DNA of 63,611 bases, the filler included, from Hyphochytrium catenoides (taxonomy: Eukaryota > Protista > Hyphochytriomycota): the NCBI GenBank assembly GCA_900088475.1. It is 6 parts of 6 records of this genome, joined end to end, with 100 filler letters (N's around TTAATTAATTAA, not from the genome) between each part and the next. Parts side by side here need not be neighbours in the genome. Positions count along the whole stretch, not along the records: positions 1 to 28,290 come from FLMG01002666.1; 5 more parts are not named here. One strand, written 5' to 3'. A model generated the notes under the pieces. That model saw nothing but the letters and a program-made list of their open reading frames with translations. It was not told where the DNA came from and ran no database searches. Both the position numbers and the translations under genes were made by a program. Of the stretch, positions 1 through 63,611 are shown piece after piece (position 1 is the stretch's first letter; the number at the start of each line of letters is the position of its first letter).

Positions 1-398
1 CTCTCTCTCTCTCTCTCTCTCTCTCCCTCTGTTTCCTCTCCTGACTGGTCTTCTCGCTTCTCTCTCTCTGCTGCCCCTACTCCGTCCTCCCTCTGTTATC
101 CCTCCTTTTGCTCTTTCCCCACTTCATTGCTCTGGTCAAACTCTCTCTCTCTCTCTCCAAAGGTATTTCTCGCTAATGCCGCACTTCCTTCGCTAGCTCG
201 CTAGCTATAGACTTTGTCTCCTTCCGTCGCTCGCTGAGATAGGGTGTTATCCCCTCCGTTCACGTCCTGGGGTCGGCCTTCATCTTCCTTCCCTTGGAGA
301 AGAGCTACACGTAGGGCTTACGCACAGACGAAGAGAAAGAAAAAGCGGTAGAGAGGAATAACAATTGCAAAAGGAGGAAGGAGCGAACAAGCCAGCGA

Positions 399-478
399 TG
401 GATCCCTCCCTGCGGCTGTGGAGTGAGGAGCCTCTGCTGCGGCAGGAACCTTTGGCGAAGGACTGGGAAGAATGNNNN

Positions 479-523
<45 letters not shown>

Positions 524-3500
524 CTGCCTATCTCTGTTCCCTTCCTTTGCCTAGGGCCCTGTTATGTTCGCTAATCGCTGACTACTCTCTCTGTTTCTTC
601 TTACTCTCTCTTTCCCTGCCTGTTCTCTCTCCCTGCCCTCTCTGTGTCTCTCTATCTCCTACGTTCCTCCTATAGCTATCTCTTCTTCAACGCATCTGGG
701 CACTTCTGCCTCTCCAAAGGGCTGACTCTGGTCGATGAAGAGGCGTCCTTTCCCATTCTCTATGACATCCTGCAGGTTGGCACGGTCCTGATCTTCTCAT
801 GCCTCTTCGTTTCTCCCATCTCGCCAATCCTCCTTATTGGCTGGGCTTTTCCAGCTTGTCTCTTTAGGCCTTTTCCTCCCCCTTTTTCTTGGGCTCTGTC
901 TCTCTCTCCCTCTCTGTCTCTCTCTTCCTCTCTCTCTTCCTCTCTCCCTTCCTTTCTCTCTTCCTATGTAACTTTTTAGCATCAAGGTATCCTATTTCTT
1001 AGTCTCACTCTTCCATCTGTTTCGTGCTCCGCTTCTCATCTGCGTCCTATCTCGATAAAAGCGATGTTCGGCTATAATAATTCTCACCTCGTCTCGTGGC
1101 TCTTAAGTCTCTCTCTCTCTCACTCGCATTCTGTCTCGCTCTCTGTCCATGCATTGACTGTTGACTGCTCGGTCTGCTGGACCTCAGGTCCACGATTTCC
1201 CTTCGAGCCTTGAGAGCAGCGCCGGCATCTACTGCTTCGATCTATACCTTTACGGTGAGAAACAAGGGAAAGCTGAAGGGTTCGCACAAGGTTTTACCGA
1301 AGATGAACGAGAAGGAAGAGAAGAGAAGGTCCGAACAGGAGAAGGAGACAGCACAGAGAAGTTGAGGTTGGGAAGCCCAACTCACGGTCAGGCAGTCAGT
1401 CTCTTAGAGAGCCTACAACTGCTCTATGGTAGGAGAGGCGTAAGAAAGAGTCGGGAGAATATAGACTGTCTTCTCTTTCCTCATAGTCACTGCTCTTCTG
1501 GCTTTGTCTTTTCCTCTCTTCTGTTGAGGTGTCTGGGATTCCTAGGTGCGATTATATCTTCACAATCATCTGTGACTTTTCATATCAATCCTTGCCCTCT
1601 ACTTTCTTCATATTTTCACTCTCTTTATTCTTCACTCTCTTTCCTTCTTTCTCTTCTCTCGAGACTTTCTTTCTTCTAGTATGTCTCTATCCAGTCTACT
1701 GGCTCTCTCTCAACCAAATGAACTTCTTATTTCCTGCCTGCCTAGAGTCTAACGGATACGGAAGGCGAAAGTGGAAAGAGGACCTCCGAAGGGCGAGCGA
1801 GAACCCGATGGCGCAACCGGTGGGCTCCCTCCCTTTTTTCTTCTTTGTCTCTGTCCGCTTTCGAAATGTTGTCTCTACGATGTCTTCTCTCTCAGCCATG
1901 CAGACGTCCTTTCGCTCAGTCCTGAAGCCTCCTCACTAGCTCCCTACAGCAGTGTCCGTCGCCATGGTAGCTCCTGGTTACCCTTGTTAAGTTCAGCCTA
2001 CAACTTGGCTCCTTTATCTGAACCCATTGTCTCGTCCACCTTCGTTTTAACTCTTTCTCTGCTTCATCACAAATGCATTCGGCACGCTTAAGCCCTCAGT
2101 GTGGCTCTCTCTTCTGGGCTGGAGAGACTGGATGGAGGAGTGGAACCTGCACTACCTGTGAGCACGATTATTAGATAGAGAGAGTTTCCTTTCCTGGGAC
2201 TTGGTTGCTTCATGTGAAAGTTATGTCGTCCTTGCGCTTTGAAAAGTTGCTACGCTGTTTTTGTCGTCGCACTCTTTACCCTATTCGGTCTCTCCATGAT
2301 CGACATTTGCCCTTCTTCCTCTCATCGCAAGATCTGTGCCATCGATCTCTACCTCGTGCTACCATTCTATCATCGCCTTCTCCAGTGGAGATAAAGGTGT
2401 GTGACCATGATTCTGATCGCAGACCACCGTTTGCAAGAAAGAACATCGCCGATGAGAGTTCGGAGAAGCATGACGAGATAAGCGGAAGCAAAGATGTTTC
2501 TTCCCCGCCGATGAGACTACAGCGCTTGTTGGAGGTTAGACTGCCGTCCAGAAAGCTCAGAGAACTGTTGAGTGGCTTTGCCGGCTGCCATGACTCTTCA
2601 CCTCATGTTCTCTCATGTCCCTGACCACGCTCTTGCGCTTTAAAAGTCCATGGCTGTCTCATATTCAGTGAGCCCTACTCTTTTGACAAGCTCCCTCTTT
2701 CGTCCTCCTCGCTCTCTGATGTCACACTCTCCTTCCATTGTTCCACACTCCCGCCTGCTTCCCACTTTGATGTCCAATCTGCCTCCATCTCCAAATGTTT
2801 TGTCTGGTCTCTTCCCCTCTCCTATCCGTGGAGGCAATGCTTTTGCTTATGCTTTGTGCGTCCACTACCATGCTCTAATTGCTCTAATCGGCTCGTCCTC
2901 CTACTTTTGGCGCTTTAGATTTGGAAGGAGTTCCGCCAGTTATCGTCCTTTGCCGTCCAACTTGTCCATGCTTACAGCGAACACTATGCAGTCAAACAGG
3001 GGTCAGACAGCTGCGTCTCTTTAATCTCTCGGTTCCCGATGTGTCAGTCGTACTCACCATTGACACACGACGTTGACTTAACTTCTGAGCACGGATGGGC
3101 ATCCTACTTGCTCATCTATCTACTGTCCTGCTAATTCTCTCTGTTCCTATGTGTCGAGCTGAAGCATAGTCTTTCTAGGGAAGAGCCCCTCTGGCTTCGC
3201 CAGTGCTATGGAAATGAGGAGGCCAAGTACTTCTCTGTTCTAGGTCTTTGGGTTATTCTTCCCGGAGATAATTGGAAGCTGCAGAAGCAAACTGAGCAGA
3301 CAAATAGAGTGACAGACGACATACTTTCCCTATTCTCCCTCCTTTCTTTTCCTTCTGCAGACACAGAAAGAGAAATAAGTGACGGAGAAGATCTTACCAA
3401 CAATCTGCTGCTGGAAAGAGTGACTGCGCCTCTCTCATGCTTAGTTCACTCCTATCATTGGACTTTCTTAGTTCTTTCCGAGTGCGTCTTTCACCAAGAC

Positions 3501-6500
3501 GAAGACGGTCAACGCAGAGAAAAGAGGATGAACGATAGAGATGGAACAAGAATAGAGATTAAGGGTGCAGAGACGGGGAAGAAGAAAAGATGGGAGGGAA
3601 CTTTGCTAAGGAGATATTCCTCGGATGGAGGGGTGCCACGCCCCACGCGTTTGTTGGAGGTTTTCTCACTTCAGTGGGTGCAGAAGTATCTTACAGACGC
3701 GTCCAGAACTTTTGCCGACACCAGTGCTTTGCAAGGAATGGAAGTTCGGAGGTGGGAAGGAACTGGCTCTGTAGCTTGTTGGCTTGCCCTTTAGATTCCT
3801 CTTCATTCTGCCACTAATGGCCCCTCCTGTGCCTGTCTGCCCCGCAATATGACTTTGTCTATTTAATCCAGTCACTTCTGGTGAGAGCATGCTAACCAAT
3901 CTCCTTCCTATGTCGTCTCTCCATGCCTCAGACTCGTCCGACCCCCATCCTTCTGTCTTCTTCCTTCTCACTTCCTGCTCCTTATGGATCATTCGGTCTC
4001 TTCTCCGCCGCATGTTCTTATTGAAATACCTGCAGATGAGAGCAAGGCCATCAGGGTGAGGACCCATCGATATATCAACACATTCAGCTTGCTCTCTCTT
4101 ATCTTCCCCTGTGATAAGCGATAGGGCTTTCTGTAGTGAATGTCTTTCTATTTGGTTCCTTCTCATCTGCGGCATAGAGTACCTCTGTACGCTTCGGATG
4201 TGCATAAGGTCCAAAGGACTTGCCAATACTGGTGATTATTCTGTCAAGCTCTAGAATTCTCCTACTTTTTAATGCTACTCTTGGTCTTTTTGATGACCTA
4301 TTGTTGGCTTCATTCTGTCATTCAAGCCGTCGCTCTCTCCTGTTTTAACTCTCTCGAATCCTTCTATTCCCGGATGGGTCTTCCTCACGTCCTCCTCGCT
4401 CATATCTTGCGGCCCAAGGTCGTTGGGAATAAACAGCCGAGCTCAATTAAAGGCACAGTCATTGGATACTTATGGCACCTTGATGTCTGCTGCAAAAAGC
4501 TTCAGCCCATCTTTCCATTCTCAGCGACAGAGAAAGAGCGAATGAACAAGCGAGCTTCATGTCTGATGGGAGAGAAGGTGGAAGGTGATGTCGTCCTTTA
4601 TCGTGTGTCTTTCAAGCAGAAGCCTCCACCCTTCAGAGTACGGTCAGAAAGGGTCCGAAGCCTTCTGTAAGTACAGCTCACGATGTCCTCTCCCTCGCTC
4701 CCGCCCTCTCCTAGTGTATCTCCTTCTTCTTTTAGGCTCGTGTTTCTCTTCCTCCCTTGTCATCGAAGAGATCGTCGTCTGCACTGCAGCGCCACTACAT
4801 ACTTTGCATCCACGTTCTACTCGTTATTCACTGACGGGGAGGCTGGATTTCCGTTGCAGGAACAGGGATGATAAGTCTTCGGAATCGTCCAGGGTGAGTG
4901 AGTGTCCTCTCGCTGCTTCAAGAACTCATTCTCTCTTCTCTCATCTTTGTCATCCACTTTCGCCTGTTTGAGTCTCTAGGGATCAGATCATTGTACTTTT
5001 TGGCCCCCTCCGTTTGTCTATCGATGACCGCCGCTCCCTGCCATTGACTGTCCCCTTACTAACATTCCGTCACCCCTTCCTAACAGACCTTTTCTCCGTT
5101 TAGAGATTCAGACATCAAGTCCTTCTGCTCTAGTCTCAGCAGCCAGTTGGACCAAAGGAGCATGAAAGGGGCAAGAGGGCCTGGAGCGACGGAATGTGTA
5201 GCTGTGAGGGGTGGAAGACGAAAGAAGGTTGTCTTGCACTCTCGCCACCTTTCCTCTCTAATGCATGAGGCTGGGATTAACCTCAGATATCTCCCAGTCA
5301 TAATACAAGCACTGCAGGTAGGGCGAGGAGGAATCTTTCATTCGGTTCGGTTCACGCTTCTTCTTTCTTCATGTTTGGGGCGGCCCACATTCGGTCTCAC
5401 TTCTTCGTTTGAGGGCCTCGCACCTGCTATTCACCTAACTCATTCTCTCTCTATATTGAGTTGACAAATTTATCCTCGCCAGGTTTATATCCTATCTCTG
5501 TTGCTCCTCGTCAGGGTAACTGATGACTTTCTTCCAAGCATTGACTTCTCACCTCTCGCAGTGCTCGTCACCTTTCTGTTGTAGAAGTGCACGCCCTCTC
5601 TTAGCTCTTGCAACTGCCTCGAAAATGATCTTAGAATCGTCTCTCCCTCTCCCTCAGCCGTTGCAGCAGAGTGCAGTCCGAGCAATGGCGGAGGCTGAGC
5701 TCATAGGGAGGCTGGCAAAGGTTAGCCCCGCGCACGATTCGTCTTCGCTTTTAATCCGCCGGTCTCTTCAGGCGTCTGGGCTCCTCTTTCATTTCTCTTT
5801 TTAGCTTTCCTACCCAAGCAAGGACTTGTTCTGTACCCTCCCTTACGAATTACTTATGCTAGTGCCTCTTCTAACGGAAATCTAGTTTCATGCATCACTC
5901 TGCTTGTTCTCACTGTCCCTCTCCACTCTCGAACGCAGCATCTCCTCAAGGACTACCTCATTCACAGGACACGCCTTTCCCTCTCTAATCTTCCATCATC
6001 ATCACAATTGAAGACGCAGATTCTCCTCCCACTTGTTAATGGCATTGTTCACCAGAAAAAGCCGCCTTTTGACTTGCAGAGGCAGGATCGTGTACTCCGG
6101 TACGCGGATCCGTACAGAGGAGCCTGCGTGCTCCTGAGTCCAAGGAGGAAGAGAAGACAAGAGGAAGGGGAAGGCTTAGTGGAAGACAAGGAAGTGGGAG
6201 AGGCGGCCACCCAATTTTGGGAGACAGACCGCCTAGCTGGCTTAACAGCGGGTGCCTTCTTTGTCACTTTAGAAGGTAAGCAGTTATCAAGCATGGAGAG
6301 GAACGGGTTTGCTAAATCTGGGGACACTCTCTCATACTTCGCGTCTATGTGTGCTGGAGCTGCTTCCTTTTCCTTAACAAGCAATAGATGGCTTGTCCAA
6401 ACGTGTATTAGGCGATGTCCATGTTCCACTGCGAGCGGCTAATGATGTCGATCCTTGCTCTGTTCTCTCTTCTACGTCTGCGTCAATGAATTCGGCTCTC

Positions 6501-9500
6501 AGACGAGATCCAAGATTCCGCTCTCTCCTTTATGAAGGAAGTAGGAACGACATTGCACCCTCTACAGCTCCTTCCAGTGATATCCAGCCAACTCTCTTTA
6601 ACTTTCTCGGTGTCCTTTCTGAGAGAAAGTCAAGAAGAAGGCTGCCTCCTTCGCCCGCTTGCAGAGAGTGATATTGAAGACTGGCAGTGTCAAAGACTGG
6701 GGAGGACCTCAGATGTGTGTGGAGATACCAAACACCGCTGGATGATCGCGGAACTGAAGAAGTCAATCCAAGTAAAGACTTCGCCTCGTGAAGAGTAAGC
6801 TGTGACTTTCTGCTTTCGTGCATCTGTTACCCTTTTTGATCCCTCTCTATCTGTATATCTCTATCTGGAGCGTGTGACACAGGGTGGTGTTGGCCCTTCG
6901 ATCTCTTGGCTTGTGCACCTATCCTGTTTGTTCGTCACCGCCGTTTCCTATGTGTGCGCTTTTCCTTCCTTAGATCTTATACACCTCCTTCCGTGGTGTG
7001 GCACCCTCAACGTGGTTGAAAGTGTACCGGGCTATTCTACTGACGTGGACCCCTCCACACTTTTCCTTGTTCCGTCTCGCATACTCTCAATGTCAGAGCA
7101 TTGAAGCGCTACGATCAATTGAGCTCCCTTATATTTGATCCTGTCCGCCGATCAAGAGAAAAGGTAGAGACAGCTGTATCATTGGCCAAAGAATGGCTGG
7201 AAATAGCCACAGCTCAAGCCATGTAAGTCTAAAGGGACGGAGCCGTCACAGAGCTGCGAATGGTAGGGAAGCCCACGTGTACGAAGGTGAATCAGAATGA
7301 GAGAGTACACCTAAAGGGAGATGGAAGAAGTTAGGCCACTCCAGAAGAGCCGGATTACTTGTCCAGGACCGGATGTTGGAGTAAATGTCAGGCGACAATC
7401 CTGCTTTAACTTTTGACTACCCTGTTTCTCAGGGGACAGAACTATCAAGACTGCCTTCTGTCAGCCCACAGAGCCTCCAGAGAGCTTAAAGGTAAAATGG
7501 CGTGCGAAGTTAGAAGCGAAATAAAGAGAGGCACATAAGAGTGGAAAAGTATTGTGGGGGGGATCATTAAAAGCAGACCAAAGACACCGAGAGGGCATCA
7601 GAGTGCCATCCGATCGCTAAACGCGGCACTTAAAGAAGTATCAATTTGTTTAGCAGGCTCAGGAGAGTTAGAGACCTTCGTGCCAGCAGAGATCGTGCTG
7701 AGCTGTCTCATCTTATGCGCTCTCTCTATGGAAGAACTTCGCTTTGGTCTGGATAGTGTTCAGGTAGGGATCCCAGCGCTCGTTGGCTGCATTTCATTTA
7801 TTTGTGTAGCTTTTGATGGCTCTTCTAATGCTTGTGTGTGCCACCTTTAGACGCTGTACGAAGAGGTACTTCGTCTGGTGCTGGTTCTCGCAAGGTGGGC
7901 GACGTCGTGTCCAAGCTCTGATTCCCCAGCAGCTTCTTGGCCTGTATTTATGCCAGATCACTTCTCTTTCTTTGTGCCCTACCCTTCTCCCTAGGACTCT
8001 ATCTGATTCGTAGCCCTCTTGATGATCACACGTCTCTCAGCTATTATCAGCTACTCTTCCTCTTGTTTTCGCTCCTTTTCACCGGTGGTACTCTTCTTTC
8101 TGATCTAACATATTGGTCTCATGTACTCTTGGGACTGTTCCTGCTGCGCTAGCTACTCCCCTGATGGAGAGTCGCTGGAAATCTTCAGCAGTAGCCTACT
8201 AGGCCCATTAGTCATAAGACGGCTGACTGATCTGAATGAGCGAAGAAGAAGAATAGGATCCGATGCCCGAGAGAGCGGGAGGGATGACCCCTTGATGTAT
8301 GTCAAGGAGGAAGATGAGCTACGTTGGGCGCAAAGAAATCGTTGGCTCCGCCACATCCTTCGCACGAAGTTCTCCCCTGCCCCTCTGGCTGTCGTAGATG
8401 AGCAAATAGTTAACGGAGAGGGCATGCCTGAGAGTTATCTCCTTCTTTCTCTTCCTCCTGCTGTCCTTTACGGCCTTCTTCGCCCACCGCTTTCAGGATT
8501 GACACTCTCCAGTAAGGCGCTTGACGTAATGGATATATCGGGGGATACTGGGAGTAGCGATGGCAGCGATGACGCATCGAAAGTAGTTCCTTCTCCAAGG
8601 ACGGGAGGACTGGCAGTACCACCTTCCTATGTAAATGGACAGGTTTTTGTGGCTGGACTCTTAGCTGGAAAGGGGTTGGAGAGCCAGCAGGGAGACGAGC
8701 CAATTAGACCAGCTAAACGCGAGGGAGCAGGAGGCAATGAGGAGTGCACGAGCTATTATCGACACTATCGCCCCCTCTCTCTCCCACCAAAAGTTGTGAT
8801 CTGGCAAGTAGCCTGCGGATACCGCCACAGCGCACTTCTCTCCACCCAGGGTGTTCTGCTCACCTTCGGACATGGAGAGTGCGGTAGACTGGGACATGGG
8901 ACGGAGGAGAACCTCTGGCAACCTGAGGTGTTGAGGTTCTTCTTGGAGAAGGAAATCCGAGTAGGGAAAGGTCGCTTCTTGCCCTGATCCGACTTTTAGA
9001 TCTGCACTTAGTATTACTTACCTCTATCTCTGCCTTTATTCTCTACCTCTAGTTGATCATAATCCACAGAAGCCTGATGTCTCTTCCTCAGATCTCCTGG
9101 GTGTCTTGCGGTAGGGAGCACACGATGGCTATCACTTCGGAGGGTAAGGCAAGCGTTTCCATACTTCCTCGCTGACACTGTTTCTCTCAAGTGCTGTCTC
9201 TCTTGGTTGCATGCTCTTTCTTTGATCACTTGGTGCTCAGACAAAGCTCTATGCGTCCTATCTGTGCCTTGATCTCCTTCCTCCTGACCCGATCCTTTCC
9301 GCTTATCCGATCACATCGGCTGGTCACTTCTCCTCTAGTAAGAGATATTATCGGTGTGATGTGTCCTCTTGTCCGGGGAGCTCTTCCTTGTTGATGTTCT
9401 TTGTCTAAACTATATCTAGCTCTCAACTTTGCTTTCTCGGTCGCATTAAGGCAAACTCTACGGCTGGGGCTGGGGTGAAGCTGGTCGTCTGAGCTTGGGT

Positions 9501-11188
9501 GACGCTGCCAAAGTGCTTGTACCGAGAGAGGTAGAGTGAACAAGACTTGACTCTCTCTCTCTCTCTTTCCCTATTATACTACTTGTCCCTCCCTTCATAA
9601 CTTGTGGGATCTCGGAAAGATCGGGCGAATCCTTGAATCCTACCTCGTGGAGATCACGACTCTACCGCTTACACTTGTCCCTTGTTGTCTTACCGATAAG
9701 GTGAATCCCTCCCAGCGAGGAGGCGGTGGGATTGGGGAGCGGTTCATAGCAGTCGCCTGTGGTCGAGAGCACTCGCTACTTCTCACGGCCACAGGTCGAG
9801 TGCTTAGCTGTGGGGCTGGAGATTTGGGCCGATTGGGACTAGGAAGCACGAAAGATTCACTTTACATGGCCAGAGTGAAGGGTCAGCTGCTTTCAGAGAG
9901 AGTAGTCTCTGTTTCTGCTGGGGAGGTCCACTCTGCCGCGCTTTCGGCCAGGGGTGCCATCTTTACCTGGGGATACGGAGGTTCAGGCGCACTTGGTCAT
10001 GGCAATGAGAAGAACCAACTTGAGCCAAAGCAGGTTCTTGGATTGCTAGGGATGACAGGAGGTATAGTGACAAAAGAGGAAAGAGGAAGACAGGAAGATA
10101 CCTTTGTCTCTGTCTCTTGTGGAGGTTTTCACACTATAGCAAGGACGTTGCGAGGCGAGCTCTGGAGCTGGGGCGACAACATGACAGGCCAGCTCGCGAT
10201 GGCCTCCTCGGACGGCTTTAGACAGCTTTCCAAAAGCTTGCAGCCGGTCCACTTGTTAGGACTTAAACGCGAGTTAGGAAGCCCTGTTCTGAGCGTGGGA
10301 TGTGGACATGTCACCACCGCTGTCTGTACGGAGGAGGGACGGGTAAGCCTCCTTCACTTGCTTCCCTGTAGAGACAAAGATTCCTCCTTCCATCACAGTC
10401 CTTTCAGAGATAATTCTTCCCCTGGATAACCCACCTTCGACCGCTTTTTATCTCACATCCGCTTGTCCAGCTGTACACCTGGGGAAATCCTGAGGTGGCT
10501 GATGGCCCTCAGCCATCGCTGGAAGACTTCCTGATTTCCAAACCCCTTCTCTCCAACAAGGCACATTTTAGACAAGTCCGAGCAGGTTTTGCGCAGCTTT
10601 TGGTTGGGGTTCCTTCTTTACTTTGTCGCTGCTCTGCTCTTCCACGCAGTCCCTCTCTCTTGCTTGCACTCCCTGTCTTCATTTCACAGGCGCTTGGGCT
10701 CGCTTTGCGGACCTGCTTATGTTATTGCTTCATTTGATTGCGCTAGGACAGCTTCTATATAATACTTGGACTCGTCTCTACGCCACTCCGTTTTCCGGAT
10801 TTTGGGGGACAGGGAGTGCTTGCTTGGTCTGGCCACGTACTACCTCCTTCTTCTCCTCCACGCAAAGCAGCCCGTCTTCAGATATATCATTACCCTACTT
10901 GCTGACGGGAGCTCCAATTCGCCCTTCTCATCTTTCTTTCTCTCCCTGTCAGGTGGGTACCAAACCGTGGCCTCCACAGCGGTGTATGACAGATGGCAGC
11001 GTTGTGTGGTCGACTGGAGTCAGAGCCTCCCAGAGTTTGGCAGTTTTGATCTAGATGATAGCAGCGAAGATGACGAGGAAGAAGTAGGAGGGAGCACCGT
11101 AGGATCAGCTTTTAGAAGGTTCTCCGGTCAGCGCCGCCCAAGTGGTCCTAAGCAAGGAACTGACAACGAAGAGACTCATTACTTCTAA
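399..11188 (+). CDS. Large multi-exon gene: divergent Clu (clustered-mitochondria)-type domain followed by RCC1 repeats; could be two genes
   Basis: Exon fragments separated by CT-rich GT-AG introns. Clu-central-like motif LSSLMHEAGINLRYL (~5250-5295) and EAELIGRLAK. RCC1 repeats QVACGYRHSALL..GVLLTFGHGECGRLGHG, VACGREHSLLL..G.VLSCGAGDLGRLGLG, VSAGEVHSAAL..GAIFTWGYGGSGALGHG and VSCGGFHTIA..GELWSWGDN (8800-10340). Stop at 11186-11188. Exon boundaries only partly resolved. Confidence 0.7.
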
Positions 11189-11388
11189 GTGACAATAATA
11201 CTAGTCAGCCTGCCTGCCCGTTGTTGCTGTTTGATTATGATCAATCCAATAGCTACGAAGAGGTTTGAGCAAGCCCACGCTCAAATGCGAGTCATGGTAG
11301 GCCGCTCTGCTCAGACCGTAAAGGGCTAGGAGCAACAAGAGGAAGAAAAGTATCTACTGACTAAGAAAGGCGTCAAATTAGGCGGCCC

Positions 11389-13543
11389 CTATTTGTTTCT
11401 GTTCCTCCAAAAGGAGTGTGTCCAAAGGTATTGCGAAGGATAGAGAGAGAGGGCTCGCTCTAAGAATAAGGCATACTTGGCTATCACTATCTGGGCGCTG
11501 TCCTCTGAGCCGTCGCCGATCTGCTTACCAGGGACGGGCAAAGTAGGGGCGCAGAATGGTAAGACCGACGTTGCTTCAAAATAGCAACATTGTGTGTCTA
11601 CGGTAGAGGTAGGGCTGCCAACTGTCTAGAAGGAGGAAGAAGGAAAGAAGTCCAAAACAAGTCCTACGGTTGCTCCACACTAACCTTTTGCATGTTAAGT
11701 GTAAACAGGTTGTTGCTTCCAGAAATGTCATTGGATTTGCCACTTGTATCGTCCAGGACAATATATACGCCCCATACCGGGGCTTGTTCTCTTTCTGCTA
11801 GCACTCCAAGGCCCGGAGCAAAGTCTAAACTATGCCCCTTGATTTTGGCACTCAGGCGAGATCGGCTTGGCCGTTGATCCGAAAGGAACGACACAGCGCG
11901 ACCAGGGCCGACGGAGAGAGAAGGAAGGCAACCGCTATCCTGGCAAAAAGACGGTAGACCTTAGACTCAATACCTGATTGCCCTGGCCCCTCACTTCTAC
12001 CATGAGCGTCCACGGGCATCCGTCTCTGCCTCAGAACACCTTCAACGACCGCTGTGGACCCCCTTGTATAATTCCCATTCCTTCCTCTGGTCTAATGGTC
12101 CATCTCTTGTACCTTCTTCATAAGATATCCCTGTCCTTTCAATAAATTCCTCTTTCCATTCCGTTACCTGGACAAAAGCAAATCGTTCGTCTGCTTGTCT
12201 GCATTTTCTGCTATAGGCTTCCAAGAACGGGTTATGCAGCGGCCGATAAATCTACGGACATTAAGCAACGTTGCTGAGAACGGTCTAGCGGTAAGCTAGT
12301 TCAGGCGGGCAGTATTGATAGCAGCGTCTACAGGATGGATGCTGACAAAGTATGAGGTTCCAGATCAACCGATCTATCACATCACAAGAATGAAGATACT
12401 TACCACATCCACGTGACGAAGGGTCTGCTCAGAAGAGAAGAGAGGGAGAAGGAGTTCCCAGGGCCCTAAAAGGTGAATCCCTGAGAAGTTAGCATTTGAA
12501 GGGGTAGCAAACGGCGCGAGAGAAGGGGTGAAGGAGTAACAACGGGAGATAGAGTGCAAGATAACATAAGACAATTTACGGAGGCACAAGAAGGAATTCA
12601 CAAAAGAGAGAAGACAATGACTTGCCAAGATGCATCGATGCCACGATGACCCCGCGTTGAGCGAGATCATGAAGAAACTCTGAAGAGATGTGAACACGGG
12701 TGTATTCCAGTACCCGGGTAGCGGACTGGTGGGACAGGCTGACCGCTAGAAGGCAAAACTGCAGCAGACGAACGAATGGCAGGGCGCCGCATGAGTAACA
12801 GCCAGAAAACACGCAGTAACGCTTGCAACAGGCAGAAAACGCAACCATTTCTCAATCTATAGCCGATAAGCTTAGCGACAAGGATGTCTTAGGCAAGGCA
12901 ACCAGTGAAGATGTGTAAAAGGGCAGAGAGAGGGCTGATAAGGAGCTAGAAAGCAGCATAGAAGGATCAAGACTAAAGAGGCAGAGAAAAGAAGAGTAAC
13001 GAGTAATACATCTTCCGCGTCAACATGACTTTAGAGTGGTGAGCCTCACCGCTGCTAGGTTTTGATAGAAGTCCCCGATGACAGCGTCTCTCTCCGCCTC
13101 AGAGTTCTTTCCTTCACCTCCCATGAACCTTTGGATGTTTTCGCAGACCAGGCCATACCTAGGCGGCCAGACTGCGGGCAGTGTACAGTCATTCATGAAG
13201 AAAGGGAAAGGATGTTGTGGGATTAGGGCCGACGATAACGGACTTAACGATAAGCTCTTGGTAGTGAAGAATATCATGACACGAAGGTTTGGAGAGTTGC
13301 AAGTATGCGCTAACCTTTGTAGATCAATCGCCCGAGCCATCTTCCTACCCTTACCAGCTGAGGCAGAGATACGAAGCCAGTGAACCAGGCGACCTGCCGG
13401 ACAGCCAGATATTCAAGGTACTGTCGAGTTCGTGTAAGGAGCGAGGCGGCGCTCCAGGGTCGTTGGAATGGGCTATCAAAGACAATTGGAGATCCTGGCG
13501 ATCGAGAAGGAGGTGGGGGATCCGCTCGGCAAGTCCTTGCCAT
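11389..13543 (-). CDS. LpxL/HtrB/MsbB-family (Lip_A_acyltrans-type) acyltransferase, 7 exons, about 345 aa
   Basis: Manual splice of 13543-13315, 13171-13050, 12758-12626, 12465-12404, 12251-12168, 11939-11741 and 11597-11389 gives 1038 nt in frame. Motifs occur in the canonical order: YLEYLAVR..VGRWLGRLIY, VCENIQRF..SEAERDAVI..FYQNL, RGVIVASMHLGPWE (HX4E), IYRPLHNP, SFLSDQRP, PGLGVLAE..APV, LERAL..YPSQYLWTH.FW. An acceptor at 13558 allows a further upstream exon, and the last donor is weak. Confidence 0.88.
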
Positions 13544-14482
13544 TGCGCCATTCACGACTAGTGGGCAATCGGACAGCTTATTAGCGTCTGTGCATCGTCT
13601 TTAACGGACCACAGTTGCCGCCCTCGACTCGCTGCATGTGGACCCCCAGCGCATGCCTTGCTTTGCTGTTCTACTTCCTCTGACGTTTACAGGTAGTACC
13701 TCATTATCTGACAGGATTAACCTTGAGTCTCTTTGCCTGGAAAGCGTAGATGGCAGAAGGTCACGCATGCCCAAGAACCATGAAGAATGAGGCCGAGACA
13801 GCGGCCGAGAAGCTTCAATAAAGATTTTCTGTTTCTGATTCTGAAGCTTCAACATCCGCTTGCAATTGGCCTCTCCGACTCTACTCACCCCAGGTGTGCT
13901 GGGCCTACCACTTAGCCTAAGCAGTTGGTAAAAACTGCTCGAGAGGGGCAGGTTTCTCCGATCACATGGTGTGGAGACGTTAGCCCCGATGCTAACTGTA
14001 CAATGCTCTCTATCCTGATTAAGTCGCATTTAAACCTCAGCTAATAGTTCTATAGAGTTATATGCCATCCGCCATAAACACCATATAAACTCCTAGCATT
14101 ACCTGGCAAAAAAATGCTTATGGACCCTTCTAACTTCGCATATCGATGCATCTCGGGCTCCGAGTAGATGTGACGATTTGAGGGAGTGTCCAGATTATTT
14201 GGAGCCTCGATAAAGGCAAACACCTTGAGAATTGAGAACCCTGTCAAAGGGTGGCGATGGTCGCGGTGAGAGGGCGGCAGCAGCACTGCACTGACGATCA
14301 GCGGAGTGAGGAAGTCCAGGAGAGAGGCTAACTATGAAATGCCCGGCAGTCGAGGGTGAGGATCTTGATAGCTCTCGGTGTGAGGGTGCTCTTTGAGAAG
14401 GTTGTTATTGAGTGGAGGCTAATGGTGCTTCACAAGGACTAACAGGGGGTAGAGGGCTTGAGGGGCTATCAGAGAGGTAACG

Positions 14483-17400
14483 ATGAGGACCCTCCTCTTA
14501 TGGCTGGTGTCTCTCTTATCACTTGTCTACGGCGTCACTAAATTCTCTGAGGGCTTCATTTCGCTGAGCTTTACAGACAAAATACTGTCATTTAGTCAAA
14601 GCGCTGCAAGCGCAAAGACGAAGTCGCCAACCTCAAAGCTGTCGGAAGCAAAATTTTATGAGGACGCAGGGCATGACCGAAACCAAAGTGCTGGGTTTGA
14701 TAGAGGGAGTAAAGAAGAGGAGAATGATCTCCCTCCGCCTCTGTATGGAAGGCTGGTGCTCCTCCTGGTTGACGCTTTGCGGGCGGACATGGTCTTTGGA
14801 GACAGTGCGCTCATCCCTCATCAGGTCGGGCCGGCCGGGGGTCATCGTAGAGGACTAGAGCTTCAGCAGTACATGCCCTACACTGTGGGTCTCTTAGAGG
14901 AGAAAAGAGCGTTAGGCTTTGTGGCCACCGCTCAAAATCCGACCGGCAAGTGACATTGCCTCTTCTCCATATCCGCCGATGTTGCTTGGCTTGTCCTTTT
15001 CTCCAATACCTCCTTCATTAGCTGTCCGCTAGCCTTGTGAGATGGCTTCTTCTACAGACGCATCCAGTGCTTTATTTTGAGACCATTCCCTTGCACCTTG
15101 AGCTTCTTTCTTTATGGCCATCCTCCGCCTTGACGTTCTTCACCTTCCTGATCTCCTGGTGGTCTGTGCACTGCAGCCTAACCTCATTGCTTATCCCACG
15201 ATGGCCTCATGCTGCACTATTTTCTCCGTCTTGACCCCGCTTATTTCCATCTCTCTTCCCAGTAACGATGCCTCGTCTGAAGGCACTGACATCCGGGAGG
15301 ATACCCGCCTTTGCGGACATCATCAATAACTTTAACTCGGAGACTTTAGAGGAAGAGAATGTCCTTACGAACCTTGTCAGAAGTATGAAGTCTCCCGTTT
15401 TCCTCTTCTCCGTCAGGTTCCCTTAAAGTGCAAGGTTATTTTCCTAGTCTTCCTTCTTGCCCTAATTGCTTCACGTTTGTCGGGGATGTCACCGTCTATA
15501 CCTACGGTTCATCCTGCTAAGTAACTTCCTGCACTATCGGAGGTCAGTGGACTTGTCTGCCTCTTATTTGCTATGTCGGCATGTTGCGATTAGTCTCTCT
15601 TTCGCTGAGCATTCCTTAATCTCCTTACCTTTTGCAGGCGGTCGCAAGGCAGTACTCTATGGGGATGACACGTGGCTAAAGCTCTTCCCAGATACTTTTT
15701 TGCGAGCTGATGGAACTTCAGGTTTCTTCACACAAGACACGGAGGAAGTCGATCACAATGTGACCAGACACCTGCATCAGGAGCTAGACCCCGAGATGCG
15801 TCATCCCTACAGCAACGATTGGGATGTGCTCGTGCTGCATTATTTAGGGTTGGATCACGTGGGACATCTAAGGGGACCGAGGAGCAAGCTGATGAGCGAG
15901 AAGCTTGGGGAAATGGACGACATAGTGCGGACTATAGCCCAGAACATCGAAGCCCAGGATAAAAAGCGGAAGAGTGACAGAGGGGAGCAGTACCTTCCCA
16001 CATTGTTCCTACTGATTAGTGACCATGGAATGACAGACATGGGAAACCACGGAGGATCAGCGACAGAAGAGGTCAGCGCAGTGCTGGTCTCTATCGGTAG
16101 CAGAAGCGAGCAATGTGGCAAGGAAATCAAAACCACGAAGCAACGGGTGGGAGCGGACCACAGCTTTCCGAATGTCATGCAGATTGACTTGGTTCCCACT
16201 CTTGCCTCGCTCTTCGCTGTCCCTACACCCGGTCTAAGCCTCGGTAGGGTCATTGAGGAACTCATCCCAAGGGAGCAAAAGGGGACTATGTGGCATTGCT
16301 ACACACTCTATCATAATGCTCGCCAGCTTGGACAGCTCTACAAGTCCGCCTCTGCGCAAAGTGCTTCGGGTGAGGACAGGGACGTGTCGGAGGCATACCG
16401 TGCAGCTTTATCCGCTTGGGAACAGCGGCAGGAAGAGTTAGGGATGGAGAAAGCAATAGAGAAGCTCTCCTTGTTTCTGTCGAAAGCTCAGAAGTACATG
16501 ATGGAGCGGCAGATTCCGTTCAACGAAGGCATAATGTTAAATGGGATCTTAGGGCTAGGTGTGGCGTCCGCCGCTGCCTTTCTTTTGCTGTTGCAAGTGC
16601 TAAAGCGGGAGAGAATTGAGTGGAGCGGGGACAGCTTGGTTAGGTCTTCGCCCTTCTCCATCTGTGCTCTCTTGATGTCCTTGGGTTCCATTATGTACTA
16701 CGTTACCCTGGCAGGGACTTCTACAATCGAGAATGAGCACGCCACAGCCTTCCTGCTAGCTACAACTTTTATCTTCTTCTACCTCTGGCACTTGGGAGGG
16801 CGCCCAGCCGGGACGAGAACAGGGAAGAGTCACAGGCAACACGGTAGGGCTTACTTCTATGGAGTCGGTGCACTACTCCTATTCCGGCTGCTGAGAGGAA
16901 GAAATCAGGTCATTAATTTTTCACTGTTGAATGGCGTTCAAGGCTCTGGGGACTATTCGACCTCTGTTCTCCACAGCGGTCCTCTCTTTGCTAGTCCCTT
17001 TTCAGCCATGACAGCTATAGGGAGCCTGTCAGTCTACAAAATCATAGAACTGTCTTCATCCAGGAAAGACAGAGGGTATTCGACGATAACTCAGGTTGCT
17101 GTTGGGGCCTCGCTGCTCTGCACATTTCTGAATCTCGTTCTCCTCTGGCTGCGTGATAGCCCCGACAGGACCGCAAAGCTTCCACTGAGCAAAACCTTTC
17201 TTGCAAGAATGGCATTCTGTCTCCAAGGGCTTCTCTTCTTTCTTCCGGCAGCAAAGTTCGATGTCTTCCGTTCAAAGTCTCCCCGCAACTCTTCACTAGC
17301 AGCTTCTAAACGCTCAGAAGCTGCTATCCTCACCTTCACTCTGTGGCAGGTAGCTTACTGGATGTTAGCGTCTCTTTTGCAGAGGTAACTAAGAGGCCGT

Positions 17401-18693
17401 CAACTCTTCTGGACAAATAATCTGTTGACTAAGCAACCATGTTCTTGAACTGCCGACCTACGGCTGGGAAAAAACTTTTCTGATCCTGTGCACCTCTTTC
17501 CAGGCCTGATAACCTGCCGACTTTGGCTCTTCTCTGCTTTCAATCGGTAGCACTGGAGAAGCTCTTCAAATCAGGAGGAGAGCCAACTGTGGGAGTGCCT
17601 TTCTCATTTCTCCTAATTTATCTTGCCTGGGTAGGGCGAAGCTTCTTTTTCTCGCTAGGAAACTCCCACGTTGTGAGCACCATCGATATCAGTGGAGCGT
17701 ATACGGGATTGGATGCTTATGACCAGGCAGGAATCTTGCTTAGGGTTACGCTTCGCCATTTTCGTTCCTCCGAGTCAGTCTCTATCATCAGTTTATGGAT
17801 ACCCTGCACTTGTCAGTATTGAGTCTTGGTTATTCTTCTACCTTGAGCGCTGCAGGCGCTTTTCTTGGCAGAGCGTCTTACATGCTTCTCACCTAGGCTA
17901 TGGTGGGCACTCTCACCTTCTTGATCACGTGCACCGGGCCCCTGATGGCAGACTTCACAGCTGTTGTCCTCCTTCTTTCATCATCTTCATCGCGCGCATG
18001 GTCGGGCTGTGGAGCTGCCGTCCTGTTCAGTCAATGTTCATTAACATTTATCTTCAGGTAAAGAGTGACAAGTCTGAGCGGCTGTACTCCTCGAGCTAGC
18101 CTCTTCCAAATTTTAGACCTTCCGCTGCATTTATCTGTGCCACCCTTCATCTTACTGCCGGTATTTTGGCTTCTACGACTGTCTCCTGCCAATCGGGGCG
18201 TTTCTGCAAAAGGCGATGTTCTCCTAAAGGACCTTGACGTTTTTATGGATCTCCCCCTGGCCTCCTAGCATTTACCTACCCTTGACCTTAGAAGGCCTGT
18301 CACTAATCTACATGCATGCTGCGATTGTGTTGCCAGCTGTGTCGTTTTCCTTATGAGAACTCACCTTTTTGTCTGGAGCGTGTTTGCACCGAAAGTAAGA
18401 TCCCCAAAACCTTGTAATGACCTGTTAACTCATCTGACATCGACTCTCTGTTTGATCTCCGTTTCTCGTCTTCTGTTTCTTCATTTGCTCATTTGTCCAA
18501 CGAACACTTTCATTCTCTCTTATCTTGATCTCCGCAGTTTTGCTACGAGGTCTTCTTTTGCGTCCACACTTTGCTACAGTTATTGCTACTTACTATTGCG
18601 AGGCTTCTGGCTTCCTCCAAGCCATTGACGTGGAACCGACAGCATATGGACGGAAGTTCAGCGGATTCAGATGTATCGGAAAAGACACGATGA
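14483..18693 (+). CDS. PIGG: GPI ethanolamine-phosphate transferase 2 (PIG-G/GPI7), multi-exon
   Basis: N-terminal TM, LLVDALRAD, spliced PT|VTMPRLKALTSG.IPAFAD, YGDDTWLKLFP, EVDHNVTRHL, LHYLGLDHVGH, SDHGMTDMGNHGG, QIDLVPTL, multi-TM C-terminus with GNSH...IDISGAYTGL and MRTHLFVWSVFAPK|FCYE. Stop TGA at 18691-18693. Confidence 0.93.
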
Positions 18694-18988
18694 CGGCTTT
18701 TTTGTCCTTTAGTTTTGGAATGCTTGCAAGTCAAGAACATGATATGCCTGCCATCGAAAATGACTTGCTCCCTGTGACAGCGGCTCGTTATCCTCTCTGT
18801 CTGCTCCTTTTCGGTCTCTGCTCTTTCTGCGCTTACTTTTTAGTCACATCTCCTCCTTTATATTGGGTTGACTCAGAGATAGAGCGCAGTCGCCGCTAAA
18901 AAGCAATAGTTCTTCCTTATGTACAATGACTCCGTTCTAAGTAGTAACTCACATTCGGAGAGAGCCCTTCTCTCTCTCTCCAAAGAGT

Positions 18989-19907
18989 TCAACCTACGTA
19001 CTCATCGTCGTCCTCATCTCTACTCCTCATAGCTTGCCTTTCTCGCATCCTCTCGACATAAGCATCCTTGTACTCAGATATGTTCCTCACATAGTCTTCA
19101 GCTTGCTTCGCCTCTTGCTCCCATTGGGAGTGGTCGTATGCGGGTTCGACTGATTGAATACGCTGAAGAATCTTTTGATTTTCTTGGGTGACTCTCTGGA
19201 GCTCCCTATAGACAGGGTAAAGAGAAAGAGCTTAATACGCGGAACAGAAGTACCGCGAGACACATTGGAAGCACAGGTCACAGACACGGATTGTTATGCA
19301 CCCGCCAGAGAGAAATAGCCAACTGAGAAGGCTGAGCCTTTTGAATAGTAGGATGGCTGTATCATCAGTTCAAATCCCATCCAGGACACAGTGAGAGAGG
19401 GCTCACTTCTTTCGTGCTTCTCTATTGAGGCTCTTGACGTAATGTATGGCATCACTCTTATTGTCCAGGGTGTCTTTGGACATGATCTCAGACATTTTCT
19501 GGAGGAGAATGCGGTTCTCATGCTCAATTTGAGCATATCTAAGAGAGAATCAGGATGTAAGAACGTAGTTAAGGTGGTAAGAGCTGTGTCTCTCCCATTA
19601 TCTGATCCTTGGGCTTTGTCAGCGCTGTCTCTCCTTTCCCGTCCGTTTTAGGGTTAAGGTTTCAGAGGTGCCCTTCCCACTCTCTCACACGCACTCTTCG
19701 TCTCAATGGCTGAATGTACCTTTCTTCTGTCATCTGCTCCTTCTTAGGGTTCCTCTTCTTGGCGTGATTTAGGCTTTTAGGTGTAGACATGTCAATATGA
19801 GACTTGATGTTTTGAAGCTTCTTCTTGTGGATCTCCATACTGCGCTGAACGTAACGCGAGCTCACTGTTCGATTAGAGGAGGGCATGGCTTTTCTACCTC
19901 TATCCAT
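18989..19907 (-). CDS. CFAP97/hemingway-family cilia- and flagella-associated protein, 3 exons
   Basis: Spliced product reads HKKKLQNIKSHIDMSTPK..NPKKEQMTEERYAQIEHENRILLQKMSEIM..SLNREARKKELQRVTQENQKILQRIQSVEPAY, which fits the CFAP97/KIAA1430 pattern. Intron phases are consistent. Confidence 0.82.
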
Positions 19908-21567
19908 TGTGCGTGGTATGCTGATCGCCTTACGGCAGCGCAAGAGGCAGAGATTGACGGTGGGCGAGAACTATACAACTGCAAAGCGTACAATCTCTTC
20001 CTTTAGACTAGGAGGTCTTCCCGTACTGACCACCAGGCGAACGAGAATTCAAAGCTGATCTAATGATTGTGCTACGATGGTTACTAGGCTTCAGTGCCCT
20101 TACAGCGAGCTGTGCCTTGCGCTCCTTCAAATTTGTCTGCAGACTGAGGCTGTCCCACTGATGCGGCGCTGGTGCCGCTAGCTATTAATAGAGCATTCCC
20201 CATTCCTTTCTCTCCTCTCTGCCTCCCTAGGTATTCTATTTAGGAAAGACCGGCAGGAAGACCGAAGAGAGAAAAATGAGAGAAGAGAGAGAGAGAGAAG
20301 AGACAGAGCTGAAGGAAAGAGCAAGCAGGACAGAACAGAGAGTGAGAGGTTAGTGCACCATGAGGCAGGTGATGGGCGAGGCGGAGAGAGCAGAACAACA
20401 AGGAGACCAACCAAGGAAATCCAAAAGCCCAAGTTTTCCTTTTGGCACCTGTGCTGGATTGATAATCAGTCCTATGATTCCTTAATGATTCCTTGTAACG
20501 ACTTTGCACTAATCAGTAAATTGAACCAATCAGCGATCACCTTTACAGCTCCCTCGGCCAATCAAAGCTGTGCATTCAGTCTTTTTCCAAATCCCAGTCA
20601 TTCACTGACAAGGTCGCGCTGACTGTTGGGTGAAGGCACACGGACCATAGACAAAAAGTGCATGAAGTCCTTCCATGTCACCTTCAGCTGCCTGAATGGC
20701 TCTCGCTATACTTCGCCGCGCTTGGCACTCTGTTACGAAGTAGCAGTGTTCGATCAACAATAACGATGCGGAGAGGCAGCAGTTTATGTATTGAAGTTCA
20801 CATGCCGAGCCGAGCAGTAGTGAACTGAGTGATGGATGACTTCCGGTACGGCAAAGTAGCGTCTACCCGATGGTTCTCGCTGCCGGATCGCCGGCCAAGT
20901 GGGAGATACTGCTTAACAGCTGCTGCTCTTCTATGAAAAAAAAGGAGTACTACGCTTCTCTGTTTAGGGTCCGTTGTATGGATTGTGAACGGTTTTGTTA
21001 AGCTTTCGCGGGTAAAGTTGAACGAATTGCTCTGTTGATATGCTCCGGAGTGTAAGCCCAAGTTCTATCTACTTTCGCCATTCTGCAGATCAACTCTTAC
21101 AGAGAAGAGTTTATGCAATCATTGGTCTCGAAAGTTAGGAGCAGGCCTCCATTCCCAATGATAAAGCTTCATTTGGGCGAACCTCAGCTGTTCAGCTACT
21201 AGTGACACTGATAGTAGTGAAGTCGGTACCATAAAGAACCGAGCTACATCAGTTGGAAGAGCATCCAAATGAAGAGAGACAGAACAGGGAGACAGTATGA
21301 GAAGAAGACAAATCGAGAATTTACAGGCATGACAATTGAAAGAGGAGCGAGAAAGAGAGATAGTAAAGGCAGGAGCGGGCCAAAGAGAGAGGAAAGGAAG
21401 ACCCAAGAGAAACTCTTGTCAAGGAGGCATAACAAGAGAAAGGCTGCCAGGGCAAGGCTTGCCAATGCTGTGGATACAAAGCTAACGAGGGAGACATTGG
21501 CTTTCAGCATGTCAAAAGATGGCGATTTGTTATATTTTGTAACCGTCGTGCCATGAAACCTCTTCTG

Positions 21568-21569
<2 letters not shown>

Positions 21570-21614
<45 letters not shown>

Positions 21615-21765
21615 CTCTCTCTCTGTCTCTGTCTCTCTCTCGCTCGCTCTCGCTCTCCCTCTCTCAATCTCTCTCTCTCCCCCTCTATGTGTCTCTCTCC
21701 GTCCTCTCTCTCTCTCTCTGTGTCTCTCTCCGTCCTCTCTCTCTCTCTTTCTCCTCTCTCTCATC
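21570..21765 (+). repeat. Compound (CT)n microsatellite tract, representative of dozens across the window
   Basis: Long perfect and imperfect CT runs. Similar tracts at 1-160, 478-520, 35735-35790, 36066-36121, 43868-43963, 56346-56397 and 62742-63050. Confidence 0.95.
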
Positions 21766-22488
21766 ACCCTTTCTCCTTTCTTTCTCTTATTCTTACTTGT
21801 TTCCCTTGATATGGCAATCTGTCTACCTTTGCTCTCTCTCTTTCGTTGCTTCTCTTTCGCTTGGACGTGGAAAGCTACATCGTGGATAACTTCCCATAAG
21901 CAACCGCTGGTATCAACGTTTCTTTCGCGTCAGCAGCCGTTCTTTTCTCCTCGCTTCTGCCTTGGATCCTTTTACAGAGCTTCCACATCTCTCCGTTCCA
22001 AGCTCTGTTCACACTCTATCTCTGAGAGCTCTGATCGCTGAGCAACAGATATTTTCCTATCTTTGTTCTTTTTTGCGTTGACTTTCTGCGGCTAGTTCCT
22101 ACCTTCCCCCATGCTCGGGAAGAACGCCTCACCCGCTGTTGGTTTTCTCTGCACTTTCTCGCTCGCTCTCTGTCGCTCTCGCGCTTGCTATCTCTCTCTC
22201 TCTCTCTGCACCTCTCTCCCTCTCTTCCTGTCTCTACATATTTTCTCCCTACTCGTGCCTCTTCCCCTCTCCTCTCTTTCTCGCTATACACGCTCTCTCC
22301 TCTCTCTACTCGCCGCATCCTATCCTATGATAACCATTGTAGGGTGGAGAGTAGGGATAAACTAGCTCCTGACTCTCCTACAAAGTAAAGACGCTGTGAT
22401 TGCTCTATCCTACATTGCCCCTACAGCCACTATCGGCTCACCGCTCAGGTTTCCCCTCCTTTACCATCCACCCTTTTTCTCTCTCTCA

Positions 22489-22524
<36 letters not shown>

Positions 22525-23051
22525 TTCTTCCATCTCCATATTCCATCAGGAGGTTCACGCTTTTCTGGCTTTCCTTATCGCTCTCCTTCGTGCGCGGGCT
22601 CTTATTCTCAACATATCGGCCTCTGCTGTACGATACTAGCAGCTCACCTCTTAGAGCGCACCGACTGTACGGTCTCAGATTGAATGGAATAAAGCGGAGA
22701 AGGAAGGAGGCTTGAGCAGCTCCCTCTGTTTTCTCTTCCTTCCTGGGCTCTCCTTGTCTATCCTCATTGGAAGTGCCAAGCTGACTCCCCGTTGCATTCT
22801 GAGAGCTCTCAGTTGTTGCTTCGATCTCAGTCTGCGGAGTCCTCTATCCCTGGGAAGCCTTCGTTTTCCTCCTCAAAGATCGTGACAACTGACATATTTT
22901 GGAAGTAGCTAACCTCCAGTCCTCCTCTTCCCGTCTCTTTTACTAGCCTTAGCTCTTCTTCATCGACCTACCATTTCTTCTGCGTTGCTAGTGGTCTCGT
23001 CCTTGGCTGCAGAACACTCTATCGCTCTGCATAGAGAACTAGGCCGCGCCG

Positions 23052-26000
23052 ATGCGAAGAAAGATTAGCTGTTCAACCGCAGGTGGGGTCAAGTCTCATG
23101 AGGCTCTGCGTCTTCAATTGGTGTCCTGCGATACCAATGTCGACCGTCGCTCCCTCGTCAAGAACAAAGCGGTCCCAGTGCCCGATAGCTCCACAGACAA
23201 CGACCGGAGGAGCCAACAACAAGTTGTACAAGGGACGGTGGCTCTGGAAGGGAAGAAAGAGGAAACGGTTCCCATACCCGCACTGATCTCCCTCCTAGCG
23301 AGAAAGAGGCGCCGAGAGGTGGTGCTGGCGTTTCTTCTAGGTTCACTTCTCATCGCTGCCGGAGCTGCAATTGGTCTCGCTTTTTCTTCCTCGCTTTCCC
23401 GCTGGGCCCCTGCCCCAGAGGTATCAGGGCTCTTCCGTGCTCTCTACACCGCCGTAGAGCTGCTAGTCAATGAGATCCACATCTTCGTAAAGCTCGTAGG
23501 AACGTTGATCATGGCCCAACTTCTTAGACTCTCTCTCCAGTCAGCCTCAGGCATGTCGACGCACGTTCTCAATGGAGTAGGAAGTCTGCCCACCCTTTTG
23601 AAGGAGAGAAAGGTGCACAAAGCGCTAGTTCTGGTGATAGTTCTCCTTGGTCCCACGGTTGCCAGCATCGTGGTAGGGAAAGCCATCTTCCTGGTGTGGA
23701 ACCGCACGACGAAGGCGATGTATAATCGTCACTCTTGCTTTATTGGGGACTACGCGATGGACTCCAAGGGTCTTTGGAAACCTATTGAATACTGGCAGGA
23801 GCGGCAGACAAACCTTCGAGCACTGACAATATCTCTTGGCGCCGCCTTAAACAACAAATGTACAATATTGGGAGGATCGGTTGAGAGTTTGTCAATGCTT
23901 GGCTCCGCAGGTGGGGGAGCAAATGGTACTGTGGCGACGGGTGTCGATGGGAGCTCCTCTGCCTCTATAGAAACCGCCACTTGGATGATAGATAGCTCAA
24001 GGAAGTGCAAAGTTGGCTCCTCTATTACTGAGATGTGCGTCAATGCAGGGCACACCTTGATAAACAGAACCACATTCAGGGTTCAACCTAACTGTTTAAC
24101 TCTTATGGATGCCGAACTAAGCAGGATGTGCAACGCCGAGAGCTTTCCTGAGTTTGAGAGACAAGAGGTCAAGGCGCCTGTTAATGGCAATTACACAGAC
24201 TTTTCGTCAGCTGCGAAGGAAGCTGAAGCTCGCCAGAATTGCACTAAGATCGTCTTGCAGGATCTGTGCTATCCGAAGGCCGTAGAAGAGTGTTTTGAGT
24301 CCGAGAGCAAGCGAGAGTGGGATCTTACTCTATCGGCGGAAGAGTTCACGACATCGATTCGGTACAGAGAGCTGCCGGACAGAGAGGAACTGGAGATAAA
24401 TTATCTGACATCCGACCAAGGAAGAAACTGCTCTCAGCCTGAAGATGCTTGCCCTCAGAATTCCCGGTGTGGAATTGCACAGAGGGTTGATTTAATGCAG
24501 AACGTGACTGTCTATACAGCGAACATTCGCCTGTCGCAGACGGCTGGCATTCGGGCCTGGGCCCTCCAGCCTGCTCAGCTCTGGCTCCCTGGCGTCGTAG
24601 AGAACTCTATTGGGCTTTTCAGAAGCAAAAACTCTTATCAGTTTGCGTTGGAAGGCAGCCTTGAGGTGGCAGAGTCTGTCGATACCGTGGACCAACTAGA
24701 GGATCGTGATCAGAGGTATGAACGGATTGTCTTCTCCTACCAGAAGCAAGAGGAGACCATGCGAGGAGTAATGAACTGGGTGACCTTTGAGCTGCTGGCA
24801 ACGGAGGAAGTGGAGAAACTTGTCACTGAGCTGGGACAATTAGCTACGCAAAATCTTAGACAGTCTTCAGCCTCCACCAGAGCTGGACTCCGTGATACCT
24901 CTTACTCTCAATGGAACACTTCAGACATGTGGGATTCAGACGAGCAGGTTGGACCTACAATGCGATACTTCAATTTTACGGCTGCCTGTGAGGATACGGC
25001 GCAGTGGGGATCAGATCAGGGTGCGTGTGAGGCTGCCATCAAGGCTGAGCTTTTGAAGGTACAGACCGTATTCACGGGAGACGACTATGAGGACTCCAAT
25101 CTTTGTGGGTGCCAGTTAGCCCTAGAGGATGGTTCTTCTACGCCTCTTTTGGATGAGCTGAGCAAGTATCTTTCTAATGACCTCTCTGAGGCCACGCCAT
25201 TAGAAAGCGTCGGCAGAGGTCTAAGGGGCAAGCTAGTCGACAATCTCTCGAGCTGGAGGGATCGATTAGTGCCTTTTGGCACCCCAACGAACTATCCAGA
25301 CGAGTGTATTCTACCTTCGAGTCCCAGCGTCATAGGCATGCAAAGCTTTGACTATGAACAGATGACTGGAGAAGCTATGTTCACTTGGGATTTGCAGTGT
25401 GTCAGCATCCGTCCCGCTAGAGGACGAGAATTGACTGTGCATGGTGACTTTGACTTTGACTCAGAGGACCACTCCTGCATTCCGGAACTCCGCCCTGACT
25501 GCTCCTGCGAGGTCTCTCGTAGCCTTAACTACAGCTATGCAAAAATTGGTGCGCAAGTGTTGGGATGTACAAGTCAAATGTCAGGTGCCTACGTGGCAGT
25601 GAACTATTCTATGCAAGCCACAGCTCTGTACCAAATGAGCATTGGCTACATGGAGGCACTCAGCCCGGCCTGCGCGGAGGTACCAGTGAAGGAGGGGACG
25701 GCCCGGTGCAGTATAGAACTTCAGCCTTATCAGTCCAGGGATGACAATCAGAGTTTTGTCGTGTTAGGGACAATGAAGACCACTGCGAAAATAGGTGCTC
25801 CAAACTCAGTTTCTAAGGCGCACACTGTCAGCGGGACCAGGGAGGTCAACGGTGAACAGTGGTACCACATCTTTTACCTTGAGAATGACGGCAACTGGAC
25901 GGCGGTGACTGAGCTAGGAGCGGAGGAACTGGATATGAAGGACTTTCACGTCGCAACAGTCCGCTTCCAAGGTGAAACGAGGATGTGGATGAATGCCAAC

Positions 26001-26576
26001 AGGGTTCTAAATATCTGTGCAGCCAATAAGTCGTCAGACGCTAGCCAAATGTGTAGCAGCCTAATCGCCGCTCCATCTAAAGAAGAGTGCAGTCCGCTTA
26101 TCGTGGACTCTCTAGGTTACGTGCAGAGCGACGAGTATATTGACAGCGAGATCGCTGCGAACATCACGAAGTCCCGCCAGGAGCTGTTAGAGATCTCAAA
26201 TATGCTGGATACAGACTGCCCGGAAGCTCCTTGGTTTTGGCCACTGGGCCTTTTTCTCTTCATGGCCGGTGTGTTCTGTGTTGCCACCGCTATAAGCATT
26301 GCCACCGGGGCTGACATGCTGGGAAAGATTGACGTAGCCACGGTGATGAGGCGCATGGAGCCCTCTCTGCTCTCCGGCGGGAGCAATGGCGTGGTCCGTC
26401 CAGTTATACTGGCAGAGAGAGTGAAGCTCCAGGTGTCAAGAGCTCCCACCGCGAAGCAGGTGCCTGGAGATATTGCAGCTGGCGATAGAGAAACCATAGC
26501 CTCCACAGCTGGACAAGACAACGGAGAACTGCCAGGATACTGGGTCTCAAAGGATAAGAAGCTGCTGATCGGATAG
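23052..26576 (+). CDS. Uncharacterised intronless 1174-aa membrane glycoprotein (about 3 N-terminal TM segments, large Cys-rich luminal domain, C-terminal TM)
   Basis: Uninterrupted 3.5-kb ORF of complex sequence. Hydrophobic segments near aa 90-112, 140-160, 190-215 and 1068-1090. Many N-X-S/T sequons and cysteines between them. Confidence 0.85.
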   Translation: MRRKISCSTAGGVKSHEALRLQLVSCDTNVDRRSLVKNKAVPVPDSSTDNDRRSQQQVVQGTVALEGKKEETVPIPALISLLARKRRREVVLAFLLGSLLIAAGAAIGLAFSSSLSRWAPAPEVSGLFRALYTAVELLVNEIHIFVKLVGTLIMAQLLRLSLQSASGMSTHVLNGVGSLPTLLKERKVHKALVLVIVLLGPTVASIVVGKAIFLVWNRTTKAMYNRHSCFIGDYAMDSKGLWKPIEYWQERQTNLRALTISLGAALNNKCTILGGSVESLSMLGSAGGGANGTVATGVDGSSSASIETATWMIDSSRKCKVGSSITEMCVNAGHTLINRTTFRVQPNCLTLMDAELSRMCNAESFPEFERQEVKAPVNGNYTDFSSAAKEAEARQNCTKIVLQDLCYPKAVEECFESESKREWDLTLSAEEFTTSIRYRELPDREELEINYLTSDQGRNCSQPEDACPQNSRCGIAQRVDLMQNVTVYTANIRLSQTAGIRAWALQPAQLWLPGVVENSIGLFRSKNSYQFALEGSLEVAESVDTVDQLEDRDQRYERIVFSYQKQEETMRGVMNWVTFELLATEEVEKLVTELGQLATQNLRQSSASTRAGLRDTSYSQWNTSDMWDSDEQVGPTMRYFNFTAACEDTAQWGSDQGACEAAIKAELLKVQTVFTGDDYEDSNLCGCQLALEDGSSTPLLDELSKYLSNDLSEATPLESVGRGLRGKLVDNLSSWRDRLVPFGTPTNYPDECILPSSPSVIGMQSFDYEQMTGEAMFTWDLQCVSIRPARGRELTVHGDFDFDSEDHSCIPELRPDCSCEVSRSLNYSYAKIGAQVLGCTSQMSGAYVAVNYSMQATALYQMSIGYMEALSPACAEVPVKEGTARCSIELQPYQSRDDNQSFVVLGTMKTTAKIGAPNSVSKAHTVSGTREVNGEQWYHIFYLENDGNWTAVTELGAEELDMKDFHVATVRFQGETRMWMNANRVLNICAANKSSDASQMCSSLIAAPSKEECSPLIVDSLGYVQSDEYIDSEIAANITKSRQELLEISNMLDTDCPEAPWFWPLGLFLFMAGVFCVATAISIATGADMLGKIDVATVMRRMEPSLLSGGSNGVVRPVILAERVKLQVSRAPTAKQVPGDIAAGDRETIASTAGQDNGELPGYWVSKDKKLLIG

Positions 26577-27666
26577 TCGGAAGGACTAGGACTTGTTGAA
26601 TCTCTTATCGAACTCTCAGAAAGTCGCAAACACGCTTCCTGATCCCCCTTTCCCTCCAGCTCTATTTGCAACCTGGTACTCCCATCCCTGTGCCTAAACC
26701 AGACTATGGTCAAATGTAGAAAAAGCCATCCTGACCGTGAGGAGAGGCGAGACAGGTGGGCTATGCTCATCAGAGTCAAAAGTGGTACTGCTGCATTAGG
26801 ATCATTGATAGAACTGGGAGGCTAGCCAGCAAGAGAGAGGAGAACAGGGACAACTCCAAGCATGGAGCCAAAGATAGGGAAAGAAGGTTGTTTCGAGCAA
26901 ATTCTTGCTTCTCTTGATCTTATAGACTACGCTGCCTATTCTCTAAATGAATTTTAGAAGCAGTGGTACTTATGATTCGCAACCATCCGGGCTCTTTGAT
27001 GTTTTCAATTGTGCGCAGTGAACTGCCTACAAGGCATCAGGCCTAGAAGCAAGAGCCGATCTCTGACAAAGAGAGTGTCAGACCCAGCAAGCGGCCGTCA
27101 AGAGCTAGGACCCTGAACCCTACCTTGAAGAGGCCCCGCAGTGACGTCGATTGTGCCGAGTCTTAGTCTGCCGCCTTCCAGATGCACGCACCGCCTTTGT
27201 TGAGGAGAGGCGATACCATTAGCACCTGCCTGTCAGGGGTAAGGAGAGGAACCAAGCAGAAGAATTGTTAGCAGGGGTCAATGAGGACTGAAGATGATGC
27301 CCCATCAAACTACGGAGCTTAATATGGTTCCTCACAGACGTTCATACATGTGAAGAGCTGCTTCGCTGTGGTCGTAACTGGCTTGATCTTGGTCTGTCTT
27401 CAATCTTCCCCACCACGAGAGGTTCTGCCAACCATACTCAAAGCCACACCGAGGAAGTCACTTCCAACTGCTGACCCACCGCGGTGTCTTCCCTCTCACT
27501 AACTCTCCTCTCTCTTTCAGGCCCTTGTCTCTCTCTTGCAACCCGTACTTCTCTCTCTATCACTCTCTCTCTCTCTCTGTCTTCAAGTAGGTCAGCAGAC
27601 AGAAGTGCCAGTGGTCTTTCCAAATGTGGACTTGGTAGTCCCGCCGGGTCACCCTGTTGAAAACTC

Positions 27667-28290
27667 TCATAGTGCCTTCAGCTGCCGCATAGCAATGCCT
27701 GGACCTCGCCGCCGTCCAGAGCCATATAGCGCGGGCCTACCCGGATGAAGAGGTGGTTTTGCAGGTAATACAGGTGACACAGCTGGTACAGCGGGAGGAA
27801 CAGCAACGCAAGTCTTTTGGGGACTGCTCGGAAGAGTATAGGAGGACGGAAGCCTAACGATGATAGGCCACACGTTCTCCTTGTCTTCAAGCGGCTTCGA
27901 CGGCTCTTCAGCGTGGCAGAGTCGCCGTCGCTTGCTGCCGTTGGCGGTCACCTCATAGCGAGGAGTAGGTGCAGGTGTCTGAGGTAGGAATTGTGGCTGA
28001 CTGTCCGGCTGGTGGCTGGTATTATTGGCAGTCTTGCGGGCAGCATTATTACGGAGCTTCTCCTGCAGCAATCTCGAAGGCCGTAAGATGGCCTGACCTG
28101 GCATGCGCCAACCCTTATGACAGCTAGCTGCTGGTGCCTTATTGGGAGCCAGATTGCGGTGTGGCAGTTGTGAGGGTGCTCTGCTTAGAGTCAAAGAATA
28201 ATTGGATGTGGAAGGAGAAGCACCCATTGGCGAGTCTGTTGAAGAAGCAGCGGGTAGACTTGGAGCTGGTTCCTCTTGTGGTTCTTGGTC
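27667..28290 (-). CDS. Possible Pro/Ser-rich 3' coding fragment, open at the contig end
   Basis: Frame is open from the contig edge (DQEPQEEPAPSLPAASS...) to a stop at 27667. No recognisable domain. Confidence 0.3.
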   Translation of the reverse strand, partial: DQEPQEEPAPSLPAASSTDSPMGASPSTSNYSLTLSRAPSQLPHRNLAPNKAPAASCHKGWRMPGQAILRPSRLLQEKLRNNAARKTANNTSHQPDSQPQFLPQTPAPTPRYEVTANGSKRRRLCHAEEPSKPLEDKENVWPIIVRLPSSYTLPSSPQKTCVAVPPAVPAVSPVLPAKPPLHPGRPALYGSGRRRGPGIAMRQLKAL

Positions 28291-28390
28291 NNNNNNNNNN
28301 NNNNNNNNNNNNNNNNNNNNNNNNNNNNNNNNNNTTAATTAATTAANNNNNNNNNNNNNNNNNNNNNNNNNNNNNNNNNNNNNNNNNNNN
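28291..28390. other. Artificial contig-joining spacer
   Basis: N44-TTAATTAATTAA-N44, which has stops in all six frames; five identical copies in the window. Confidence 0.97.
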
Positions 28391-31300
28391 TATCTAATGG
28401 ATAATATTCCGCTGGACCAGAGCTCTCAGAAGATGCAAGAACAGCTGCAGACTAAAGTAGACGTGTGTCACAAACTCTACTGGCTCTCTATCCCCCGCAA
28501 TTTTCCCCTTCTCCCCGCGGTCTCTCTCTCCTTCCTGCTAGCACCAGTTCTCCCAATTTCCCCCTTCCTAACGTCTGATACCCATATGTAAAGGCAATCA
28601 TCACTTGATGCTCTTGTTGGGCTCCTTTTATAGATAGCACTTTGTTTCCATGGAGTTATCCAATCCGCAGATCTGTCTCTTCTTCTTGTGATGCCTGTCG
28701 TGGCCTCCCCTCTGTCATTACGCTTGTCGAATTTGCGCAATATCTTAACAGCGTTTGGTCTAAATGGCGTTGTTCGGTCATCTGTGTCTGCAGATTGTAG
28801 AAGGATCTGTAACGCAGCTGCAGGAGCACCTCGGACGAATGAAATTAGAAAGACGGCAGCAAGCCGCATCCTTCTCAAGGTAAGAAAAACAATGACAAAT
28901 AGAGGTAGAAAGATCCTCTAAGACACCCTCGGCAGAGTGAATAGTCATCTCTAGGGATGCATCGGCGCTCCTTGTGAGAGGTATTCCTAGTTCTTTACAT
29001 CCTTCATTCAGCAGTGTGCTTCTTCTATCGTCTCTTCTTTTGTCTCCTCCTCAGTTTGTAGCCCTGGTCACTGAAGGTTTGTGACGAACTTATCCTGCTC
29101 TTTGTCTTGCTTCAGCATTACCAACCAGGCCCAGCTATCTCGCGTCTTGATAGAGACGTTCAAGACTGCACAGATGATCCATAATAGGGTAGCGGCTCTG
29201 GAGCAGGAGGCAGAGATATGCATGAGACAGGCAGAAAAGTTACAACGCAGCACACCGTCTAGTTCTGCCATAAAGGGTTCCCCAGCCTTGAATGGCTCCC
29301 GGCGCTCTTCCTTGATGTCTGATGCTCTAGATGGGGACAGAGCTGCGGAGTTGAACAGGGCCCAGCAAAGAAAGGAAGCACTACGTCTCTCTCTTTTACG
29401 GAGTCAAGGAGGGGATGGGAGAACCATTCAGCCCACGTCGCACTCGGGCACTCCTTCTTTAGTAAAATCCACAGCAGCCTCAGCCAGAAAGAAGGGAAAA
29501 GAGGGAGAAAGAGAAATGAGATCGCAGCTAACTCCCCATCAAAGGCTCCCCCTAAGTGCTCCACAAGATGCTGGCCCGGGGAGCTTCTACCAAAGCCCTC
29601 AGACTCCGGTTACCGAGAAGCAAAGAGAGAGAGAGAGGCTCTTCGGAAAGAAGCTGTTCACAGTGCCAACTCCTCAGCTTCAATTGAAGTCCACAACGGT
29701 TCAATCGCCCTCCGCGTCCCCCACCTCTGTGAGAGAGAGCCCTCTAGTGAAGGAGAGAAGAAGCAGAGAAGCGTCATCCTCTGTGACGGCGAAGGCTCCA
29801 ACAATGCCTTCTTTTTCTGCTCCAGAGCGTGCTATGGGTTCCTTCGCTCCTCCTCCTACTGCCCAGATGCCGAGCTTCGCCTTCTCAATAGGAAAAACTC
29901 CCACTCGCCCATCGAGAAAACATTCTACGGATTCCTCCTCCACCTCTCCCCATCTTAGAGGCAGCTCTCCCGCCTCGCTTCCCATCACATCCTCCACCCC
30001 TCCTACGACTTTCAACTTCAAGCCCTTGGATAGAGAAGACGAGGACGAGGAAGAAGAATTGCACAGAAAGTCCACCAAGTCCCGTGCAAGGACTTCTCCT
30101 GGAATGCAGGGTCTGGCATCCTCTCCCTCTCCCTCGCCTACATTGTCATTCTTGAGTACCAAAAGCCCTGTTCTTGCAGGAAAGACAGAGGATGGAGGCA
30201 AAGGAAGTGCTGCTGCAGCTCCTGCTGCTGCTCAGTCTACGTCTGGAACTCTGGCGGCCCCGAAGGCTGCGGGATATCCCCCTGACATGAGCAAAAGAAA
30301 GCCACCCAAGCTTCCAACAGGTTTTGGTATCGCCACTTCGTCCGCAACGCCTTCCTCGTCGGCATCCTCCTCTACTTCCACAGCTATCGGAGGGGAAGGA
30401 CCAAAGCCTAAAAGCTCGGCCTATCCTCCTGATATGAGTAAGAAGGAAGCCCCACAGCTTCCCAAGAGCTTTGGAATCGCTACTACGAGCTCTCAAAAGT
30501 CTGAGAAAGAGACCAAGAGAGAGACCCCGAAAGAGACTACGTCTTCTTCTGCCTTTTCTTTCGCTCCTAGCTCATCGGTGACAACAACTACCAAAGAGAA
30601 AGAAGATGTCAAGGCGAAGAATGGGCTGGATTTTGGCTCTCTCTCTTTTGGAGGCGCACCTAAGGACAGCACTTCATTTGGGGCGAAGGGGTTGACAGAC
30701 AAGAGTCCGTTCAGCACTACGCCTCTTTCTTTCACTTCCACAGCCCCTAGTTCTGCAGCAACCACCGCCTCCTCAATCTTTGGAGGCAGTACATCCACAA
30801 CTACGCCTGCCGTTTCCTCCTTCTCTCTCAAGAGCTCATCATCAACGCCCACTCCTTCAGCTTCTCTCTCTCTTAAGGACAAGATTCTGAGGATATACCA
30901 GCAATATAACCCACAGAAGCTAGGAGACGTGGACTCTCTAGCCTCAAAGTACGCTGGTAAGGACGCGGAGGTGGTGAAGAAGCTGCAGACGAAGTATAAG
31001 ATTCCAGATGAAAAGCTGAAAGAGCTTATAGGAGAGGCGGCGGGTCCGGTTGCAGCAACACCGACAACCCCCTTTGGGGCCAGTGCTTCATCTTCTGCCT
31101 CATCCTCTCCGTTCGGCACAAGCAGCAGCCCCTTCGGCTCTACGGCCGCAAGCCCTTTTGGTCCCACTGCGGGCCAGGCTACATCTACTACTGGTTTTGG
31201 GACAACCTCTTCCTTTGGGTCCTCCCCTTCGCCCTTTGGAAGCACCGGTAACACTACTGCCCCTGCCTTCGGACAGACCACTGCCTCTCTCTCTTCTTCT

Positions 31301-32281
31301 TCATCTCCTTTTGGACAGACCACAAGTGGAACATCCGCATTTGGACAGAGTTCAGCGACACCCGGCTTTGGGGGAACAACAACCCAGCCTGTCTTCGGCT
31401 CTACCTCCGCATTTGGACAGGGATCGGCGCCTTCTGTCTCTCCGTTTGGGCAGGCCGCTGTCTCAAAGCCTTCCGGCTTTGGTCAGAGCACAAGCTCAAC
31501 ACCAGCATTTGGGCAGACCACGCCTTTTGGGGCCCAGCCAAGTGCAACTCCTGCCTTTGGACAGACATCGCCTTTCGGCGCAGCTTCCCAGTCTACGGCT
31601 GCCTCTCCGTTTGGGGGTGGATTTGGTCAAACCTCTGGCTTTGGGTCTAACACTAACTATAGACAACGACTGCTGGAGTTCTATCAGAAGCACAATCCGT
31701 CCAAGGTCCATGAAGTTGACAATTTGTTAGCCAAGTACAAGGGCAGAGAGGAGCAGATGTTTGCGACTCTGGAGAAGAAATACGCGCAGGGTTCTACTGC
31801 CATGCAGGGAGGCGGAGGGGGCGCCGCACCCACTGTCTCACCCTTCTCGTCTTTTGGCTCGTCAACTCCCCAACCAGCCTTCGGACAGACTGCGAGCTTC
31901 GGCCAGACTTCTGGCTTTGGAGCTTCTCAGCCTGCCTTTGGAGGGACTTCTCCGCTAGGAGGAGGTACGACAGGCACAGGCTTTGGTGCCACATCTCCAT
32001 TGGGGGGAGGATTCGGCAGTGGAGCTGGAAGTGGCTTTGGGTCCACCTCTCCGTCTCCCTTCTCTACTTCTGCAGCACCTCCTGCTAGTGGGTTCTCTAC
32101 GTTTGCGTCTAAGCCAGTGTCGTTTGGTACAGTAGCTGGGCAGGGAACAGGCGGGTTTGGAGGATTTGGGGCAAGCCCAGGTGGAAGTAGCGGCTTCGGA
32201 GCAAGTGGAGGCGGCTTTGGCGCATCTGTGGGAGGGTTCGGGGCTCCTTCTAACCCCAGCTTCACGCAGATGAGGGGATAG
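28391..32281 (+). CDS. NUP214: FG-repeat nucleoporin, Nup214/Nup159-like, 5'-truncated
   Basis: Coiled-coil exons at ~28391-28460, ~28795-28880 and from ~29116, then a long S/T/P-rich region, dense SPFG/AFGQ/GGFG repeats, and a terminal FTQMRG resembling plant and protist Nup214 C-termini. Confidence 0.75.
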
Positions 32282-32828
32282 GCAAGATCGGAGTGAAGAT
32301 GCATGTGCTCTTTGTTGCCGTCCTTCTATCACCTCTTCTACTATAAACCACTATCCACCGCTTGAGTATCTCATCCCTTAGCAAGACAGGCTGAAGAAGC
32401 CCGCCATACCTTGTCCAGGCGTTACTTGAAAGGAAGAAGGGAGTAGTTTCTCTCTTTCTCGCCTATAGATAGGACACCATAGGAAGTAGGGACTCTGGTC
32501 ACGTTGATATAAGGCCTTGCCTTCTCGTCCAGAGTAGACAAGTAAAATGAACACCATTGATCTCAGCTTTCGATTACTGTGCTGCCGTCTGCCAAGCCTT
32601 TTCTTTATCTCTTATACATCCACTGACCTGAGACAGTTGACCAAGAACGCGCGACAGGCAAAAACATGTCTAAGGTTTTGAGTAGTGTCTTTTATCTTCG
32701 CAAATGGGAGAAGGGAGAAGCTATCTCTCTCCTCATTGCTCGGATGCACTCAGAATCTAAAGTATCTAATGATTATAAAACAGCAGATGGTCAATGTCAC
32801 ACGCACAATTATAATATACAGTCATCTC

Positions 32829-35129
32829 TCAGCTCACAGTAAGGACCGGCTTCCGGCTTTGCTCCTTTTGTTCTATCCTCACTCTCTTCTTCATGCTAAC
32901 GTCGCCACTAGTGGTACATCTCAAGCTTGTCTCGCTCTCCCCTCTGCTCTCTTCTTTCACGAAGTGTTCCGTCTTCTGGTGAGCAAAGGGGCTTTTTCTC
33001 TTTCCTCTTGGTATGGTCATGTCACTCTGAACTCCAAAGGAGAGTGCAGAAGATAGAGAACGAAGCTGTTCGTCCGCCGATCCACCGCCCATACTCATAG
33101 GAGTAGAGGCAGCACTGGACATTCCGTCGTCTTCAGGAGAATGCACCGAGTTTTCTTTGCCCACTTTCCTGCTGCGAAGGAAAGACTTCCATCGAATTTT
33201 GACCGCATCTTCTGTCCGCCCAGGAAGTAACGCGGCGATCTGTGCCCAACGATTTCCCAGTCGCGCATGGCTCTCAATAATAATGCGATCCTATAGGGAT
33301 GGTTCCGAGTCCAGAAAGAAGAGAGGGAGAGAAAGAGGGCACACGGAAGAAACGGAGAACCAGAGAAAGAAGCGGGAAAGAAGTGGGAAAGAAGTGGGAG
33401 TCAGATTTACTACCATTGCCATAGAAGATGTTTCCAATTCCAGCGCTTACCTCTTCGGCTGTATAGGGCGTCCTCTTAATGGACGGGTCTAAGTGATTAT
33501 GCCACCGCTCACGACACTGTTTAGACGTCCGGCCTGGAATCTTGGCTGCTACTTGTCCCCAGTTCTTGTTGTCATTGTTGACCAGCTTGCGCAGCAGCTC
33601 GTCCTCTTCCGCTGACCAGTGACCCTAAAATGAAGAGAGAGACGCCTTGTGAGAAATCTTTGGCTTTTGACCAGGCTGGGAAGAGAGAGTAAGTTGTTAC
33701 CTTGATAAGGCCCGGCTGAAGAACCTTGGTCCACCGCTGAAGGCATTGAGTATGGTTACGTCCTGCAGGTAGGGACAAAGAGCGAGAGAGACGAACAGAA
33801 AGAAGAGAAGGGCGTAGGAAGTTAGAATAGGCTTTCCGTGCGCTAACAATGAGCTGCAGAATTACCGGGAACTTTGGCGGCGATCGCTTTCCAGTTTCTT
33901 TCTCCATACTTGCTAACAGCCGCGCGAAGGGATTCATCTTCTTCTCTCGTCCATCGACGAGGTGGAGCCTTTGTAACAGAGTGAGGAGAGATAGGAGGGC
34001 AGAGCAGAGCTGACAGAGGCGTGTCTTCGTGGAAAGATTCTCTCGCCATCGGACTGTGAGCCAGCATACTAGCGGAAGGAAGATCCATGATAGCAGCTCT
34101 GGAAGGGTGACAATGGACTTCGGCAGGATTCTGTTCAGAAGTGCCATCCTCTTCTCTCGCCTCTTCTTTTCTTTCTTGTTGTCTCTCAATGTAAGCTTCG
34201 GGTGCAGGGTAGCTATGTTCCTCATTGCCACTGCTCAGCATCGAGCTGAGAGAGAATTTGGCGCGAGCAGGAGCGGAAGGCGGAGAAGAGGACGAGGAGG
34301 AGGACGAGACGGTAGCAGCTTGTGGTGCGGGCGCTGCGCTGCTTTGTTTCGGTGGCTTATCTGCACTCGAACTTCGGTCATGGAAATCGAGGAGGAGTCC
34401 CGCGTTGAGAAGATCTGGATATTGAGGAAAGAGCAAGGAGAATCTTGGTCAGAGAAGGCGCGAAGAGGAATGAGCGACCAGGGAGAACGAGAAGAGCAAG
34501 ACAAAGATGGGAAGCTTGCTATTGGTACTTTACCTGTGAGCGAGGAAGCTTTGGGGGACGTGGGGGCGTCCCCAGGCTGTTGTTTGAGACCAGGCACACG
34601 CTTTGCCTCGCGCAAGAGCTTCAGTGTGGCCGCCACGTCTTCCTCTCTGTTCTCTTCGACGGCTACCGACAGCTGGCGGAGTAGCCCAAAGCTGTTGATC
34701 ATTTCTTGAAGCATGGCGGAGATGGAAGAGTTGCTCTGAAGGCTGGTCAACGACTGCTGCAACAGGATCTTGCAGAAATCTATGGACAAGACTGCAGGCA
34801 AGAAAGGGTAAGAGCCCAACAAAATAGATATGGAAGTGGCGAGAGCAGGGGCAATCGAGAGAAGAGGAAGCGAGGAAGCCGAGAGGAGAGAAAGGAGGAA
34901 AGAGAAATGGAGAGAGAGAGAGAGAGAGAGACAGCAAACGCAGGTTAGCTTCCCTCCTCTACCGTCTGCTACGCTTGAACGCACCAGTAAAAGAGTGACC
35001 TTGAGCGCTTTGCTCAAACGTTGACCAGAACTGAAGCAGCTTCTCTTCTTCGTTAGGGACTGGCGGTCTCTGTCCTTGACTATACGACGGGTTGGCACTG
35101 ACGGGCCGGGGGTGGAGAAAGGTCTCCAT
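32829..35129 (-). CDS. Three-repeat (R1R2R3) Myb transcription factor, about 6 exons
   Basis: Spliced repeats WTREEDESLRAAVSKYGERNWKAIAAKVPG|RNHTQCLQRWTKVLQPGLIK|GHWSAEEDELL..NWGQVAAKIPGRTSKQCRERWHNHLDP..|..GNRWAQIAALLPGRTEDAVKIRWKS. ATG at 35129 is inferred. Confidence 0.92.
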
Positions 35130-35734
35130 AGCTTTGTGATAGAAAGTCTTTGAAGCTTCGAGGGCTAAGGCGGCGAGCAGAGAGAAGAGACAGCGCCAAT
35201 GGGAGGGAATGCACGCAGCAAAGAGACACAGAGAGAGAGAGAAAGAGAGAAAAAAAAGGGGAATATGACGACAGCTAATGATAAAAGGAGGAGAGAGAAG
35301 ACCAGAGATAGAAGAGAGACAAAGGAAAGACCGAGCGACAGGGAGAAAGTATAGCTTTAGCAAGGAGGCAAGTTCAGGAGAGAGAAGAGCGGGAAGAAGG
35401 TCTCTCTTTCTCTGTTCGAGTCAGGTGAAGATCCTGGCTTTGGCGTGGCTCAATGAGCTGTGGATGATGTGTACGCCTGTGTTCTGTGTGAGCAGCCAGA
35501 GACAGAAGAAGTGGAGATCGAGGCTCAGAAAAAGAAAAGAGAGAAGAGAAGAGTGAGAGGAAGGAAGGGGCGGAGACGCCGCCCGAGAGGGGACACACAG
35601 AGGAAAGAGACAGAGCGGAGGATGAGGGAGGGAGTAGAGGCGAGGAGGGGGCGGAAGGGCAGAGAGACAGAAAGAGGGAGATAGCATCAAGGTCCAGAGA
35701 AGGCAGAAAAGAAGCGCGAGGAAGAGGAACAGAG

Positions 35735-35793
<59 letters not shown>

Positions 35794-36062
35794 CAGGTGT
35801 TTGGACAGGGGAAGAGATGGCCAAGAGAAGGAAAGAAGAGGAGGAGGAGGGAAAATTATTCAGAAGAGCAAAGAGGTGTGCAAAAGGGCCAGAGAGACAG
35901 AAAAAGGAAGGAGAGCGAAGGGAGGAAGGGAAAGAGACAGAGCGACGAGAGATATAAGGGGAAGAATGATGGCGAAGCAACGAGGAAGCCAGCAGGGAAC
36001 TTTGTGAAGGGGAGAAAAGAAGAGAGACAGAGAGAACCTAGAACAAAGCAACGAAGATAGAG

Positions 36063-36126
<64 letters not shown>

Positions 36127-36447
36127 ACAGAAAGATGGCCGCCAGTTGGCCTTCTTCACCCCTCAGTCCCCCATTTCACTGGGGGCTACTATTATTTCTA
36201 AAGCTTCTAAGCCTATCTATATGTATGAGTAGCCGTACAACTACTGCCAGATGATACAATCATTGCTCTAATTAAGAAATATTTAAACCTTTTGGAAACA
36301 TTAACAAATTACCTTACAGTTGGCGGCTGGTGGATGAAAGAAACAGAGGGGAAGTTATTCCTTCATTTCTTTCCTTGCATTTATTTGGGAGAGGAACGGC
36401 TCTCTGCTACTTGAGACTGGCTTCCTAACTTTTCTGATGAATTGATT

Positions 36448-36482
<35 letters not shown>

Positions 36483-37124
36483 GAGAGAGAGACGGGACGA
36501 GAGGGCACTAAAAGCTGGTAGGTGTTGGATCAAAGCAGAGAGAGAGGGAGAGAGAGGAGAGAGGAGAGAGTGAGAGAGAGTCCTCTAAAACTGGCTTCTT
36601 CCAGAGTAGTCCCGAACTGACAAAACCAAGTGAGAGAGAGAGAGAGAGAGAGAGAGGCGGGTGAGTGGAGGGGAGATCAAGCACCTGCTGCTCTCCTGCT
36701 CTCTTGGTCTGAGCCTTTGCTGTTCTCTCTCTCCCCCTCTCTTCCTCCTTCTCTCTCCGTTTCTTTTTCTCTGGCCATGTTCCGGTGTTTTCCGCCTTCT
36801 CATAGTGGCAAGAGTCACTCTGTCTTGCTCTTCCTGTGCTTTCGAGGTCAGAGAACAGAGTAGGACAGGGAGCTGATGTACATGCTGTACATAGATTGAC
36901 AGAAGAGAGCCAAATTCCGTATCTAAAAAGACAGTAATACAACCTGCCCCCTTCAAAGAGGCGGTGAGATCCAGAGCTCCTCCAGGAGCGCTACTATTTT
37001 AGAGGATGTTGTATATTTATTAGGTGTAAAGGGTGAGAGAGGAAGTAGTAATATTGCACCGCATTGGCTGGATGTGCCTTTCTGTCTCCTGTCTTTTACC
37101 TTCTCTCTCTCTCTCTCTCTCTCT

Positions 37125-37224
37125 NNNNNNNNNNNNNNNNNNNNNNNNNNNNNNNNNNNNNNNNNNNNTTAATTAATTAANNNNNNNNNNNNNNNNNNNN
37201 NNNNNNNNNNNNNNNNNNNNNNNN
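37125..37224. other. Artificial contig-joining spacer
   Basis: N44-TTAATTAATTAA-N44. Confidence 0.97.
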
Positions 37225-37464
37225 GAAGGGAGGTTAATGAGAGCGGAGTCTCTCTCTCGTTCTCTCTCTTTCTCTCTCTCTTGTTGGAGTCGTCTCTTCT
37301 AGATGGAAGAGTGAGTTGTGACGCAAGGACAAGGAGAGGAAAGATATTCTCTTTCTTTTCTCTTGTAATAAAAAGAATGTCTCTGCTTTCTGCGTGATGA
37401 GCTAGGAACTAGCGGCTGCGGACGTGAGGAGGGGAAGAGAGGAAGCGAGATACTGTTGAGACAG

Positions 37465-37518
<54 letters not shown>

Positions 37519-37808
37519 AAAAGAGAGAGAGAGAGAGACAGAAGAGAGAGAGAGGAGAGAGAGAGAAGAGATCAATTGACAGTAAAAAAGAAGGAAAAAG
37601 ATACGTACTCTCCTCCTCCCCTCTCTGGCCATAAACAGTGAGTCCACCCCCAACCCAGGGTACCGAGGGTACTCCCCAGCGTAAATGACAATTATAAACC
37701 TCTGTTTCTAGGGGTGAGGACCCTCACCTACCTTAGTGCGTATATCTTAACCCTCACATCCAGAATAATGTATACCATTNNNNNNNNNNNNNNNNNNNNN
37801 NNNNNNNN

Positions 37809-37845
<37 letters not shown>

Positions 37846-38179
37846 GAGAGAGACAGAAAAGATACAGAAAAGAAAGTAAGAGTGAAGATGCAGATAGAAG
37901 AGAAAGAAAGGGGAAGGTACTAAAGATAACGACGAGTGACGAGAGGAGTAGAAAGAGAACAGAGACAAAAAGAGAGCAGGGACAAAGAGAGAAAGAAGCA
38001 CTCAGGAAGACAGAGAGAGAGAGAGGGACCAATGAGAAAGAGAATAGGCTAGTGACACTAGATAGGGAGAGATTGAGCAAGAAGTCCCTCCTTCCCCAGA
38101 CATTGGCTCTAGCGGAGAGAGGAAGAGAGGGAGGGAGAGAGAGAGGAGAGAGAGAGAGGAGATATTGCCATCTCCCTTT

Positions 38180-39455
38180 CTAAAGGCTTCTCCGAGAAGA
38201 GGAGGAGGACGACGCAGAAAGAGAGAGACTCGTACTGGAGAGATGGTACGGAGAAGAATGAAGAGAGACTTCTCCCACTGCTGGCACAAGCTCCCCGAGT
38301 CCTTCTCCTCCAAAAGAGAGAAGAGGATCAATCTCAAAAAGTTCTTCTCCTCTCTCTTCCCTAAGCTTTCCTCCTGCAGCACTGAACCAGCGCTTATGAA
38401 CCTTGCTGACCTGCTCACACACAGTCTCCGGAGAGTCCATCCCTCCCCCAGGCGGAGAACGGACAAAAGCACACTCTTCCTCTCTCTCCACCTCTAGCAC
38501 TGCCACCGTGAGAGGAGAGAGAGAGACACGCGCGGCAGGAGGAGAAGGAGAGAGTGCGGGAGACGAGGGAGAGAGAAGAGACGCGGAAGAGAGAATGTCT
38601 GTGAAGCGCGCTTGGAGAGAAACCCCGTTGTTTACTGTGGGTTTGGCGCTATTTCCTTTGTCATCCGCATAGTTTATCATCCCGTGCTTGGCGCGATAGT
38701 TCAACTTCGCGTTACTGGCTGCGTGCTCTAGTGCCTCGCTTTGTTAGGCAATGGGGGAGAGAGAGAGAGAGAGAGAGAGAAGAATGAGAAGAGAGACACA
38801 CACAGAGAGAGAGAGAGAGAGAGAAAATCGAGGGAGAAAGGAGCGAGATGTCGAGATCTAGAGCTCAGAGAATGAGAAAGAGTATGTAGTGCAGTAGGTA
38901 TGGGTGTTTTAAGTTGGGAGAGGAAAGAAGCGAAGAAGAGACCAAAAGTTGAAAGCGTAGTAGAGAAGAGCAAAGCAGAGAGAAGAGAGAGACGGAGAGA
39001 GAGGGAGAGAGGGGGGAAAGAGAGAGACAGAGACAGAGAGAAAAAGAGACGAAGAGAGAGGTAAGAGAAGTAGACGGGGGGAGAGAGAGAGAAAGAAGAG
39101 AGAAAGAGACGGAGAGAGAGAGAGAGAGAGAGAGGGGGCAAAGAGACGGAGGGAGAGAGAGAGCGCGCGTGCCAAAAAAAAGACACACACAGAGAGAGAA
39201 AGAGTGGGCTTACAATGTGAAAATGTAGCTGTTGATGTCTCCTGGGCCGTTAGCAATCTCCTTGACCGCCTGCTCCACCTGCAGAAGCTGCTCTGTCTTC
39301 ACTTCTCTCCAGTCCACGACAGCCAATCTTCCTCCTCCTCCCTCAGCAGTGCCGGTCTCTCTCTCTACGAGGACATCGAGTGGCTCCTCTCCTCTACTTC
39401 TTGGCGCCATCTTCAGGGAGCAGTCCGCACCTACCGAGAGAGAAGAGTTTATGGT

Positions 39456-39496
<41 letters not shown>

Positions 39497-42400
39497 TAGA
39501 GTTAGACAGATAAACAGTTAAGTCGAGAGAGGGAGACAAAGGCAGAGCGCAAGAGAGAGAGGAAGGAGGAGATACAGATGGAGCAAAGAGGAGAATGACG
39601 AATGGATTTCAAAAAGAGGCTGGAAAAAAAGAGAAGAGCGGAAGCTAAGAAATGGGAAAGACAGAGAGAGAGAGAGTCAAGCTACCGCACCTCTTTCTAT
39701 ATGAAACCCTAAGAAAGCTGGGTCAGCTACTCTGCAGAGAACATTCTCTACCGTGCAGATGTGTACATATTTCGTTCCTCTCTTTCCTCCTTCTCTCTTC
39801 TTTTTCTTCATATCTTCTAACACTCTGTCATGCAGAAGCCCGTCAATGAGCCCTCCGCTGCCGAGAGAAGAGAGAGAGACACGCGATGAGGTTTCCAAAA
39901 TGATCTTTCCGCTGACCGAGAGAGAGGGGAGAGAGCCTTGAGAGAAGAAGACAACTTGTTCCTCTCTCAGATCGAAAAAATTTCTCTCGTTGAAGAACTT
40001 CCTCAGCGTCAAATCGTTCTCCGCTGTCGTCATAATGTACCACGTTATCAGAGGAGTCTCTTCTCTCTCTTCTCCTCCTACTATCCCTTGTTCTCTCTTT
40101 GCAGCCTCGGGAGAGAGAGAGAGAGAGCGGGAGAGACACTCGAGTCTTCTAATTCTGTCTGCAAAGAGATGGAAGATGCTCTTTCTAGAAGGGAGGCCGA
40201 TATTAAACATTCCAAGAGAGATGCGATAGCTCTCTAGAAACTCTTCTTGTGCAGAGAGAGTGATGACGGCGACCTCTCCTCTCCTTATCGCTTCCAGTCC
40301 TCTCTTTTCCAGTCTCTCTCTCTCTCTCTCTTCATAGCTCCTGAAGCTGTGATAAGTCCGTAATGGCTGCAGGAGAGAAATAGAAAGACGACTCTTTCTT
40401 GAGCTCTTCATTGCGTCCAAATAGTGCATTCTTAGACGCCTAAGATCCACAAGTCGGAGCTAGAGAGAGAAAGAGAGGAACAGATGAGAATAGAAACCCA
40501 TGAGAGAGAGAGAGAGAACGGGGAGGAAAGAGAGAGAGAGAGAGAAAGAGGGAGAGAGAGAAAGAAAGAGAGAGAGAAGAGAGAGGTAATTGTTGGAAGA
40601 GCCCAACAAAATGAGAGAGAAATGAAGCTTTGAAGTGCTCCCGGCGTACAGAACTCCTCTCGGCAGAAAGATAAATAAGAGAGACTAGAGAAAAGAAGAA
40701 GCAAGAAGAGGAAAGAGAGACTGAAGGAGCTATCACGTCGTACTTGAGAGACCAAAGTGTCCATCTCCTCAGGAGAGAGCAACCCAGCGTCCGCAAACTG
40801 CCCAAANNNNNNNNNNNNNNNNNNNNNNNNNNNNNNNNNNNNNNNNNNNNNNNNNNNNNNNNNNNNNNNNNNNNNNNNNNNNNNNNNNNNNNNNNNNNNN
40901 NNNNNNNNNNNNNNNNNNNNNNNNNNNNNNNNNNNNNNNNNNNNNNNNNNNNNNNAGAGGAAACAATACTGCTCCATCTATGTAATCTCTTAGTGTTTTT
41001 GACTCTTTTCTCCCTCCTTTTCCCCTCTGGGCATCGGCGTTCTCTCTGCCCTTCGCTCTTTCTTTCTCTCTCTCTCTCTCCGCCTTTCTCTTTCTCTCAT
41101 GTCTCTAAGCGTGGCCCAACCTTACCTTGAAGACATGCTGCTGGCCTGCCGCCATGTAGCGCTCTCTCAGATTCGCAGGAATCTCGGCCTGGGTTTGAGA
41201 GAAGCAGAAAGACACATCGAAAGAGAAGACACCTTCATGAGACTGCTCTTTCTCAGATAGAGAGGAAGGAGGAGGAAAGGGAGAGAGAGAGAAGAGAGAA
41301 AGAAGCAGAGCAGAAAGAGGAGGAAAGCGATTGAAGGCGTCACATTCCAGGGCAGGAATTTTCAGGACCAGGCGCTAATAAAGACCCGAAGCAAGGGCTA
41401 ACGGTCGTGATATCAAGGGTGAAAAATCGCGCACGCGAGAGAGAGCAAGAGAGAGAGAGAGCAAATAAGAGAGAGAGAGAGAGAAGAGGTGAGAGAGAAT
41501 ATGCAAAGCGAAAGATATGACGCTAAAAGGAAACCCACCGGTAAGACTCTTAGGATAAGATGGGCACCAGAATGATTGGCTCTCTTCAGCTCCAGCGCAT
41601 CGGCGCACTCATCCAGAAGCATTTCTGAATGAGGTGGAGCACGGAGCTTTCTTCTCTCTATCAGCTGAGCCAGGGCCATCAAGTGGTCAGGAGAAGAGAG
41701 AGAGAAAGAGTATAAGGCTGCCTTAATGTCTCTCTTGCTCGCATTTTGAGAGAGCACAGGCGGTGACACCAACGACACAAGGATTCCTCCATCTTTCAGC
41801 ACTCTGTAGGATCCATCATGGACTTTCTCTCCCACTGTGTCAATAACAGCATCGACGCCTCCTCTTTTCTCTCTCTCTCCTGCCTTGAGATCATCTTCTC
41901 TCTCTGCTGCATGGACGATATCTTCATAGCTCTGCCTCTGATAGTCAATGACGAGATCTGCGCCCATTCTCTTCATGATTCCTGCCTTCTCCGCCTTGTC
42001 AACGCCATAGACAAAGGCTCCTGCGGCCTTGGCAATCTGTATGAGGAAGAGTCCCATGCTGCCTCCTCCTCCCTGGATCAACAGCTTACTTCCTCTCTTC
42101 ACTCCCGCGAGAGAGAAGAGAGACGTCCAAGCCGCAGAGGCATAGAGAGGAACCGTCGCAGCTTCAGCAGAAGTCATCCAGCGAGGAACGTGCACCACTC
42201 TCTCCACAGGGACAGCGCAATACTCTGCATAACTCCCACTCTTTCTCTCTCTCTTCCCCCGTCCATCTTCCCCTTCCCCGTCCGTCTCTCTCCTGGCAAT
42301 GTCAGTTAGAAAGAGAACACGGTCATTCTCACAAAAACCGCGCACTTCGGCCCCCACTCTTGCCACCAAACCAGAGCCTTCGATGCCTGGAACTAAAGGG

Positions 42401-43212
42401 TAGCACACATCCTGCCGAGAGGAGAGAGACTCCAAGAACTGGAGAGAGAGCGAGAGAGAGAGAGAGAGAGAGAGAAAGTCGATGCGTTGCAAGAGTAGCA
42501 AGAAAAAGAGGAAGATGGAGGCAGAAGAGAGTTGGTCAGTGTACGAAGGAGAGAGACTATAGGAAGGCTCCCAGAGATGAAGAAAAGGCTGGAAGCCATA
42601 GAGAGAGATGACACAGCTATGCCAGGAACCTATAAAGAGACAGAATCCGAGCGACTCTTACTCTTTCTTCTCCTCTCTTCTCTCAGTCTCCCTGTCTTTC
42701 CTTCACGTTCTTGTTCTCCACCCTTTCTATATCTCCCCCGTCTGTCTTTCCCTCGCTTTCTCTCCCCCTTCTCGCCGTCTCTCTCTCTCTCTCTTCCTTA
42801 CTATTGCCCCTCCTCTCTCTCTCTCTCTCTCTCTCTTTTTCTGCAGCTCTCACCTGACAATCAGCTCTTGTTAAGCCGCAGAAAAGCACTTGGACCAGCA
42901 CCTCGTGGGACGAAACAGAAGGAATAGGGTACTCCTCCGTCATTTGCACCTGCGGAAGTGCCTCTCTCTCTCCTTCTGTTTCCTTCTCTCTCTTTCCTCC
43001 CTCGACCTCAGTCTTCTCTCTCTCTCCACTCTCAATATACGCAGCCTTCATTGTCTGAGAAGAGACAAACTCCATCCCTCCTACAACTCTCGGTGGCTGG
43101 CTGAAGGATGCCCGACGCTGAACTCGAGGCGTGAGATGAAAGGGAAGAGTGAACTTCTTCCCCTTCAGCTCTTCCAGTCCCTCGCCCGCGAAGGAACAGA
43201 TGGGGGAGACCT

Positions 43213-43254
<42 letters not shown>

Positions 43255-43864
43255 ACAGAAAGACATTGACTGTAAGGTAAGGCTACGAGAACGCTACGAC
43301 ACGAATCTCGGACGAGCCAATGAACGAGAAAGAGAGTGAGAGAGAGAGAATGAGAGACGGAGATCGAAGAGAAAAGGCGAGGAGAGAAGAGAGAGGACAG
43401 AGAATATGATTTATGTCTAAAGAGAAGAAGAGGGACAGGGCAGACACTAGCCACGTGGGCAATGAAGAGTTTCAATGAGGGGAAGAGTGAGAACAGGCAA
43501 ATTTTCACGGTCAGTCACTTTCTCTTGGACATAGCTCAAGAGGCGTTAAGCGAACGATGTAGAGAGAGAGAGAGAGAGGGCAAGAGAGAGAGAGAGAAGA
43601 CAGAGAGAGAGAGAGTGTGTTGCTGGTAGTATAGAGAGGGCCCCAACTCGCCTCACAGAGTCTCGAGCCCACATTCTTGGGATCCACTCCTGCGGCAATA
43701 TTGTTGAGCCACTTTGTTTGCTCCTCCTCAGTCTTCAGAGAACAATAGAGAGACCGCCCACTGGTGGTGCCACAACAGAAACCAAAGGGATAAGCAGAGC
43801 TTTCCTCGTTCCACACCTACGAAGGGAAACAAAGAGTTATTACGAAGTAAGAGAAATCGAAGGG

Positions 43865-43915
<51 letters not shown>

Positions 43916-43920
43916 CAGAC

Positions 43921-43964
<44 letters not shown>

Positions 43965-44183
43965 GAAGTAGAACTTGAAAAATAGACAGAGAGAGTAGAG
44001 ACTAGAGGTACGCCAGAGACGTGAAAAGGAGAGAAAAAGAGAGAGGCAGATAGACAGAGAGAAAGAGACGGATAGAGAGAGAGAGAGAGAGACGGACACA
44101 GAGAGAGAGAAAGAGACTGGAGAGTACCCTTATGCCAGTGAGGTGAAAGAGACACACAGAGAGAGAGAGACAGAGAGATAGAA

Positions 44184-44214
<31 letters not shown>

Positions 44215-44624
44215 GAGTGTACCTCTACGCTAGTGACAATGTATCTGGCCTTAGGTGCCTTTCCCTTCTTCCTCTCGGAAGCGTCCTGATAGTACTCATA
44301 GCTGTTCGTGATCGCATCGAAGACAGCATATCTGCTCTTCCACATCCTGGCCATAGGAGGACAGAGGGAATTGAGAAAAAGAGAGAGAGAGAGAGTGAGA
44401 GAGAGAGAGAGTAAGTCTGAGAAAGAGAGACAAAGAGAGTAGAACGGAAGAAAATGCTCTCAGACATCAGCGCAGACACTTAGAGAGTTGGGTTATTGAT
44501 GCTACGGAACTCTCAAGCAGAGTAAACGGCAAGGCAGTGACCCCACAATCTTTCTTCTCTCCCTTCTCTTCCTCTCTCCCCCTCTCTTCTGTCAGCTGCA
44601 CTCTCGCTCTCGCTTCACTGCTCG
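38180..44624 (-). CDS. 5'-truncated multidomain gene: PH domain, UAP1 C-terminal tail, MDR/quinone-oxidoreductase domain, full-length degenerate UDP-GlcNAc pyrophosphorylase domain
   Basis: Exons 44624-44480, 44346-44223, 43816-43652, 43210-42854, 42438-41539, 41188-41126, 40797-40744, 40459-39691, 39430-39214 and 38738-38180 splice in frame with no stop. PH: MWKSRYAVFD..YEYY..KTEEEQTKWLNNI. UAP tail: LCE|VSPICSFAGEGLEELKGKKF. MDR: MKAA..EVLVQV..YPLVPGIEGSG..LIQGGGGSMGLFLIQIAKAAGA..VDAVIDTVG. UAP-like domain: AGQQHVF..IGLPSRKSIF..WYIMTT..VADPAFLGF..EIDPLLSFGGEGL. Confidence 0.8.
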
Positions 44625-44724
44625 NNNNNNNNNNNNNNNNNNNNNNNNNNNNNNNNNNNNNNNNNNNNTTAATTAATTAANNNNNNNNNNNNNNNNNNNN
44701 NNNNNNNNNNNNNNNNNNNNNNNN
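44625..44724. other. Artificial contig-joining spacer
   Basis: N44-TTAATTAATTAA-N44. Confidence 0.97.
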
Positions 44725-45198
44725 CGTGCTGTTGAACTTCTTCCCCATGTAGTCAATGAAAGACTCAGGGATATAATGTACCACCAAGCGCACGGTTCCT
44801 CCGGTCTTTCCTTGATTGCTCGTCATTTGGACTGTGTACTCTTGGATCCAGGGCTTGTCTAACCTCGTGTTGGCGTCAAAATTGAGCACGCCGCCGCCTA
44901 AGTGATCATCCTTGCTGACATCATCGTCCATCAGGTCCACGTACAGTGCCTGGACGGTGTCCTTTACCGGGAGACAGAGTTTCTCGTTCCAAATGGGACT
45001 GCTGCCAGGCATTACCTGGGTCCGAAGGCAAGTCTCGTCCCAGGTGGTGTTCTTATGAAGATCTTTCTTGTTGTTGAGCGCGATGACGACGTAGTTGTCG
45101 TTCTGCCCCATGAGATCAGACTTTGGCACGTCTGCGGCGAAGAGCACGGTGACGTTAAGAATGCCCTTCAGGCGTTGTGCACCCGACTGTGTTGCCAT
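44725..45198 (-). CDS. C2-domain protein, 3'-truncated at the contig edge
   Basis: GILNVTVLFAADVPKSDLMGQNDNYV..RTQV..SPIWNEKL..LYVDLMDDDVSKDDHLG is a canonical C2 with its Ca-binding aspartates retained. Confidence 0.9.
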
Positions 45199-47291
45199 GA
45201 CTGTCTCTTGAACTCTTTCACGTCTCTTTTGCCTCTGGGCCAGAGCAATAACGGCGATGATGTTGATTCTTCGTCCTTTCTGCTAGCGGCTTGGAACTTT
45301 GGAAATGGACCTCCCGTACCGGCGGCCAAGGTTGCATCTTTTGATCGCTTGGACTTTATCATCGTCATGCTGGCGCAGGAAGGAAGCAGCCCTACAACCC
45401 ATGACAGTGGAAGAAGAGGGAACAGCATGCAGGAAGGGAGGATCAGCACAATTGTACAACTGGCAAGAGAGAGAAGAGAGAGGGAGAGAGAGAGNNNNNN
45501 NNNNNNNNNNNNNNNNNNNNNNNNNNNNNNNNNNNNNNNNNNNNNNNNNNNNNNNNNNNNNNNNNNNNNNNNNNNNNNNNNNNNNNNNNNNNNNNGAGAG
45601 AGAGAGAGCGGCCAAAGAGAGCGAGAGCGAGTGAGAAAGAAAGACAAACAGAGAAACAGAGACAGAGAGAGAGAGAGGGGGGGAGAGAGAGAAGGAGAGA
45701 GACAGAGAGACAGAGAGAGAGAGAGAGTGTGAGGGGAGGAGACTAGAAGAAGGTGCCTCAAGTGTCAGAAGCGATGGCCAAACCTAAACACTCTGCCCAC
45801 ACAAGATCGCTCCACCTTCAGAACACGGAATATTATCAGATTCAAGGCATCTCCCATACAACGGAAACCTTTCCCTTCCGCCGTGTACCAAAAGCGCCTC
45901 CGGCTAACGTTCAGACAGTACTTGAAGTGTCCAAGACGAAAGATCTTTTGTAGACGTCTCTCCTGGGGAATACTGAAGTCTGATTCTGAGCTTCTGAGCT
46001 TCTGCGGAGACACTCAAGCAGTTGCTCCTGACTGCCTGCTGCTGCTGAGCTTCTGGCTGCTGCTGCTGAGCTGCTGGCTGCTGCTGGCTGCTGAGCTTCT
46101 GGTTGCTGCTGAGCTGCTAGCTGCTGATGATGAAGTTCCTCATCTACTGAAGAAGGAGCGTCATTCAGTTCGTCAGAGTGAAGACTGCAATGGCTGTTGC
46201 CCTCCTTCTCCCTCCATCACTGCTGCAAGAGCGGTCGATGCTGATGAAGGAGAAGAACTGACGTTATTGGCTCTGACCGGCAACGGTTTGCTCCATCGAG
46301 CACCGAGTGTCGCGGCCAAGCTTAAGACTGTGATTCCGATTTCTTGTCGCAGATGACCATGAGTTGTTACTCTTGGCTAGGAGAGATCTGCACCTGGAGG
46401 TGCATATTATAAGACCTCAGTAGAGGTTCTTCACCCAAACAATAGGATCGTCTTTCAGTGAGAGGACTAAGGGGCTTCAGAGACGCAGAGTTAGCAGCTG
46501 CTCAAGACACTTGAGTGAGACAGAATTCATAGAGAGAAAGAACTATTCTAATGCGTGAAACATTAGGATTTGCAGCAGACGGCAGGAGCAAGAAGAAGCT
46601 GTAATCCTGAATTAAGCAATATGAGGCAAACCAGCGTTGCTGTTGGTCTAGGAAGTGCTCTCTGACCCTGGCGTCTCAATGAATCTGTTATAAAGATACC
46701 GTTATTTGGCAGCAGGATAAGCCGTCCCTTCTGCTCTATCTCCTTCAGTCTTTCAGTTGTAGCCTCATTAAGGCTCTATGATAGCCGGAGCATCGACATA
46801 CCTCTTACGAGCTTCTCTTTCATCTTGGCGGTAGTTGCCATAAATCTGTAGATCCTCTGGAAATATTGTTTCCAGCGTGATCCTTATTAAGTCTCTTCCA
46901 TCCATTGACTAGGTGCAGATGTGTGCGTGGCTTCCTATTATGTGTTTCTTTATCCCTTTCCCCATCGGTGTGCATCGGTAGGACCTTGCGTGGTCCTCAA
47001 GCTGCTGCTGTCCTCTCGATTGCTCTTAGTTCTATTGTGACCACCTGTGTAAACGCTGCGGCCGTAAGTAAAGCGTGTAAAAGCTGTTAAATTCCATCAC
47101 ACACCTGTAAATCTTACTCTTACCATCATCGCAGGCAATGCAGTCAGCACTCACTATTATATAATTTCCGCATTAGTGAGCTACCTCTGCTTGACAAATG
47201 GAGGCATAAAGCTAAGCCCTCCGTAGGTTGAAGGAGTAAGAAGAAATGCTGAGAGGAAACAAAAAGCAAAGGAGATCATTTACTACTCTCA

Positions 47292-48776
47292 TTAGAAGGC
47301 GTCCCTGTTATTCAAAGTGATGGTAACATTTCTCTGGCTGTACTCTATCAAGGTAGAGAACTCGCCTATCTTTAGGCCAATGGAAGCTTCCAAATCGACA
47401 TTCCCCTCGCCTTTCTCCATCATCGCCAACATTCCCTGCAACGTCCCGGGCCCCAAGAAAACGTCACCCTGCAGCAACGGAGACATCACCGTCGACATCG
47501 CTGATATAGGAATAGTCAATTTGTCCGAAAACTTCCATATTGACTTGCCGTCCAAATAGGTAGTGCAGTTCAAGTACGTGACGACTAGCTCGGCGTCTAG
47601 CCAGTTGTACATGCTAATGTACATGGGTCCCTTTAGTAGGTTGGCAAGGGACACATGAAGCTTCATCTCAGATATAAGATTCTCTCTTGCCCCGGGTATT
47701 GACGTTGCCATCTTGAGGGTGGCTAGGGATGGAGAAAGCCATGACACTTCCTCTTCGAGAGCGAAACCAGTCAGTGTTACAGGCATCCCTTTTCCATTAA
47801 AGTAGCTCGAGAGCATGTCGTTGATCACATTCTTTCCCTGCTGGTCGCTACCTGCCAACCTAATGTCAGGCTCAAGGGTGACCTCTCCGTTCGCTGGCAG
47901 CTTGAAGTCATGTAGTGTGCCCATTCCAACCTCTACCAGATCCTTATAGAGCACCTTGAAGGTCAAACTCTGCCCCAGGATGAGCTCAATGTTAGAAGAT
48001 GAGGATACGACGGCAGAAGCTTTCAAATGTAAGTTGCCTTCTTGATCTCCCTTCAAGCCCATGAGAGTCTCATTGACTGCAAGTGGGTTGCGGAAACTGT
48101 TATAGCCCTTCATTTCCACAACGTTGTCCATGGTTAGCTCGGTAGAGCTTGAAGAGGCTTTCAGTGTGGCACTGCCATGCATTCTCAATTCCATCACAGC
48201 TGCTTTTAGCAGAAATGGACAAAATTCTGCGAGAGACTCGGGAGAGGTGACCATAGCAGTAGCGTAGAATGCACTGGCTCTGCCGTCTGCAGAGACGTTA
48301 AAAGACTTTGCACTGCCGAGTTTGAGAAGACCTTTCCCGCTCCAATCCAGCTGAAAATCATCTTCTGCAAGAATCTCAGCAGAACGGATAGGTAAGGGTG
48401 TATGGAAGCGCTGGAGAAGCGCTATCTCAAAGTTGGTTTCTTTTGGATTAATGATCCGTGCAGAGGTAAGTTCAATGTCTGAAGTAGCCATAACCGCAGC
48501 TGCTGCTTCCAAGTCGTCGAAGGTAGTGGTGGTCTCAGGGGGGGATTGCTGCCCCTTGTTTGACGGAAGGATAGCGAGGAATACGACTAAGACTATCACG
48601 ATAAGGGCAATAAGCACAATACCGACGGCAAGGATAAGATAACTTTTTCGTCGTCTCCTCTTGTCCTGGCTCTTGAGGCCCCAGCAATCGCGTTCCTGCC
48701 CCTCTTGTTCTGCGACAAGGGCGCTGTTGAGCTTCAGAGAATCATCATTGGACTGCGCCATTATGCTGCCTTTCAA
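47292..48776 (-). CDS. Intronless type II membrane protein with DUF3712/LEA2-like beta-sandwich repeats
   Basis: Basic KRRRRK precedes a long TM helix, followed by beta-rich repeats (SNIELILGQSLTFKVLYKD..VGMGTL; MYNWLDAELVVTYLNCTTYLDG). Family assigned by pattern only. Confidence 0.7.
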   Translation of the reverse strand: MKGSIMAQSNDDSLKLNSALVAEQEGQERDCWGLKSQDKRRRRKSYLILAVGIVLIALIVIVLVVFLAILPSNKGQQSPPETTTTFDDLEAAAAVMATSDIELTSARIINPKETNFEIALLQRFHTPLPIRSAEILAEDDFQLDWSGKGLLKLGSAKSFNVSADGRASAFYATAMVTSPESLAEFCPFLLKAAVMELRMHGSATLKASSSSTELTMDNVVEMKGYNSFRNPLAVNETLMGLKGDQEGNLHLKASAVVSSSSNIELILGQSLTFKVLYKDLVEVGMGTLHDFKLPANGEVTLEPDIRLAGSDQQGKNVINDMLSSYFNGKGMPVTLTGFALEEEVSWLSPSLATLKMATSIPGARENLISEMKLHVSLANLLKGPMYISMYNWLDAELVVTYLNCTTYLDGKSIWKFSDKLTIPISAMSTVMSPLLQGDVFLGPGTLQGMLAMMEKGEGNVDLEASIGLKIGEFSTLIEYSQRNVTITLNNRDAF

Positions 48777-50251
48777 TCAGGTTGCCAGGGACCAAGATGG
48801 ATGAGTGCACTAGACCGACGAGATGAATCCTTCCTCTTAGTACCTCACTCCCAGATACCTTCCTCCTACGCGCTCGTCGGCAGGACCAGAAGTGAGACGA
48901 GACTGTGTCTCCTATTGCCTATCCCCAACGGCCGGGTGCGGGTGCCAGCAACCGATAAAAGCCTTCGTAAGATCTCCGAACCAGCCTCTGCCTCCGCTGG
49001 GTGTGGTGCCACAAACCGCTATAAATCTCTGTAGAAAGTGGTCATTGAGGCCATCATCGTGCATCTTGACCATTTATTGCAAACCAGTGCTTTGGCTTCT
49101 GATGTCAGCAGATCGACGAAGCCTCGCTTTCTTGTTGGCTATAGAAAAATGCCGGGGCAAGCGCGTCATTTGGCGGTACAAAATAAATAAAGTAGAAGAC
49201 CTTTCAAGTACTGTCTCTTTTTAGGCTATTTACTGGGGAGTATGGTGTAGTTTCCTAGTAGTTCTACAGGCTTTCTGTGCCACAACTGAACTAGGGAACT
49301 CTATTCGGGCAGGAAGCGCCTAAACTAGACGGAGGTAATCTAGAACAGGGTAGTTGCCCCACCACCCTCTTTATGAAGCCTATTTGGGCCCCAGATTTGG
49401 GTGGGTGGACAGTCCTAGTTCTAGAAATTGAATGACTCGTAATTCTAGACTCTCCCTAGTAATAAAAGCATAGTGGTCTTTCTATAGTGATATCTCACTA
49501 ATAAGGCCTTATTGTTGGAGTGTAACAAAAGTATTGGCCTTTCTGACTAGCCAAAGGCTGAGTTCAGATGAGGTTACTTTCGGGTCTTGATCTTAGGAGC
49601 ATTTAGACCTAACCAAACAACAAGGGCGGCTGCAGTGCTCACATCTCCCCCAGGATTTGGGATGCCGTCTTGGAGAGGTTGCAGACGATCACCAGCCAGC
49701 AAAAGCACGATCATCCTGTCATCCTTGAGATGGCTCCTCAGTCCTCAGGAGCAACCAACCTGACATCAACGTCTTGTCCATCTGCAAGCAGGTTCGGCAA
49801 GAAGCACGTCAGCAAGCTCCAGCAGCAGGAGCAGGCGGCATCACCTTCCCAGAGCAGCAAGAACCACCTCGAACAGCAGTCATTAGCAGCTGTCCAAGCT
49901 TTAGGATTGGCAAGCAGCACCTAGCAGGCAGTACCAGCCGCGGTCAGCAAGAGAGGTTCCTGTACCTTGAAGGTCCCGGTTTGCCCGATTGTCGGCGAGG
50001 CCAGCTATTGGCAGCCAGATATTGCCTGCTTGTGGCCAAGCTCTGGCTAGATAGTTCAGTAGGCTTCTGCTGAAGCGTTTCCCGGCGTGTCCTCTATTTT
50101 GCTTCATTGTCCTTCTACATGTGGACCGGGCTTGTTAGTACGAGCATGATACCAAGGAATATGCAACATCAGCCAGACGACAATACCTTCGACTGCAATC
50201 AAGAAAGGAGGAACTCTGCTGGTCTCCTCGGACCAGATGAGTGGTCCTGGC

Positions 50252-52717
50252 ATGCTCAGATCATTGGCGGTGATAGTGGGGCATCTTCAGAGACACCGCA
50301 ACTCTGTAAGCTCAGAGCTCGAGTCCTCTATAAACGAAGGCTCTAGTAAGTTTCTGCCGCCAGTCTTTAACTTATTCATTGAGTTGCTCTCTTTCAACTA
50401 TTCTGCCTATCTTCCCTTCTTCTGTGCAACGCTTCCATATATCCGTCTTCTTCTTGTTCAGGCTTTGTTCTTCACTGTCATTGCGCCAGCCAATTGCTAT
50501 GATGTCTCGCTATGTAATGCTAGACTGACACCTCTTCGAAGCCAGAGCTTGGCTTTCATTGATGTGGTTCCTTTAGAAGCGGAAGTTGAAATGAGGAAAG
50601 GAGATATCTTGACAAAGGAAGGCAGTCTTGACCTGAGAGGTAAGATTGACAAGTGCACACACAGTTGCTTTCTTCATCTCATTTCGTGGAACAATCTACG
50701 CCGCTACATTCTGTAGGCCATCTTTATAGCCCATGCTTATAGCCCTTCTCCCTTGCAATTGGACCCGTTGAGCTTTGTCCTTGGCGATCTGCCTGCTGAT
50801 GTTCAACGTGTCGCCATAGGTCTTCCAAGACTTGAAGTCCTCTTAAGGGTTCCACCTCCTGAGGCAGATGAACTTGTGCTCTTTTCGGGGCTCTCCTTGG
50901 CCTTCACTCAGCCTGTCATCTGCCAGGACGAGCAATTATTTGAGAAGGGTCCACCATCTGCAACAACAGCTTCAACATGCTCTCCGTCCTTGCACTCTCC
51001 CCCAGACACCTCACTCCTTTCTCTTCGTGCGTCTCGTCCGCTGGCCAAGATAGACAATGCCAAGAGTATTCGCGGTTTCCTTTCCTCTGTTGATAGAGGA
51101 GATATCGTGGACTTCTACGGCTTTCCGCAACGTTTGAAGAAGTCAAATGAGATAGTCCTTCGCTGTTTAAGTTATCGAGTCATCTTGGAGTGGAAAGCTG
51201 TTCACGACGGTAAGGTGCAGCGTGGGTCCCCATGCAGCTATAGGCTTAAAACTTCTCATAGATTAGCACCCGTTATTTACTTTTGCGTTCGCTCTCTCTT
51301 TCTTATCTTTATAATCTCAGCGTTTGTCTAACTTATTGTGCTTTGTTTATGGCTGCTTTGCTGTTTGGACCTCGTCATGATCTGATCTAATCCGTTCGCT
51401 CTTCGTAAACCAGGTCTGGAGTTGAACTGCATCCACGACGCCTCCCACAAAGTACTATCTCCTTCAGAACTTGCGGTGCCACCACGTCCTCAAGGAGAAT
51501 CCCCCGCTGACCAAGAAGAACCTCAACGACGTGAAGAAACTCGCGCTCACTGCAAGTACTGGCTGAACACAAGTCAATGCTACCGAGGGAAGCAGTGCCC
51601 GTTCTTTCACTGTCTTTTGGCGGACATTCCCGCTGTCAAGCGAGCTTGGATTCAGCAGAGGGTAGAAGAAAAAAGGGAGAGAAGTGCCATTGCGGGAGAT
51701 CCCCATAAGGGAGAAGAGAAGTTGAAGAAGAGTTATAGAGCTAGATTGTTCGTCGAGTGGCTCCTTAAGGAATACGGGAAGGACTACCTGAACTCTGGAA
51801 CCGGCGTGGTGGATGTGGCTGGAGGAAATGGAGCCGTATCCTTTATGCTTTGGAATGTTCATGGGATTCGAAGTACCGTCATTGACCCGGTGAGAAGAAT
51901 CGCGGGACTCCTTACTCTCTTTGCTTGTTGCATGGTGCTGCGCCTCCCAAGCCTTCTTTGTCCCTCTGCTCAACTTTAGCGGAATTTTAGGGGTGCGAAT
52001 ACAGTGGACATCTCTTGCTTTTGAGTCCCATAGGAGATCCTGCCGCGTAGCTGCGCCAAAATGCGTCTTACTTCCTAACAGGCGACTTCCCCTTCTCGCA
52101 ACATATCTTAGCGTCCCATCAAGCTCTCAAAGCTCCAGAGAAAGCATCTGGCACGTAACGGTGGTCGAGTGTGCGACCAGGTAACCCTCTATGGTTGCCA
52201 GCGGCTTAACGTCACACCTTCACTTTGGTCTGCATCTCTCTGTCCTGTCTCCTCGCATCTTAGCTGCTGATTGTAACCTTGGCCTTCTGGCCCATTCCCA
52301 CTAACGCTCCGTTCTTGATCAATCCCGTTTTATCAACTGATGTCTCATATGTCTTCACAGGTACAGGCATACTACACCAAGGAGCTGTATGGCAAGGAGC
52401 CTGTGGCGTCACTCCTCATGGGCTGCTCACTCATTGTCGGAATGCATCCTGATGAAGCCACTGATCTTATCTGCAAGAGTGCACTTCATTTGCAGAAACC
52501 GTTTGCTCTTCTTCCTTGCTGTGTCTTTCCCCATCTTTTCAATGAGCGAAGACTGCCGGATGGTAGACCAGTTGTCCGTTATGAAGAGCTTGTGGAATAT
52601 CTTAGCGCTCAGGACAATTGTATACGGAGAACTTTCTTGCCCTTCGAGGGCAGAAACCAACTTGTATATCTTCCGCTTCCTTCTAATCACAGGGTGAGGA
52701 AAGATGAAGAAGGATGA
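50252..52717 (+). CDS. OB-fold + CCCH zinc finger + class I SAM-dependent methyltransferase-like protein, multi-exon
   Basis: LAFIDVV..VDRGDIVDFYGFP (OB-like), CKYWLNTSQCYRGKQCPFFH (C-x8-C-x5-C-x3-H), GVVDVAGGNG (motif I), STVIDP, IVGMHPDEATD..KPFALLPCCVFP..LPFEGRN. Start position uncertain. Confidence 0.78.
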
Positions 52718-53239
52718 GGCAAATGATTCATGTTTACGAACTTTCATTTGGCCAGAGAGGTGGGCTTGGAAGAGAAAACAAGTGGACGCAGTTAGTTCCA
52801 CGGTTGTTGGAGTCACAGAGAGGCAGGCACAAGTATCGACCAAAAAGAAAAGAGCTCTTAAGAGCATGAAAGGTCATCTCAACGATTGCCAGCACTGTGG
52901 CCGAAGAGATGGGGAAAAGGGTCATGACAAACAAGCGCCCTCACGCAAGAAATATCGAGCCGCGGCCTACACCGACGGTTGCTGGGGCTCTTGTCCTTAT
53001 CGCCTCTTCGTGAGTACAATTTCCAACATCGAGACATGCCGGGACTACTGACCTGTCCACATTCTACCAATAGGGCAAAGGTAGGTTAATCTCCGGTGAG
53101 TCGACAAGAATGAGCTACCTCCTACCACCCTTGAGGCGCAGCCTCACCGGTAGGCATTCGTCAAGGAATAGAACAGTGCTTCAAACGTAGGTGCTTCAAC
53201 AGTTAATCTTTATCTTAGCAAAAATCCTTATCAAATTTT

Positions 53240-54241
53240 CTATACATTGAGGAGTGAAGAGACCACTGACCCTAACAGGACAAGAAGGGCGGCAGAAACA
53301 GTCATTGAAGAGGCAGCGCTTTCAGCTTTCTGCTTCTCTTTGGCCGTGGTGGGCTCTGCCTCTGGGTCTTCTGGGATGTCCTCAGCCTTGGCGTCTGCCG
53401 GGTAGAGGTACATCTGAGGGTGATAGACCAACTTCTCAGTCTTCGGATCGAACGCTGAAGAAGCAATGAGAACGTCGTAGCCACTACCCTTCTGGTCGGC
53501 AACTGAAATGGTCACATCTCTAGCAACACCATCCTTCGTGCCTGTGTCGCTCTTGTTTTGAATGTTGACAAAAGTTGGGAAGTCAGCGAAGCCGAAAGGC
53601 TTTGTCCCATTTTTATACGCAACACGCCAGATCTTTGAGCTGTTCCCGCCTAATCCCTCAATGACCTTAATGCTGCTAGGGGTGAGCCCGTTAAGCCCTG
53701 CAGAGAGGCGCAGACCGAGGCGCAAGCTATTCTGCTCCGTGTCAATGAATGGCCAGTTGGAAATCTCAATCCAGAATTTAAGTCCCATGGCTGGGACAAC
53801 CATCTTCTGCCCGTTGCTAAACTCCACAGGGACTTTCGCGGTGGGCATGATGACCCTGTTGGCAATTGTGAACGTCACTCTAGAAAGAACCATTCCCGTG
53901 CTATAGCCACTGTACAGGCCGTCAATAGTGCCAGCTGTATCCACTGTGGTCATCTTGATCTTACTCCAGCCTGCTTCCTGTTCCTCCACGAGCGCAATGG
54001 TGTTGTTGGTCACTTTGCCGAAGACGTCAAGCTCGGAGAGCTCCCACATTGTGCAGGCCATGAATCTGTTATCAGTATTTTCTTTAGGGCTGAGCTTCAT
54101 CTTACCGCCAGCCGGTTCTAGCGTGAGCGTGGTCGTGCCAACGCTTGCACTCTGTTCAGGAAGGCCAGCACCACTAACGGCGGCGATTGCCATACCGGCA
54201 AAAAGAAGCCCGGCAGAGATCATTGCTTTAGAGAGAACCAT
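53240..54241 (-). CDS. Secreted or GPI-anchored surface protein, intronless, 333 aa
   Basis: N-terminal signal peptide, beta-rich body with LKFWIEISNWPF..NSLRL, acidic/Thr linker, small-residue omega-like site (SAASS) and a terminal hydrophobic tail. Confidence 0.8.
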   Translation of the reverse strand: MVLSKAMISAGLLFAGMAIAAVSGAGLPEQSASVGTTTLTLEPAGGKMKLSPKENTDNRFMACTMWELSELDVFGKVTNNTIALVEEQEAGWSKIKMTTVDTAGTIDGLYSGYSTGMVLSRVTFTIANRVIMPTAKVPVEFSNGQKMVVPAMGLKFWIEISNWPFIDTEQNSLRLGLRLSAGLNGLTPSSIKVIEGLGGNSSKIWRVAYKNGTKPFGFADFPTFVNIQNKSDTGTKDGVARDVTISVADQKGSGYDVLIASSAFDPKTEKLVYHPQMYLYPADAKAEDIPEDPEAEPTTAKEKQKAESAASSMTVSAALLVLLGSVVSSLLNV

Positions 54242-54283
54242 CTTTCCTTTGAGCTATGTCTCACTGTGTGACTGGCAGCAAGC

Positions 54284-54383
54284 NNNNNNNNNNNNNNNNN
54301 NNNNNNNNNNNNNNNNNNNNNNNNNNNTTAATTAATTAANNNNNNNNNNNNNNNNNNNNNNNNNNNNNNNNNNNNNNNNNNNN
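54284..54383. other. Artificial contig-joining spacer
   Basis: N44-TTAATTAATTAA-N44. Confidence 0.97.
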
Positions 54384-54601
54384 GAGAGAGAGAGAGAGAG
54401 AGAGACAGGAGAGTGTGAGATAAGACGGTTCGAGAAAGGTTCAGCCAAGAGATAAGAAGAAGCAGGAAGAGGTAGAAATCAAGGCCAAATGCTTGTCAGA
54501 CAGCGGCTTCCACTGTACTGAAATGACAAAGACAGGCTCGGAAAGATCAAGGGCAAAGAGGCACAGACAAGAGAAAGAAGAGAGACAGAGAAGAGACAGA
54601 G

Positions 54602-54674
54602 GGAGAGAGAGACACGCAGAGGAGAGAGAGAGACACGCAGAGGAGAGAGAGAGACACGCAGAGGAGAGAGAGAG
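54602..54674. repeat. 21-bp tandem minisatellite, about 3.5 copies
   Basis: Unit GGAGAGAGAGAGACACGCAGA repeated head-to-tail with no spacers. Confidence 0.85.
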
Positions 54675-54750
54675 TCACACAAAGAAGAGAGGAAACAATG
54701 AGAAGAAGCAAAGACGGAAAAGAAAAACGAGGAGAAGACAGAAAGGATAA

Positions 54751-56340
54751 CTAATAGAGAGACAACGCTGAAGGTGGGTTTTCGGCAGAGAGCGGCGAAC
54801 TGAGAGAGAGAGACACGGAGAGAGGGAGACACAGAGGGAAAAAGAGAGAGGAAGAGAGAGAGAGAGAGAGAGAGAGAAAGTCAACGAGAGAGACCGTAAA
54901 CCTTGTGAGTATGAGGCTGCTCTGCAGGAGAATGGCGATGCCGGGCCAGGCCTCAGCTTTGGAAGGCGCGTGATGGAAGTCCTTGACATAAATCTCTATG
55001 GCCCAGCCCACAGAGAGAAGGAGGAGGAGGAGTCCAAGAAAGAATAACGCTCTGAGCAAAAGAGAGAGAGAGAGAGAGAGAGAGAAAGGAGGGGAGACAG
55101 AGAGAGAGAGAGTTAGGAGAGCTCAGAGAAGGAGAGAGAGAGAGTAACCCCGTCATAAGCCCGCAAAGGTAGAGACAGGGAAACGGAGACAGTATAAGAA
55201 GAGAAGGTGGAAGCCAGAGAAGAGAGAGAGAGAGCGAGAGAGAGAGACGATGCGTAGGTAGGAGAGAGAGAAACGTAACATGAACAGCCACAGTAGCACA
55301 AAGAGGGGAGAGAGAGGACGAGCCCCAGAATATTGGCAAGTGAGAAAGACTGAAGAGCCAAGAGGCTGGAGAGAAATAGCTCCTTCACTGACAAAAAACA
55401 TGGGACAGGGGAAGCGGGCGACAGTGAATAAAGAAAGGAAAAGCGGTAGAGAGAGAGACTCTGTGTGTGCGCGCGCGCGGTAGNNNNNNNNNNNNNNNNN
55501 NNNNNNNNNNNNNNNNNNNNNNNNNNNNNNNNNNNNNNNNNNNNNNNNNNNNNNNNNNNNNNNNNNNNNNNNNNNNGCATGGCCAGCAAGTGCATCCCAT
55601 TCCACGGCGTTCACACTGAAGAGAAAGGAAAGAGAGAGAGAGACCAAAAAGGGAAAGGAGAGAGAGAGAGAGCGAGAGAGAGAGAGTGTCTTCATTCAGA
55701 AGGAGAGAAGTCTTTCTCTTATAAATCGAAAGAGAGAGAGACAACATGCCGCTAGCATAGGGCCACGAAGTAGAACGCTGCCAAGGAAGAGCACTTAGCC
55801 GAAACGGGAGAAGCAGAGACAGGAAAGATAGTGGCAAGAGGAGAAATGAGAGAAAGAGCTAAAGAAAATGAAAAGGAGTAGAAAGCATCAGGAGCGAGGG
55901 GGAGAAAAGGGAGAGAGAGAGAGTTGAGCGGATAAGGGAGAGATAAGGGGATACACAGATCCCCCGAGGATCAGAGACGGAGGCGATATAGAGAAACAGA
56001 AAGGAAGGAGAGACACAGGGAGCGAGAGAGGCTGAGAGTGGAGGGGCACTGAGGAGAGAGAGAGTGAGAGAGAGAAGGAGGAGGAGGCGGAGGAGAAAAG
56101 AGAGAGAAAGAGAGAGGGAATGTGGACGGAGAGAGAGAGCACTTGAGAGGTTGAGAGAGAGGCGTTTCCTCACAGGTAGAGTCCAATCGTGGCTCCGATG
56201 CCTGGCAAGTACTTAAGAAAGTCTATGGGGACCCCGTAGCTCCTCGTGCTCGAGACCACCGCGCCATCGATGAAGAGCCACCAGCCCACTCCGAACTAGA
56301 AAAAGAGAGAGAGAAAGAGAGAGAATGAGAAGAGAGAGAG

Positions 56341-56400
<60 letters not shown>

Positions 56401-56720
56401 GTAGACGAAAGGACAGAGAGGGAGAAGAAAGAGAGACCACGTGGGAACGAGGATTTTTATAGACCAACGCAGGGGGAGAAAAGAAAGAGGGAAAGAGTTC
56501 AAAAGAAGGGAAGGAGAAGCAAGAGAGACAACGTAGAGTGAGAGAAACATCGCAAGGCGAGAGAGTGGCAGAGAGAGAAAAGAGAGGAAAAGAAAACAGA
56601 GAGGGGAGAAAGAGGGGGAAGAGAGTGGAGAGGGAAAGAGAGAGAAGAGTCAATTTGCTTGAAGCTCACCACTGTGCCGGCGATGATGGCCCCCAGCTTT
56701 CCTTTATGATTAGCGTCCAT
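54751..56720 (-). CDS. VPS68: Vps68/TMEM50 (UPF0220) family membrane protein, multi-exon
   Basis: Spliced MDANHKGKLGAIIAGTV|FGVGWWLFIDGAVV..FLKYLPGIGATIGLYL|VNAVEWDAL..|RALFFLG..AWPGIAILLQSSLIL. One exon runs into an N gap, and the last exon is uncertain. Confidence 0.82.
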
Positions 56721-56971
56721 ACTTCCAACGAAGAGAGAAGACTTAGAGAAAGAGAGAGGTTGTGAGAAGAGAGAGAAGAGAGAAACAAAGTCACAGCGAG
56801 CTATAAAGCCGCTGGTCGCAGAGGGACAGACGTCGAAAGCTGAAGGATAGTCTACTGCCAGATAGGGACGTCACAATCAAGAGCCTGAAGAGAAAGTGAT
56901 GAGAAAAGAAGCAAGGATCTTGGAAAGCAAGAGATCGGGGGAGAGAGAGAGAGAGAGAAAGAGCGAGAGAG

Positions 56972-57004
<33 letters not shown>

Positions 57005-57031
57005 NNNNNNNNNNNNNNNNNNNNNNNNNNN

Positions 57032-57069
<38 letters not shown>

Positions 57070-57785
57070 TGTGTGTGAGAGAGAGAGAGAGAGAGAGGAC
57101 GGAAGAGGGAGAGAGAGACACTAGACGGTGCACATTCGCAGCTACGGCTACCGCTCCTCTCCCTCACCATCTCTTTCTCACGCTCTCCTGTATCTCGCTA
57201 GAGCGCTTTCAAACTCTGTCGTTTCGTCTTCTTTTCTCTCGCTTCGCTTATTCTCCTGTGCTGACACCTTCCTCTCTCCCTCCTGCCTCCCTAGCGCCTG
57301 AGCTGTATGAGAGCAGCTTCAAGCCTGTCCTCTCTCTCTCTCCTTCTCTCTCCCCTGCGAGAAAGACTGCCAAGGTCTGTGTCTGCTAGAAGAATGAGCG
57401 CGGGCAGGTACTCGAAGCAAGGCGGCGGGCGAGCCTGGTGCCTTCGGAAGGAAAAAGGTTCCTAGTGGACTTCTTCTGCTTCCTTCCCTCTCCTTTGCTC
57501 TCTCTCTCTCGCGCGCGTCACACACTCTCTTCTCCTTTGCGTTACTTTCCGTGTCTGTCTTCTTTGACTAGCAGCCTAGACAGTTTCCAACTTCTCTCTC
57601 TCTCTTTCTCTCTCGCTGTCTTTCTCTCTCTTCCTCCCTCCATACCGTTGATCTTCTCTTCAGTGCATCCTCACGCCAACTCCCTCTTAATTGCTCTCAT
57701 TCCTTATTTCTTGCGGGTCTCCTCTCTCTCTTCTCTTGTTGTTGCTCCTCATTAGCCGTCTCTCTCTCTCTCTCTCTCTCTCTCT

Positions 57786-57885
57786 NNNNNNNNNNNNNNN
57801 NNNNNNNNNNNNNNNNNNNNNNNNNNNNNTTAATTAATTAANNNNNNNNNNNNNNNNNNNNNNNNNNNNNNNNNNNNNNNNNNNN
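57786..57885. other. Artificial contig-joining spacer
   Basis: N44-TTAATTAATTAA-N44. Confidence 0.97.
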
Positions 57886-60257
57886 CGAGCGAAAGGAAAG
57901 GGAGATGAAGAGACAAGAACAGTCTACACAAACCCGTGTCTCTCTCTATCTATGTCTTTCTCTCCTCAGTGTCTGGTTTCTCTCCTGCTTCATCCATCTT
58001 TCGGTGCACCTGTAGCAAGATCCTACCTGCATACGGCCCCGTAGCTGCGGCGTCCGGACTTTTCATAGACAAATTGCCAAGCGAGAAATAACTCTCAAAA
58101 GGCTGAAGAAACGTCTTCGTCAACACCCTGAAGTGCTTTCTTAACACTGAGTTATTGATCGCGTGCAGAGCCTCGATATCCACTGACTTCTCTCCTTCTC
58201 CTCTCTCAATAGCTGGAGGGGAGAGAGACGAAGACGGAGAAGTTCTCGCTCCCGAGCCCAGCGAGTCTGTTATGTTGACCAGCTGCTTGAGAATCTGTTT
58301 ATCCGCTAACATGACGGGCGTTTGCCGGGTAAAGAGCTGCAAGAGAGACAAAAAGGATTGAAAGAAAAAACAAACATGAGGTTAGCAGAGAGAGAGAGAG
58401 AGAAAAAGAGAGAAAGGGAGAAAGAAGAGAGCGAGGGAGTGGAGATGGGGAGATTTGCTATCAAAAGAAAAGGTATAGAAAGGTAGTTCTTGTTGATGAT
58501 GGAAGGCCAAATGATTGAGCTCTTTCAGTGTACTGCCTTACGACGAACGGCTTCATTCTCCTTTCTCTCTCTCTCTGCTTTTCTCTCTCCTCTCTCCGTT
58601 TCCTGTTCTCTCTCTCCATTGGGACCCTCTTTCCGTCTCAGCCTTTTTTCCTTATCTCTTTCCTTCCCCCACCTCGCCTTCGAGATGTTGTCCAGTACTT
58701 GGCAATATTTCTCCATCGGTCTCCTTCTCTCTTCCAGTCCACTCAATCTCTCTCTCTTGTTATATCTCCTCTTCTTACAATGGGATCTTGGATGCTAGAG
58801 AGGTCGTGAGGTGCCACCGATTGGAGAGACTTTCCCTTGCTTAGGAGCCTCAAGTGCTTCCCTGAAGGAGAGAGCACGGACTTTTGCGGCTGACACGCGG
58901 ATTGAAGGAGGAAAAGGCTGTAAGAGGAAGACGCTTGTAGAGAGACAGAGACAGAGACAAAGAGAAAGACAGAAGGAGACATAGAGAAAGACAAAGGGGA
59001 GTAGAGAGGGGCCGTGGGGGAAGAGAGAGAAAGAGATTTGGACAAAGAGAAAGTAAGAGACGGGAAGAAAGAAAGAACGAATTGATCAGCGGGAGACAAG
59101 CATGGCATGGAGGATGGTCGATAGAGAACAGAAATGAACCGACTTTAAAGATAATAAAATAATAAAGAGGAGAAGAGAGGAACCTACCGTGGAGGAGGAC
59201 TCCTGCGTCACAGGAGGAAGCTGTAGATTGGGCCCTCTGCCTTTTCTTGTCTCTCCCTCCACCGGGCTGTCTGCAATTGTACTGGGAGAGCTACTGCGCA
59301 GTCTAGACATGTCTTCTCCAGCAGATGGAGCAGGCTGAGGAGACGAGAACCGGGGGAAGGTGAGAGAAACGAACAAGGGGACAGCTTAGGGAACATGAAA
59401 GAGAGCAAAAGAAGGGATATAAGGGAGATAAAGAGCTGAAGGACGTACTGGCGAGTCTGGTCCTGGTAGGAAGAGAACGTTCGGGCAGAACTCTAGCGCT
59501 TTAAGGAAGAAAGGGTTTGTCCCTCCCAAAAGAACACAGCGTTGTTCCTTGCTAAAAGAGAGAGGGAGAAAGAGAGAAAGTAAGAGACGAAAGAAAGAAA
59601 GTCAGAAAAAAGGAAAGCTCTGTGTCCTCTGAAAAGATGTCAGTGAGAAGTGGTAGGAGATGCTTTCTCTCTGCGGAACGCAAACTCTCTTTTCTATTTA
59701 GTGTCCGCACTTCGGCATCTCAAACCGGTAAGTCTGCCAACTCTTCTCCGTCTCTCTTCCGCTTCTCTTTCGTCTATATGTTGTCTTTGTCTCTGTGTCG
59801 GAATGCCCCCCTCTCTTTCCTCTTGATATTTGTTCCATTCTTCCTCCTCACTCGAGTCACCACTATTTTCATCTCTCCTTCTCGCTCTCCCTCTCTCTCT
59901 CTCTCTCTCTCTTTCTCTCCTTGTCATTCTCCCCTAATCTCACCTACTCTCCTTCATCCCCGCTGCTAGGGCCTTGAAGTCTGGGTCATAAATCGTGAAG
60001 TACGGGCGGAAGTCTCCTAAGAACTCCAGAGGCGCGATCATACTGACCACTCCCAGGACCGCTTGAGAGCAGACGGAGGGAGAGGGAGCGAGGATGAGGA
60101 GAGGCTGCCCCGTGATCGCCATCTCCCAGAGGAACCAGAGGTGAGGCGTGAGAGAGAGAAACGTGGAATATAGGCCTGGGAGATAAGGAAGGGATGAGGT
60201 CAAAGGAAGAACAGGTACCCGGAGAAGGAAAGAGAGAGAGTGAAAGAGGCAGACAGA

Positions 60258-60291
<34 letters not shown>

Positions 60292-62048
60292 NNNNNNNNN
60301 NNNNNNNNNNNNNNNNNNNNNNNNNNNNNNNNNNNNNNNNNNNNNAGGGTGAGTCTTTGAACTCCGAGAGCAAGACAGAAAGTATACTCCGAGAGAAAGA
60401 GAGAGAAGAAAGCAGGGAGAGAAATGAATAAGAGGTAAGAGAGCAGGAAGAGGAAGGGAGCAAGAGCCAGATCGGCAGAGACCACCGAAAGAGAGAAGAG
60501 AGAAAAGACAGGTCAACGCAGCGCCTTTCCACGGGAAGTTGTAGCTCAAGCGAACCTCTAGGGTGCCGCATGTTAGGGAGAGCGAGGGGGAGAGAGTAGT
60601 GAAAGAGAGAATCAGAAGGAAGGAAGAGAAGAGAGAGAAAGGCGGCTCACCTAGGCCTTGAAAGAGTCCGTCCATTTCCGCACGATCTACGTCTAGGACT
60701 CTGGGAAGAGTGACGGCACTCAGCTTCTTCTTCTCGATTCTTTTAAGCGCATTAGGACTTGTTCTCTCATTCGTCTCCCTCTTTCTCTCCTGCCTCGCCT
60801 TTCTCTCCTCTCTCACCTCTTTCCAATGGTCTCTCTCTGGCTCAGAGTACTTCTCTCTTTCTACACTACTACTTTCCTCTCCCTTTTCTAGGCAACTAAG
60901 TCTCTCTTTCGTACTTTCCTTTCTCTTTTCTTCTCTCATCTCAACAGTCACGCGCGAGGCCATTTCCAGCGGAGAAGGAGCCAAAGAAGAGCTTCCTGTG
61001 GCTTCTCTTATCCTCTCCCCTCCATCATGGCCGCCGTTTTCTCTTCTCTCTTCTCCGCCACTCTCTCTTTCTTTCTCTCCCTCGTTGAACACGGCAGATA
61101 TGTCCGGCAGGTCTGAGAAAGCGGGAGAATGGAGAAGTCCACTGTCACTTAATAGCCGAAGACGGCGACGGAAGACTTCTCCCCCACTCTTAACTCTTCT
61201 CAAGTGTGGAGCCTCAATCTCTCCCTCACTTTCTCTTCTCGTTTCTCTCACTCCTTTCTCCTCTTCGCTCTTCCCCGAAAAGGGCCCAGACTGAGTAGAA
61301 GACGAAAGAGGAGAGGCAGGCAGCTGGGAATAGGAAGAGATTCGCCCAGGAGAGACATCAGGAGAGGAAGATGCAGGAGAGGGAGACGATGCATCTGCTT
61401 CCTCCTGTTTCCTCCCTGGAATGTCAGGGATAATTGCAGTCACTGTCTGGCCCAGGAGAGGGAGAGAGATAGAAACACCATAGCGTACTCTCGGCCTACA
61501 AAAGAGAGGAAGAAGAATCATGAGAGAGAGAGAGACAGAGAGAGGAAGAGAGAGAGAGATGGAAGAGATAGAAAAGAGAGAGAACTGGTTGAGAGCCCAG
61601 AAGGATGAAGGAAAGAGATAAAAGGTGAAAGGGACCACTAGTGCGAGATACCTACCTTCAGAGCTGCTAGCGTTGTACCAGGGGTAGGGAGATAAAAAGA
61701 AGAAGAGGAGAGAGAGACACAGAGAGTGACTAAGAGACAGGGGGGAAAAGAGGAGAATAAGGTGAAAACTCTTTCTCACCATGACAAGACACTTCCATAT
61801 GCCGCTTCCAGGGCCTTATGTCCTTTATCAAAGTACAGAGGGGCGATCACGGTGAGCATTCCATGGAAGAGAGAAGGGAATGGAAGACGAGAGACGATAG
61901 CCACTCCCTTCTGGAAGTATCCCCGGCGCAGAGACGACTCTTTCCTCTGCCTGTAGAACACAAAGCCGTAGAGAAACTCTTGCTCCGAGGGCGAGCTTGA
62001 AGGTCAGATGCAGGGACAGAAGGACGGCAGAAAGAGAAAGAAGGACAG

Positions 62049-62094
<46 letters not shown>

Positions 62095-62738
62095 TTTGTT
62101 AAGTAATGGAGACTTGAAGCGGACAGGCATGGAATAGTCCCGGAGAGAGTTAAAGTGAGAGAAAAGAGACAAAAAGAGAGGCATAGACACAGAGAGAGAG
62201 AGAATGAGAGGAAATAGGAAAGAGAGAAACTCCGACAGAGCAGAGAGAAAGAGGAGGAGGCGGCAGACCGTACCGCAAGAGAAGATAGAACATAAGAGAA
62301 CGGGGAGAGAAGCGTCAAGCAATTTCAACATCAGATCTGAGAAGATCTAAAGGAATGCGAGTACTCGAGCACTCTCGGTATGGAAAGAGGAAGAAATTCT
62401 ACAATCAACACAAAAGATGAGGGAGAACAATAGAGAGGAAGAGAGGGAGAGAGAAAGAGAGAGAGACAGGAAGTGAGGGAGAGAGAGATGCCCTACTTAC
62501 CTTGAGAGAAGAGGTATGATCCCTCTTCTTCTCATGCGGAAGCAGTAGACAGTGTCTCCGGTCCTGACAGCGTTAGAGTCTGGCAGCGCCAAGAAGCAGA
62601 GCCGCTTCTTCTCATCCTCTCCTATCGCTGGAGGCAGCAGCAGGAGAGACAGAGAGCCAAGGACATAATAAGTAGAAGAGCGAAGAGAAAGGAAGAGGTG
62701 AGAGAAAGAGAGAAGTCGCGCTCAAGAAGTACCTACTC

Positions 62739-62793
<55 letters not shown>

Positions 62794-62918
62794 CTATCTC
62801 TTTACTTTTAGTCCCAGGTCCATAGAAATATTTTCTACTCTCTCACCCTCCATCCGTCTATCTGCGGTTGAATCGTCTTTACCCTTTTGTTGCTCTTTCT
62901 CAGTCTCTCTCTCTCTCT

Positions 62919-62949
<31 letters not shown>

Positions 62950-63005
62950 TCACTCTCTCTCTCTCTTCACTCTCTCTCTCTCTTCACTCTCTCTCCCTCT
63001 CTTCA

Positions 63006-63050
<45 letters not shown>

Positions 63051-63394
63051 ATTTCCTTACCTGGTGCCTCTGTCGGGTATATAGCCTCCAGGCTCTGTCC
63101 TCTGTCTATATCAAAATGCGCCACGACAAAGCATTCGAGCCACTCTGTCTGCCTTCTCTCTCTGTCTCGAGGGAGAGAGAGATCCAGATCAAAAGAAGAA
63201 GACCGTCGAGGTAGAGACGGCGAGGAAGGGAGAGGAACACGAGGCGAAGAGAGAGAGAGAGAAGAAAGAGGCGATAGTGGAGGATGAGGGAGGGCTTGCG
63301 ATGGATCTGCAGAGAGGATTCTTGTCTTCTCTTTCCTTGTCTTCTCCCCCTTATCTCTCTCCTCTCCTGGCTCGTGGTGAGAGACTGCCGACAT
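57886..63394 (-). CDS. DENND6: DENND6/FAM116-family DENN protein (Rab GEF), 3'-truncated
   Basis: WLECFVVAHFDIDRGQSLEAIYP, LCFLALPDSN..GDTVYCFR, FYRQRKESSLRRGYFQK, LWEMAITGQPLLILAPSP..GDFRPYFTIYD, GGTNPFFLK, LRKHFRVLTKTFLQPFESYF. Confidence 0.93.
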
Positions 63395-63611
63395 CCCAGA
63401 GATAGAGGCGCAGACGCCGCTGTCAAGCCAGGATACACGCGGCGGAAGAGCGATGGTTGACAGGAGAAAGAGAGAGAGAGAGAGAGAGAGAGACTAGGCC
63501 AGCAGCCAACGTCGGAGCGTCAGGCTCCCAGGCTCTTCTGGACGACATCTAAGCTAGCACTTCCCCCTCAGATGCCCTTCCCCAGCAGCGTCCAGTCCTC
63601 CTCTTCTTCCT

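Follow-up and report, generated by a model that had tools for sequence, protein, structure and literature searches.

A gene on the minus strand of the window analysed here (a stretch of 63,611 nucleotides of Hyphochytrium catenoides DNA) encodes, as judged from its predicted product, a divergent eukaryotic member of PF03279 (LpxL/LpxM/PatA; the LABLAT branch of the LPLAT acyltransferases), and it is a true gene of the nucleus of this stramenopile-like protist, with spliceosomal introns. The explanation that we find best, and rather probable, is that of a nuclear gene derived from bacteria, whose product would be a membrane O-acyltransferase, with a host acceptor other than Kdo2-lipid IVA being favoured over a lipid A-like molecule. 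LpxL-family late acyltransferases are regarded as bacterial, and our search of the literature found no report of a eukaryotic LpxL-family gene. An intact, long-resident gene of this family in a protist nucleus may indicate a fuller eukaryotic lipid A-like pathway or the recruitment of a bacterial glycolipid acyltransferase to a eukaryotic lipid; its present standing is that of a well-supported annotation of a predicted gene, and not of a demonstrated new pathway.

Seven exons (13543–11389) join into a single open frame of 338 codons followed by a stop codon (Table 1). The exon number and the single frame proposed by an earlier, sequence-only reading of this DNA are thus retained, whereas its estimate of about 345 residues is replaced by 338. 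As that reading had also pointed out, the gene is visible in the ORF list solely as separate stop-to-stop pieces, and it is the splicing of the exons that restores the family match described below. Introns 1–6 measure 143, 291, 160, 152, 228 and 164 nt, respectively; five are of the GT-AG type and intron 3 is of the GC-AG type, its donor (g/gcaagt at 12625, the slash marking the junction) dividing the Gly162 codon of M-H-L-G/P-W-E, so that the H-x4-E motif is indeed interrupted by a GC-AG intron. All junctions are predictions based on homology and splice signals. When every in-frame pair of a GT or GC donor and an AG acceptor lying no more than 75 nt from each junction was scored against the family model, the chosen sites ranked first for four of the six introns (1, 3, 4 and 5), and the GC-AG pair of intron 3 gave 110.8 bits versus 99.7 bits for the next alternative. 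The start of exon 3 is less certain and may lie at 12758, which yields 121.2 bits, or at 12725, which yields 110.8 bits; likewise, the exon 6/7 junction may be 11685/11520 or 11744/11573. The proposed initiation codon at 13543 has a G at both –3 and +4; an out-of-frame ATG lies 8 nt upstream. The 5' end of the gene is not fixed, and there may be a further upstream exon. Log-odds scoring of codon usage, with four long ORFs from the neighbourhood as the training set, gave weak support for the exons, too weak for setting their borders.

Table 1. Predicted features of the acyltransferase gene and of the adjacent spacer (positions along the window; aa, residues of the spliced product; model positions refer to the local family model).
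Feature	Position	Strand	Details
Spacer, presumed promoter region of both genes	13544..14482	.	939 nt, head-to-head with GPI ethanolamine-phosphate transferase 2-like gene
Exon 1	13315..13543	-	aa 1-77, ends in phase 1; ORF piece matches model positions 10-47
Pro/Ser/Arg-rich extension	13543-13433	-	aa 1-37, in exon 1
Hydrophobic segment	13408-13352	-	aa 46-64, in exon 1
Exon 2	13050..13171	-	aa 77-117; E-N-I block (Asn88); matches model positions 49-91; donor gcg/gtgagg
Exon 3	12626..12758	-	aa 118-162, ends S-M-H-L-G; His160 at 12632-12630; alternative acceptor 12725
Intron 3, GC-AG	12466..12625	-	160 nt, gcaagt ... ttttag, phase 1 within Gly162 codon
Exon 4	12404..12465	-	aa 162-182, begins (G)-P-W-E-L; Glu165 at 12457-12455
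Exon 5	12168..12251	-	aa 183-210; I-Y-R-P-L-H-N-P and Arg200
Exon 6	11685..11939	-	aa 211-295; S-D-Q block (Asp231-Gln232, 11879-11874), A-P-G-L-G-V-L-A-E-R; matches model positions 192-244; alternative 3' end 11744
Exon 7	11389..11520	-	aa 296-338 and stop TAG 11391-11389; P-S-Q-Y-L-W-T-H at 11439-11416; alternative starts 11573, 11625

Other gene models were set aside. A first hand-built version, with an exon at 12091–11974 and a short exon at 11824–11685, scored about 90 bits and left model positions 170–220 unmatched; it was dropped because the ORF piece 11960–11667 matched the D-Q block, and the stretch 12091–11974 is part of intron 5 in the final model. A long last exon starting at 11625 was rejected since it splits the family match. 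MAFFT alignments of the exon pieces with a full-length homologue, intended as hybrid queries, put the pieces in the wrong places and were not used.

Family membership was assessed with a local profile HMM, a surrogate for Pfam's own PF03279 model, built from 64 full-length metagenomic ORFs and the Escherichia coli LpxL, LpxM and LpxP proteins (67 members, 309 positions). The metagenomic sample came from a scan of metagenome contigs for H-L-G-N-W-E-[LF], which gave a motif-bearing ORF at 117 of 120 loci, and all eight of the nearest members tested against Pfam belong to PF03279 (153–210 bits, for a cut-off of 22.3). The spliced protein matches the local model once, with 121.2 bits, from position 10 to position 301 of 309 and without frame shifts, so that the family motifs occur in order, as the earlier reading had claimed along with the LpxL/LpxM/PatA assignment itself. 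With the H-L-G-P-W-E-L motif masked, 89.9 bits remain. Since 500 shuffled versions of the protein reached 2.8 bits at most, the match is far above chance; a model made from the three E. coli proteins only gave 27.8 bits, versus 5.6 for shuffled sequences. Of the seven exon-bearing pieces, six rank highest against the model among the 143 six-frame ORF pieces in 11000–14000, and they follow the order of the model; PF03279 is present in 59 of the 60 matches returned by an Atlas feature search with the last-exon ORF.

Searches with individual pieces or narrow seeds yielded less. Nine single ORF pieces submitted to Pfam gave no family match, the thresholds not being reached; exon 6 gave no usable match in the Atlas search, and PDB sequence searches were negative for both exon 6 and the last-exon ORF. 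As seeds, E. coli LpxL and an LpxL/M/P alignment recovered nothing beyond Enterobacterales or plasmid lpxM genes, a profile from such sequences being too narrow (16–18 bits). A scan of viral contigs for H-F-G-N-W-E-L produced chance matches only.

The residues retained by the predicted protein are Asn88, His160, Gly162, Trp164, Glu165, Arg200, Asp231, Gln232, Gly245, Glu316, Pro323, Gln325 and Trp333. His160 and Glu165 delimit the H-x4-E motif (H-L-G-P-W-E) and align with His132 and Glu137 of E. coli LpxL; at the position of Arg200, which aligns with E. coli Arg169, 93% of the sampled family carry Arg; at that of Asp231, which precedes Gln232 and aligns with E. coli Asp200, 99% carry Asp. The C-terminal block P-x-Q-[WY]-x-W-x-H is present as P-S-Q-Y-L-W-T-H (aa 323–330), close to the P-E-Q-Y-L-W-I-H of E. 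coli LpxP. Two blocks depart from the family: the Pro of the N-L-x-x-x-F-P block is replaced by Gly94, and the F-F-G block that follows the D-Q block, in which 93% and 87% of the sampled sequences have Phe at the two columns, reads I-K-G (aa 243–245). As E. coli LpxL also deviates there (L-F-A), F-F-G is not an absolute requirement of the family.

E. coli LpxL, LpxP and LpxM, which fall in the same family by full-length profile match, share with the protist protein the H-x4-E motif, the conserved Arg, the block-3 Asp, the C-terminal P-x-Q-Y-L-W-x-H, a predicted N-terminal hydrophobic segment and a similar length (306–323 aa, versus 338 aa). However, identity to LpxL is only 19.5% over 328 aa; the motif is H-F-L-T-L-E in E. 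coli, whereas the protist has H-L-G-P-W-E (compare H-L-G-N-W-E in other bacteria); F-F-(A/G) is replaced by I-K-G; and the protist protein carries 37 extra N-terminal residues and is encoded by a seven-exon nuclear gene. The E. coli proteins are Kdo2-lipid IVA late acyltransferases; the acceptor of the protist enzyme may be another.

The Pro/Ser/Arg-rich N-terminal extension noticed in the earlier reading does exist: the 37 residues upstream of the family match include eight Pro (with one run of four), six Ser, four Arg, two Asp and no Glu, and they contain no hydrophobic signal peptide. The best N-terminal 19-residue Kyte–Doolittle window, a candidate membrane anchor, starts at residue 46 (mean 1.13; 1.56 at residue 19 in E. 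coli LpxL). A proline-rich extension of this kind offers no clear argument for any targeting route.

The nearest sampled sequences are five metagenomic bacterial ORFs (L184, L176, L190, L142 and L210), 25–27% identical over 190–320 aa, whose best NCBIfam matches are the lauroyl acyltransferase models NF006270 and TIGR02207, at scores below the curated cut-offs. All of those tested belong to PF03279, like the predicted protist protein, but, being bacterial, they lack introns, and they carry H-L-G-N-W-E and F-F-G, in contrast to the seven exons, H-L-G-P-W-E and I-K-G found here. Relatives of L176, the nearest ORF, are metagenome proteins labelled KDO2-lipid IVA lauroyltransferase by JGI and point to no donor lineage. 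In a careful tree, the protist protein joins two long-branch bacterial ORFs (97/80) and adjoins the clade of E. coli LpxL, LpxP and LpxM (94/93); its terminal branch is some five times as long as the median one (2.03 versus 0.40), a length consistent with a new function or with relaxed constraint. A tree neighbour, L111, lies in an ordinary bacterial locus beside a GT2 glycosyltransferase and a radical-SAM (UPF0004) gene. Removal of the two long-branch ORFs shifts the protein to another long branch, and we therefore ascribe its position to a long-branch effect. PatA-like ORFs (best NCBIfam match, NF005919), from which the PatA placement was judged rather than from PatA itself, form a clade of their own (100/99) that does not include the protist protein in the best trees; nevertheless, a PatA-side position is not rejected by the AU test (p 0.21). 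The phylogeny thus gives no preference for LpxL over a PatA-like placement, the position being unstable. Elsewhere, searches with the last-exon ORF recovered no orthologue: there was no true match among 1.84 billion representative proteins (two repetitive, unrelated ones only), no relative among 410 pattern matches in metagenome contigs, and nothing in plasmids (tblastn).

In the reading that we prefer, the gene would descend from a bacterial PF03279-family gene and would have resided in a eukaryote long enough to acquire six introns and a host-like base composition. Its 338-residue product would be a membrane-associated O-acyltransferase, anchored by the hydrophobic segment at aa 46–64, which would transfer an acyl chain from acyl-ACP or acyl-CoA to a hydroxyl of a lipid or glycolipid; both donors have precedents in the family, acyl-ACP being preferred by LpxL and LpxM and acyl-CoA being used by PatA (PMC9597891). 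In PatA, the mycobacterial phosphatidylinositol mannoside acyltransferase of known structure (PMC4792965, PMC8519569), catalysis requires both His126 and the block-3 residue Glu200, whereas the acid of H-x4-D is structural (PMC4792965), and changing the LpxL His to Ala lowers activity more than 1000-fold (PMC9597891). The catalytic His and the block-3 acid of PatA, which belongs to the same family, are present in the protist protein as His160 and Asp231, the latter being probably equivalent to Glu200. By analogy with PatA and LpxM, His160 would thus act as the base together with Asp231, while Glu165 and a conserved Arg would shape the acyl-donor site, this Arg being either Arg185 in the Y-R-P sequence, if PatA is the guide, or Arg200, on the strength of its conservation in the sampled family.

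As acceptor, a host lipid or glycolipid distinct from Kdo2-lipid IVA is more likely than a molecule resembling lipid A. We favour this choice because the protein is so extremely divergent, because its F-F-G block is lost and because no sign of the Raetz pathway shows in the 28-kb piece that carries the gene, among whose genes there is no lpx gene other than the acyltransferase. The family offers precedents for such a change of acceptor. PatA shows that members can acylate sugars of phosphatidylinositol-based glycolipids, beyond lipid A, and VexE of the Vi-antigen system has an LPLAT domain that acylates UDP-GlcNAc (PMC9597891); in the latter, compared here by description, a divergent LpxM/PatA-like domain was recruited to a new acceptor with its His and block-3 acid retained, although VexE differs from the protist protein by a TPR extension and by the absence of the acid of H-x4-D/E, which the protist protein keeps. 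A PatA-like action on phosphatidylinositol-based glycolipids, for example GPI precursors, would give meaning to the head-to-head pairing with a GPI ethanolamine-phosphate transferase gene described below; we regard this particular acceptor as a remote prospect.

In the alternative that survives best, the enzyme would be a genuine late acyltransferase completing a lipid A-like molecule inside a mitochondrion or plastid, thereby supplying the LpxL/LpxM step that is reportedly missing from plants. Arabidopsis has nuclear bacterial-type lipid A genes (LpxA/C/D/B/K/KdtA; PMC3087551), and of the nine genes six are reported from plants; the protist gene would be of the missing type, but it belongs to an unrelated lineage and is seen here without partner genes. 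Family membership with intact key residues, the careful tree, in which the protein adjoins the E. coli clade and lies outside the PatA-like one, and an extension with four Arg, two Asp and no Glu all speak for this alternative. We nevertheless hold it to be unlikely, as the tree position shifts upon removal of two sequences with a PatA-side position not rejected, as identity to E. coli LpxL is so low, and as the extension is rich in proline (8 of 37 residues) and devoid of the signal peptide that a complex stramenopile plastid would need. Furthermore, the genes next door have their closest relatives in oomycetes, which are not known to possess a plastid. The stronger proposal, that this is the first late (secondary) lipid A-type acyltransferase known to act in a eukaryote and that, alongside the other enzymes of a Raetz-like pathway, it completes a hexa-acylated lipid A-like glycolipid in an organelle membrane, is in our view quite unlikely.

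Could the gene instead be left over from an old transfer and be decaying or silent, with its frame open while the gene is unexpressed or the enzyme inactive? The very long branch, the lost F-F-G block, the failure of the last-exon ORF to find relatives among representative proteins, metagenome contigs and plasmids, and the weak codon-usage signal would all fit decay. However, a frame of 338 codons stays open over seven exons, the six introns have consensus-like signals, the match spans the whole family model without frame shifts, and the residues required for catalysis all appear to be retained, which makes a relic very unlikely.

It is highly improbable that the protein is an ordinary eukaryotic enzyme of the AGPAT/LPAAT or tafazzin type that resembles LpxL only through H-x4-D/E. 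Both groups have the LPLAT superfamily fold and motif in common, and NCBI calls some PF03279 subfamilies 'lysophospholipid acyltransferase'. On the other hand, the family model gives E. coli PlsC 6.2 bits, versus 121 for the spliced protein; the match extends over the entire model, with the C-terminal P-x-Q-Y-L-W-x-H that is also found in E. coli LpxL and LpxP; and 90 bits are left once the shared motif is masked. Moreover, phmmer found no match between E. coli PlsC and the spliced protein at E values up to 100, PlsC being the one enzyme compared.

Bacterial contamination or a chimeric assembly, by which a bacterial gene would have been misplaced among eukaryotic ones, is barely conceivable and we exclude it because the neighbours are eukaryotic and intron-bearing, one of them with the same GC-AG donor: although the family is overwhelmingly bacterial and every named or annotated match is bacterial or metagenomic, the coding sequence is broken six times by introns whose GT/GC-AG signals resemble those of the neighbouring eukaryotic gene, the family match is restored only by splicing while single pieces fail in Pfam, GC content is uniform, and no bacterial sequence is more than 27% identical. 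The intron-containing, eukaryotic character of the gene asserted by the sequence-only reading is borne out by the six GT/GC-AG introns, as is its argument from the flanking genes: one neighbour is an RCC1-repeat gene and the other, which has several exons and starts with an ATG at 14483 on the plus strand, is a GPI ethanolamine-phosphate transferase 2-like gene whose best relatives are oomycete proteins (34–40% identity). The distances to these two genes are 200 nt and 939 nt, on one contiguous piece, and the GC content is even across its 28 kb. Four neighbouring ORFs looked up in the protein collection had no entry there, and a synteny check of the Phytophthora ramorum GPI7 locus found no PF03279 neighbour. 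A GC-AG donor of the intron-3 type is also present in a neighbouring gene, and such repeated use of GC-AG introns in this genome is relevant for gene calling.

At the acyltransferase locus, the ORF list holds only short stop-to-stop pieces on the minus strand, which, joined at splice signals on the reverse strand, make up a seven-exon gene. The coding sequence of 1017 nt comprises 338 codons and a TAG stop, from the first in-frame ATG at 13543 to the final base of the stop codon at 11389. This spliced reading bears out the seven exons, the six introns and the end at 11389 put forward in a sequence-only reading, whereas the length of about 345 residues claimed there has to be corrected to 338. 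The introns (143, 291, 160, 152, 228 and 164 nt, in order) all end in AG; five start with GT (gttagc, gtgagg, gtaagt, gtaacg and gttagt), and intron 3, inserted between the first and second bases of the Gly162 codon, starts with gcaagt. The earlier proposal that a GC-AG intron interrupts the M-H-L-G/P-W-E motif (slash, junction) is therefore correct. Note that the sense strand is pyrimidine-rich in five of the six introns (0.57-0.71) and that a 76-nt stretch within intron 5 is purine-rich (0.29). An out-of-frame ATG located 8 nt before the proposed start opens a 66-codon ORF (13551-13354, minus strand) overlapping exon 1; its context, with T at -3, is weaker than that of the proposed ATG (G at -3, G at +4).

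Coordinates of the acyltransferase exons and of the neighbouring features
Feature	Position	Strand	Remarks
Exon 1	13543-13315	minus	
Exon 2	13171-13050	minus	
Exon 3	12758-12626	minus	
Exon 4	12465-12404	minus	
Exon 5	12251-12168	minus	
Exon 6	11939-11685	minus	
Exon 7	11520-11389	minus	
GPI ethanolamine-phosphate transferase 2-like gene	14483-18397	plus	best relatives oomycete proteins, 34-40% identity
RCC1-repeat gene	8121-10429	plus	at least two long exons
1174-aa uninterrupted ORF	23052-26573	plus	nearest Atlas cluster an oomycete 'transmembrane protein', score 0.97

Because single exon pieces are too short for Pfam, the model was tested with a local family profile. E. coli LpxL, LpxM and LpxP used as seeds returned enterobacterial relatives only, and the profiles derived from them gave 16-18 bits for early spliced models. 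A degenerate DNA pattern for H-L-G-N-W-E-(L/F), run over metagenome contigs, retrieved 120 loci, 117 of which carry a motif-bearing ORF; at least 100 of these ORFs match the E. coli profile (20-153 bits), and all eight ORFs nearest to the Hyphochytrium protein belong to Pfam PF03279 (153-210 bits, cut-off 22.3). The family profile, of 309 positions, was built from 64 full-length ORFs and the three E. coli proteins. When the 143 six-frame ORF pieces between 11000 and 14000 were all searched with it, six of the seven exon-bearing pieces took the top six places, with matches collinear with the profile (positions 10-47, 49-91, 107-132, 151-170, 192-244 and 255-301).

Junctions were scanned by scoring every in-frame donor/acceptor pair within 75 nt of each. 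The chosen sites scored highest for introns 1, 3, 4 and 5, the GC-AG pair reaching 110.8 bits versus 99.7 for the best alternative, and 12758 was preferred over 12725 as the exon 3 acceptor. For the last junction, 11685/11520 has a strong donor (aag/gttagt), whereas 11744/11573 gains 6 bits but has a weak one; the predicted junctions were kept as modelled, with the last left between these two pairs. The D-Q block was found in piece 11960-11667, which sets the start of exon 6 at 11939; the purine-rich stretch 12091-11974, considered as an exon, was rejected and falls in intron 5. This intron (12167-11940, minus strand) thus contains a stretch resembling an exon, whose frame stays open for 79 codons (12091-11855) and matches no part of the family profile.

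The spliced protein gives a single match to the family profile (residues 38-337 to positions 10-301, 121.2 bits). Since profile members had been picked by H-L-G-N-W-E, this motif was masked in the protein, which still scored 89.9 bits, compared with at most 2.8 bits for 500 shuffles. A profile restricted to the three E. coli enzymes, none of which has this motif type, gave 27.8 bits versus 5.6 for shuffles, and an independent language-model feature search with the last-exon ORF returned PF03279 clusters in 59 of 60 hits. E. coli PlsC, an AGPAT and the one enzyme of the AGPAT/tafazzin types compared, found no match in the spliced protein and scores 6.2 bits with the family profile, in agreement with the proposed assignment to the LpxL family rather than to AGPATs. 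Among the columns with at least 75% conservation across the sampled family, those retained are Asn88, His160, Gly162, Trp164, Glu165, Arg200, Asp231, Gln232, Gly245, Glu316, Pro323, Gln325 and Trp333. The F-F block is replaced by I-K (residues 243-244), the proline of the N-L-x-x-x-F-P block by Gly94, and further departures are Ile89, Pro163, Val220, Ser320 and Phe332. We place the protein in a known family, of which it is a new and highly divergent eukaryotic member. We found no paper on a eukaryotic LpxL-family gene in a literature search of incomplete coverage; for this reason, and because database queries used single pieces of the gene, other eukaryotic members may well exist.

The flanking genes are eukaryotic, as had been proposed. 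The GPI ethanolamine-phosphate transferase 2-like gene lies upstream, head-to-head, 939 nt away, and has at least five exons in differing frames. Its first intron (about 14946-15262) is of the GC-AG type with the same g/gcaagt donor as in the acyltransferase gene, the only donor with which two homology-supported exons remain in frame; its introns 2 and 3 are GT-AG. Downstream, tail-to-tail, lies the RCC1-repeat gene; past its long exons, a further ORF ends at 11188, 200 nt from the acyltransferase stop codon. GC content is uniform along the piece. Altogether, the eukaryotic flanks, shared intron types and even GC content indicate that the acyltransferase gene belongs to a eukaryotic chromosome, which probably comes from a stramenopile whose kinship with the sequenced oomycetes is remote. 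A look-up of four neighbouring ORFs in a protein collection found none of them on record, and the genome seems to be absent from such collections. The 1174-aa ORF has no Pfam family and probably encodes a lineage-specific membrane or surface protein. Of the nine introns inspected in this piece, about two are GC-AG, an unusually high share, and the spacer 13544-14482 may be a bidirectional promoter for the acyltransferase and GPI genes. CT-rich low-complexity DNA at 21553-22041 (plus strand), and also at 1-1000 and 22001-23000, gives L-S-L-S repeats in one reading frame and has a strong pyrimidine skew (AT skew down to -0.45).

Identity to the protein is 25-27% for the nearest sampled sequences and 19.5%, over 328 residues, for E. 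coli LpxL. Among NCBIfam models, those of the lauroyl acyltransferase type (NF006270, TIGR02207) fit the nearest bacterial ORFs best, with every score under its curated cut-off; for a separate clade of sampled ORFs, the best model is NF005919 (PatA). In a careful maximum-likelihood tree, the protein, with an end branch of 2.03 versus a median of 0.40, groups with two long-branch bacterial ORFs, L111 and L155 (97/80); the E. coli LpxL/LpxP/LpxM clade adjoins this group (94/93), whereas the PatA-like clade (100/99) excludes the protein. Without L111 and L155, it moves into a different clade, again next to a long branch, and grouping with the PatA-like clade is not rejected by the AU test (p 0.21). 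The apparent position next to the LpxL/LpxP/LpxM clade is not reliable, and no donor lineage can be named from the tree or from the relatives of the nearest ORF, which are metagenome proteins. The L111 locus (L111:372-3704) is ordinary bacterial, its PF03279 gene lying between family-2 glycosyltransferase and radical-SAM (UPF0004) genes.

Beyond gene structure, family and conserved residues, a mechanism can be sketched by analogy with the family. In PatA, catalysis requires His126 and the block-3 acid Glu200, and the H-x4-D acid has a structural role beside Tyr163 and Arg164 (PMC4792965); in LpxL, a His-to-Ala substitution lowers activity more than 1000-fold (PMC9597891). By this analogy, His160 and Asp231 would activate the acceptor hydroxyl group, and Glu165 would shape the acyl-donor site with a conserved arginine, either Arg185 of the Y-R-P block (from PatA) or Arg200. 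The moderately hydrophobic residues 46-64 would be the counterpart of the N-terminal anchor in the bacterial enzymes. Acyl-ACP is the preferred donor of LpxL and LpxM, PatA uses acyl-CoA, and in VexE the same domain has been recruited to UDP-GlcNAc (PMC9597891).

The most probable acceptor would be a host lipid or glycolipid other than a lipid A-like molecule: the sequence has diverged extremely, its F-F-G block has been lost, none of the genes in this piece is a partner lpx gene, and the neighbouring genes have affinities with oomycetes, which are plastid-less. A lipid A-like acceptor is unlikely, and a silent or decaying gene is less probable still. Since PatA-type relatives acylate PI-mannosides, the head-to-head pairing with the GPI gene could conceivably reflect a role in GPI-type glycolipids; the Phytophthora ramorum GPI7 locus has no PF03279-type neighbour. 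Finally, the 37-residue N-terminal extension is Pro/Ser/Arg-rich, as first described, includes four consecutive prolines and lacks a hydrophobic signal peptide. It could represent a presequence or a linker, or be in part artefactual if an exon further upstream went unrecognised.

What the first reader, a model, noticed from the sequence alone, without database searches (positions are those of the whole stretch)
38180..41188. UAP1-like domain has lost its catalytic motifs but kept its scaffold (pseudoenzyme)
Seen: where the family has the signature L-x2-G-x-G-T-R-[LM]-x4-P-K, this copy reads ITLSAQEEFLESYRISLG. PDGNGG has become SLGSGG, VDN has become VEN, VEYSE has become VDWRE, GNI..H has become GDINSY, and FSPLKN has become CAFVRS. 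Structural stretches (IGLPSRKS, WYIMT, VVFFSQG, VADP.F.GF, EIDPLLSFGGEGL) remain, and there is no stop or frameshift across five exons. Established: the Gly, Arg and Lys of that signature are needed for activity. Inference: a selected, inactive domain acting as a regulator, ligand sensor or intramolecular dimer partner.
Basis: partly seen in the sequence, partly recalled or inferred. Interest (0 to 1): 0.72.

Follow-up and report, generated by a model that had tools for sequence, protein, structure and literature searches.

The report
Catalytically dead UAP1 domain in fusion gene
The finding is the last domain of a large fusion gene of the oomycete type, a copy of the enzyme that makes UDP-GlcNAc, which keeps its fold but has lost nearly every residue that binds UTP and the sugar, so it is most likely a retained non-catalytic module.

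Summary
On the minus strand, five exons with canonical GT-AG introns (41188-38180) tile a UAP1/AGX1 profile end to end. The assembly gap lies inside intron 1.

- **Context.** This is not a stand-alone gene. It is the C-terminal domain of a fusion, [UAP, cut by the piece edge]-PH-quinone-oxidoreductase-like-UAP. That order is otherwise seen in Saprolegniales, where all UAP domains are canonical.
- **Where the loss falls.** The window keeps 3 of 16 published ligand/signature positions but 49 of 84 other near-invariant positions (p=0.005).
- **Close relative.** Exon 3 has no indel against it, while the flanking introns have four (p=0.008). dN/dS is 0.52, not significant.
- **Shared replacements.** The same replacements at 10 of 27 co-deviating positions, including R115L, K122L and K407R, recur in an unrelated-looking protein, P0080 (expected 2.1, P=3.5e-5). 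Only one other of 238 scanned UAP domains is degenerate in this way: the third domain of a metagenomic fusion.

Verdict: a catalytically dead domain is well supported and selection for it is moderately supported. Its role (regulator, sensor or partner of the N-terminal UAP) is inference only. I could obtain no RNA evidence, and the organism is unknown.

The parts
44223..44348 (-). PH-domain exon 1 (RMWKSRYAVFD...IVTSVE). It is inserted in the C-terminal domain of the upstream UAP domain, whose body lies beyond the piece edge at 44624.
   Evidence: blastx to P0173 residues 415-456. Boundaries.
43652..43816 (-). PH-domain exon 2 (VWNEESS...GSRLCE). Its donor is GC (GAG|gcgagt).
   Evidence: Weak Pfam PH match, E 0.088. 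Collinear with the PH of P0002/P0003. Boundaries.
42854..43210 (-). Exon holding the C-terminal tail of the first UAP domain (VSPICSFAGEGLEEL...LPFHLT) and the start of the quinone-oxidoreductase-like (MDR/ADH) domain.
   Evidence: 60% identity to P0173 506-540 and a match to P0003 596-693. Boundaries.
41539..42411 (-). Main exon of the ADH/QOR-like domain. It keeps GGGGSMG and ends ...LILRVLP|gtgggt.
   Evidence: Pfam ADH_zinc_N 7e-15, ADH_zinc_N_2 4e-14, ADH_N 3e-8. The C-end matches P0173 766-818.
41126..41188 (-). UAP(b) exon 1 (AEIPANLRERYMAAGQQHVFK). The acceptor cccag| joins in phase 0 to the ADH exon.
   Evidence: Profile nodes 3-21. VLP|AEIP reproduces the P0173 linker RIRPSSIP without a gap.
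40807..40955 (.). Assembly gap (N), inside intron 1 of the UAP(b) part.
   Evidence: Exon 1 ends at profile node 21 and exon 2 starts at node 22. The alignment to Aphanomyces HVLKFYQAGKLTNAEID is gapless.
40744..40797 (-). UAP(b) exon 2 (FADAGLLSPEEMDTLVSQ).
39691..40459 (-). UAP(b) exon 3: the end of the N-terminal helical part plus the first half of the Rossmann-like catalytic core. It includes the degenerate loop at 40264-40211, SLGSGG and VEN.
   Evidence: Pfam PF01704 at 28.9 bits. AGX1 E 6e-33. Profile E 8e-64. AF2 pLDDT 87 and Foldseek 1jv1 E 7.5e-18.
39214..39430 (-). UAP(b) exon 4, the most degenerate part (EPLDV, VVDWRE, GDINSY).
   Evidence: No hit on its own in PDB or Pfam. Weak but collinear profile match to nodes 269-327. 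It keeps only 4 of 18 near-invariant columns.
38180..38738 (-). UAP(b) exon 5: SLQARFTD, ECAFVRS, DSPETV, EIDPLLSFGGEGL, SPYHL, a low-complexity tail and the stop TAG at 38182-38180.
   Evidence: PDB hits 8yp3 at 1.4e-9 and 4bma at 1e-7. Profile nodes 340-487, E 1.7e-23.

Best explanation
The stretch 41188-38180 (minus strand) encodes the C-terminal domain of one long fusion gene. The order of the gene is [UAP1 domain, mostly off the piece] - PH domain inserted in that domain's C-terminal loop - quinone-oxidoreductase-like MDR domain - this second UAP1-fold domain.

The second domain keeps the UAP1 fold. It has lost the glycine-rich nucleotide loop and the basic residues that handle the phosphates: G110A, G111Q, R115L, G117S, P121S, K122L and K407R. 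Most sugar and uridine contacts are changed too: N223S, D253E, G290D, E303D, Y304W, N327D and F383T. It therefore almost certainly cannot make UDP-GlcNAc.

Shown here: the gene structure, the fold, the losses and their concentration at ligand sites.

Inferred: the domain is maintained by selection as a non-catalytic module. It probably acts as a structural or ligand-sensing partner of the catalytic N-terminal UAP domain in the same polypeptide. This is the way the inactive paralogue GMPPA regulates GMPPB, and the way the large subunits of ADP-glucose pyrophosphorylase regulate the small ones.
For: 1. Homology and fold.
2. Fusion context is collinear with Aphanomyces P0002/P0003 and metagenomic P0173. 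The ADH-to-UAP junction reproduces the P0173 linker length.
3. At 100 columns near-invariant in 13 canonical domains the window keeps 52. It keeps 3 of 16 at positions listed as substrate-binding or motif in PMC9332809, against 49 of 84 elsewhere (Fisher p=0.005). At motif level the figures are 10/36 against 42/64 (p=0.0004). The result survives removal of S/L/E/R columns (p=0.02).
4. 553 codons are open across 4 GT-AG introns.
5. Against the relative L001, exon 3 has 0 indels in 768 nt, while about 330 intron columns have 4 (p=0.008). dN/dS is 0.52. Five of the 7 amino-acid changes fall in lineage-specific inserts or linkers.
6. The window and P0080 carry the same replacement at 10 of 27 co-deviating invariant columns. 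The expectation is 2.1, P=3.5e-5; permutation gives P<5e-6.
7. The third domain of P0173 is an independent degenerate UAP domain inside a single intact ORF.
8. Dropping the motif columns shortens the window's tree branch from 2.0 to 1.2.
Against:
- dN/dS is not significantly below 1 (p=0.29, 11 substitutions).
- The domain is enriched in S/L/E/R (0.44-0.47, against 0.33 in the ADH exon of the same gene). It carries several microsatellite-like in-frame inserts. Exon 4 is barely recognisable. All of this fits relaxed constraint.
- Trees do not recover a clade with P0080 or P0173c, so the shared replacements could be convergent.
- The first UAP domain is not visible, so an active partner is assumed rather than shown.
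- AF2 of a canonical tandem UAP-UAP gave pTM 0.68, which is inconclusive for domain-domain packing.
Confidence: 0.62

Rival explanations
1. It is a decaying relic. The C-terminal domain became dispensable once the N-terminal UAP domain sufficed. It is drifting under the genome's GA/CT mutational bias without any function and has not yet acquired a stop.
For: - S+L+E+R is 0.44-0.47 in exons 3 and 5, against 0.33 in the ADH exon and 0.25-0.33 in canonical domains.
- 19 of 48 changed invariant columns changed to S/L/E/R.
- There are low-complexity inserts.
- Exon 4 scores 5.5 bits.
- The tree branch is about 10 times the median.
- dN/dS of 0.52 is not significant.
Against: - With that much divergence, a neutral sequence should have stops, frameshifts or broken splice sites. 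There are none in 553 codons and 4 introns.
- Loss is non-uniform across the domain (p=0.005 to 0.0004).
- The exon is indel-free while its introns are not.
- Specific replacements are shared with P0080.
Confidence: 0.2
2. It is a neo-functionalised domain. The remodelled pocket (D303, W304, D327, R407, S223, E253) still binds a sugar phosphate or nucleotide sugar and carries out a different reaction, or the same one by other residues, rather than being inert.
For: - Six pocket changes are conservative (E>D, Y>W, N>D, K>R, N>S, D>E), whereas the G-loop changes are radical.
- The same set (D303, D327, R407, L115, L122, A110, E112) recurs in P0080.
Against: - Every UDP-sugar pyrophosphorylase solved has the glycine loop and the Lys/Arg pair. 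All 47 top PDB fold hits are canonical UAPs.
- No alternative catalytic residues can be pointed to.
- G290D puts a carboxylate into the sugar site.
Confidence: 0.12
3. It is an artefact. Mis-assembly, a frame error, or a wrong exon model across the N gap creates the appearance of a degenerate loop.
For: The piece is a short draft contig with two N gaps and 16% (GA)n/(CT)n.
Against: - Identical DNA through the loop in an independent assembly.
- The alternative frames do not encode the motif (read directly).
- The exons tile the profile without a missing node.
Confidence: 0.02

Closest known systems
Human AGX1/UAP1 (PDB 1jv1) and other solved UAPs (mouse 1vm8, A. fumigatus 4bma, S. frugiperda 8yp3)
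   Same: The same fold and domain order. Exon 3 matches at E 6e-33 and about 33% identity over 214 aligned columns. The scaffold blocks IGLPSRKS, WYIMT, VVFF.QG, VADP.F.G and EI.PL.S.GEGL are present.
   Different: The signature L-x2-G-x-G-T-R-L-x4-P-K is replaced. 13 of the 16 listed ligand or motif positions are changed. The window has extra low-complexity inserts. It is embedded in a fusion protein.
Saprolegniales fusion proteins annotated as UDP-N-acetylglucosamine diphosphorylase (Aphanomyces astaci XP_009839287 = P0003; P0002; Saprolegnia, Achlya, Thraustotheca; about 1450-1960 aa)
   Same: The same rare order: UAP, PH inserted before the UAP C-tail, ADH/QOR-like, UAP. The junction lengths are the same.
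   Different: All their UAP domains keep GGQGTRLG..PKG, DGNGG, VDN, VEYSE and F.PVKN. Most carry a third UAP domain, and none is seen within 950 nt downstream here. Identity is only 30-34%. Those genes appear as long ORFs, whereas this one has at least 8 introns.
Third UAP domain of metagenomic protein P0173 (ENA ERZ23491423, scaffold_590, 1744 aa, single ORF)
   Same: A degenerate UAP domain at the C-terminus of the same fusion type. It shares V289L, G290D, A>G and the block RIRRLE.LS.S. It has the highest identity to window exon 3 (38-40%). A window+P0173c clade is not rejected (AU p=0.47).
   Different: It lost its motifs by three in-frame deletions rather than by substitution. It keeps PKG, EYS and GNICNH. 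It is the third domain, not the second.
P0080 (Logan SRR27444708, 747 aa, unnamed)
   Same: A UAP-like domain with a degenerate loop. It has the identical replacements G110A, Q112E, R115L, K122L, E303D, N327D and K407R, plus 3 others (P=3.5e-5).
   Different: It is a stand-alone protein with an N-terminal hydrophobic anchor. Its genome is not GA-rich. Overall identity is about 36%. It does not group with the window in trees.
GMPPA (inactive paralogue that regulates GDP-mannose pyrophosphorylase GMPPB)
   Same: It works like this by analogy only. It is a sugar-nucleotide pyrophosphorylase-fold protein without catalysis that binds the product and restrains the active partner (PMC11228364 abstract).
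   Different: It belongs to a different family (NTP_transferase plus hexapeptide), is a separate polypeptide, and its function has been demonstrated. Nothing of that kind is demonstrated here.
Human UAP1L1
   Same: A UAP1 paralogue reported not to take part in the hexosamine pathway but to act through OGT (PMC11119800, citing Lai et al. 2019). A chimeric structure, 8qh2, is among the fold hits.
   Different: UAP1L1 is 59% identical to UAP1. It keeps the signature motif (my own knowledge, not tested here). It is a vertebrate stand-alone protein.

Membership tests
UAP1/AGX1 family (Pfam PF01704 UDPGP) | Profile match above Pfam's gathering score | tested here: met
   Exon 3 scores 28.9 bits against a cut-off of 22, E 6e-7. 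Exons 4 and 5 alone do not reach Pfam.
UAP1/AGX1 family (Pfam PF01704 UDPGP) | Full three-part domain (N-terminal helices, Rossmann-like core, C-terminal domain) in collinear order | tested here: met
   The five exons tile nodes 3-487 of a 492-node profile built from 14 UAP domains (13 canonical plus P0173c).
UAP1/AGX1 family (Pfam PF01704 UDPGP) | UAP fold | tested here: met
   Tested for the exon-3 peptide only. AF2 with a 52-row alignment gives pLDDT 87.2 and pTM 0.85. Foldseek's top 47 hits are all UAPs, with 1jv1 at E 7.5e-18. The model is driven by the alignment.
UAP1/AGX1 family (Pfam PF01704 UDPGP) | Signature L-x2-G-x-G-T-R-[LM]-x4-P-K (GGxxTxxGxxxPK) | tested here: not met
   The window reads LSAQEEFLESYRISLG. 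G110A, G111Q, T114F, R115L, G117S, P121S and K122L.
UAP1/AGX1 family (Pfam PF01704 UDPGP) | Substrate-binding residues (list in PMC9332809: 108, 110, 111, 165, 196, 220, 222, 223, 251, 252, 289, 290, 303, 304, 327, 383, 407) | tested here: not met
   Of the 16 listed positions that are near-invariant in the references, only M165, Q196 and G222 are kept.
UAP1/AGX1 family (Pfam PF01704 UDPGP) | UTP + GlcNAc-1-P uridylyltransferase activity | not testable with these tools
   Needs an enzyme assay.
Saprolegniales-type UAP-PH-ADH-UAP fusion | PH, UAP C-tail, ADH/QOR-like and UAP in that order on one strand | tested here: met
   blastx is collinear with P0173 and P0003. Pfam finds the ADH domains.
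Saprolegniales-type UAP-PH-ADH-UAP fusion | All parts in one transcript or polypeptide | not testable with these tools
   No reads were available. It is inferred from phase-0 GT-AG junctions that reproduce the linker lengths of the single-ORF homologue P0173.
Saprolegniales-type UAP-PH-ADH-UAP fusion | N-terminal catalytic UAP domain | not testable with these tools
   It lies beyond the piece edge at 44624. Only its C-tail VSPICSFAGEGL is visible.
Pseudoenzyme (dead but selected) | Loss of residues required for catalysis | tested here: met
   That Gly, Arg and Lys of the motif are essential is from Mio et al. 1998 (my own knowledge, not read here).
Pseudoenzyme (dead but selected) | Purifying selection after the loss | tested here: inconclusive
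   Direct test: dN/dS is 0.52, p=0.29. Indirect tests are positive:
- non-uniform retention, p=0.005;
- indel-free exon, p=0.008;
- replacements shared with P0080, P=3.5e-5.
Pseudoenzyme (dead but selected) | Expressed as stable protein | not testable with these tools

The most novel reading that the evidence does not exclude
The window's domain, P0080 and perhaps the third domain of P0173 belong to an old, so far undescribed subfamily of UAP-derived pseudoenzymes. They share a defined alternative site: A110, E112, L115, L122, D303, D327 and R407. The site would sense a hexosamine-pathway metabolite and control a catalytic UAP. In some lineages the module is fused to that UAP together with PH and QOR-like domains; in others it stands alone and is membrane-anchored.
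Probability: 0.2. Interest if true: 0.72.

Novelty: new variant of a known kind. Interest (0 to 1): 0.55.

Why it matters
UDP-GlcNAc supply feeds chitin, N-glycans and GPI anchors, and UAP is a drug target in fungi, insects and parasites. Inactive regulatory paralogues are known for GDP-mannose and ADP-glucose pyrophosphorylases. My literature searches found no description of a non-catalytic UAP-fold domain with a replaced signature motif, nor of the oomycete multi-UAP fusions.

If this domain is a regulator, the fusion would be a natural, genetically linked enzyme-plus-regulator pair. The replacements shared with P0080 would then define a recognisable pseudo-UAP signature that could be searched for across eukaryotes. 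If it is only a relic, it is a clear example of a domain decaying inside a living gene under strong microsatellite mutational bias.

Tried and rejected
- **Searches for intermediate orthologues.** None gave more than the one 1154-nt contig L001. The representative search gave only P0001 at 97%, then hits at 40% or less. The word search with exon 3 gave nothing between 97% and 37%. The search with exon 5 gave no hit. The metagenome scan gave only a bacterial canonical UDPGP (L003).
- **Phylogeny of exon 3**. The window is a very long, compositionally odd branch that joins Anaeramoeba and Cyanophora, with a long-branch warning. Its placement is unresolved. AU tests do not reject window+P0173c (p=0.47) or window+P0080+P0173c (p=0.35). 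I therefore claim neither orthology to domain b or c nor a pseudo-UAP clade.
- **Albugo N-terminal halves** were checked as possible further degenerate UAP domains. They are not UAP-like.
- **ESM Atlas look-up of P0080** gave only generic UDPGP clusters.
- **AF2 of the Phytophthora kernoviae tandem UAP-UAP**, to test intramolecular pairing, gave pTM 0.68, which is inconclusive.
- **Literature.** Searches found no paper on tandem or fused oomycete UAPs, and no paper naming SRR28521206.
- **Low-complexity inserts as short introns.** I considered this for the inserts in exons 3 and 5 and rejected it. They lack GT...AG boundaries, and the exon-3 insert is present in L001.
- **Joined spliced protein.** Every search, profile match, alignment and tree used single exons by reference.
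Full report
**What is in the sequence**

The coding strand is the minus strand.
- 41188-41126
- 40797-40744
- 40459-39691
- 39430-39214
- 38738-38180, including the TAG stop

They are separated by four GT-AG introns whose phases fit. Together they give 1662 nt, or 553 codons, with no internal stop. The other two frames of exon 3 are full of stops.

**The gap**

The N run at 40807-40955 lies between exon 1 (donor AAG|gtaagg at 41125) and a cag acceptor 9 nt from the gap edge. A 492-node profile that I built from 14 UAP domains (13 canonical ones plus the third domain of P0173) matches the five exon peptides one after another: nodes 3-21, 22-39, 41-266, 269-327 and 340-487. Exon 1 plus exon 2 align without a gap to Aphanomyces '...QDHVLKFYQAGKLTNAEID'.

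No coding residue is therefore missing, and the gap is intronic. Whether the two flanks are physically contiguous cannot be tested with the tools that worked.

**Homology**

- Exon 3 matches Pfam PF01704 above the gathering score.
- It matches mouse and human UAP1/AGX1 at E 1.6e-33 to 6e-33.
- Exon 5 matches insect and fungal UAPs at 1e-9 to 1e-7.
- Exon 4 alone finds nothing and only a weak collinear profile match.
- An AlphaFold2 model of the exon-3 peptide, with a 52-row alignment, has pLDDT 87 and pTM 0.85. Confidence is low only at the degenerate loop and at lineage-specific inserts.
- Its best fold matches are 47 solved UAP chains, led by AGX1 1jv1 at E 7.5e-18.

**The losses**

The gapless alignment to AGX1 puts LSAQEEFLESYRISLG on L108-G123. 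This gives G110A, G111Q, T114F, R115L, G117S, P121S and K122L. The multiple alignment with 13 canonical domains adds N223S, D253E, G290D, E303D, Y304W, N327D, F383T and K407R.

Neither alternative frame encodes the motif. An independent Logan contig from a close relative (L001, SRR28521206, genomic with introns, protein 97% identical) has the identical DNA through the loop.

**Context: a fusion gene**

The search of 1.84 billion representatives with exon 3 returned two kinds of hit besides the near-identical P0001. The first was many ordinary UAPs. The second was two long Aphanomyces astaci proteins, P0002 at 1888 aa and P0003 at 1447 aa (XP_009839287).

These have the order UAP, then a PH domain inserted before the UAP C-terminal tail, then an ADH/QOR-like domain, then UAP, and in P0002 a third UAP. 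A word search with P0003 showed this architecture in all Saprolegniales sampled. It also appears in an unnamed metagenomic single-ORF protein, P0173. Peronosporales and Pythiales have UAP-UAP tandems of about 984 aa.

The window piece has the same order on its minus strand:
- PH exons at 44348-44223 and 43816-43652
- the tail 'VSPICSFAGEGLEEL...LPFHLT' with the start of the ADH domain at 43210-42854
- the main ADH exon at 42411-41539
- then the UAP exons

The ADH exon ends ...LILRVLP|gtgggt and UAP exon 1 starts cccag|AEIPANL. Both are in phase 0, which reproduces P0173's '...FVVRIRPSSIPDQI' without a gap.

I conclude, by inference and without RNA, that the finding is the C-terminal domain of one fusion gene. 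Its first UAP domain lies beyond the piece edge at 44624. blastx finds no third UAP domain in the 950 nt downstream. The organism is unknown. The shared rare architecture points to an oomycete-like stramenopile, but the phylogeny cannot confirm this.

**Is the loss selective?**

There are 100 columns that are near-invariant in the 13 canonical domains. The window keeps 52 of them.

| Column set | Kept | Test |
|---|---|---|
| Published substrate-binding or motif positions (PMC9332809) | 3 of 16 | |
| Other near-invariant columns | 49 of 84 | Fisher p=0.005 |
| Whole motifs | 10 of 36 | |
| Outside motifs | 42 of 64 | p=0.0004 |
| Ligand columns, after excluding columns whose canonical residue is S, L, E or R (the residues this GA/CT-rich genome favours) | 3 of 15 | |
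| Other columns, same exclusion | 37 of 66 | p=0.02 |

Neutral decay should hit both classes equally. Dropping the motif columns also shortens the window's tree branch from 2.0 to 1.2 substitutions per site.

**Direct tests of constraint**

Against L001, exon 3 has 11 substitutions, 7 non-synonymous and 4 synonymous. dN/dS is 0.52, p=0.29, so it is not significant. Five of the seven amino-acid changes lie in lineage-specific inserts or linkers.

There is no indel in 768 exon bases, although the exon holds microsatellite-like runs. About 330 aligned intron columns hold four indels (p=0.008). More orthologous sequence could not be found.

**Signs of relaxed constraint**

- S+L+E+R is 0.47 in exon 3 and 0.44 in exon 5. 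It is 0.33 in the ADH exon of the same gene and 0.25-0.33 in canonical UAP domains.
- 19 of 48 changed invariant columns became S, L, E or R.
- Exons 3 and 5 carry several low-complexity in-frame inserts.
- Exon 4 keeps only 4 of 18 invariant columns.

**Other degenerate UAP domains**

Only three are truly degenerate: the window/P0001, the third domain of P0173, and P0080.

- **P0173c** lost the loop, the HKKIP block and the PVKN block by in-frame deletions inside a single 1744-codon ORF. It shares V289L and G290D with the window.
- **P0080** (747 aa, Logan SRR27444708, not GA-rich) has an N-terminal hydrophobic segment. Its loop reads LTLAAYETPLLGHSGPLG, and it has VLDHSK, GDICSH and EYAPVRR.

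The window and P0080 both deviate at 27 near-invariant columns, and at 10 of these they carry the same residue. These are G110A, Q112E, R115L, K122L, Y>F, E303D, N327D, N>S, F>L and K407R. The expectation is 2.1 under a BLOSUM62-based null (P=3.5e-5). Permutation of the replacements gives a mean of 1.56 and P<5e-6.

Trees do not join them. P0080 goes with P0173c at 92/75 support, and the window goes with Anaeramoeba under a long-branch warning. The AU test does not reject the three as one clade (p=0.35). Whether the cause is common descent or convergence, the shared pattern is hard to reconcile with random decay.

**Mechanism**

*Shown.* The domain has the UAP fold. It lacks the glycine loop and the Arg/Lys pair of the signature. 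Alanine scanning showed those residues to be essential (Mio et al. 1998, my own knowledge). It also has R in place of K407.

*Inferred with high confidence.* The domain has no uridylyltransferase activity.

*Inferred with moderate confidence.* The domain is kept by selection.

*Speculative.* It may act as a partner or sensor for the N-terminal UAP domain. The analogy is GMPPA, the non-catalytic paralogue that binds GDP-mannose and restrains GMPPB (PMC11228364). The large subunits of ADP-glucose pyrophosphorylase are another (own knowledge), and UAP1L1 is reported not to work in the hexosamine pathway (PMC11119800).

The sugar pocket shows conservative changes (E>D, Y>W, N>D, K>R, N>S, D>E), whereas the nucleotide loop shows radical ones. 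This leaves room for residual ligand binding. An AF2 model of a canonical Phytophthora tandem UAP-UAP (pLDDT 78.6, pTM 0.68) does not settle whether tandem domains pack on each other.

**Verdict**

This is a new variant of a known kind: a pseudoenzyme within a sugar-nucleotide pyrophosphorylase family, here as a domain of an oomycete-type multi-UAP fusion. I found no literature on these fusions or on degenerate UAP domains.

**Limits**

- No expression data.
- Unknown organism.
- Only one close relative, covering one exon.
- The first UAP domain is not visible.
- The joined spliced protein was deliberately not built or searched; all work was done exon by exon.

Noticed in passing
window 44348-44223 and 43816-43652 (minus); P0003 residues 486-584: The PH domain is inserted in the C-terminal domain of the first UAP domain, between '...W....GG' and 'CEVSP..S..GEGL'. 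As far as I recall, this is the same loop where human AGX2 carries its 17-residue alternatively spliced insert. The alignments to AGX1 stop at residue 452, just before that loop.
   Followed up: partly
window 43651-43646 (minus): The intron after PH exon 2 starts with GC (CTCTGTGAG|gcgagt) and ends ...cttag|GTC. It is a candidate GC-AG intron. All other introns of the gene are GT-AG.
   Followed up: no
window 37225-44624: 16% of the piece is (GA)n/(CT)n in runs of 8 nt or more, and the + strand is 59% purine. The same bias reaches into exons as in-frame Ser/Leu and Glu/Arg/Lys inserts: SRSLSLSPEAAKREQGIVGGEEREE, KKKKREGGKRG, SLLSPSSPALSPSPPAARVSLS and the tail STSLSLSASSSSSSRRSL.
   Followed up: partly
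L002 (ENA ERZ23491423, scaffold_590) 3001-8235; P0173 residues 1290-1728: A metagenomic single-ORF fusion UAP-PH-ADH-UAP-UAP. Its third UAP domain has lost the glycine loop, the HKKIP block and the PVKN block by in-frame deletions. This is a second natural case of a degenerate UAP domain inside such a fusion.
   Followed up: partly
L004 (Logan SRR27444708 contig, 3347 nt) 880-3123; P0080: A stand-alone 747-aa UAP-like protein with an N-terminal hydrophobic segment and a degenerate active site. It shares ten identical replacements with the window's domain. Its organism is unknown.
   Followed up: partly
window 42411-41539 (minus): The QOR/MDR-like domain of the same gene keeps a GGGGSMG dinucleotide-binding motif and good Pfam scores, unlike the neighbouring UAP domain. 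What a quinone-oxidoreductase-like domain does between two UAP domains is unexplained.
   Followed up: no
window 37781-37808: A second short N gap downstream of the gene. blastx finds no UAP-like coding in 37225-38180, so a third UAP domain, if there is one, would lie off the piece.
   Followed up: partly
P0174-P0185 (Phytophthora, Pythium, Peronospora, Plasmopara, Lagenidium): Peronosporales and Pythiales encode UAP-UAP tandems of about 984 aa with both sites canonical. In the tree their first domain groups with Saprolegniales domain b, with weak support, and their second lies near domain c. I found no paper describing these tandems.
   Followed up: partly
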